The notes under the pieces: model-generated
What the model was told of the DNA's origin: nothing
Seen by the model: only the letters and a program-made list of their open reading frames with translations
The model's database searches: none
Shown: one piece after another, positions 1-64,000 of the stretch
Position numbering within the stretch: position 1 is the first letter of the stretch
Layout of the letters: every line of letters starts with the position of its first letter
Source: Owenia fusiformis
Taxonomy: Eukaryota
Direction: 5' to 3'
Assembly (NCBI GenBank): GCA_903813345.2
Contig: CAIIXF020000001.1
Location: forward strand, 13,206,001 to 13,270,000
DNA: 64,000 nucleotides
Made by a program: the position numbers and the translations under genes

Positions 1-487
1 TCAATATGGCCGCTCAATTCAAAATGGCTGCCATTTTTCGTAAAAAATGTGATCGTTGATAACTCAAATACAAGTTGACGGATTTGGTTCAAATTTTATA
101 TGCTGAGGCCGAGGGACAAAGGAGTTCGCACAAAAAGAGATTTTCAAGATGGCCACTTAATTTCAAAATGGCGGCCATTTTTCGTAAAAATATGTAATCT
201 TTGATAACTCAAATACCAGTGAACGGATTTGGTTCAAATTTTATATGATGATGCTTAGGGACACAGTTGCTATGTTCGACAAAAGTTTTTCAAGATGGCG
301 GCTGAATTTCAAGATGGCGGCCAATTTTCGTAAAAAACGTAATCTTTGATAACTCATATACCAGTGAACGGATTTGGTTCAAATTTTATATGATGATGCC
401 TAGTTCACAATGGTATAAACTAACTTTGTGCCAAATTTCATGCTTCTATCACAAAGTGCACAAACATTTCAACATTTACACTAGCTA
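1..487. mobile_element. Right end of a non-autonomous DNA transposon with ~120-bp internal repeats, truncated by the window start
   Basis: Three or more imperfect ~120-bp repeats containing TCAAGATGGCGGCC...GGATTTGGTTCAAATTTTATATG, ending ...CACTAGCTA. It lies in a POMGNT1 intron. Superfamily not determinable. Confidence 0.5.
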
Positions 488-706
488 TAATAAGCATAAT
501 ATGTTTTGTTTGGTGGGATTTGCTACTCCGTGGAGTTGCTGTTTTTTCTAGTTGAAATTGAAAAGATATTGGAATAATTAAGTTGGATGATATATGCAAC
601 AAATTATAGAGTTTTTGTCAGTTTTACATTAGTTTTTGCCCTAGCAAGAGTTCAGTATTGAGTCCATGAATCAAATACAGCCAAACTATATGTAATCTTA
701 TTTTAG

Positions 707-3700
707 AATGTTGCGAAGCTTGCTATCTGCCCATGGTGTGAATCCAAGCATGATTACTGTCTACATAGATGGATACTTTGAGGTGTGTAATCTTTTAAAA
801 CATTTTGCAGCATCAATCAGAAATTTTTATCTCCCCACCACATAGTGTGAGGCTATATTGTGTATCAAATGTATTCATATAAAACTAGTGGGAATTGGAA
901 GGAGGAGGCAGTATATTTATATGCTTCCTGGTCATCTCAACCCCAAGTCAACTCAACCCAGTCCAACTCAACCCCAAGTCAACTCAACCCCAAGTCAAGT
1001 CAACCCCAGTAAAACTCAAACCTAAGTCAAATCAACCCTGTAAAACTCAACCCCAGTAAAACTCAACCCCTATATTTCTATAATTGATAAACTTATAAGA
1101 AAGTTTATTTCATAAAAATAATTTTGATTATTCAGTTTGTGATTTTCATTCTTAGACCACTGACTTTTTAGATTAAAGTTAATAATGAGTGTATCTCCAA
1201 AATCTCAACATGGTACTAATAGGATTAAAATATGGGTCACTTTCCAGGGGCATAGCCAGCTTTCAGTCAGGAGGGATGCGATCGCCTAAAAAAATCAGGT
1301 TTTCAGTCAGGGGTGCCGATCGTGGCATTTTCTAGCCAAAAAAGATATGTTTTGACAAAAAATGATGCACCTTCCTGACTACGCCTATATGCTTTCAGTC
1401 TATTAATTAGTAAATGTTAATGATTTTGTTAATGCATGTTCATATAAATAAAAAGTTATATTACATTGTTAATTATTTCTAAATTATCATATAAATAAAA
1501 AAAAGTTATATTACATTGTTAATTATTTCTAAATTATCTAAAATTTGATTTCAAAAGATGTCTTAAATTAAATAATAGTGACAACTTGATGAATTATCCT
1601 TGAGCTTAACCGTTTTTTTGGAATACTTTTACAACTTTCTAAGTATCATGCAAAATGCTAGATTTTCAGAAATGAATGACTTAAATTATTCATCATAAAA
1701 TAATTAAATTAGACATTGCACAAATGAATAGGGTTGAGTTTTACTGGGGTTGAGTTTTACAGGGTTGAGTTGACTTAGGGTTGAGTTTTACTGGGGTTGA
1801 CTTGACTTGGGTTTGAGTTGACTTGGGGTTGAGTTGGACTGGGTTGAGATGACTTGGGGTTGAGATGACCCATACTTCTCTAAAACTGCCTCATAATTAA
1901 AATGTTCTTGCCTGTTTTTTCAAGTTCAGGTTATTTAGAGTTCAACTGAGCATTGTAATGCTGTGTATAAAATGTGACCTTTAAATTTATTTTGTATTGT
2001 TTGTTTTAGATTCCACTCGAAGTTGCTAAATTGTTTGGTATAAGGGGCATACAACACACACCCATAGGCATCAAGAATGCCAGGATATCTCAGCATTATA
2101 AAGCAAGTCTTACTGCAACATTTAATTTATACCCAGTAAGTTATTTCACAATTCTCAAACAAAGTTTTTAGAAACAGTCAAATGGTATCAAAAACACTAC
2201 TAAAAGGGATGATTGACCCAGAGGATCACTCTACAAATCATCACTTAGAAAAATATTCATTAATCAAATTGTGATCTGCAAAATATTCAAAATATACTGT
2301 ACAAAATCTTTTGCAATGTGTAAAAAGAATTTGAGCACATGATTCAATGAATTATTGATGATTTAATCCACTCATATATCTTGTCTCATAGACTTTGAAT
2401 TTGTGCTGCTGCACTCATTCAAATTCTGGAAACAAGACATACTTTGTTTCAGTAATCAACAATTCATCGAGTCCTTGGCTTAAATCCTTTAATGAAATTG
2501 ATTTTACATATGCATTTTATTCAACTTACCCATTATTTACAGGATGCCAAATATGCAATTATATTAGAAGAGGACTTAGATGTTTCTCCAGATATATTCA
2601 GGTAGGTTGATTGTTCACTGTAGATTAAAAACCTATCTGTTCAAGTCTGTGGCTCCCTTTCAGGGTCAAAGGAAAACAATAAGCATATTAGAACATTCTG
2701 TGCTGAAAGCTGATACTAGTGGGCATTCCTGAGTAGGAGTTGTTATCTCGTTTTACTTATATAATACAAGGATAATTGACATTCAGACCATCTCATACAC
2801 TTTTTTATTATAATAATTATAGGTGTAACATATAATTCACGTTAAACAATTTTAATAAACATTAAATAAAACTGTACATTGAATTAATTAAAAAGATTCA
2901 CTTGTTTGTTTCAGTTATTTTAGTCAGACCCTCCCCTTGTTAGCTGAGGATGAGTCATTGTATTGCATCTCAGCTTGGAATGACCAGGTAAATAGGATAT
3001 GTGATGTGTGTTTTTCTCCAGATCTATTGCATTTATATTGCAAGATCAAAGGACTGGAATTTATGTTATCCAAAGAATCAGTTGAGTAAGTTAAATCCAA
3101 AAAGTAGTAAATGATACATTTAATTCTGGGATAAATGTTTTTTCGCCAATTCCTAGGATTGGACAAATTCACCAAAAATGTCCCTTTACAATGTTTGGAG
3201 ATAATTTTGACTGTCAAACTTTGGATTTATTGTTCAATAACTGTATACAGTTAACATAGACTGAACACTCCCACACTCTAATTAAAATGCAGACACAATC
3301 CCTTTATAGATTTATTAACAACACTATTGTATGCCATGTTTATGAAACTGTAAATTCTATATTGGGATAAACACCTACAAGTCTAATGCCACAGGTGATT
3401 GGGTCCCTCCTGTATGATCTTTACTTAATCAATTAATTGCAATAAAATATGTTGATAAAAAATAGCCAATGCCTGAGAACATGTTTACCCCAGATTGGTC
3501 ATATTTAATTACTAATTGCCATGTGTTGGAGTCACTCCTCAGTTTATTAAATGAACAGTATCATTTACACTTGTTATAACATATCTCTGAAACTTGCAAT
3601 CATCAATAGATTGTATCTAATCTGATGTGCAACAGTAGTATATTATTAAGTTGTAATTATATACCCATATTTGGATGGATACTTATGAAAGTCATGAAAC

Positions 3701-6700
3701 TCACGAAATAAATGTTATTTTTAGCTCCACGTTTGTATTAGAATGTTTTATTTTGGTCTATTACGCTCATTTAATGTAGAAGTTCGGTGTCTATTGTGCA
3801 GTCAATTTGCTCATCCCTAATACCAAAAACGAAAACTGAATAAAACATCGATATTTGTTAATTTGAAAAATGTCCCCTGGACGTTCAAATGCCGCATGGC
3901 GCAATCGATTCATGCGCCAGGATTTTAAAGTTTTTACACCCCGAGATTTTTGATTCATTTTTGATTCCACTGATTCATAATATTCAAAGTTTTTTTCTTA
4001 AGATCTGGACGGTGAATTTTCAAATATATAATTTTGAACACTTTTGTATTCTCATAGAAAATTTAAAAAAAAATTCCCATTGAGAGGAATGTTAAATTGA
4101 AAATTTTTTTTAGAAAGAACTATAAGGTCAATCTTTGTAATTTTCACATATTTTGTTAAACATTAGTAGATCTGTCACCTTGATATAAGAACTTTTTTAA
4201 ATCTCTAAATATAACATAGACCCTAGCATTACAGTATTGCTTTAAATGTTTTGTTTGTTTCTAGGGATATGAGCACTCCTGCAAAGATGCATCTCAGTTA
4301 TATAGAGTGGAAACTATGCCTGGCCTAGGATGGGTGCTCAAAAGAAGTCTCTACAAAGATGAGCTAGAACCAAACTGGCCAACTGCTGAAAAAGTAGGAG
4401 TATATTTTGTAAAATCTGTTACTTCTCGAGATAATGTCGAAGCGCTTCGAGTTTAAGTAATCAGTGTTTACTTGTTACGTATAGTCTAACATTAAAATAG
4501 CAGCCTCTGTTCACATCTTTAGCGAAATCAACTTGAATAACAACATTGATAAAAAAAACGATTTGTTTTTCCCATCTGCTTAATTAATTGTGGATTATTT
4601 TAATTTGACAATTTTCTGTTGTAGCTTTGGGATTGGGACATGTGGATGAGATTGAACGAAAACCGCAAAGATCGGGAGTGCATCATTCCTGATATTTCTC
4701 GTACATTTCACTTTGGTGCCACAGGAGTCAATATGAACTCTTACTTCCAAGATCTTTATTTTAAGAAACATTCAATCAACACATTACCTCATGTTCGATT
4801 AAAAAATGTGGAGAGTTTGAAGAAGGATAATTATGAAGAATTAGTCAATACAGCTATAGCTGGGGCCACCTTACTGGACCATAGTAAATCTCCTTGTGAA
4901 GAAAGCTTCATACCTGACACTTCAGTAAGTTATGATAAACTTATATGATTTTACTAGATTTTAATAATGCATTAATGATTCAGATACACATATTTGAATA
5001 GCCCATATTCAAATGACAAATTTACCCATATTTATGTATCAGGTTTGCCCATATTTTACTCAATTTAAATGGCAGATGCTGAGCCTCTCTCAGCAATAGC
5101 AATTATTTTCTGCACTCTGTAGGGCATGTGAATCCAGGCCAAGCACATACATTGTACTTTGGAAAAGTCTCAATGTATTATCTACATCTGGTAAAGAGCC
5201 ACATTGATCGGCATACTATTCATTAAAACACTTCTGGACTAGTTTGTAAATTGGCAATTTCATTTTGATATGATTGGACATCAGACCAAAAGTTAATTTT
5301 TGTTCATACATGTATAAAGCCACATTGTCAAGAGAGTGACGTCATAAATGTCTTGTGATGTTTATTAGCGCAAACTACAACACCTGCAACATGGTTTTGT
5401 TTTTCACCAAGTCTTCTAATTTAGTCTTTTAATTTTTCATCTGTGGGAGGTTAGTCATTATCTTAGCTTTAGATAACAGCTGCTTTCTTATGTACAGAAT
5501 GGAAAAGTAGTTAGTTACATGTTGAGGCTTTTTTCAAAATATTAGCAGAACTATGAATTGACGATGCACCTGGAAAACTAATTCAATTTTTAAGAATTAT
5601 ATATAATGCCTGCCATTTGAATTAATCTGATTGTCTAAGCACTTTATCATTAGCCTATCAAACTAAGTTTGGAGATATACAGTGGAGAAAAATGACCACC
5701 ATTTTTATGTGTGTAATTTTGCACCTGGAAAAGTAGTGAAGCAAATTTGTTGAAACTAGCTAAGGCTTGGCATTGTTATCTAGTCTAACATAGCCCTAAT
5801 AAACAACTGGGTTGTTTTGAAATGTCACTCTGATTTTTAAGTTGTCTACATTTGCATCTTTTTATTGGTCTTATTTGCTTAACAATGCAATTCTATTCAC
5901 CATTCCCTGGCAGTTTAATTATCTGTCAAATGTTATATCATGCATGCACAATACTTCTGGAATCATGAAGAATTGAAGATAGTCCTAATATAAAATGTTC
6001 AACTTTTTTAACCCACCCTGTAAATATGTTTTTCATGTTATTCCAGGATGTCACATATGTTATGTATATAAAAATGAATTCAATGAATGATGATAATTGG
6101 AAGCAACTTGCCAAGGTACGTAAGATACATGTGTGTTGTGTTATAGTCCCAGTGCACTTACAATAGATACAAATACAATAGATATATAGTTGAACCTCCC
6201 ACCCACCAGTCTATCAAACCATTTATCTATTTTCTGTGCAAAAATGTGGGCTGATTTTCCCCAAATGAAGTGGCAAGATGTATTCTGGTTTTGTGCAACA
6301 GTTATTCAAAGTGGTCACCATTTCAAAGGTTGGAATAGTTCAAGCGATATAGAGAATGTTTCCATCACTTAATTCATGCTTCTGTACATCTGTTTGTCTG
6401 GGCAAGGGCTATCAAGAGAGCCCATTGAAACCCTATAAGATTTGGTGATAACTCAAATGCCGGTAGTCCTATTTTGTTCCTGTATGTCAGTGTTTCTCCT
6501 GTACACATTTATCAATATTAATTTGATAAAAATGCCAATTTTTGATTGAAATCTTGTTTTACTAAAATCAGAATGTTTCAGGATTGTAATCTGGGCATTA
6601 TGTTCTCTAGAGTCTGTGATTTTCAGCAGATCAGATTCTTAATACAGCTTTTATTCATCATTTTTACGTATTTTTGCAGTGCTTCAAGCTATGGGACCTT

Positions 6701-7497
6701 GATGTTAGAGGATTCCATAAGGGCATGTGGCGGCTGTATATGAAAGGGAACCCTCTGTATATTGTCTCAGTGCCTATCTCACCATATGCGTAAGTTTGTA
6801 TATTCATATGCAATTGTTATGTTTCAACTGCGTAGATATAGAATAGTATTGTAAGAATACCATACATCCACTTAATAGAGTGATAATTCCTGTACTCAGA
6901 GAATCCAGGAGACACATTATTAGACCTATGTTATTATCCACTTACAGTTTAATTATTATGTCACCATCACAAGTGTTGACATATTGTTATAGTCCCCAAC
7001 TTTGTGATTGTGGTCAGTGGTTAGTGTTTTGAGTTGGTGTTAGGCATCTGTAACAAATGGCAGGTTGTGACATTTTGCATGTTAATGTCTATCATTAGAA
7101 TCTAAAATATGTAACATATTTATGATATTTTAGGCATAAATGTAAAAGTTATGCCAGTGTTAGATTTGCTATTAACGAAGGGAAATATGCGTGTATTCAT
7201 ATATTGTGTGAAGATAATGTTGCAGCACCATGGTGAAACATATGCCCTACCGCATTTTATACAGAATAAGAAGATCGCTGATTTTGAATTTGTTCATGTT
7301 TAAAGGAACTTCTAGTTTGATTTATTTTGTACTTGATCTCACTATGCATTATACAATGTAATTCTTTATTCACTCTACTCATCCTACCTAATGCTACAAG
7401 AATTTCTGTTTTCAGAAAGTACAAACCTGCTGATGTTACTCCTTTATATCTCCCTGCTCCAACAAAACCTCAAGACTCCAAAGGCAACAAGAGGTAG
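707..7497 (+). CDS. POMGNT1: Protein O-linked-mannose beta-1,2-N-acetylglucosaminyltransferase 1, 3' part (5' exons lie upstream of the window)
   Basis: Exons 707-782, 2010-2135, 2543-2601, 2915-2987, 4265-4393, 4625-4924, 6047-6115, 6680-6789, 7416-7497(TAG), all GT-AG with consistent phases. Translation [80 protein letters not shown].../[14 protein letters not shown]...[12 protein letters not shown].../LWDWDMWMR...[15 protein letters not shown]... is colinear with the POMGNT1 GT13 catalytic domain. Confidence 0.96.
930..1870. mobile_element. Foldback/MITE-like element whose TIRs are built of 15-bp tandem subunits
   Basis: 930-1074 (GGTCATCTCAACCCCAAGTCAACTCAACCC...) is the reverse complement of 1729-1870 (...GGGTTGAGATGACC), around an AT-rich spacer. 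No clear TSD. Confidence 0.8.
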
Positions 7498-10400
7498 CAA
7501 AATTCAAATGAGCTGATATGGCCTTATTCAAAAAAGTAGCTGAACCTGTATTTTATAGACACCCAGTAGATAAACAAAAGGAAGCACAATATGGAGTAGA
7601 CTTAATTGACACCCTGTAGATAAAAAAATAGACTTGTAGGAGACACCCTGTAAGTCAGCAAAATATAGCAGAATTAAGAAGAGACTCTATGAAGAGCTGT
7701 AGATCTGAACCATTGTATTTGTACCATATTTGAAAATAGGGCTACTTTGCTGAGAGGAAAACAGTAGCTTACTGGTGTACTCAAGAATTACAATGTTAAC
7801 TGGCATATTTCGATTAACCTTAATCTTCAAATTACAGAACATTGACACAAGGAAAGTAATTGAAGTTTTGCATGGGAAATGAAACGAAATCCTGAGGTTT
7901 CAACATTGCATATGTATTTTGATATATAGATGATGCTTGATTGAAATTGAGAGGACAAAACAACGAGGACAAACCAGATTGGTGTCTTGTTTTTGTTTTA
8001 TTTTTTCATACTTCTAAAACACTCGACTAGCTCAGTGCTCAATTTTTCTTGATCATTGTTGAAATTATACTTTGATTGTTTACACTTACAGGCTGAATGC
8101 TTGAGATATGAATGAAATGGTCAAATTGCCTGAAATCAAAATGAAACAAGAGATTATTAAGGTGAATTGATTGAAATGTTTGAAATGGCGGAACAGGCGC
8201 AAACAGGGAACTGTGAGCTTATTTTCTACAATGAAATGCTTAAATAAGCTTTTCTCGTCAACTGTTTCAAAAGTAGATCCCATATGTTTTTTTCTGCAAA
8301 ATATTGAAATTGGCCATTCTGTGAATATGTTTGAGAGATGGTTGAAACTATCAGAATACATGTAGTTGAAATAATACAAGCATTTAAATATTTCTTAGTT
8401 TATACATTGTCTTGTTTCAATAGTAAATAAAGCATATGGTCACCAAAATGTACCACCAGAATTTATATTTCTAATTATACTCTTTTATAGATGACTTACT
8501 AAATGTAATAAAATGGTTTATAATATTTTCATTATGAATAACGAACTGAATAGGGGCTATGGTAGCCATTGGATGATTCTTCATTCACTCATTCACATGT
8601 AGATTGGATTTTGAGAAATCCTGAATATTTTTTAAAATAGAAAATGTTAGTTGAAAATGATAATGCCAGATTTATCACAGTATTAGATTTGTGAGCTTGA
8701 TCAGTCTCATTGGTCAGTATCAGGTAGAAGGTAACGACTGTTGCCTTCTCTTTCAAAATGGTGGATGGTAAATGTTGACATCGATATTTCAGTTTTTTAG
8801 TAAATTGTACCACTTTGTCATGGACATTCGGAATTGAAATTTCCCGTTTGACATAGAAACTCCACAATCTGATAAATATGTTCTATATCATATGTGGATG
8901 CCACAATCCAATGATGTATGTTTTACTGCTTTGTTATTGTTGGATCGCTGTGTCTACATGTGATGTGGGTTCCATTTAGCATATTGTGGAATTTATAGTA
9001 AGATGTGGTTGAAATACGAGAGCCAAATGTCCATAGTCAAATTCATTGAATGAAAACTGGAAATATTGAAATTTACATTTACTGTCCAATATTTTAAAAG
9101 AGATGGTAGTGGCTCTTCTGATACTGACCAGTGAATCTTTTAGACTATTTATTTTGTACACAATTTAGTTTTATTGCAACTATTTATTATATCAAATGCA
9201 CTTTAATTGACTAAAAATATCATTACTGGTACTGGTGCTGATCAGGTCAGAAGCAAATTGATCACTGTACAAGTAATTAAGAATTCTTTTGTAAGGAAGG
9301 GACACAGTGTCAATTGAAGACTTTGATATTGGTTGTTAATTATCACTGAACATCATTATTACATCATGACATCTACATTGATGTAACACAGGAGATTTAC
9401 AGCAGCTGCATTAGCATTGAGTAAAATTATGTAAAAGGGTTCATACTATGAAACATGTATTAGCAGTTTAATGGTATATTGCAATCATGGCAGTAGTATG
9501 TCATATTCAGATACTCAAATCCCAATATCTGCTTTGGACAGTTGGTTTGGACATTTGAGATGTGCATAGAGCCTACCTTTTGATTGACCTGTTACCATAG
9601 CACCGATAATTAACTTATGTAAATGAGATGTAAACAATTTTGTTAATAAGAAAAGAACAGATCTATCAACAGTCACAATAAATTAAACTTTTATAGAATA
9701 TGTATTTTATTATTTTGTTTCCAACGATATACACTACAGGGTGATCCAAAACAGGCTGGTTTATCTTAGATAATTATATAGATTTTAATTTTGTTACCAT
9801 GTAAAACCAACGTTTTATGTGTTCTACTGTAGAGGTTCTACTGTGTTTCAAATTGCATCATTGATGTGGTCTAGTGACAATTTGCATATTCGAAAGCACA
9901 ATTGAAAGTAAAATACAGTAACATATGTAGAGTAGAACATCATTCTCTGATTGGAAAATGCCTATACCATAAGTGGAGCACATTTCCAAGTCATGTACCC
10001 ATTATCTTAACTGAACTCTGTAAGTGGAACACTGCCTAATAGGAACTCTATCCTGTGGTGCCAAAGCTGTTCCACCTTAACAGGTTTTACTGCAACTTCA
10101 TTTAAGGATTTCAGTCCTGGATTTCGTGCATTATGTTGTGAATCATTCCATCGAAGGTGTTGTTTCCATATCTTGAGGTTAAGGAAACAATGCCTGAGTG
10201 GAATGAAGCCACAATGCATTAAGTCTCGGGCTTAAATTCTTTTCCCATATTGCAAAATATTTTCTACGAAATCATCTAAAAGATGCAAAATTACTAAAAT
10301 ATTATATTTTCAATTAAACCTTTTGCAAGGGTCAAGTTGGCAAAGTATCAATTTCAATCTGAAGAGTCAAGCTGTCTGTTTAACAAGCGACTTTGGATGC

Positions 10401-10731
10401 AGTGATTGGTGATAAAATGTACTGCAGTTAAACTGTGTTCGGATTGGCTGGAATCGAACACACCTTGCCCAGCTATGTATGAATTGGTGTTTTAAAACTC
10501 GTCCCATATTCTCTACTATGCATATTCATTCCAAATTTTTTGAGTCCATCCCTATCACCTATAAACACTTGTTACAATTACATTGAATTGAAATTCCAAT
10601 CAAAAAATAGGAAATAGTAATTATAATGTGTAAAGTCTTTTTGATTAAAATAATTTCCTTTTATAATAATGACATTGGAACCACCATTTTCTCAAATTGA
10701 ATACTAACTATATGTATCGTGTTTTGATTTG

Positions 10732-11303
10732 TTATGTCACCACCAAAAGGTGGTGACATATTGTCATGGTCTCATATTGTCATGGTCTCAGTTTTTGTGG
10801 CGGCGATTGGCGTTTGGCGATCGGCAGCTGGTGGTTGGTGTCTGTAACAAATTCTTAAAACTTTTAATAACTTAACAAATACTGTTTAGACTGACTTCAA
10901 TTTTCTTCAAAATCGTCTACAAGTTTTCCGAAGTTCAAATCTGACTTTATATTTAAAATATGACCTTCAATGACCCTTCCAAGGTCAAAAAAGGTTAACA
11001 AAGGTTAACAAAAAGGTATTTTTTCAACTTGCTTCAAATTGACCATTTTTTCAAAATCATCTACAAGTTCTCAAAAGTTAAAATCTGATTATAGATTTGA
11101 CTTTCAGTGATATTCCGTGGGTCAAAAAAGATTTGATTTTCAATGACCTTCTTAAGGTCAAAAAGGTCTTTTTTCAATTTGCTTCAAATTGACCCTTTTT
11201 TCAAAATCATCTAGGTTCTCAGAAATTCAAAACTGACTTTTGATTGAACTAATAATATTGTGAGCAACTAGGTGGTGATAATTTGTCATGTTAATGCCTT
11301 GTT
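10732..11303 (+). mobile_element. Helentron-associated non-autonomous element (HINE-like)
   Basis: 5' hairpin TTATGTCACCACC-AAAA-GGTGGTGACATA, then a GC-rich simple stretch, internal TGACCTT/AAGGTCA repeats and a 3' subterminal copy GGTGGTGATA...CTTGTT. Confidence 0.6.
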
Positions 11304-12672
11304 TCCGAGTTCTGAAGAGATTTATTGGATTTGTTTTGGAATGGATTGTACTAAATTATAAAATGTCTTGATATCAGAACTAGAATCCACACCTGATGTT
11401 ATCCAATTTGAACTTGCTGCCCTCTCCTATACTCTATACTTTTAATCATTCGAAATCTATTTTGAATACTGACGACGTTCTTGTTCCTTTGACAATAATT
11501 ATGGAAACAGGAATATAAAAGTTCACGTGTTATTAAGTCGCGCATCGGGTTCCTAATCACACCCCCCTATATCACTGTCCATTGTACTCGTGTATAGCAT
11601 ACACGTGATAAAACTACGATAAAATACATTGTTTGCATTTCTACTATGTTGTAAACCTTTGCTCATATTTTTTGAATATTGTCAATTTACCATTGATTCT
11701 AAAGATTTCAATATATTCTGAAATTTTATTGAATGGTGTATTTTCAAAAAGGCATTCACAGACTTATCAGGAACCATAATGTCAACAATTTTGCAATTAC
11801 AACACCCTGGTCTCCATTCTAGGTTTGTAAATGTTTCAAAAGTAAAATATCATATTCTTCAGACCAAGTAACATTTCCTAGAATAAACTTCTCAGGATAC
11901 TAGATTAGTACTTTATAAACGGTCTTGATTTTTGGATTCTTCCAGACGAATAAAAATATGGTAAAGTTACAATTGAAAACTGTACTTATTTTGGCTGATA
12001 TGAGCATTTGATTTTGGCTGATGAGCAACAGTACTGTGTATAAACTTTTATAACTCAATGTCCGAGTTAAGTGCGAATCAAACCAATCGAATCAAAATTG
12101 AACAAAATCCTCTGGATATAAACATCATACGATTTTCTCTTTTAGTTTCTAATTCTGTTTGCCAAGGTCATCTTGTAACATAGTCCCCATTGTTATGATT
12201 CTGACATAAATCGCTATTGGGCAATGTATTAACTTCTCCTTTTTATGGACTGTGGATTAGCCATGATTAATCTAAACTACTTATAGAAAATGTTGAGCTC
12301 TCTAACAATAGATTTGAATGGATTGGATTTATATGCAAAATCGTCAATATTGTTTAAGATGTAGAGATCAAATACAATTGTTTCCCTATATTTTTCTTTG
12401 TGATCTTTGTCGATGATATTAAATTTTACATACGGTGTTGGGGTTACACGTGACCATACGATGGCCAATCACTTGCAGTCATTTACATTTAGGGCCACTT
12501 TTCTCTCAATAAGTTTGGGAACGAAGACCACACTTAGCTAACATTTAGATAGACTTTCAGAAACAAAATGGCCTACGTGGGTCTTAGGAAACCACCACGA
12601 CCCACAGTCAGGGTTTACAATGATTCGGACTAAAACGAACGTTTACTGAACCAGAACAGTTATAGCTTTACG

Positions 12673-14878
12673 ATGTTACAATCAAACTTTCGAAACACGA
12701 AGTTTAAACTTCTGTGTATAATGATTGTAGCATTATTTGATGCTGTGATATCTGATGGACCTTACGGTTGCGAAGATTTGGATTTTGGAATTTACGAGTG
12801 TGATTTCCGTTTAGTTAGCACACCCTTTAATTCTGCCGATTTCTTTCCGCAAAAGCCACAACAGCTGACTCTGAAATATGTAAATAGGCCTTTGACTTCA
12901 GGACTTTTTGCTGCATTCGCTGATATAGACACGGATTCGTTTGTTATGGGTGGTGAACCAGCCAGATTGGATATAGTTTGCTCTTACGGTGTCTCACTCA
13001 TGATGGACCCTGGTGCGTTTACCGGGCTTAACTGGATTCAAGCTGTAAGCTTCAGCAGATGTCAACTGGTAACATTCCCCGAGTCGGCCTTTGCTGCCTT
13101 TGGGACCCTAGACAGTCTCGCATTCTATGGTGGAACACTGGGCAACGTAGACAGAGATGGCCTCAAAGGTTTAAATATTGCCGAAGACACGTCTTTATTT
13201 GATCCCAAGGGGGAGATCGTGTTTGATAGAGCCCAGTTCTCAAGCGGCAGAATCCCCTTTAGCTTCCTCTCACACGCTAAGAATGCTAGCAGTGTCATCC
13301 TCAACTCGAATGGTGTGAAGACAATTGATGCGTTGGTTTTGGACGGATTCTTCGATCTGAAGAGACTAACTCTCAGGTAGCCTATATATTATCACTTCAT
13401 TTTTGTATAATTTTGAAATCTCGTAATAAAAGTGAACATTGATTATGACTAGCTCATCTATTGGGCAGGGAATAGTGAAGCATGGGTTGTAATCAATGTC
13501 ATCACAGAACTGAAATCATTATTTCACATTTTTCATATTATATGTTCCCCCTGAACAAGATTTAACATTTCGTACACTATTCCCTCTTTTACATTCATTC
13601 CCTTTCTTTGTGAAATGCATATCTTTTTTATTCCACACCCATTAGATTACGCGATTACTTAAATTGTAAATTCCTCAATTTCAATATGAAGTTTTACTTC
13701 AGTGGCCAGCAGTTTGATTCCTTGCCCAGCGACACCTTTTACGGCCTGGATGGATTGGGTCATATCACTATGGACCGTATGCCTTGGGAATGCACATGCG
13801 AGAACGCCTGGTTCTTCACGTGGGCGTTCGTGCGGAAGGCCACATTGGAAGGTGATCTCATTTGTAATGGACCAGCCGACTATAAAGGTTTGTTTTTTGT
13901 TTATTCATTTGTTCCTTTGGCTTTATAGCATTGTTTGTTCCTTTTCAAATGGACTTCTAAAATCCCAGTAAACATGAAGTTTCCTCCAGAGTATAAATTA
14001 AGAGTATAAATTCAGTCTTGCGCGTCATTGTATCTGTATTATTTGTAATTTAGCAAAGCAAAAACAAAAAGAGGCTTTTCACACTGAGTCGCAATATTTT
14101 GATTTTATTTATGTAAATATCCTCGTAAAATGAAATATTAAATAGCTATTGATCAAAAATGAATTTTTGTCATGTGAAACGATTTCTTTTTTTTTGTATC
14201 TAGGTCAGAGGTTCAGAGTATTTAACAATGTACTTTGCCCCTCAGTAGACGAGGATTCAACAGCAACAAGTAAGTCATTTATGTGATATGGATGATATAC
14301 GTATAAACTGTAATATATACGATCCCAGACCCTTAACTCTCATTGTTCTAGTGACATACATATGTAAAATAATATTTTCCGACATCCTTCAACTGACATT
14401 TTGATTAAGCAATATATCAAGACATCAAGACAAAAGTAATATACCGAGACTAGGCCACGTATGTCCCACCTTTTCCAGAACCGCGTCCTTTCAGTCAAAT
14501 GGGGTTTCTCAATCGAATATACCCAAGATTGACTTGTTACTTGGAAAATTGAGATTGCATTATTATCAACAAGATACCAACTTAATATCCTTTTTTATTT
14601 CAGGTATAGATCTATTTGGGATTAGCATGGAGATTTATGATCTTGTGAGTTATTGTGTTACTATCATCGCATTGGTAATATCAATTATTGGACTGGCTAT
14701 TGCCTGTCACAACAAGAAACGACTATCAAGAGTCACCCCCGTGGAAACACTTACATCGGTCAAGATTGACAAGACAAACCAAAGTAAAGTAACAGGGGGA
14801 GTGAAGGGAAAATTTCAGACAGCTGTTAAGAAAATCACGAAACCAGTTGGTAAAAGTAAGGGAAATGCATGGGGATAA
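12673..14878 (+). CDS. Type I transmembrane leucine-rich-repeat protein (~409 aa)
   Basis: Exons 12673-13376, 13703-13887, 14204-14269, 14604-14878, with compatible phases and GT-AG sites. Signal peptide (KLLCIMIVALFDAVIS), LRR-like repeats (AFTGLNWIQAVSFS, AFAAFGTLDSLAFY, LDGFFDLKRLTL), LRRCT cap (PWECTC...LICNGP), TM helix (YCVTIIALVISIIGLAIAC) and a short basic tail. Confidence 0.88.
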
Positions 14879-15330
14879 TACAGATGAACTAGTGCATACA
14901 ATGAAATAGTGAATACAATGAATTAACTAGTGCATGGGGATAATAAGAATGAAAAAGTGCGTGGGATAATACAATGAAATAGTACATGGGGATAATAGAA
15001 ATGAAATAGTGCATGTGATAATACAATGAAATAGTGAATGGGATAATACAATGAAATAGTGCATGGGATAATATCATGAAATAGTGTACGGGGATAATAC
15101 ATACGAAACAGTGCATATGGATTACACAATGAAACAGTGCATGGGGATAATACAATGAAATAGTGCATGGGGATAATACAAATGAAATAGTGCATGGGGA
15201 TTAATGAACTAGTGCATGGTATAATACAATAAAATAGTGCACGGGGATAATACAAATGAACTAGTGCATATGGTTAATACAAATAGAATAGTACATGTGG
15301 ATTATATTATGGAAATATTGCATGGAGATA
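14864..15330. repeat. Minisatellite, ~26-bp unit AATACAATGAAATAGTGCATGGGGAT
   Basis: About 17-18 degenerate tandem units, starting in the last codons of the LRR gene (AATGCATGGGGATAA). Confidence 0.9.
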
Positions 15331-16049
15331 CTAGGAAAATCTCAAAGATGTGGCATCCATCTTACCGGTCATACATCGAGACAACAGCGTCCGATTCGGA
15401 TTTTCCTACTGTGAATATTTTAAAGGAAACAGTACACCCGTAAGGACAATTAATAGGGCTTGTTTGTAAATACTTTTTTTTCATGAATGGTGAAACATGT
15501 CTTTGCAAAATAAAAAAACAACAACAAACAAAACAAACGAACAAAAACATTGTCTGTTGTGGTATTCATTTGCAGTAAGATAATGTTGCCTTGGTTTGCA
15601 GTCATCCATCCGTATCAAACATTCAGGGTAGATATACTACCATATACTACTATAGAAATAGAAAGTGACCAGCGATTTGAAATTGTTCTTTGCAATTTAC
15701 TACTTGTACCTTGAAAGTAAGAAGATAAACATTTGACAAATATCATGCCTAGAATGTATCTGATTGTTCAATAAGATGAGGATTGCGACCGTACATTTGC
15801 AAAAAGGCCAACTTACTCTGACACTCATCACAACGTTATTTCTCTAGCAACATCAACAAACATGAACATACTCTGATATTATGACACTTCTGTCTTGATC
15901 TGAATTCATTGCACTTGATGGGAGGGGGTACAACTGTCATGAGAGTCGTGGTTATCATATATAATTATATATTTTGTATTATCGAATATTTACAGCTCAT
16001 TCTTTGCAAAATAAAATGGCATCGCAATTATGATACTCATCGTATATTA

Positions 16050-16390
16050 TGAGGTTATATAATGGTTGATTCCGTATATCGTGTTTATACTCAAGTTAGT
16101 ATATGATATATTCACGAGTGACTGAAGGGAACGAGTGAATATATCATATACTCACGAGAGTATAACGATATACAGAATCAACCATTATATGATCTTATTA
16201 TCCCACCCTAATATGTAATCAATAAAAGGTTAATCTAAATTCACCAGTTGTATATCAAGTCGGAGAGTTGTATACGCTATCCAGGAGTTGTATATCGTTC
16301 TCAAGAGTTGTATACGATGAGTGTTGGTTTTATATTGCAGTTATACAATGCTATTATACAATCATATAAAGCACTTAGGGTGGGATAACC
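16050..16390. mobile_element. Hairpin plus short-IR non-autonomous element (Crypton-like)
   Basis: ~135-bp imperfect hairpin (16057-16192), then TTATCCCACCCTA ... TAGGGTGGGATAA inverted repeats flanking a short body. Confidence 0.55.
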
Positions 16391-17431
16391 TTTCTTACAA
16401 AAGACAAGGAGCAAAACAAATCTATTGTAAGGAGGGAGACGTGATGAGTATCAGAATGTAATTGAGTGTCGTCGCTGTCATAAATATAATCTAACGGCAC
16501 AGGGGATGTTATTTTCCTAGCTTTTATGTCCTCTCCCCCGTATGTCCACTTCCCCATGCGAGTAGGTAGTTACCAGTTTCACCACCAGGTGGCTTGTTCG
16601 GGTCAGATAGCATGGCTGGTATAGAAGAAAGTTCCCTTTAACTTAAATTTCATCTGTTTTAGTGGTTCAATTTTCATATAACCCTTATGTATCTAATAGT
16701 TATGCAAATCAAAATATGTCCAGTAAATGAAAATGTTATCTGACCAATACAAGAAGAGATATTCCACTTTTTGTGATTTCGTAACATGGGCTCTATGGAG
16801 AATCAACCCGAACTAGAAGTCACACTTTCAAAAATAATTAAATTTTTCAAACTTGTACATGTAGATTTCAAATATAACATCACTTTGACTGAATTTTGAA
16901 TATTTAATGGCGTAAATCAAGATTTTTTATACTCGCATCTAGTCTATTAGACGAAATATAAGCCGAGATGAAATATTTCAAAAAATAGATTTTGCGATCT
17001 CCGAGATGTCCAAACGTAAATAAACATACCACGGCAATACTTCTAGTTCTGTAAAGAAAATAAATGACATGGTTCAACATGGCGGGTATTTTTATAGCTT
17101 TCTTTCAAAGTCATACCGGAATAGCCTGACAATGGTAAAGCCAGATACCGTTGTCACAAATGGCGGGCATAACCGTCGCTTCAACTCGTTAATCACTCGG
17201 TCCTCATTTCATGGAATTTTATCGACGCTAATTCTGTGCATGTATTAAGCTCTTGTGATGATGCATCATATGAAATCCCAATTTCTATCAAATTGGGTCG
17301 TGAATCGCCAAAATATAGCGTCTTCGATATCGTCAATGATAACGGAATCTGAATTTTAAATAATCTGCTTGCATGCGTAGTGCAGGCGAGCGCCACAAAA
17401 ATCTTGTTTCATTCCCACTGGTGATCCAATC

Positions 17432-17936
17432 GATTACGCTGGTTACCGAAACGGTTCGTTTTGGTAACAAAATGTCGGAACATAGAAGGTACGATTTTTC
17501 TTTTTTCCTTATTTCACACGTTGTAGGCAGAATTCCCACGACATTTTTAACACAAACGTGTATTGGTATCATATGTTTAAGAAAATGTACATATTTGCGA
17601 ACAAATAGTTCAGAAGACAACAGAATCGTCGAATTAATTCCTCACTTAAGTTACAAAAACGGTTTTCGAAAAACGGTTAAGATCTGCACTTTTAACCAAA
17701 ACCGTTTATGTAACTCAAGTGAGGAATTAAATCGACGATTCTGTTGTCTTCTGAGCTATTTTTTCCGGCGCAAACATGTGCATTTTCCAAAACATATGAT
17801 GCTGATACACGTTTGTGAGAAAAATGTCGTGGGGATTCTGCCTACAACGCGTGAAATAAGGAAAAAAGAAAAATCGTACCTTCGACGTTCCGACATTTTG
17901 TTACCAAAACGAACCGTTCCGGTAACCAGCGTAATC
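17432..17936. mobile_element. Palindromic MITE (~505 bp, arms ~235 bp)
   Basis: GATTACGCTGGTTACCGAAACGG... at 17432 mirrors ...CCGGTAACCAGCGTAATC at 17936. A degenerate related arm occurs at about 24560-24715. Confidence 0.8.
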
Positions 17937-18023
17937 AAGTTGAACAGGTAACAGCGGTTTTCCTGGAATCACTGGTGCCACCAGTGATTCCAGGAAAACC
18001 GCTGTTACCTGTTCAACTTGATT
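17933..18023. repeat. Perfect 91-bp palindrome (45-bp arms, 1-nt loop)
   Basis: 17933-17977 is the exact reverse complement of 17979-18023. Confidence 0.95.
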
Positions 18024-18676
18024 TTTTCAGATGCAAGAGCAGACAGGTGACAAGATATGATTAGGTGTTGGGCATGCTGGGTAAATTACTTGAGATTTAT
18101 TTTGTATCCTAAATTGCTCTTTTGATTTTATACGCCATGCTTGGAATAACTCAACCTTGTAAACCAATCCAAGGTATTCGTAAAGGTATTTTCTGTTCAC
18201 TCTTGTCAGATATTGGATGACTACCCCATGACCAGACTTTTAATTCCATCGAAAAATCTGAATTCTTTATAAAAAAATCTTAATTAATCTAAATCTTAAT
18301 TTAAATCAAATGGAGATAATGAAGTATATATTATTACATAATTAATCAGAGTCATATAATATATTACAATATATCGTTGTTTATTAGTCAGTTAGCCATC
18401 GAAAAGGGAGATATCTTTAAACGCATCACAGTGTTCCAGTTAAGAAGAAAGGAAATTGAAATTATACCAAAATGCGGAACAATTAATTTCACAACTGATT
18501 TTGATATATGATAGGTAATTAATTTCCTGCATTTTTAATTGACAATAGTTAAAACTTGTGTGTCTCCTCCACATGTTCAGACTAAGATTGGGAGTAGGAT
18601 ACACAGAGGGTACCTTGGAACGCTCATGAACGCCTCCGCGTCACCAGTTGAGGCGCGTAACCATTCTTTAAACGTA

Positions 18677-18891
18677 CATTCCCCTTCATAAGTTTCGCAA
18701 TCGGGAATCTTTATTTGGTAGCGTTCTAATGATAAATCCTGTTAATATTTGATTCGTTATAATTTTTAATACATGTATTTGGAAACTTATGATAAATTAG
18801 ATGAATTTTTAATAATCGTCAAAAACATAAACAGGCTTTAATATGCGGTTCAAAGAGGGACTCTCGGTTGCCAAACGTATGGAGGGGAGTG
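18677..18891. mobile_element. Tc1/mariner-type MITE upstream of peptide gene copy 1
   Basis: TA-CA(T/C)TCCCCTTCATAAGTTT... / ...GGTTGCCAAACGTATGGAGGGGAGTG-TA. The same family occurs at 20627-20784 and 29590-29744. Confidence 0.7.
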
Positions 18892-19060
18892 TACACACAT
18901 ATACGCACACCATTTTTTCAATTTGTACTAATGACAACGGAGAGAATTCGATGCACATGGAGATTTGGAGAATTATAACGAGCAATTATATAATTCATTT
19001 TCTTTTTACGTGAACACGTGAAAGAATTACACAAGCCACACACACTAAGGCAAATCTCAA

Positions 19061-19066
19061 TATAAA
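19061..19066 (+). promoter_or_regulatory. TATA box of peptide gene copy 1
   Basis: TATAAA 100 bp upstream of ATG 19161, in a context (CAATATAAATTAGTTTTTAA) conserved in the paralogue at 29910. Confidence 0.6.
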
Positions 19067-19160
19067 TTAGTTTTTAATTGCTAGTCAATACACATTACAT
19101 CAGGAAGATAAAGAAACAGAGAAAGACTACAGACCGTTTGCTGTGATTTCATATGCTATT

Positions 19161-22100
19161 ATGAAATCTGGATATCAAAGGAAAAGTAAGTGGCGAGTGA
19201 TACTATATCTAGTATAGAAAATAAAAAGTTAGCAGTTTATGTTTTTAAGTAATAATAATAATTCTTTTGTCCACGTTTGTTTTTTCTGTTTTCAATGATT
19301 TGGAACTTGTAGATTACTTGATTGACCAAACTTACTCGAGTCTCTAGCCAATTCTAGGCTAGAGGTAATTTCATCTGGAATACTCCTTTTGAAAAAAGCT
19401 GGCCGGCGTGTCATAAAGGATAGGCATCGATATGGTGAACTGAATTCAACAATGTTTTTCTCTTTAACCAGTTATTGAGACCATTCTGTAAAAAACACGG
19501 TCCTTTATGTAATGCTGACTGACTGACTACAATTTAATGGAAAAATTATTTATATATTTATATTTTATATAACTGTTTTTGTTATTTTATATAACTGTTT
19601 TTGTTAACTTTCTTTTTAGTGAAATTGTTTTTTGTTCATAGACCTCTCAATATTATTGTTTTACAAAGGACATTTTGGTTGATTTAACAAAAAGCAAATC
19701 CCCCCAATCAGCCAAACTTTCCTTTATACAATTACAATATTGAGAGACCTAAACACGTTGTGTTTATGTCGTTTTGTTCCAATGAGGTTGGGATAGATGT
19801 TTCATTTCATTCCGAACATATGATACCAAGAACGAAAAAAGTGTCTGATGTGTTTTCTAAAACAATATAGATAAAAGAATATCATTAAATTGACGATGTG
19901 TGAAATTTTCAGAATGTTTTGATTACTGCTCTAAGAGAAACGCGTGTTCAAAAAGTTCACCATATCGATACCACTCCTTAATTGAATATTTTAAAAATCG
20001 CCTGATTTCGTCAGGATTTCGTCTATAATTAAAACAAAATGGCTCCAAAAAATGGCTAAATTCGAAAACTGGACGAAATGTCGTTAATGTCTGACATTAG
20101 TAAGTGGCTTTAAATTCTAAGTTAGCGATCCAAAAGATGTGAACTTATACATTGTTCACTTCATGTGTGTTTTGGAATTTTTGGTGAGGTAATAAGACCG
20201 AAACTCGCAAATTTGTGATGTGGAAAAATGGCGCACATTTGATTTCAAATTTTATGATTACGACATGACCCGTTATACATGCAGGAATTTATCGTTGGAA
20301 GGCCACGATACAGTGGCCTTAGAAGAAGGTAAGACCATACGGTTTAGATTGTTGCTTTTCAATGTTTTTTGGATCTTAGGTAATCTTCCCGTCAATGAAA
20401 AAACATTTGAATTTTCAAACTCATATCTTACTAAAAGTTAATAAAAAATGATAATCGTATGGCTATAGCTGGTACACTCCTATACACACTATATTTCAAT
20501 TCATCTGAAAGGGATTTTATTTCTGCCACATCTGGTATTGCAACGATTTATTTCAGTTCATATTTCAAAAGTATAATCAACTGACTTATCATTTGCGAAA
20601 TGATAATCGTATGGCTATAGCTGGTACACTCCTCTTCATAATTTTGGCAACCGGAAGTACCCTTTTTGCATCACTTATCCAAGCTTGTTTATGTATGATC
20701 ATTTGAAAAAAATCGTCAAAGTCATAAATTTCCGAACTATTGTAATTAACGAAAAACCCCGGTTGCCAAACTTATGGGGGGAGTACTGTATGATTTAAAC
20801 TGACATTATGACCATTCAAAATATACTAGAATGGCGATTTGACAAAAATCTGGCTAAAATATAGGACTGCATACTGTACATTTTAGGGTCATTGATACAA
20901 ACTGTAATCGTGGTACGGTCGGAACTGATTCTTTAGGTCGATCTTTTTGACTTTCCTTCAGGATAATATTAGAAACGCTTAATTTCAATATATTTCAATT
21001 CATCTGGAAGGGATTTTATTTCTGCCACATCTGGTTTTGCAACGATTTATTTCAGTTCATATTTCAAAAGTATAATCAACTGACTTATCATTTGCGTAGT
21101 TATATTGCTATAAATAAAAATGGCAATTAAAATAACGTCACATCGACTACGATTCTAATTAAAAGAAACAACAGGTGTTTTGGGGTTGTGACTCTTCTCC
21201 TCGAAATTGGACAGCTATATGTTGAATTAGAAATCTTCATCTTTCATTGTTATAGCAGCACGTAGACGGGTCAAGATGTCTTCATTTTTCATCCTCGGAT
21301 TGCCAAGAGGATACGGACTTTCTAGTTTGGGAGTACCCTTAGTCCTGACCCACGGAGCCACTAACTAGACGAAGCTGTAAAAGTACCAGAAGGGACAGTG
21401 TTATAAAATGCAATCTTATGAAAACATACCAATGCTTCCCTGACAATTCTAATTTTGTTTTCTGAATAAAAGATTCTGATCACACACAGATTACAGAAGC
21501 TATTGAAGATTTAAAGGCCCAATATAAAATTTAAAACACTTTGGCTTATATTGTAGTCTTACCCGTTATCAAAATGTAAAACCTTTTCCTAATTTCAAAA
21601 AGTGGATTTTGAAAGGCTCTTTGTTAGTAAAATAATGAATTTATTTAAAACTATCTGTTCAAAATTTTTAGAGGTGACATATTCAGGAAATAAAGATAAT
21701 AATGTCATAAATGAAAGTAAAAATAGACTATTTTGAGCACCTTTGAGCCAAATTAGTCAAATTTGAACTCCCTGGAATTCTTAAAATGTGAACCCACTTG
21801 ACAAAAGCTGGCTCCAGGCCTGATCCTTCTCATTTTTTCAGATTATTTATATACTCATTTATATAAGCCGAATCTTATTTTGAAATTTATTTTGAGATAT
21901 TAATTACCATGGTAATATTGCTTTGTAAAGATAATAAAATGAATTGTTGATTGTTTGCTTTCCAGAGGTGGCAGTTTGGATGATGACCAATATGCTCTTA
22001 ATGACTGGAGTGTCGAGCTCCAAGGATCGACAAGCGTTATTTGAGCGTTACCAGAATGGTCGGTCGACATTGTACCTATCTATCAGAGACAGTAATAGAA

Positions 22101-22366
22101 ATGATGACAACTTAAATTCAATACTCCAACCGATAGAATTAATTAAAAGAGATGATAAAACATTAGGAGGAACCATAGGAATGAACAAGCGAGATACGCT
22201 ATCTAACGACGATTTGTGTCATCTTGTTTGTTCTTATTGTAGTAAGCAATTGCCCAGACGCTGGTCGGGCACCTGCATCTCCGAATGTGAACAGATGCAC
22301 GATGGTGGAAGTACACGTGTTGGGAAATCTTATGCGAATTGTTTTTCTTTATTGTATGGCAAGTGA
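19161..22366 (+). CDS. Secreted Cys-rich prepropeptide (neuropeptide/hormone-like precursor), copy 1, 141 aa
   Basis: Exon 1 19161-19185 (ATGAAATCTGGATATCAAAGGAAAA|gtaag) plus exon 2 21966-22366 gives a signal peptide MKSGYQRKKVAVWMMTNMLLMTGVSS, two KR dibasic sites, a C-terminal C-x3-C-x2-C-x11-C-x3-C-x17-C peptide and a terminal YGK* amidation signal. Both exons are conserved in copy 2. Confidence 0.88.
20627..20784. mobile_element. Tc1/mariner-type MITE (same family as 18677-18891)
   Basis: TACACTCCTCTTCATAATTTTGGCAACCGG ... CCGGTTGCCAAACTTATGGGGGGAGT. Confidence 0.6.
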
Positions 22367-23555
22367 ATTGATTAATTCAAGGGATGAATTTTTATATTGT
22401 TTTGTCGATTTGATACCACATCAACACGCAAACAACACGCAAATACAGAAGAGTAATGGTATTCAAACGTAGGACACAAAACAATTGCATGTTCTAAATC
22501 GTTAAGAAAATGATTTCTTTTTTGATCCATAATTATTGTTATCAGTGCGATATTTCCTGTAATATAAAGCGATCCATCTTTTACTAACGAATAGCCAAGT
22601 ATGCATGCACCCATGCATATCTAACTCTTAGAAATTTAGGACTGGTTCAAGACTGGATATTATCATAAAAACTGTTCCATTGAATTTCTTTTTCAGTAAT
22701 GGTATTGTTAAAACTGTTTTGCAAACTGGGAAAAGGATTTGAGCTTATAGAACTCAAGACAGTTGGCAACTTATTGTCTTCGATTCTTGTATGCTAGCAT
22801 AAAGTCCTCGTTTCAAACTTCAAACAAGAATATCAGTGGACATTTCACAATCAGCTCATTAAATAATGTGCTCGAATTCCTTATCTTATCATGGATGTGA
22901 CTAAACTAATCTACATTGCATGTGAACGAAATTGAAGTTGTTTCTTCAAATAAAATTGCAACTTACAACTTACACTACTGATTCTTTCATTTCGTATTAT
23001 GCCAAGGTAGATGGTTTCAAATAATGAAACTACACAAACGGGACAATTTCATATTTTCCCAACTGAGTCCTACCAATTCAATGGAATTGTAGAGCAAGCC
23101 AAAATTTTCAAAAATACCTTAATTAAAAATCATTTAAGAACTGTTTAAGAACCCCTTTACTAAAATGGATTTAACCAATAGTTTCCCACAAGAATTTACT
23201 TGTTGAGACTCCATCAACTTGAGTTTTTCTGAGATAATGAAGATTTCGTATCTATCCCCATGCATGATATGCAGCTTTTAAGTCAAGCCCATGTTAAGTC
23301 AATTCATCCTGAAATCCTCAATGGAGACTTTAAGATGGTGATGTTTTCACAACGTAACCGCGAACGCAAAGTCCATTGATCAATTCAGAAATGCATATAG
23401 CGCGCATACAAAATGAGCGCTAATATTAGTCTACTTCAGATACCCGATCAGCTTCAGTTCAGTGTTTAGAACGGGAGATCTGCAATTTCACGTTGGTGTC
23501 AACAGGAATCATTAATGATTTAATGAGTATAAATACTCATGTCTACTGAATACTA

Positions 23556-24078
23556 CAGGGTGTCCCGAAAGTATGCCCCCCCCCCTAGGCAGACATATAC
23601 CAGTGTCATCATAGTAGGTGTCATATATCATTTTAAAGCTTATCCAAAGTAAACATTGATTCGCCAAGTAGCATGGTTCAACTCTCAAATGTGAAAAAGT
23701 TACAGGCATTTCAAAATTTAGTGTTTGGTCAAAATTAAGTTCAATTTTACACCAAATCACTCGTCAATGTGCCCTCCGGGGCCATCTTAACAGCATCAAT
23801 TCTTTTCGGGTGGGATGGATATTGAGTTGGAAAAGGAGAATGGTGATGGTAGAAACTCGTACTTGTAATATGGTTCGAAATTGAACTTTATTTTGACAAA
23901 ACACTAACTTTTAAAATGACTGTAACTTTTTCCCATTTGGAATTCAAACCATGATACTTGGCAAATCAATGTAACTTTGGATAAGCTTTAAAATGATATA
24001 TGACATATACTATGCGGACAATGGAATATGTCTGCCTAGGGGGGGGGGGGGGGGGGGGCATACTTTCGGGACACCCTG
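23556..24078. mobile_element. Tc1/mariner MITE with ~200-bp TIRs
   Basis: TA-CAGGGTGTCCCGAAAGTATGCCCC ... GGGGCATACTTTCGGGACACCCTG, with long inverted arms. Confidence 0.85.
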
Positions 24079-24867
24079 TTTGCTGGCAAATTTGATTTCG
24101 ATGCACAGTACAATGCTTTCTGAAGAAAATGATGTATGTCATACACGCTTTAGCTCCAAATATCTTACGAAACGAGATTGTTTAAAATATGTATCATAGA
24201 AAACCAGCTTTATAAATATCCATGGCATATTACACGGTTTGGTAAAACAGTTGATGTGGTCCAAGTACTCTCACAACACGAAATATCATAATATCATCAA
24301 AAGATAAAGTTCTTTCTTTATTGAAATTTGAATCTATTAATGCATACTGCGTCGCTATAGAATGAATTTCACTACTATTTTCACGATTTTATTGAAATCA
24401 GGAGTCAACTTCACGCATATGGATATATTTGAAGACCCAAAACGACTTAGTTTCAGAAATATCACTTTAAATTAAAAAATGACCGTTAACTCCGCACCAA
24501 ACGATCATTCCTGCAGCATCAAATATTTCCCACATGCTCCGTTTGCATAGTGTGTTATATCGATGCTTTTTCGTCTTATGAACTATTTGTTCGCAGAAAT
24601 CGTGGAAGTTCTGCCTTCAACTTGTAAAATAAGGAAAAAAGAAAAATCGTATCGAGGTTAATTGCAACATTTTGTTAATCGTTTCGGTTAAAATGTTAAT
24701 CGTTTCGGTAACTAGTTTGAAGAGCAGTACTAGTGATTGCAAGGATTGATTTGGTGAAACCTTTGACGTGAACCAAGTCCATGGCATCCTGATATCATCG
24801 TGTGACTGGGGTTTTAGTAACATATCAATCCCCAATGTAAATAAACAAGAACAAAGGACAGCATGTA

Positions 24868-25429
24868 CAGGGTGTTCAAAAACATGACCATAAGAAAGTT
24901 GAATAATCTGGTCAATTTTGCATATTTTACCTTGAGATTTTAAAATGATTTAGTTCATTCAATGTGAATTTTGTTCTAAAAGTCTGATGATAATCTGTCT
25001 ATTGTGTCAAAAACTACAGTACCTTACACAACATGCTCAAAGTGGGCACTTCTCTATGCACAAATGAATGACCCGACCTATACTGTGCATTGTTCAGAAT
25101 GCATGGATGCTGTTGCACTTAATCTGGAGGATGTAAGCCCCAGTAGCAATTGTTCTTGGAATAAACGTGTCCATTCAAAAAGAAATGTGTGTAGGAGAAT
25201 CATCAACAACTTTGTTCACCGTATTGAATTGTGCATAGAGAGGAGAGGTGCACATTTGGGGCATGTTTTGTAAGGAACTGTAGTTTTCGACTCAATTGGC
25301 AGATAATAATCAAACTTCCACAATCGAATTCACATTTAATGAACTAAATAATTCTGAAATTTCAAAGCAAAGTACGGAAAATTGACCGAGTTATTCAATT
25401 TTAATACGGTCCTGTTTTTGGACACCCTC
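24868..25429 (+). mobile_element. Tc1/mariner internal-deletion derivative retaining the transposase C-terminus
   Basis: TA-CAGGGTGTTCAAAAACATGACC ... GGTCCTGTTTTTGGACACCCTC-TA. The end of ORF 25004-25273 (CRRIINNFVHRIELCIERRGAHLGHVL*) resembles the C-terminal motif of Tc1-like transposases. Confidence 0.8.
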
Positions 25430-26807
25430 TATATATTAACAAATACATACTACATGCATCTTAACTTTACACAAAATAAATAACATTACACCTTTCATTG
25501 GTCTGTTGGTCAACAAATAGTGTTTGTCCTTGATTATGATATTATAGTATCTATAGTGGGCCAAATTTCCATTGAAGCAATGTTCAGATTCTTTAAAACC
25601 TTTGTTTATTCGTTTGACAACCAAACACTTCACGATTAATCACAAATAAATAGCTACATTGACAGGGTGTTACCATAGTATAGCCATTTGCATTTCAGAC
25701 AGATTCAACCCACACTTTTTCATAAATCATTAAACCATGATTAAACTAAGTGACTATTGAAAGTTTATAACATGGATGGCTATGGCAGCTTGGCCCAAGC
25801 AAATGAAGAATGACAAGGGTGACATGATCTATTATGTCAGCTTTATTAAACTATATCAGAAACTATACTCGTATATATCCCATTATTAAAACTAATTGAA
25901 GGTGATATTAAAAGAAGTTATTCACCAAGGGGATTTGATATGGGAAATATCACAAGGATGATATTATTATTTCCCGAGGGAACGCAGTGACAAAGGGAAA
26001 TGTTACGTTGATATCATCCGATATCATCAACCCGACAGGTGAATAATGACCTTATTCCATGGTCAAGAGCAATATCCTCTGTTGAATTAAAAAAATGAAA
26101 ATCTTTGAAAAATGAAAATTTTTGAAAAACGTAAAATTATATATACCTGGGATTGATATAATCCCTCTAATCCCAATATCATCCCTGTCCAAAATATGTG
26201 ATTTATTACTTGCTATTATACGGTGTCCAACTCAAACGCTCTTACATGCACGACGGAGCGTTTCATTCACGCGGAAACGCTGCGGAGCGAAATAAAATGA
26301 CGTCTAATGAAGACCCCAATATGACCGTAAGTATTGTTTCACTCGTTTCTCTTACATATCATACGTTATTGTGATATATGAACCATTCGATGAACAATAC
26401 CCTGAGCTCTTGTCTTATTTATTCAACTGTCAAACTGTTATTTGCTTGATCGAACGAATCTGAAGTTGACGAATTGACCACAAATTACGAATTAAACTAG
26501 TATTTATATGAAGACGTCAATCTTTCTGTCAAAGTAGTAGATCACAAACTCGTATATTCTCATTTGCTAAACCCCAGTCCAAATCCATTATTGTTCTCGA
26601 GAAACCGCTTGTTTTCCTCGAAACGCTCCGTCGATTTTGAACACTCTTTTAGAAACGCTCTTATCATTTTGTTTTGATATTATTTTCAGATTATTAGAAA
26701 AGAGTTCGGAATCGAATCTATCTCTCAAAAACGTGTTGTACTTGTTGTTGAAACGTCCGAACCTGTTGGTGCTAAACGTGTAACAAGTCGGTCTTTAGCC
26801 TACATTA

Positions 26808-28722
26808 CCCTACTATCACACCAAACTACAGGGTGGGCCAAAAAAAAACCAATACCAAACTTCAAATCAGGATAAAAATACTTTTGTTCAATATGATACA
26901 TTGACTTATATATCATTTTAAAGGTAATACATTTTCAAACAATTTGGTATATAACACTATGACATAAAATCAATAGTAAAGGTGTATTATACTTATTTGG
27001 GAGGCTGGGTCGCTATTTAAGGTCTCTAGATTTAAGGGAGAAAACAGTAAATCTGTGGAATTATGTAAACTTTTTATTCATAGAATATCATTTTGTTAGG
27101 TGAATACATGCATGTTTATTTGCATCAATGTGTGACTAAACTTATTGTTTATGAATTTCAGTGTTGTTTAATAACATTTTACAATTTATTTATTTAAACA
27201 ATTGCTTAATATGCCCCCCCCCTCTATGCGTCAACAATAAGCCTCAAGCGGTAGCGCCATCTATCAACAGATTACTGTTGCAATACATTCCAGCAATTAG
27301 GATTCCGCGGTTCAGCTAATCACTACTTTTCATTGGATGCTTGTGACTGTACACCATTTCCTGGACCCATTTCCATACATGGAGATGGCTCCATGTATGG
27401 TAATCCACCACATTAGCATCGAGCTGCTGGGTGGCCAAGCATCTGGATCAGTCACTGACAACTTGTTCGTGAAGGAATGCCAATGTCACCTTTGATCTAT
27501 GGGACAAGGCACTGTCTTATTGAAAAATACCCCCCCCCCCCAACCAAATATACGTTTTATGTCTTTTAACATACCTCTTTTGAGTACTTATTGATAGTTA
27601 TCAATACTGAAATTAATAAACAATAAGTTAAGTCACAAATGATGCAAATATACAAGCTTGTATTCACCTAACAAAATGATATTCCATGAATAAAAAGTTT
27701 ACATAATTTCAAAGATTTACTGTTTTCTCCCCAAAATCTAGAGACCTTAAATAGCGACCCAGCCTCCCAAATAAGTATAATACACCTTTACTATTGATTT
27801 TATGTCATAGTGTCATATACCAAATTGTTTGAAAATGTATTACCTTTAAAATGATATATAAGTCAATGTACCACATTGAACGTAACTATTTTTATCCTGA
27901 TTTAAAGTTGGGTATTGGTTTTTTTTGGCCCACCCTGTAGTTCTTACTACATTCTCGAAAACGGGCTTCAACTGTGTACGAACGGACTGGACGTACTAAG
28001 AACCGTTTGGGGTCTATTTACAAACTTCATCGAACGTACTTGAACGGGTAGGTCCTCTAGAACTTGCTCAAAATGCTCTCGTGGTCGTCACGTTCTACAA
28101 TTAGAACGAGTGACAACGTACTAACGACGAGCTGGGCGTACTACAAACGGAATCGTCGTACTTCAATCCTACTAGGGATGTTTTTTCAAAGAGTTGAACT
28201 GTCTGAGGACGTATTGAGAACGAGGTAGAACTAATTGCAAACGGGTTTAAACTGATTAAGAACGTATTAAAAACTGCTTATGAACGAGTTAGCAAAAATA
28301 TAGCTATCACACCAAACAAGTTGCCACTGCATTCTTCAAAACTGGTTTTAAACTGTGTACGAACGGAATGAACGTATCTGCAACTTTCTAGGACTATTTA
28401 CGAACTTAATGTACGTTCTCAGACGGGAAGGTGATTTTAGAATTTTGAAATGATTCAAAATTCGATGGCGACCATACCGTTCTGTAATCAGGTCATGATG
28501 ACCTTCTAGACTAAGGGACACGTTATACGGCGTTGCACACCGACGTGGTGCGACCTGAACGAACTGCGAATGAGATGGACGTATTGAAGACTGTTTATGA
28601 ACGACGTAGCTAATTATTTTAGACATATTTCCCGACCACAGCCAGATTGAGCCCGTTTTACGACGTTTTCGTAGGACTGGCAAGAACGGGTAAGAACTAG
28701 TTTGGTGTGATGGGGGGGGGGG
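26808..28722. mobile_element. PIF/Harbinger-like non-autonomous element (TTA TSD), third layer of the nest
   Basis: TTA|CCCTACTATCACACCAAAC-TA-[insertion]-GTTCTTAC reconstitutes the reverse complement of GTAAGAACTAGTTTGGTGTGATGGGG...GG|TTA. Confidence 0.75.
26829..27937 (-). mobile_element. Tc1/mariner element (1.1 kb, >300-bp TIRs, TA TSD) with a decayed transposase fragment, innermost layer
   Basis: TA-CAGGGTGGGCCAAAAAAA ... TTTTTTGGCCCACCCTG-TA. The minus strand at about 27195-27525 reads as a broken QDSAxSHRSK...DANVVDY...RWRYRLRLIV...GGHIKQ transposase tail. Confidence 0.85.
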
Positions 28723-29589
28723 TTAGATGATGGTATGCATACATGTGTGCTAAAACATAAAACTATTAACAAAAAAAACAAAAAGCTTATATGTGAATTA
28801 ATCTTACTTCTCTTGATGCCAAGGGATAGAATAGATCTCCTCTTTCTCTTCCTGAAAGGGAAAGTCAAGCTATATATTTTCTAAACAGACCTAGACTACC
28901 GCAGCGTTTCCGTTTCACTGTGTTAACTCGATCGCAGCGTTTCTTGAATATGAGAATGTCATCATTTTTAAGACTGTATATTCTGTCATCAAATCACTAT
29001 TACGTATGGTGTGCTGAAGCTTTGGAATTTAACCAAAATAATAATGAAACGCTCCGTTGTGCATGTAAGAGCGTTTGGGTTGGACACCGTGCATTATAGC
29101 CCTGATATTGCTCTGACCATGATATAATATATATTATTACATAATTATATGTGTCTGATTTAACAGACCCTCTCAGCTATACTGACACAGTATAGTATCT
29201 CTTTAGAGAGAATATTAGCTGTGGATACCACTATGCATAATTAGTAATTACGATATATCATTGTTTATAAGTCAGTTATACCCATCAGAAAATGGAGATG
29301 TCTTCAAACGTATCACAACACTTTAGGTGAGATAAGAAAGAATGAAAATAATACCAAAAAGCGGAACAATTATTTTCACAACTGTTGATGGTGTGTTTCA
29401 CTGTTGGATGACTTAATTAATAGTTAAACCATATTTATGTGAGGTACTTAATTTCCGCAATAGCGACAACTTGTTAGTTTGTTCCACCTGCACAGACTGG
29501 AAGTAGATACAGAGGACGACATGGAAGCTTGAACGCTCATGAACACCCCCGAGTGACACAATGGGGAGTTTAACTATTCTTAAAATATA

Positions 29590-29744
29590 CACTACCCTCC
29601 ATAAGTTTGGCAACCGAAAGTCTTTATTTGATAGCGATTTAATACACAGGGCCTATTTGAATTTCTATTTCGTTTCTATAATACAATAGTTGAGAAACTT
29701 ATGACTGACACATTTTCAGGTTGCCAAACTAATGAAGGGGAGTG
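29590..29744. mobile_element. Tc1/mariner MITE upstream of peptide gene copy 2 (counterpart of 18677-18891)
   Basis: TA-CACTACCCTCCATAAGTTTGGCAACC ... GGTTGCCAAACTAATGAAGGGGAGTG-TA, at the same position relative to the TATA box as in copy 1. Confidence 0.7.
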
Positions 29745-29909
29745 TATACACATACATGTTTACGCCTTTTTCAGTCTGTACTGATGACCCCGGGGATAAT
29801 TCAATGCACATGGAGATTTGGAGGACAAAGAACAATTATTTTTATTTTAACTTGAACACGTGATGTTCAAATCATGAATTACATAAAGCGACATTGAGGT
29901 AGATTTCAA

Positions 29910-29915
29910 TATAAA
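29910..29915 (+). promoter_or_regulatory. TATA box of peptide gene copy 2
   Basis: TATAAA 80 bp upstream of ATG 29990, in a context shared with copy 1. Confidence 0.6.
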
Positions 29916-29989
29916 TTAGTTTTTAACCGCTACTCAATGCAGATTACATCAGGAAGATGGAGAAATACGGACCGATTTCATATGCTTTT

Positions 29990-32900
29990 ATGAAATCTGG
30001 ATATCAAAGGAAAAGTAAGTGATCGTAATATTGAAATAAAAAGTTGAAAAATTGTTTTTTCCAATAAAAATATTTCTCAGTTTCACATTTACTTCGATTG
30101 TTTTTCTGACTATTAGGGATTACTTAAATTGATCAAATGGTTTAGTTTGTTGTTTATCAATGTTCTGTACACGGGGTTAGTACTACTTCGTAGTAGCTTA
30201 TCTTCCTTACAATAAATATAAATACAAAGCATTTTAACCCATGTAAAGTTAGTAAAACCCACTAAAAGTAGTGGCGTAGGAAGGTGTAAATTCAACACAA
30301 CGCCAAAAATATGAAAAATGTGTCAAATCTTTTCTTCTATTTTATGCTCGAAAAACGTCATTATCTAATGTGCTTGAAAAGTTAGAATGGTTTTCATCAT
30401 ATAAAATCACCACAGAAAGTCGATATTTTAATTCTCGACCCTCATTCTCACTTTTCGAATGAAAATGTTTATTTTTTCGAACGCTATAGACGACCAATTA
30501 CCAGATATAAACAATAAGAGATTTTTAATCAATTTTGAATACTATTGAGTAATTGGACTTAGATACATTGTATTGCCTGATTCCATCGTGCACCGTGCGA
30601 TACGACAATCCAGATTAAAGAAACTAGTATGATCAATTGATTTAAAGAAACATATCTGTGATCAATGATGCAATTAACCCTAATACTGTCTGCAACTATT
30701 TTATAACTAATTCGCAATACCAAATATACCTCAACAAAGGTCAAATCGAGGTTAACGTGACAATTTTGACATTTTGTGATAAATTGTTAATTACATTTCA
30801 AAATATTTTTTGTGCCACAAATGATATATTTCCTAAGATAATAATCTACTTTCTTTAAAATGAAATAAAAATCCAGATAATAGCTTTTCTAGAACTGAAG
30901 TACTTTCAAAGATAGCAGGTATCGCGAAAACTGATTGAAATCAGGGGAGTATGTGAATAATCAACAATTTCAACTTCAACTTGTTTTTGTTTTTAACATT
31001 CATATTTCAAGAAGTACTACAAATTAATAACAATTAGTGATTTAGTAAGAAAATATATAAAAGCTGACTAATCATTATTCCAATATAATTTTGATCATGA
31101 TTTTGCTTAGCAAACGATTTCTATTACCTCGCTCCTTTCTAGAACGATATTGCTAGTTCAAAAACAAAAAAGGTATGATGAGTATCAGATTGAAGACTGT
31201 TCTTTCAAAGAGTATATGCCAGATTCTAGACTTCATTTTGGCATTACAGTATACAACGCTTTGGGAAAGTAAAGAAATAAAAAACTGTGTAATGTCGTTC
31301 TTTCTTGGCTCACTTTGCACTTATATTAAAGGAACTATCGCAATCATGCAATCATACGTTTACTCTTACAAATCATATTATTAAACACCATGCATGTCTA
31401 TAATTGAATCTAGCAAATCTTGACTTGCAATGGTACGTGTGAAGCTTACGTAAGTGACAGATAACGACGAAGTAGACACAAGTCTATCAGCTTATATCAA
31501 GGGGGAAAGTCTACCCGCGTATATGCAACCTACCGCCGAGTAAGAAACGCATATACCGCCAATCAAATTTTTGGTAAACTACATCTCATAGGAAAATGGA
31601 CAATAAAGGTAATATTGAGCCACTATCAATTCCCTTGGATGGCTAGAATCGTAACTAAGATGTTCTAGCAGGCGGAATTGGCATAGAATTATAGTTGAAA
31701 TATATTTTTATGTCAACATTAAGAGATCAGTAAAACGTATAATGGTTTTTGGTTTGTTTTCTCATTCATATTCGCTTTAATTGATAACGAGACATACATA
31801 AGACATACCTGGGTCGGAAAAATGCATGTCTTATGCATTATATATTAAGTGTCAAACTATTAGGTCAAAATAGCACTTTTGAACAGCAAAAATCTTCACA
31901 TAAACTTTGTCCTAAAAGATCCGATGTTATCGGACATCGGACCCGATGTGATCGATGAGTAATATTATAAAGATCCGAAAATATCTTGAGTAAAGGATCT
32001 CAGAATCCGAACATTACTTGAGTAAAATCTGGTGAGATCCGTTTATGACGTGCTGATGATGAAATAGTGTTAGGGTTACTTTTGGGACATATTGACCCAG
32101 ACCGACACAACAGAAATTAAACACTGGAGGATAAGAATCAATTATTATCCATATTTATGGATAAAAATGAATGTATCAAGTTTTTAATCTCTATTGGTCA
32201 ATCTTTTTTCATTTTAGTAGCCGTTCCACTGATATCTTATTTTATTCAAAATTGAGAGCAAATGAGCATAACGGGTCTTTTAACTGTGCACATTTTAGAC
32301 CAATCAAAATATACAACTTTTTTCATATGTTTACCTTCTTGGTAGATACAAAATAACACGTACCAAAATCATTGGATTATGAGCATAGTCAGATAGAAGT
32401 GATGATATCATTAACAATGAAAATTATGGTGTTTCAAGTGAAAGCATGAGTTCAATGTTTTAGAGAACTTTGCGGGGCACAGACGTTGACGTATAGTCTT
32501 CCGGGAATTAAATCATATTAACAGGAATTTTTGTGATATACTTCATGTTATTATATGATCATCCGAAAGCTTACTCACTCCCTCATCGGGTTTTACTCAT
32601 GGTATAATCGGAGGCGGTAGCATCGGGTCCTATAGAATCGTACTCGTCGTATAATCCTGTCTTTCATTTTCAACGTTCACCGGTGATTTCAATGATATGC
32701 AACGTATTGCAGTGAAACAAATTTGATATATTTGCACTTATTGTATCTTTGAACCAAATGGAGTAATTACAGCCATGGTTCTTACTTATTTAAGGCGTAA
32801 AACATCATTCTATTATTTAGAATTTAGCGATTTGATAGTAAATATTGCATAAAGTACTCATTATTCTGCAAACATAAGTGCCTTGAACAACAACTATATC

Positions 32901-35900
32901 TGTTACAAACAATTCTGTGTTTTATCTATTTCTTATATTGAGAAATTCAATATATAAACAGGAGTTTATTAACTTATCCCCTACATTTTCAGACATCTTC
33001 GGATCTTTGCTCGGCGGTACTAGGTTGTATATACGCGGGTAGACTTTCCCCAAGTCTATATGAGGAACCAATGCAAAAGATCGACGTTGGGGATAATTTA
33101 CTACATTCATTCGTACTTAAAGGGCGGCATTATTGTCCCAAGTTAAAATTCCAACATCGAGTATCAAATCCCTGGGATTGAACTTTTGTTTTTTAGTTAA
33201 AAACGCATTTGGGATTTCATTGTAAAAAAAGTACGCCTTAAAATAGAGTAATATGAAGTTGATCATAGTCCAGAGGGATAACAACTGGGCTATCACATTG
33301 ACAGATAAAATGAATCTTTTTTAAATATATAAATTTCAGAAAAAGTCTCATATTTCTCCTTCTAGCGTGCTTAATGTACTTCACGCCTCTCCATCTAACT
33401 GTGCGCAGGTGTTGTCCTTGGAAGCAGAGTCTGTCAATTTGCAGCATTGTGCGAGACGGTTATATAATTCTCATTGCAGCTGGTGTTGATATGCTTTGTT
33501 GTAGTATTCTAATAGTAAGGTTTTATTTGAACAAATGAGGTGGATCGTTCTCGCCAAAGAGGCATTTTATTACCTTGGAACAAAGTCCGCAACTCCTATA
33601 CTATTGTCTGATAGTTCTGCGCCAGGACACAGAGACATAAAAACAATTGTTGCTTTGTGCGATATAAGCCAATGTGGTTTAAACTTTACTTGGAGATTCT
33701 TGTCAATTTGTATTGATGAATATCAAAACTAAAAGACTGCCGATTTATATTTTCCAACAAATTATATCGCGGCTTCTGGCTGCGTCGTGAGCTGCTCTCA
33801 TACTTTGCTAAAATGCTTTTAAAAATGAAACGTTACTCATATATTTAAAATATATTATGGGGTATAACATTGTGAACTAGATTTAACATCTCCGTTGTAC
33901 AGTCAACCATAGATATAGATCATACCTAGTGGTACAGCCTCCAATTTTGATCATAAGTCAAGATACTTTATGAATGCAAAGGGTACGATTATTAGCTGAG
34001 GCCCAGGAATACGCTAAAAATGTTTTAAAAATGTACGCTAAGTCCCCTAGTGTCCTGAATAGGTAATGCGTGGTGTATGTGTATGTATTTATCCCATACT
34101 TGGACGTGTTACAGGTACATAAAGCCGGTTTGTAAAAACTTATATTTTCATCAGCGGGCAGATATAGCTTTACGTCCCGCTCCGAGCGGGCAGATATAGT
34201 ATATCTACTCGCTACGTCATAATCGCCGCTCGCATATTTGTTCATAATTTGTAACGTTCGCATAATGACTGTAAACTACAATGCATGGAGAAAACACAGA
34301 CAATCGGGATCTGTTTGATGGTTTAAAAAGGGAAAGAGCATCCACTTAATCAATCAAAAATTCGAGAAAATAAATGTGGGAATATTTGAGAGAACAGGAA
34401 AATCCGCCCACGGCCAAGAAAACAAAACTGGACATGAAAATTCTAATATTTCCACGATTGAGCAATGTGAACCAGATGACCAAGATTGGTATGGGATAAA
34501 CATATTATCCTATAGTCGGTTCAGGATATTGGGATTATCCCTTGGCCAATATAATATATTTTCCCTCGGGACCTGCGGCCCTCGGGCAGATATATTATAT
34601 TTGCCTCGGGATAATCCCAATATCCTGAACCTCATATAGGATAATCTCTATTTATCCTATGCCAAGTAGAGTTTCAGGGATATAAGTTGGTAAGATATAT
34701 CCCGTATCCTGATTTTGAGGTTTCCATATCCAGAACCTCCATATCTCCCGCCATATCTCCCGCTTCGGTGCATATCTTCCCGCTTCCGGTGCATATCTTC
34801 CCGCTTCCGGTGCATATCTTCCCGCTTCCGGTAATGCAATAAAATGACTTTGCATATGAATTATTTGTTTATTTTTACACCTTGTACTATTGAAATGGCC
34901 ATATGCCCCTGAAAACTCTACTTGGTATAGGATAAAGCAGTTATGTACGGTCGGTTTGGATATTGGGTTCATCCCTCGTGAGATATGCACATCTACCTTC
35001 GGTCCCTACGGTCCCTCAGGTAGATATGCATATCTCCCTCTGGATAAACCCCATATCCAAAACCTCCAAGTACATAACCCTTATATATCTTTTACAATAT
35101 AACTTACATGTATAAGAATACGGCTGTTTTTTAATTACTGACTGTATTGCCGGGCCTCACATTATTAGTAATGCTCCTGCCCATTTGTTTAGCAAATTAA
35201 AAAAAATATCCAAGTGTAGTGTCGAGATGGTACAAATCGATTTTCCTTAGATTTTGACCTTGACTTTTGACCTCAACATTTTGACTGAGGTTTTTAGTCC
35301 TACATATAATCGTGTTAACCTATTTTGCACTCAATTAACCAAACAATATTTTGATTTCATATTCCTTATCCCGAGAAAATTTCCTTTTACTTTCATACCT
35401 CATTATCGTTTAAATTGAAGAGCTCTTATTCTAACCTCCTTTCCGGACACTATACCTCAAAACTGGGCCAATATACTTTCTTAAGTTGCAAAGGGCTAAT
35501 TGAAGTTAGACTACTCTTTCCTACTTGAATACCAAATTCAAAAATGCTTTTAAATTGATAGATTTGAACTTGATATCGAGTGACATTTGACTTTCAAAAA
35601 CTGGAAGTCTAATTTAAATTCAAGATTCGTTATCCTGAGAAAACTTGCAGAAGGTTTTTGTTGACCTACTTTCGAGACACCTATTTCAAAGAAAACTACT
35701 TTCGTGTAGTGTCATGATCGCTAAAATAGAAAACATTTGGATTGGACCTAGATTTTGACTTTTATATGCCATTGTTCAAGTTTTAAATTAATTAACTTTT
35801 TAGGCAAATTCCAACAGGTAAACTAGATGTCAGATTTTATTTCAGATTCGGAATCCTAAGTTGATAAACTGCATTCACGTTATGGTGGAATTTCATAAAT

Positions 35901-37682
35901 AGATCTAGAAACACTTAATTTCAATATATTTCAATTTGTCTGGAAAGGATTTTATTTCCGCCACATTGGTATTGCAACGATTTATTTCAGTTCATATTTC
36001 AAAAGTATAATCAACTGACTTTGCATTTGCGTAGTTATATCGATATAAATAAAAATGGCAATTAAAATAACGTCACATCGACTACGATTCTAATTATAAA
36101 ATACGAAAGGAAATAACAGGTCATTTGTGGGTGTGGCAATTTTGCTCGAAATGTGGACAGTTGGAATCTGAATTAAAAATGTTGGAAGGAATCTTATAAA
36201 AACGTGCCAATGCCTCCCCTACGATCCTATTTTACTTTATTTTACGAAAAAAATAATGAGATACCTGGTCAAATGCAGAAGTTATATTGAAGATTTAAGA
36301 TACAAGAATGTCAAAATTGCTGGATACATCATGAAAATCAAAGGAATATCCTGAAATAAAGTCAGAATTTTGGGATTTCTTTTAAAAATAGGCACGAAGG
36401 ATGAACGTATAAAAATCGTAAAATACATTTTTCTTAAAGCGGCAACAAGGCCTGTAGGGAGAATTTTGTTCACTGTTTCTGAGCCATCAGGGCAAAGTTT
36501 GGCTTTTCAGCATTTAGTAAATTAAGTTTCCATAAGAGGAAACCCACTTATAGATTTTTAGATATACTACATTTCAAAATTTTAAGAGCAGGAATTTCAG
36601 CTGAAGTAACGTTCATTCACGGGGTTTCTTTATAGGTAATGAAAAAATGTTAGCCTCGATGAACTATCCCAACTTTATATTTTGACACAGGTTCCATGAT
36701 CATTGGGTACGTCTCTGTATTCTCAAAATTCATTTCGTTCATTGCGTACCTTCACTACCTGGTAAGTACAGAAGGCACGGATTGCACTGAACGAAGGCTA
36801 GGAGACTGACGTCTCTGCACTATTTGTTCAACCTTTAAAGGTGCAATAATTAGTGCAGGGGGGCATTCAATGATCATCAACCAATGTCAAAATATATTTA
36901 AGTTTGGATATTTCATCACGACTAACATATATTTTTATCATCTACAAAGAAACCCCCTGGATGAACATTATTTCAGCTGATATTCTTCTTGAAACGCGGT
37001 GAATCTTAAAAATCTGTAAGTGGGACTCCATTTAAAGAATTTGAATTTTCTCTCTACAGTCCTTGTTGCCCTCTTACTAAAGTCGTCCCCTTCTTCTCAT
37101 TTCAAAGAAGCGGAAATACTGTGAGAAATGGAAGACTAGGATGTGATATGTTGCTATGATATAAATTGTATAATTATTTATTTTCCAGAGGTGGCAGTTT
37201 GGATGATAAGCATCATGCTCTTCGTAAATGGAGTATCGAGCTCCAAGGATCAACAAGCGTTATTTGAGCGTTACCAGAATGGTGGGGACTTTGGCGAAAA
37301 CTCCTTAAATCAGCAACACAATATACGGTCCGCATTGAATCAGCAACACAATATACGGTCCACATTGAATCAGCAACACAATATACGGTCCACATTTTAC
37401 TTATCTATTAGACACAGTAACAGAAATGACGACAACTTGGATTCAATACTCCAGCCTCTAGAACTGATCAAAAGAGCAGACAAAACAATAGGGGGAATTA
37501 TAGGAATCACAAGCAAGCGAGATACACTATCTAATGATGATATGTGTCATCTTGTTTGTTCTTATTGCGCTGAGCAACTTGGCAGACGCTGGGCAGCTCT
37601 CTGCATCTTTGAATGTGAAAGTGGCAACGGCGGAAACTCATATGATAATTGTTTTTCCTTATGGCAAGTGACGATCAATTAA
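29990..37682 (+). CDS. Secreted Cys-rich prepropeptide, copy 2, 172 aa
   Basis: Exon 1 29990-30014 (the same 25 coding nt as copy 1, followed by gtaagt) plus exon 2 37189-37682. Signal peptide, three 10-aa LNQQHNIRS(A/T) repeats, two KR sites, C-x3-C-x2-C-x11-C-x3-C-x11-C. Confidence 0.88.
34088..34653. mobile_element. Short-IR plus terminal hairpin element (Crypton-like)
   Basis: TTTATCCCATAC ... GTATGGGATAAA inverted repeats, then a ~150-bp hairpin centred on CCCTCGGGACCTGCGGCCCTCGGG. Confidence 0.6.
34651..35092. mobile_element. Short-IR plus terminal hairpin element (Crypton-like) with internal 21-bp repeats
   Basis: TTTATCCTATGCCAAGTAGAGTTTCAGGG ... CCCTGAAAACTCTACTTGGTATAGGATAAA, internal GCATATCTTCCCGCTTCCGGT repeats, then a hairpin GTTATGTAC...GTACATAAC. 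Related to 49538-50102. Confidence 0.6.
36585..36992. mobile_element. MITE with ~120-bp imperfect TIRs
   Basis: ...TTTCAGCTGAAGTAACGTTCATTCACGGGGTTTCTTT... mirrored by ...AAAGAAACCCCCTGGATGAACATTATTTCAGCTGA... Confidence 0.6.
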
Positions 37683-37970
37683 TTCCAGGATTGAATTTGC
37701 AGTGGTCCAATTTTTATTTTTGATATTGTTTATTCATTGTTGGATGAAGAACTGTACTCCCGGTAAATTTCAACGCTATAAAATTTCTCGATTTTTCAAA
37801 ATTGCAATTTCGCGGGTGTTAAATTTCGCGGCTATTAAATTTCGTTGAGTTGAGTTGATGACATTTCGCGGATTGCACAATTTGAATTTTTCCCCACGCT
37901 CTGTAAACTCCAGTTCTATTCAAGAATAATGCCATGCCTAGTTTTTGGCCTTTTAAAAAAAATATAGAAA

Positions 37971-38131
37971 AGTAGATAGAAAACTGAGGGCATCAGAACG
38001 CCACGGGCCGCCACGGGCCCGGGGCTTTCAAAATCTCTGAAGATGAGCAGGAGATATTGATGAGCAGGAGATAAATTAATTGAATGGGGATTAGGAGATA
38101 AATTAATTGGATGGGGCTTTCATCTTAAATG
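37971..38131 (+). repeat. Left terminal inverted repeat (161 bp)
   Basis: Exact reverse complement of 45978-46138. Contains the doubled motifs CGCCACGGGC, GATGAGCAGGAGATA and GGAGATAAATTAATTG. Confidence 0.95.
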
Positions 38132-38728
38132 TGTAAAAAATGTTAGATAAGATGCGCATGACATCATTGTTATCTTAAATGGGCGAGAAATGTATTTCTT
38201 GGACTGAATGTCTTTAGTAAAGTACAAAATAAATCCCTTTAATATTATTTTAAATTTGGTATAATCCATTAACAGTGTTTACAATTCTACTTTCAATATT
38301 AACCCAACATTGAAAAGAATCAACAATCCTATTGAGTTGGTCAAACAAATACTGTTCGCATAAAAGGAAAGAGAACTGGATTTTGGATTAAATGTAAGTA
38401 CAGATGAAAAGGTTTATTTATTTAAGTCCTATATTGAATGGACCGTTGAAAAGGTTTATTTATTTAAGTTCTATATTGAATTGACCATTTGATCTTACTC
38501 TACTTGATTTCAACAATAATGGTCTTTTAATGTAATAATTGAATGTTGACATTTAACTGTGTCATCACAATGTTAATCCTTCATATTCTAGAACATCTTT
38601 TGTTTAATGTGTTAATCTTTTTTTTCTAGAATAATCTAGAGTATATGACATCATCATTTCATGACTTAAGTTTCTTAAAAAATGCATGACATCATGCCCT
38701 AAAATAGAATTTGACATCATTTTTACCA

Positions 38729-38822
38729 TATAAAAATCTCCAAAAAGTGTGTGGACCATTTATGAACATGGTAGTAAACAACTGGTGATTTAGACATATC
38801 TGTATGCTTGTTTAAGGTAAGT
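38729..38822 (+). promoter_or_regulatory. Putative Pol II promoter and non-coding first exon of the element's left transcription unit
   Basis: TATAAAAA at 38729, Inr-like CCATTT 29 nt downstream, a strong donor AAG|GTAAGT at 38817, and a candidate acceptor TTATCATTAG ending 40013, 10 nt before ATG 40024. Confidence 0.5.
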
Positions 38823-39035
38823 CCTAAATATTCTGTACATGATATTCAATAACACAACATCTAACATGCAGTAGGATCATATATGTTCCAATGTCTTTGA
38901 TTAGTTGTTATATATGAATTGTATTTTATGTAAATAATTTCATTGAAATTGAGGGTAAATAATTTAGTAGAAATTGAGAGAATTTAGCATTGTGACATGG
39001 TCGAATACTTTAATTATCATGTACAAATATTCTTT

Positions 39036-39905
39036 GATGTTCACAAGTATTGTTCACAAATGTTCACTGATGTTCACAAATGTTCACTAGTTTTGTTCAC
39101 AAATGTTCACTAGTATTGTTCACAAATGTTCACTGATGTTCACAAATGTTCACTAGTATTGTTCACAAATGTTCACTAGTATTGTTCATAAATGTTCACA
39201 AATGTTCACTAGTATTGTTCACAAATGTTCACTGATGTTCACAAATGTTCACTAGTATTGTTCACAAATGTTCACTAGTATTGTTCATAAATGTTCACAA
39301 ATGTTCACTAGTAATGTTCACAAATGTTCACTAGTATTGTTCACAAATGTTCACTAGTATTGTTCATAAATGTTCACAAATGTTCACTAGTAATGTTCAC
39401 AAATGTTCACTAGTAATGTTCACAAATGTTCACTAGTATTGTTCACAAATGTTCACTGATGTTCACAAATGTTCACTGATGTTCACTAGTATTGTTCACA
39501 AATGTTCACAAATGTTCACAAATGTTCACTGATGTTCACTAGTATTGTTCACAAATGTTCACTAGTATTGTTCACAAATGTTCACTGATGTTCACAAATG
39601 TTTACTGATGTTCACTAGTATTGTTCACAAATGTTCACAAATGTTCACTAGTATTGTTCACTGATGTTCACAAATGTTCACAAATGTTCACAAATGTTCA
39701 CTGATGTTCACTAGTATTGTTCACAAATGTTCACAAATGTTCACAAATGTTCACTGATGTTCACTAGTATTGTTCACAAATGTTCACTAGTATTGTTCAC
39801 AAATGTTCACTGATGTTCACAAATGTTTACTGATGTTCACTAGTATTGTTCACAAATGTTCACTAGTATTGTTCACAAATGTTCACTGATGTTCACAAAT
39901 GTTCA
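39036..39905. repeat. Compound minisatellite with a TGTTCAC core inside the Polinton-like element
   Basis: ~870 bp of interspersed TGTTCACAAA, TGTTCACTGA and TGTTCACTAGTAT units. Confidence 0.95.
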
Positions 39906-40023
39906 ATAAATATTCACTTATGTATTACATCAACATTCATCTAAATTTATAGCATGGTTTGATTATTTAACAAGGATACCTCAAACATACTATCATTTAA
40001 CTGTTATCATTAGACGAGTCAAC

Positions 40024-41631
40024 ATGTCTAAAATTTCTTCTTATTCTTGTGAGTGTGGAAAGACATTTAGTCATGCAACCAGTATGTATCGTCATAAAAG
40101 AATAGACCATGCATTGCAGAAAAGCATCATAAAGTCACCTAATATACAACATGACATGGGAATTTATTCAACAATTCCAACTATTACGTCAACAGATTCA
40201 AAAGTGCTCTACCATCCATTTACTATGATGGTGGTTGGACCGACAGGTTCAGGAAAATCTACATATATAAAGGAATTGATTGACCATGCTGATACTACAA
40301 TATCTCCAACACCGCAACGTATCATATGGTGTTACAGTCAATGGCAACCTCTTTATGACATCATCAAAACAATCAATTCAAATATTGAATTCATGATGGG
40401 AATACCAGACGAATTGAGTAACCCAGATTTTTTAGATGTGAATCAGAGGAACTTGGTGATCTTTGATGATTTAATGGGTGATATAACAAAAGATACAAGG
40501 ATTGCTGATTTGTATACACGTGGATCACATCATAGAAATTTAAGTGTCATTTGCTTGATGCAGAATTTGTTCCCATGTGGTAGAGAAAGTCGGACTATGA
40601 GTTTAAATTCCCACTACATTGTGTTGTATAAGAACCCAAGAGATAGGCAACAAATATCTGTTTTGGCTCATCAAATGTATCCTGGGAAGTCTCACAAGTT
40701 ATTGGATGCATATGAAAAGGCTACACATCAACCTTTCAGCTACTTGTTAGTAGACCTCAAGCAAGAAACTCCTGAAAGTATGAGATTGTATAATCCTTCC
40801 ACAACTTCAAATATAATGCTTCAAAAACCATTATCAAAACAAAGTCTGAACAGAGGAATACAATCACAACAAGTTGAAAGTAATGGAAATATACCTAATC
40901 ATGTGGTATCAGAAACACCTCAATTAAATGCAAAGGATACAATTATGTATGATATGAAAAATGGAACGTCACCTTATTCCTCTCATTGTGGATGTGACGA
41001 TATGGTCTCATGTGATGACTGTGGTTTAGTCTTTGAGAGTATTCATGATTTGCAACATCATGTTAAAAATTGGTGTCATGGTCATCCGACCAAGAAAATG
41101 AAGATTGAAACCAATGCACAAACAAATAAAGAAGAAGAAGATGATGATCTCAGATTAAATGAAACATTTGTATATTTAAAGAACCTGGCTAGAAATGATA
41201 ATGAAAAGGATTATGATCATAAAGTAAAGGAGTATATAGATAGGGGAAACAATGAAAAGGAGGCTATAGAAAAGGCTGAGAAGAAACTTGTACAAATGGA
41301 TAAGGAAATATTCATGAAGCACTATAAGAAGGTCTTAAAACAAGTATTTGGTTTAGCAGACAATGTATTACACAGAAATATTGTAGATGAAGTAAATGAT
41401 ATGTTAATGAGAGGTGTCTCTAGAGATCTTGCAATCAGAAAGATACTTGTGAAAAATGAACATAAGTTTAGTGAGCTATTTATAGATACAGATGAAGAAG
41501 ACAATTCAGATGAAGAATCTACTGATGAAGAAAAGTCTGATAATTATGATGAAAGCAATGCTAATGAAGAATTTACTGATGAAGAACAATATTATAATCA
41601 AGATGAAAGCAATTCTGAAAGTAGCAGTTGA
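40024..41631 (+). CDS. A32/FtsK-like genome-packaging ATPase fused to two zinc-finger motifs and an acidic tail (535 aa)
   Basis: Walker A GPTGSGKST, Walker B LVIFDD, and RGSHHRNLSVICLMQ and SRTMSLNSHYIVLYKNPRD motifs typical of Polinton ATPases. N-terminal CECGKTF...HKRIDH and internal CDDCGLVF...HHVKNWC. D/E-rich C-terminus. Confidence 0.92.
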   Translation: MSKISSYSCECGKTFSHATSMYRHKRIDHALQKSIIKSPNIQHDMGIYSTIPTITSTDSKVLYHPFTMMVVGPTGSGKSTYIKELIDHADTTISPTPQRIIWCYSQWQPLYDIIKTINSNIEFMMGIPDELSNPDFLDVNQRNLVIFDDLMGDITKDTRIADLYTRGSHHRNLSVICLMQNLFPCGRESRTMSLNSHYIVLYKNPRDRQQISVLAHQMYPGKSHKLLDAYEKATHQPFSYLLVDLKQETPESMRLYNPSTTSNIMLQKPLSKQSLNRGIQSQQVESNGNIPNHVVSETPQLNAKDTIMYDMKNGTSPYSSHCGCDDMVSCDDCGLVFESIHDLQHHVKNWCHGHPTKKMKIETNAQTNKEEEDDDLRLNETFVYLKNLARNDNEKDYDHKVKEYIDRGNNEKEAIEKAEKKLVQMDKEIFMKHYKKVLKQVFGLADNVLHRNIVDEVNDMLMRGVSRDLAIRKILVKNEHKFSELFIDTDEEDNSDEESTDEEKSDNYDESNANEEFTDEEQYYNQDESNSESSS

Positions 41632-41693
41632 TATATATATATGTATAATTTCAATACCTGGGACATTATTAAAATATACGTCTATGAGGAAAG

Positions 41694-42791
41694 ATGTCTT
41701 GGAAAGAATATGTAGAAAAGAATTATTATGATACTTCTAAACCAGCAAGTTTTAGTGGACCTAAAAAATTACAGAGAACTTTACAAAAAGTTGGATTTGA
41801 TGTATCATACTACCAAGTCAAAAAATGGTTGGATAGTCAGGAAGCTTATAGTCTACAAAGACCATATAGAAGACGGTTTCGGCGTAACAAAGTGTACGTG
41901 TCTTACATTGATCAACAATGGGATGCTGATTTAATGGATGTCTCTAATATGTCATCTGAGAATGATGGGATACGTTTTATTTTAGTTGTCATTGATATCA
42001 TGTCCCGGTTTGCATTTGTCAGACCACTTAAGAATAAAACTGGACAAGCTGTAGCAGATGCATTTGATGATATCTTTAAAGAAGGGAGAGTACCAGATGT
42101 AATACGTAGTGATGCTGGTCAAGAATTCCGTGCAAAACGTGTACAGACATTGTTACGCAGATGGGGAGTGCGTCATTTTGTTACGCGTAATACTTCCAAG
42201 GCAAATTACTCTGAACGTTTTATTAAGACATTGAAGACGAAAATAATGAGATACATCACATATAAACAAAATCTTAGATATATTGATAATTTACAGGACT
42301 TTGTCAAAAGCTATAATGCTACACATCATAGAAGTATTAAAAAAGCACCCCAAGATGTCTCTAAAGATGATGAGCTTAATATTTGGTGGCGTATGTATTA
42401 TCCTAAATCAATAATAAAAAGTCAAACCAAATCCAAGCAAATTTTCAAATTCCCTATTGGAGCTCAGGTTAGAATTACACAAGCAAGGCATGTTTTTACC
42501 AGAGAATATGATCAACATTGGACTGGAGAGATTTTCAAAATAGCTGCTCGATTCATCAGACAAGGTCTACCTCTATATCGCTTGAAAGATTTTGAAGGTG
42601 AAGAGATTAAAGGAACATTTTATCAACCTGAGCTTCAACGTGTGCATATTGATGAAGACAATCTATATAAAATAGAAAAAGTTTTAAAACAACGCACAAA
42701 ACAAGGTCAAAAAGAATACTTGGTACATTGGAAATATTGGCCTAAGAAATTTGATTCTTGGGTTAAAGCTACGGATATCAAAACCTTTTAA
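41694..42791 (+). CDS. Retroviral-like DDE integrase with C-terminal chromodomain (365 aa)
   Basis: Catalytic triad in QWDADLMD / IRSDAGQEF / YSERFIKTLK, YNATHHRSIKKAP, W-T-G-E-I-F, GTFYQPELQ, and chromodomain YKIEKVLKQR...EYLVHWKYWPKKFDSWV. Polinton-type integrase. Confidence 0.95.
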   Translation: MSWKEYVEKNYYDTSKPASFSGPKKLQRTLQKVGFDVSYYQVKKWLDSQEAYSLQRPYRRRFRRNKVYVSYIDQQWDADLMDVSNMSSENDGIRFILVVIDIMSRFAFVRPLKNKTGQAVADAFDDIFKEGRVPDVIRSDAGQEFRAKRVQTLLRRWGVRHFVTRNTSKANYSERFIKTLKTKIMRYITYKQNLRYIDNLQDFVKSYNATHHRSIKKAPQDVSKDDELNIWWRMYYPKSIIKSQTKSKQIFKFPIGAQVRITQARHVFTREYDQHWTGEIFKIAARFIRQGLPLYRLKDFEGEEIKGTFYQPELQRVHIDEDNLYKIEKVLKQRTKQGQKEYLVHWKYWPKKFDSWVKATDIKTF

Positions 42792-42810
42792 TATTGTATA
42801 TTATACTTAA

Positions 42811-42816
42811 AATAAA
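42811..42816 (+). terminator. Putative polyadenylation signal after the integrase
   Basis: AATAAA 20 nt after the integrase stop, followed by a T/GT-rich tract. TATATAAA at 42850 precedes the next ORF. Confidence 0.5.
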
Positions 42817-42890
42817 TAGAAAAACATTATTTTATGTTATGTTGATATTTATATAAATGTTGAAGTACATCTCATTTTTGTTATTTAGCA

Positions 42891-43190
42891 ATGAAGTATC
42901 AAAGTGTGAGGTTCTACTGTATATTAGTACATATTTTTAAAGTGCTATTGGCAGAAGAAAATGCAACATCATTAGCACGAATAAGTGCTTCAACACCTTC
43001 AAATATATTAGCAATTGAAGAAATATCAATTAGTAATTTAGCAATTGGATCTACAAGTGTTTCATTTATGATATTGATGTTTTATTATCTGAAAAAACAA
43101 AAGCATGACTATAATATAACAAAGTTTGCAAAGTTATATGAGATAATACAAAAATCAAATAGTGACACAGACTTTAGTACATCAGTTTAA
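42891..43190 (+). CDS. Small predicted membrane protein of unknown function (99 aa)
   Basis: Hydrophobic N-terminus (FYCILVHIFKVLLA), NAT sequon, second hydrophobic segment (LAIGSTSVSFMILMFYYL) followed by KKQKH. It fills the space between a TATA box and the penton ATG. Confidence 0.65.
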   Translation: MKYQSVRFYCILVHIFKVLLAEENATSLARISASTPSNILAIEEISISNLAIGSTSVSFMILMFYYLKKQKHDYNITKFAKLYEIIQKSNSDTDFSTSV

Positions 43191-43193
43191 ACA

Positions 43194-43610
43194 ATGGATA
43201 AAGACATCTATTTTTATTTAAGTAGCACTGATTCAACCAATATTTATCCCAATAATACAGCATCAGAGTTTACTGTAAAGTTACCAAGATACTTTTATCT
43301 TAAAGGAAAATGGAAAATAGGACTTGTTGACATACAGTTACCACCATTGGATTCAAATGATGCATTATTGTATTTAGATGTGTTTTGTGATTTATGCATA
43401 GAAAGTGTTGTTGATGGAAATGTACAACCAATCTTAAGGCGTATTCCAAAGGATTATTCTTGGTTGAGTTTTAATCAAGTATTATACAAGGATGTCGGGA
43501 ATTGGGAGTTTGATCGCATACATGTCTATATAAGAGGAAATGGTAACACACTTGTGTCATTTAAAGACAAACCTTTGACGTGTACACTTCATTTGAAACA
43601 AGTATCATGA
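43194..43610 (+). CDS. Minor capsid (penton, single jelly-roll) protein, short form (138 aa)
   Basis: N-terminal YFYLSSTDSTNIYPNNTASEFTVKLP...LKGKWKIGLVDIQLP and C-terminal LRRI...YKDV...FDRIHVYI...CTLHLK resemble the Polinton minor capsid signature. Confidence 0.85.
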   Translation: MDKDIYFYLSSTDSTNIYPNNTASEFTVKLPRYFYLKGKWKIGLVDIQLPPLDSNDALLYLDVFCDLCIESVVDGNVQPILRRIPKDYSWLSFNQVLYKDVGNWEFDRIHVYIRGNGNTLVSFKDKPLTCTLHLKQVS

Positions 43611-43972
43611 AATTAGTACCATATGTAGACAGACCAGAACACTGGTTGAAACTTATTAGAGCTGGTAGACAGAATAGATTGAAAGTATCTCAAACAGGAA
43701 GAGGTTGGATAAGTGAAGATGATATTAAAGATGAACCGAAACAAATAATATCTCCAATGCAAGCTGTCGTTGAGAGAGCAAAAGCTACACTTAAAAGACA
43801 GCACTCAAACGAGTCACACGAGTCACACGAGTCAAACGAGTCACGTGATACAATTAGAAAGAAAAAACGTGTATATAAAAGCAAACGCAATAGTAAGTCT
43901 TCAGTCAATAAGAAATCTCCACAGGAATACAAACGTAGGTCAACAAAGACATCACAGAAAAGAAAAAAGTAA
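43607..43972 (+). CDS. Basic core/DNA-condensing protein (pVII-like, 121 aa)
   Basis: The ATG overlaps the penton stop (ATGA). Q-T-G-R-G candidate protease site, ISPMQAVVERAKATLKR helix and a very K/R-rich C-terminus. Lies between the penton and the major capsid. Confidence 0.7.
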   Translation: MKLVPYVDRPEHWLKLIRAGRQNRLKVSQTGRGWISEDDIKDEPKQIISPMQAVVERAKATLKRQHSNESHESHESNESRDTIRKKKRVYKSKRNSKSSVNKKSPQEYKRRSTKTSQKRKK

Positions 43973-43993
43973 ATTCAACTCAAATAATTAAAA

Positions 43994-45340
43994 ATGGCAT
44001 ATAAACTCATGAACAGTGCTGATGTAATGAATGGGAAATTACAGTTATTTAACACACCTCCAACAGAAAGTAGTGTTGTTAGAAGGAACTATGTTGAGTA
44101 CAGACCTATCAATCCAATAGACAGTGAGTCTCCAATAGAGTTCATCTTACCAAACAACACTTCACAGTTTATAGATCTTCAAAATGTAAAGCTATCTGTC
44201 AAAGCGCAGGTATTGAAAGCAGATAATTCATTACCGAAATATGTGGATTTGACAGATTATGATTCATATGGACCAATAAATAATTGGATTCATTCTTTAT
44301 GGAGTGAGGTTGAGATATCATTACAACAAAATAACATGGCATCATCTGTCTTAAACTATCCTTATAAAAGTATGTTGAAAACATTGTTAACATCTAGTAA
44401 AGGAAAATTAGAATCTGAAGGTACGGCATGTCTGTTTTATATGGACAGTGGGATATATCCACCTAATGGAATGGATGCAACAAAACCTCTGGGACAAGGC
44501 TCTAACAACATGGGACTAACACAAAGATTTGTGAAAACTCAAGGTGGAAAAGTAGTTGATATGGAATGTAAATTTCATGAAGATATCTTCAGCATCAACA
44601 AATACCTCATTAATGGTGTTGAAGTGAAGATAAAACTAAATCATACAAAAAACAGTTTTAGACTTATGACTGATTCAAATGAACAATATAAAGTCAAACT
44701 TTTAGATGTACATTTAGAAGTTCCAATGATTACAGTTTCAAATGGTATTTTACAAGCATATAATACTGAATTACAGGAGAGAAATGCTGTATATACTTAT
44801 GATAGAAATGAAATGAAAGTACTCTCATTACCTAGTAATATATATTCTTTTAATCAAGATGATTTATTTCAAGGACGTGTACCTACACGATTGTATTGTG
44901 TCATTGTGAAAAATGCAGCATATCAAGGAAACTATAAACTTAATCCTTACAATTTCATTCATGCAAACACTTCATATGTTGAAATTTCAGTAGATAATGT
45001 CCCTACTCCATTTAGAGCATTTCAACCTAAGTTTGGCTCAAATGATTCACAAGACAAATATGTTCATGAGTTTACACAATTGTTTTCAGATCTTGAACAC
45101 AATGATGGGTTAAATATAAGCATAGATGATTTTAAATCTGGTTTTTGTATCTTTAAGTTTGATATAGGCTATAAAGACACATATTCAAATGGTGAAATTC
45201 TTCCATTGTTTAAAAAGGGAAATGTAAAACTTGACATTCATTTTTCTGAGGCAACACCTGAATCATTAAACATTATTTTAATGGCAACATTTCCGGGAAA
45301 ATTTGAGGTTGACGCATCCCGCAATATTATTCAGTACTAA
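43994..45340 (+). CDS. Major capsid protein (double jelly-roll, Polinton PY/hexon-like, 448 aa)
   Basis: LQLFNTPPTESSV...YVEYRPINPIDSESPIEF...FIDLQN, GPINNWIHSLWSEVEISL, NYPYK, KYLINGVEVKIKL, LFQGRVPTRL and GNYKLNPYNF are characteristic of Polinton MCPs. Confidence 0.93.
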   Translation: MAYKLMNSADVMNGKLQLFNTPPTESSVVRRNYVEYRPINPIDSESPIEFILPNNTSQFIDLQNVKLSVKAQVLKADNSLPKYVDLTDYDSYGPINNWIHSLWSEVEISLQQNNMASSVLNYPYKSMLKTLLTSSKGKLESEGTACLFYMDSGIYPPNGMDATKPLGQGSNNMGLTQRFVKTQGGKVVDMECKFHEDIFSINKYLINGVEVKIKLNHTKNSFRLMTDSNEQYKVKLLDVHLEVPMITVSNGILQAYNTELQERNAVYTYDRNEMKVLSLPSNIYSFNQDDLFQGRVPTRLYCVIVKNAAYQGNYKLNPYNFIHANTSYVEISVDNVPTPFRAFQPKFGSNDSQDKYVHEFTQLFSDLEHNDGLNISIDDFKSGFCIFKFDIGYKDTYSNGEILPLFKKGNVKLDIHFSEATPESLNIILMATFPGKFEVDASRNIIQY

Positions 45341-45341
45341 T

Positions 45342-45788
45342 ATGAATTCACAAGATATAAGTTTTATTTTATCAAATCATCCAGATACTAAGCATAGATT
45401 TCTAGGAGTATTTGCAAGTGATCAATTACCATCTATTATCATGGATAAAAAATGTTTTATAGCAAATACTAGACCTCACTATGAAATGGGGCAACATTGG
45501 GTATGTTATTATAGAGATTCACAAATTGAATTTTTTGACCCCTTAGGTCATACAGAAACATTTTATGGATTAAAAGAATATGGAGATGCAATGTTTGTAA
45601 ATCCCATTCGTGTTCAAGGTTTGAACAGTTCAAATTGTGGACAATATTGTATCATGTATATATTATTGAGAACTTTAGGGTATAGTTTAGATGAAATTGT
45701 AAACACTTTCAGTGTGTCTAATAACATGGATTTTGTAGTAGAATCTATCATTTCTACCTTAAAAATGTTAATATTACATCAATTGTAA
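45342..45788 (+). CDS. Adenain/Ulp1-like cysteine protease for virion maturation (148 aa)
   Basis: FLGVFASDQLP, catalytic His in GQHWV, Asp in EFFDPLG, Gln/Cys in VQGLNSSNCGQYC. The ATG lies 1 nt after the MCP stop. Confidence 0.92.
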   Translation: MNSQDISFILSNHPDTKHRFLGVFASDQLPSIIMDKKCFIANTRPHYEMGQHWVCYYRDSQIEFFDPLGHTETFYGLKEYGDAMFVNPIRVQGLNSSNCGQYCIMYILLRTLGYSLDEIVNTFSVSNNMDFVVESIISTLKMLILHQL

Positions 45789-45800
45789 AGAAAATTGTAA

Positions 45801-45806
45801 AATAAA
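45801..45806 (+). terminator. Putative polyadenylation signal of the structural-gene block
   Basis: AATAAA 13 nt after the protease stop, with a GT-rich tract downstream. Confidence 0.5.
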
Positions 45807-45977
45807 TTTAAGATTGGATATAATGTATATATCAAACAAAAATGTTGTGTTATTGATTTGTTATGCTTCCATTTTAAAATTCAGTCCTCACCCATTTAGA
45901 TAACAATGATGTCATGCGCATCTTATCTCTCACCAATTTAAGATAACAATGATGTCATGCGTATCTTATCTCTCACC

Positions 45978-46138
45978 CATTTAAGATGAAAGCCCCATCC
46001 AATTAATTTATCTCCTAATCCCCATTCAATTAATTTATCTCCTGCTCATCAATATCTCCTGCTCATCTTCAGAGATTTTGAAAGCCCCGGGCCCGTGGCG
46101 GCCCGTGGCGTTCTGATGCCCTCAGTTTTCTATCTACT
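45978..46138 (-). repeat. Right terminal inverted repeat (161 bp)
   Basis: Exact reverse complement of 37971-38131. Preceded by two ~42-bp subterminal repeats (45891-45977) matching a single copy at 38145-38183. Confidence 0.95.
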
Positions 46139-48014
46139 TAGAAACATATCAAAATCCCGGGTAAATGCTAATTTAACGAATCCCCGGGGATTTAAAAGAC
46201 ACATTTCGCGACGATAAATGTTCGCAATTTTACCACGATCGCGAACAAAGCGAAATTAAAACGCACGCGAACAATTCTGCGAGTACAGTAGCTTGATACC
46301 ACATCAACACGCAGACAATTACACAAATTCAGAAGAGTAATAGTGTATTCTAACTTAGGATACAAAATTTCTAAATAGCAATCCATCTTTTATCAATGAA
46401 TAGACAAGAATGTGCCTGTGCATGTCTTCAGAAGTGTTGAGACATTGAGAACTGGTTGTGGGCTGGATATAATCCTAAAAAAGAGTTTCCTTGAATTTAT
46501 TTCTCAGTAACGATATTGTAAACTGTTTTGCTAATTGTGAAAGGATTTAAGCATAGGACTCAAGAAATTGTTGGCAATTTTGAATGCTAACATTAAAGTC
46601 CACGTTTTTAACATTAAACAAAAAAAGAATGTCATTTGATATTTCACCATCAGCTCATTAAATAGCTATAGTGCGATTGGATTCATTTTCTTACCATGGA
46701 CGTGCCTTATTTAATTCAACTTACATGTGTACGAAATTGAAGTTGTTTCTTCAAATAAATTGTAACTTACGACTTGCACTTCTGATTCTTTCATGTCGTA
46801 TTGTGTCAAGGTCGATGGTTGCAAAATATTGTAAAATTTTGAGACTTCAAATTGGGCAGTTTCCTTTTTGCCCAAAGAAGTTCCACCAATTTAATGCAAA
46901 TATGGTGATGTTATATGCAACGCTTCTTTTGTGGAACCAATTGACTTACGACAAGGTGGGGCCATATTTTGAAATATTTGGTCCCAAACAAAAAATGATC
47001 CTCCCTGACAACCCAGTGTGTCCTCGTATATAATTGACACATAGTAAAAATTGATGATCTAATGATTTTGGAGAACCTTGTTCTTTAACACTATTTGTTT
47101 ATTTTTGAAGTTTACCATATTTAGAAAAGATTAACATAGAAAAAATTTAATTTTTCAAAATGTTCTTACCACCTGAATGATGTCACGATGATATCACTTA
47201 GGTTGCAAATATTTAGATTTAAATATTTGAGAAATAAAAAGGTGACAACTTTCTCCATTCATTTTCTATTTCAAAAAATCTCTAAATTGCTTTTAAAGTC
47301 ATGAAAACAGTTAAAATGAATGTACAAAGTTGTTGATTTTCGTTCTATGAAAGAATGATGATGGACATGATGATGATGATGATGGACATCCTACGAAACG
47401 TCAAAAAGAAAAAGAAATATCTCTGAGAAAGAAAATCAACAACTTTGTACATTACTACCAGAGAGATGAACATTCATAGAAGTAAATGAATGATAAAAAC
47501 ATATTTTCAAACTTCACATAGGGCCTTTAAGAACTTACATAAAAAATTATAAAATACCAAAGAGAGTCTTTATAATGTGTCTCTCATATTAGGGAAATCT
47601 AGATATATCCCTTACTTGTATTTATATATATTCTACTTGTACATACTTCATAGTTTGAGAAAAGTTATAGTAAAATCTCACAATTAGCCTTTTTTCGACG
47701 AACTTTAAAAGTAAACGCGAGGTTTCAAAATCTTTCTATTATATCTCATGGGCTCTTAAGATCTTGTATTGCTCACATATATCATGAATAACTGTAGATA
47801 AAGACAGCTTATATGTATTTACGATCAGTCTGTTAAATCCTATATGTAACTTGATATAATGTCCACAATAAACTTTTCACTTTTCTCGAAAGTTTTATCG
47901 AAAAAGGTGTGATAGTATAATCTTGTCTCATAAATTTATGAGTACTCGTCGATGATAAGATAAAGGGCGTTAATAAGATACTCAATAGTTTTGATTTGTA
48001 ACATCGAAACTATA

Positions 48015-48182
48015 CAGTAAAACCCGTATCTGAACACCTGTCTAATCTGAACACATATCAACGTAAGCTCTTTTCTTTATCCCAACTTTATATTCTCCCA
48101 TTTACTATCTTGTTGAGAACACTTAAATAGTGAACACCTGCTTATCGGAACACCTTTGGCCTGCCCCAATGGCGTTTTGCTG
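48015..48182. mobile_element. Short degenerate pogo/Tigger-like MITE
   Basis: TA-CAGTAAAACC ... GTTTTGCTG-TA with repeated GAACACCTG motifs. Confidence 0.45.
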
Positions 48183-48561
48183 TATTATGTTTCAAAGTAT
48201 ATAAGAAACACATCTGGAATAAGGATACCTTAATTAAGAGCAGGTTTAGTACTTAACCATTCCCCAAATACCAAAAGTTTTATAGTTTGACTTGTACATT
48301 TGCAAAATGTTTACAGTTACTTGAGGAACTTCGAGTACCCACTGTAAGGACTTACATGTCATGATTTACACGTCTCTGAATATTATACTTGACAATTTGT
48401 CAGATCAGTAACAATACTAAGTCTACTGAACAACAAGAGGTTAATGGTACATCGGCTTAGCTGAAACTGGAGTACTACACAGACTCTCTGTACAGTGCAC
48501 ATGTGTGGAGTTGAGCATTGGCAATTCGTATGAGTCCTGTTGGGTGAAGAAAGACGCAAAG

Positions 48562-63762
<15,201 letters not shown>

Positions 63763-64000
63763 TAAGAACAGCTTTATGAATTTCAATACATGCAAATTAA
63801 GGAATATTTTGATCATTTTTTAGATTTGCTTACGTAACATAATAATTAGGGAATCTTAAAATATAAAGTACAATTACGTACCGGTAATTATTTTAGCAAA
63901 ACTAATTACTTCTATCTGAAAAGTATTTTCATATATATATCTTATTATTATTTTCAAGCGTGGTGGAACAGTAAGTGAACTAACTGCAGCAAATCAGTTT

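Follow-up and report, generated by a model that had tools for sequence, protein, structure and literature searches.

Polintons/Mavericks (polintoviruses and adintovirus-like elements) usually measure 15-25 kb, and AG..CT ends are characteristic of them. They are thought to be viruses although, to our knowledge, no one has observed particles of them, or their replication, in animals. Ordinary non-autonomous derivatives of DNA transposons lose most of their coding capacity, and the virophage mavirus depends on a giant virus for its transcription. Mavirus encodes a pPolB-derived polymerase of its own, and the same source describes Polinton-like viruses (PLVs) as mostly without pPolB and mostly without an rve integrase, with a helicase-primase or an S1H-pPolB derivative as replicase (PMC11161782). 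A 6-bp target site duplication (TSD) and a long terminal inverted repeat (TIR) are named as typical of Polintons/Mavericks (PMC3014272). In Pieris mannii, polinton variants which lack polB, are flanked by TIRs and appear to have remained mobile after the loss are described in the Pannagram preprint (10.1101/2025.02.07.637071).

In a 64-kb stretch of Owenia fusiformis DNA (the window), we analysed an 8.2-kb element (37971-46138) that starts with AG and ends with CT. It resembles Polintons/Mavericks, including the viral contig L001 and 80 further relatives, in its TIRs, its AG..CT ends and its 6-bp TSD, and shares with them an rve-chromo integrase, an A32-type ATPase, a single jelly roll (SJR) penton, a double jelly roll (DJR) MCP and an adenain protease, with gene order and strand unchanged. 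It differs in that it is without pPolB, in its size of 8.2 kb against about 12 kb (L001) or the usual 15-25 kb, and in a non-coding stretch with a minisatellite at the position of pPolB. Its ATPase is a multi-domain protein of 535 aa with two zinc fingers, and its MCP has only about 30% identity to the L001 group.

Like the P. mannii variants described in the preprint, the element is TIR-flanked and retains capsid, packaging and integrase genes while polB is gone. The earlier note on this DNA had called such a loss the reverse of the usual decay, and this precedent (10.1101/2025.02.07.637071) means that the novelty was overstated. As far as the preprint describes it, polB loss in P. mannii goes with LINE/LTR cargo, whereas the gap in our element consists of non-coding DNA and the minisatellite; more complete, polB-bearing siblings are shown there in the same genome, and none lies in the 64-kb window analysed here. 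Its host, judged by the nearest proteins, belongs to an animal group other than the butterfly. The element shares with PLVs a small genome and the module of DJR MCP, penton and ATPase, but it has an rve integrase and no replicase whatever, either of the PLV type or of another. With virophages such as mavirus, and with satellite viruses, it would share its own capsid, an rve integrase and borrowed machinery, if the helper reading given below is right; the predicted folds of its penton and MCP match those of mavirus and Sputnik. In contrast to mavirus, its dependence is presumed, and the helper would be a sibling Polinton. MITE-like, internally deleted DNA transposons also keep their termini and have lost the enzyme of propagation, but most of their coding capacity is gone, whereas here seven intact ORFs are retained and only the polymerase is missing.

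Structure and gene content of the element

The features of the element are as follows.
37965-37970, no strand: left TSD copy, TAGAAA, 6 bp
37971-38131, plus strand: left TIR, 161 bp, perfect, begins AG, with short direct repeats inside
38132-40023, plus strand: non-coding left part, 1.9 kb, occupying the pPolB position of collinear relatives
38145-38191, plus strand: subterminal repeat, 34-47 nt, one copy of a palindrome-like unit AGATAA..TGACATCAT..TTATCT
39037-39917, no strand: minisatellite, 880 bp, ATGTTCACAA-based, periods 10/23/76 nt, higher-order units 23/33/76 nt
40024-41631, plus strand: packaging ATPase, 535 aa, Pfam match Pox_A32/IVa2, 47% identity to the L001 ATPase (core)
41694-42791, plus strand: rve (DDE) integrase with C-terminal chromodomain, 365 aa, 38% identity to the L001 integrase
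42891-43190, plus strand: putative gene, 99-aa ORF with a hydrophobic stretch (ORF listing)
43194-43610, plus strand: penton (minor capsid) protein, 138 aa, single jelly roll (homologs and predicted fold)
43607-43972, plus strand: lysine/arginine-rich ORF, 121 aa, candidate core/DNA-condensing protein
43994-45340, plus strand: MCP, 448 aa, double jelly roll (predicted structure and fold search)
45342-45788, plus strand: adenain-like cysteine protease, 148 aa, Pfam Peptidase_C5, 32% identity to the L001 protease
45887-45987, minus strand: right subterminal repeat, 43 nt, 2.4 copies, inverted counterpart of 38145-38191
45978-46138, minus strand: right TIR, 161 bp, perfect, ends CT
46139-46144, no strand: right TSD copy, TAGAAA

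Sequence comparison confirmed the AG...CT ends, the identical 161-bp TIRs and the exact TAGAAA duplication that the earlier note had reported; beyond 161 bp the TIR match continues imperfectly, out to about 38191/45925. The insertion site is a high-copy host repeat, other copies of which have a single TAGAAA, and a read contig joins 37946 directly to 46139. A search with the 30-nt terminus gave two matches in the window, against none expected; these were the two element ends, and no sequence with these termini was found elsewhere in the 64 kb. The element is a real, freshly inserted virus-like transposon, which probably used its rve-chromo integrase and left a 6-bp duplication. The structural reading of the earlier note is supported: a Polinton-type element that is intact, was inserted recently and has an integrase and all of the virion module, but not pPolB.

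All seven ATG ORFs run in one orientation, are intact, and lie in the ORF listing where the earlier note had placed them, uninterrupted. Its labels for the ATPase, integrase-chromo protein, penton, MCP and protease were upheld by Pfam or fold matches, while 'TM protein' and 'core' are tentative labels drawn from composition. In the ATPase, an A32/FtsK-type P-loop core is accompanied by two C2H2 fingers, one N-terminal and one inner, by a helical C-terminal domain and by an acidic tail; this multi-domain architecture is native to the lineage. The integrase matched PF00665 (E 7.6e-12) and Chromo (E 2.4e-8), as in Polintons. For the penton, 1329 homologs were found, most of 130-150 aa, and its model (pLDDT 95.4) gave Z scores of 14.0 against a capsid chain of PBCV-1, 12.2 against the pentons of Sputnik and mavirus and 10.0 against the adenovirus penton base. 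The MCP has 15 sequence homologs at up to 38% identity; a fold search with its model (pLDDT 80, pTM 0.83) retrieved the Sputnik, PBCV-1, SGIV and mavirus MCPs at E ~1e-14, the best match being a Cotesia bracovirus protein (E 3e-27). The element therefore carries the whole Polinton morphogenesis module of DJR MCP, SJR penton, A32/FtsK ATPase and adenain-like protease.

The 99-aa ORF gave no match in Pfam or in a further family search, and the 121-aa ORF gave none in family or atlas searches. Read contigs show that other copies carry an in-frame 3-nt insertion in the former, a weak hint that it codes, and an in-frame 9-nt length variant in the latter; all three ORF indels among the listed copy variants are multiples of three. 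The ATPase ORF holds 28 of the 40 variants listed (202 in all), 6 synonymous and 22 non-synonymous. With 302 synonymous and 1303 non-synonymous sites this split is about neutral, and selection on the gene was not detected from these 28 variants, among 40 of the 202. RNA reads from two runs cover the element at trace level (depth 0-2.7), most of them being just 90-95% alike.

The polymerase position and the collinear relatives

In agreement with the earlier note, the non-coding left part (38132-40023) has no stop-to-stop frame of at least 60 aa on either strand, the longest being 52 and 51 aa. Three TGACATCAT motifs at 38646-38720 lie immediately 5' of TATAAAAA at 38729-38736, and this stretch (38646-38736) may be the promoter region of the ATPase gene. 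A candidate 5'UTR intron possibly runs from GTAAGT at 38817 to a ..TCATTAG ending at 40013. The length of the minisatellite array differs among read contigs, with joints at 39072->39645 and 39268->39440.

In order to look for pPolB, the 12 pPolBs chosen as queries (that of L001 and 11 zinc-finger pPolBs) were compared with the whole 64-kb window by tblastn, and outside the zinc-finger matches none fell below E 0.03. When 38132-40023 was scored with a profile built from 79 pPolBs, the maximum was 2.1 bits. A weak pPolB-like trace lies at 38983-39126; it has 30.8 bits, where reversed queries reach 25.0, and just 2.1 bits by profile. This trace, together with the branching of read contigs near 38727 described below, makes the earlier note's reading of no visible deletion scar a tentative one. 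No replication domain was detected by Pfam in the seven ORFs, and the element holds no further ORF. The earlier statement that pPolB is missing holds for the element and the window by tblastn, which the earlier note had proposed for the left part, and for the left part by profile as well; by this gene the element departs from the Polintons/Mavericks. We infer that it cannot copy itself.

The relatives inspected were one TIR-bounded viral contig, L001, and 80 metagenome contigs. L001 (12,321 bp) has inverted repeats as its own ends and the order pPolB (1146 aa), ATPase, two small ORFs, integrase/chromo, penton-like protein, small ORF, MCP and protease; its large ORF has at least 3548 homologs, many with a precomputed PF03175. 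The element keeps this order, with identities of 47% (ATPase), 38% (integrase), 31% (MCP) and 32% (protease). All 81 MCP-bearing loci are collinear with it over the parts they hold, and this collinearity and similarity to pPolB-bearing Polintons show its descent from the family. The closest proteins of the lineage are found in bivalve mollusc genomes.

The ATPase gene is present in 38 of the 81 loci, and pPolB in 20 of these 38. Of the 18 without it, one is a truncated copy and the other 17 break off before 1 kb of sequence upstream of the ATPase is reached. Three of the 17 match pPolB-bearing contigs at that place at 97-100% identity, and are therefore contig breaks. Among the 81 loci, pPolB is present in every relative that could be judged, and no intact polymerase-less relative was found. 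Nor was there a bipartite one: pPolB and capsid genes lie on one molecule wherever this could be judged.

Depth in sequencing reads and rival explanations

The element is present in 20 of 24 listed runs from six studies. Those contigs of run X1 that match 41602-45860 at 0-5 differences reach a depth of 502-557, against 62.9 and 58.9 for the unique flanks; in run X5 the same coding region has a depth of 64-72, against 4.1 and about 2. Near-identical element contigs thus reach about 8 times (X1) and 16 times (X5) the depth of the unique flanks in DNA runs of the same organism, a difference between the two runs of about two-fold or more; such summed depths are not copy numbers, and full-length siblings or extrachromosomal DNA may add to them. 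The non-coding left part of X5 (38159-38753) has a depth of 49-50, near that of the coding part. Near 38727 the read contigs branch, and at least three X5 contigs diverge leftward into other left contexts. An X5 contig over 38450-38753 (depth 49.9) extends about 27 nt beyond this branch, unbroken on its left side, as expected if a multi-copy left part continues into the ATPase promoter region. No single short-read contig joins left end, non-coding part and ATPase of a second copy, nor was a second target duplication seen; contigs of this kind bridge neither the minisatellite nor the TIR. The element is probably multi-copy in its polymerase-less form, and O. fusiformis apparently carries a small family of copies nearly identical to it. 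Movement as a unit, for which the earlier note had proposed a check, is favoured by this depth, while a whole second copy is unlinked in the short-read contigs.

A full-length insertion might instead have lost pPolB at this one locus, by deletion or by a rearrangement associated with the minisatellite, leaving an inert singleton; the read depth would then come from full-length siblings which share its coding and subterminal left sequence. The second copy unlinked across the minisatellite, the three or more other left contexts at 38727, the pPolB-like trace, which lies on the right strand and at the right position, and the pPolB of all judgeable relatives fit such an event. However, the X5 contig of depth 49.9 (flanks ~2-4) passes 38727 and suggests more than one copy of the junction itself, the perfect TIRs and seven intact ORFs would require the deletion to be very recent, and the trace scores just 2.1 bits by profile. 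We consider a one-off deletion rather unlikely. It is far less likely that the array is an assembly collapse with a polymerase gene present at the true locus. Although array length varies at the two joints mentioned and short-read contigs do not span it, the sequence on either side in the window is unique and continuous, no pPolB-like continuation leaves the array among 24 of 304 loose ends, and the profile found no pPolB fragment at its borders.

An independent life without a Polinton helper would rely on host replication, with cut-and-paste by the integrase or copying by host polymerases, and encapsidation as an option. Integrase and virion genes are intact beside no replication gene of any kind, and frequent turnover of the replication module is reported in this virus group (10.64898/2026.10.13.758929). 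All relatives judged have nevertheless kept pPolB, and the multi-copy state and the occupied donor site suit copy-out better than cut-out. Furthermore, we know of no mechanism by which an rve integrase, being of the retroviral type, would excise an integrated double-stranded copy. This explanation is improbable in our view. The least probable is a bipartite polintovirus, of which this would be one segment and a partner with pPolB under the same terminal repeats the other: the absence of pPolB and the intact termini are all that speaks for it, and the termini occur nowhere else in the window, nor does any of the 81 loci have a bipartite arrangement.

Proposed replication in trans and its significance

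Since the polymerase is missing, the element probably depends on a related element for copying. We lean towards the view that it is a pPolB-deletion derivative, which integrates and packages itself while a full-length relative replicates it in trans. In such a scheme, linear element DNA would be replicated from its terminal repeats by a pPolB with a terminal-protein domain, which a full-length relative present in that cell would provide in trans. The collinear, pPolB-bearing relatives, the read depth, the in-frame indels and the P. mannii precedent speak for this view; the about neutral split of the ATPase variants, the trace-level RNA reads, the other left contexts at 38727, the second copy unlinked in short-read contigs and the lack of an intact polymerase-less relative among the 81 loci speak against it. 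The copied DNA would then be packaged by the element's own capsid module, integrated by its own integrase, or both, making it a non-autonomous, satellite-like derivative. More tentatively, it might be a stable satellite polintovirus and not a decaying copy, which combines its own capsid and integration with a protein-priming polymerase that a sibling Polinton provides, their termini being shared or compatible. If so, copy number or episomal load would vary between individuals, and the element would be the animal-genome counterpart of virophage/helper and phage-satellite relationships.

For annotation, the finding means that screens keyed to pPolB miss intact, capsid-encoding Polinton derivatives. 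The element is also a natural system in which to ask whether matching termini are served in trans by a Polinton polymerase and whether particles mediate spread. Should the host contain no helper with these ends, the self-synthesising model would be called into question; should it contain one, the two would form a tractable satellite-helper pair among animal polintoviruses.

Structure and gene content of the element

The 8.2-kb element at 37971-46138 begins with AG and finishes with CT, and TAGAAA is found on either side. The structural description in the earlier note (inverted repeats, ends, TAGAAA duplication, seven ORFs and an ORF-poor left part) was found to match the sequence. Similarity between the terminal inverted repeats (TIRs) continues imperfectly beyond their perfect portion, reaching ~38191/45925. 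A search of the 64-kb window with the terminal 30 nt gave two sites only, the two element ends, where the chance expectation is none.

Main features of the element (window positions)
37971-38131 and 45978-46138, inverted: TIRs, perfect over 161 bp
38132-40023: non-coding left part, between the left TIR and the ATPase ORF
39037-39917: minisatellite of 880 bp, inside the non-coding left part
within 40024-45788, + strand: seven ORFs, each ATG-started

In the 1.9 kb from the left TIR to the first ORF, the longest stop-to-stop frame on either strand was 52 aa. Rfam and tRNA scans of 37000-47200, which takes in the element and its host-repeat flanks, gave no match. The 9-mer TGACATCAT was observed at 38159, 38646, 38687, 38712, 40356, 45906 (-), 45949 (-) and 47177 (-); this amounts to 8 sites in the window against 1.39 expected, 7 of them inside the element. 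Three clustered copies lie directly upstream of a TATAAAAA box at 38729-38736, and each subterminal repeat unit holds one copy, oriented inward at either end of the element. A role of the 9-mer as a cis element is possible, either in transcription or as a site for an element-encoded DNA-binding protein. Additionally, we noticed a candidate 5'UTR intron (38817-40013) which would enclose the entire minisatellite; its donor, AAG/GTAAGT, is at 38816/38817 and its acceptor, TTATCATTAG, ends at 40013, 10 nt 5' of the ATPase ATG.

Among the gene labels proposed earlier from the sequence alone, ATPase, integrase, penton, major capsid protein (MCP) and protease were borne out by Pfam or by fold, while 'TM protein' and 'core' were guesses with no relatives behind them; the 99-aa and 121-aa ORFs had no recognisable relatives in Pfam or the protein atlas. 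In Pfam, ORF 1 matched the A32/IVa2 packaging ATPase together with two C2H2 fingers, ORF 2 the rve integrase with a C-terminal chromodomain, and ORF 7 the adenovirus-type cysteine protease. Read by eye, the ATPase translation shows a Walker A motif (GPTGSGKS) and a Walker B motif (LVIFDD), the integrase translation shows D..D..E, and that of the protease shows H..D/E..Q..C. The MCP (448 aa) has only 15 database homologs, at identities of 38% or less. Its fold, predicted with 14 homologs, gave a confident model (pLDDT 80, pTM 0.83). At E ~1e-14 this model matched double-jelly-roll capsid proteins from Sputnik, PBCV-1, an iridovirus and mavirus, and its best match among predicted viral structures was a Cotesia bracovirus protein (E 3e-27). 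The penton (138 aa) has 1329 homologs at E <=0.001, almost all of 130-150 aa, and was modelled as a single jelly roll (pLDDT 95) matching a PBCV-1 capsid chain (Z 14.0), the Sputnik and mavirus pentons (Z 12.2) and the adenovirus penton base (Z 10.0), with which Foldseek concurs. On the strength of these family and fold matches, the virion module and the integrase are real and uninterrupted.

The missing polymerase and collinear relatives

The absence of a protein-primed polymerase (pPolB) claimed in the earlier note was upheld, since tblastn with 12 pPolBs over the whole window returned zinc-finger matches and one weak trace only. A profile of 79 pPolBs run over the non-coding left part reached a maximum of 2.1 bits. 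At the edge of the minisatellite, 38983-39126 (+) is weakly similar to the sequence surrounding polymerase motif C; by tblastn this trace scored at most 30.8 bits and was the best match in the non-coding part for 30 of the 79 pPolB queries, as compared with 25.0 bits for reversed queries and 2.1 bits for the profile. Elsewhere in the window, tandem coding-like repeats at 60970-62540 gave recurrent weak tblastn matches (<=27 bits) to one short pPolB segment. We rejected them as a polymerase, the similarity looking instead like a chance effect of low complexity. We also considered whether the ATPase carries, in its N-terminal zinc finger, a fusion scar left by the N-terminus of a zinc-finger pPolB. 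This was rejected because relatives have the whole architecture: ATPases of 477-509 aa, at 39-41% identity, share a finger-ATPase-finger-helical-acidic arrangement and are encoded on large eukaryote contigs as well as being found among the database proteins of Mya arenaria, Pecten maximus and Mizuhopecten yessoensis.

Among relatives whose genomic context could be inspected, the closest is L001, a viral contig of 12,321 bp whose own ends are inverted repeats. Its first gene, an ORF of 1146 aa, is followed in order by the ATPase, a pair of small ORFs, integrase-chromo, a protein of 255 aa with an N-terminus similar to the penton of the element, another small ORF, MCP and protease. The 1146-aa ORF is a pPolB, with at least 3548 homologs, many of them with precomputed PF03175; exonuclease and polymerase motifs can also be recognised in it by eye.

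Single-protein and ATPase-profile searches of viral contigs found no relative. Metagenome relatives were collected using a profile from a narrower MCP alignment, which yielded 80 loci with related MCPs, all collinear, or 81 loci together with L001. The ATPase is included in 38 of the 81, and 20 of these 38 also hold a pPolB, which lies immediately upstream in 17 (in one case inverted) and at the opposite end in 2; 2 are partly decayed. The upstream position corresponds to the non-coding left part of the element. As for the 18 ATPase loci without pPolB, 17 are on contigs that break off within 1 kb 5' of the ATPase, and the remaining one, L068, is a truncated copy. The possibility that contigs starting near the ATPase represent genome ends of polymerase-less relatives was rejected, since 3 of the 13 upstream stretches compared match pPolB-bearing contigs and terminal repeats were found at the ends of 0 of the 80 metagenome contigs. 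In the three loci concerned (L015, L033 and L070) the short upstream stretch shares 97-100% identity with intergenic DNA of pPolB-bearing contigs, so these are contig breaks and not genome ends. No intact polymerase-less relative was therefore found among the 81 loci. On the sequences compared, the preferred interpretation is that the element descends from an ancestor with pPolB and has lost that gene.

The pPolB is inverted upstream in L019 and lies inverted at the far end in L042 and L047. Since its place and orientation vary in these loci with respect to the capsid block, the polymerase module has apparently been rearranged repeatedly in the group. Decayed or 5'-truncated copies were also seen on longer metagenome contigs (L063 at 401-1555, L064 at 6-593, L068, L072 and L058), in which pPolB is partial (34-35% identity), the ATPase is truncated or the left half is absent. 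These are presumably old insertions in a host genome.

Insertion site and copies in the read data

The element is immediately flanked (~37751-37970 and ~46139-46275) by sequence of a host repeat of very high abundance, with a summed contig depth of ~1e4 in the DNA run X1; this repeat is also present in RNA reads, being transcribed elsewhere. Contigs from other copies of the host repeat cross the insertion point uninterrupted (joint 37946->46139) and have only one TAGAAA-like site there. In addition, 21939-23086 is a diverged paralogue (74-86% identity) of the flanks 37161-37698 and 46293-46899 which holds neither the host repeat nor the element. The read-through contigs and this element-free paralogue confirm an insertion with exact boundaries. 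Downstream of the element, a 232-aa open frame at 48445-49143 with a trefoil (P-type) domain (E 2e-11) is probably an exon of a host gene.

The element was present in 20 of the 24 runs listed of the source organism, from six studies; no RNA run was listed among the indexed runs holding it. Two DNA runs, as assembled contigs, and two RNA runs, as raw reads, were compared with the element and 1-kb flanks.

Contig depths in the two DNA runs
X1, unique flank contigs: 62.9 and 58.9
X1, element contigs (matching 41602-45860, 0-5 differences): 502-557
X5, unique flank contigs: 4.1 and ~2
X5, element contigs: 64-72
X5, non-coding left part (38159-38753): 49-50

Relative to the insertion site, the element is thus more abundant by several-fold to more than ten-fold, and this applies to its non-coding left part as well, although the depths of its contigs do not equal exact copy numbers and a share could be extrachromosomal. 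A joint 41634->42811 was observed in both DNA runs (depth 293.5 in X1 and 85.8 in X5), so some copies, at 41635-42810, lack the integrase gene or have a different one. Loose contig ends at 42380/42411 belong to a diverged integrase variant, and an internal deletion 38375->43606 occurs at low depth. In X5, the ATPase gene shows 19 differences over 707 nt as against 4-5 per 2 kb further right, and such unevenness along the element suggests mosaic subfamilies. In the same run, the summed depth over 41039-41716, the C-terminal part of the ATPase, was 488 against 64-72 elsewhere in the element, or ~7x; this stretch may be common to another, more abundant element family.

The 28 variants listed for the ATPase ORF, a small subset, comprise 6 synonymous and 22 non-synonymous changes, which is about neutral, and they give no sign of selection on this gene. 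The three ORF indels listed are all multiples of three. RNA over the element was a trace only in both runs (depth 0-2.7), most reads being 90-95% alike.

Probable helper dependence and classification

The element combines a complete virion module with no replicase. Its integration by a DDE integrase is consistent with the 6-bp duplication. For replication, the element could rely on a full-length relative which recognises the same termini and whose pPolB, with its terminal-protein domain, would act in trans; packaging and/or integration would then be carried out by the element's own proteins. We favour, as the probable reading, a non-autonomous and helper-dependent element.

The main rival to helper dependence is a one-off local deletion, with the observed depth contributed by full-length siblings. 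What bears on it is the assembly in X5, in which a contig over 38450-38753 extends ~27 nt beyond a branch point near 38727, and at least three other contigs diverge leftward at ~38727. The branch shows that other forms with different left contexts exist. The pattern is the one expected in a word-graph assembly if all left-part copies continue into the promoter-ATPase region and other elements join there, and it favours a polymerase-less junction present in multiple copies; we regard the one-off deletion as unlikely. Persistence of the element free of any helper appears distinctly improbable to us, an assembly collapse at the minisatellite still more so, and a bipartite genome is the one to which we give the least credence of all.

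The nearest described phenomenon comes from an insect pangenome preprint (10.1101/2025.02.07.637071), which, in the portion available, describes TIR-flanked polintons of Pieris mannii that have no polB, carry LINE or LTR cargo, are apparently still active and have polB-bearing siblings. They are one direct precedent for polymerase-less Polintons. The literature found on polymerase-less or non-autonomous Polintons contained none from molluscs and none with pPolB replaced solely by non-coding DNA, though supplementary files may list some. PLVs, in the accessible text of PMC11161782, are mostly without an integrase and have another replicase, whereas the element has an integrase and no replicase and, on that description, is not a PLV. 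According to the excerpted definition in PMC5499653, a Polinton encodes pPolB and the rve integrase; the element departs from this in pPolB and agrees in everything else. It is a Polinton derivative by descent, and not an autonomous member of the group.
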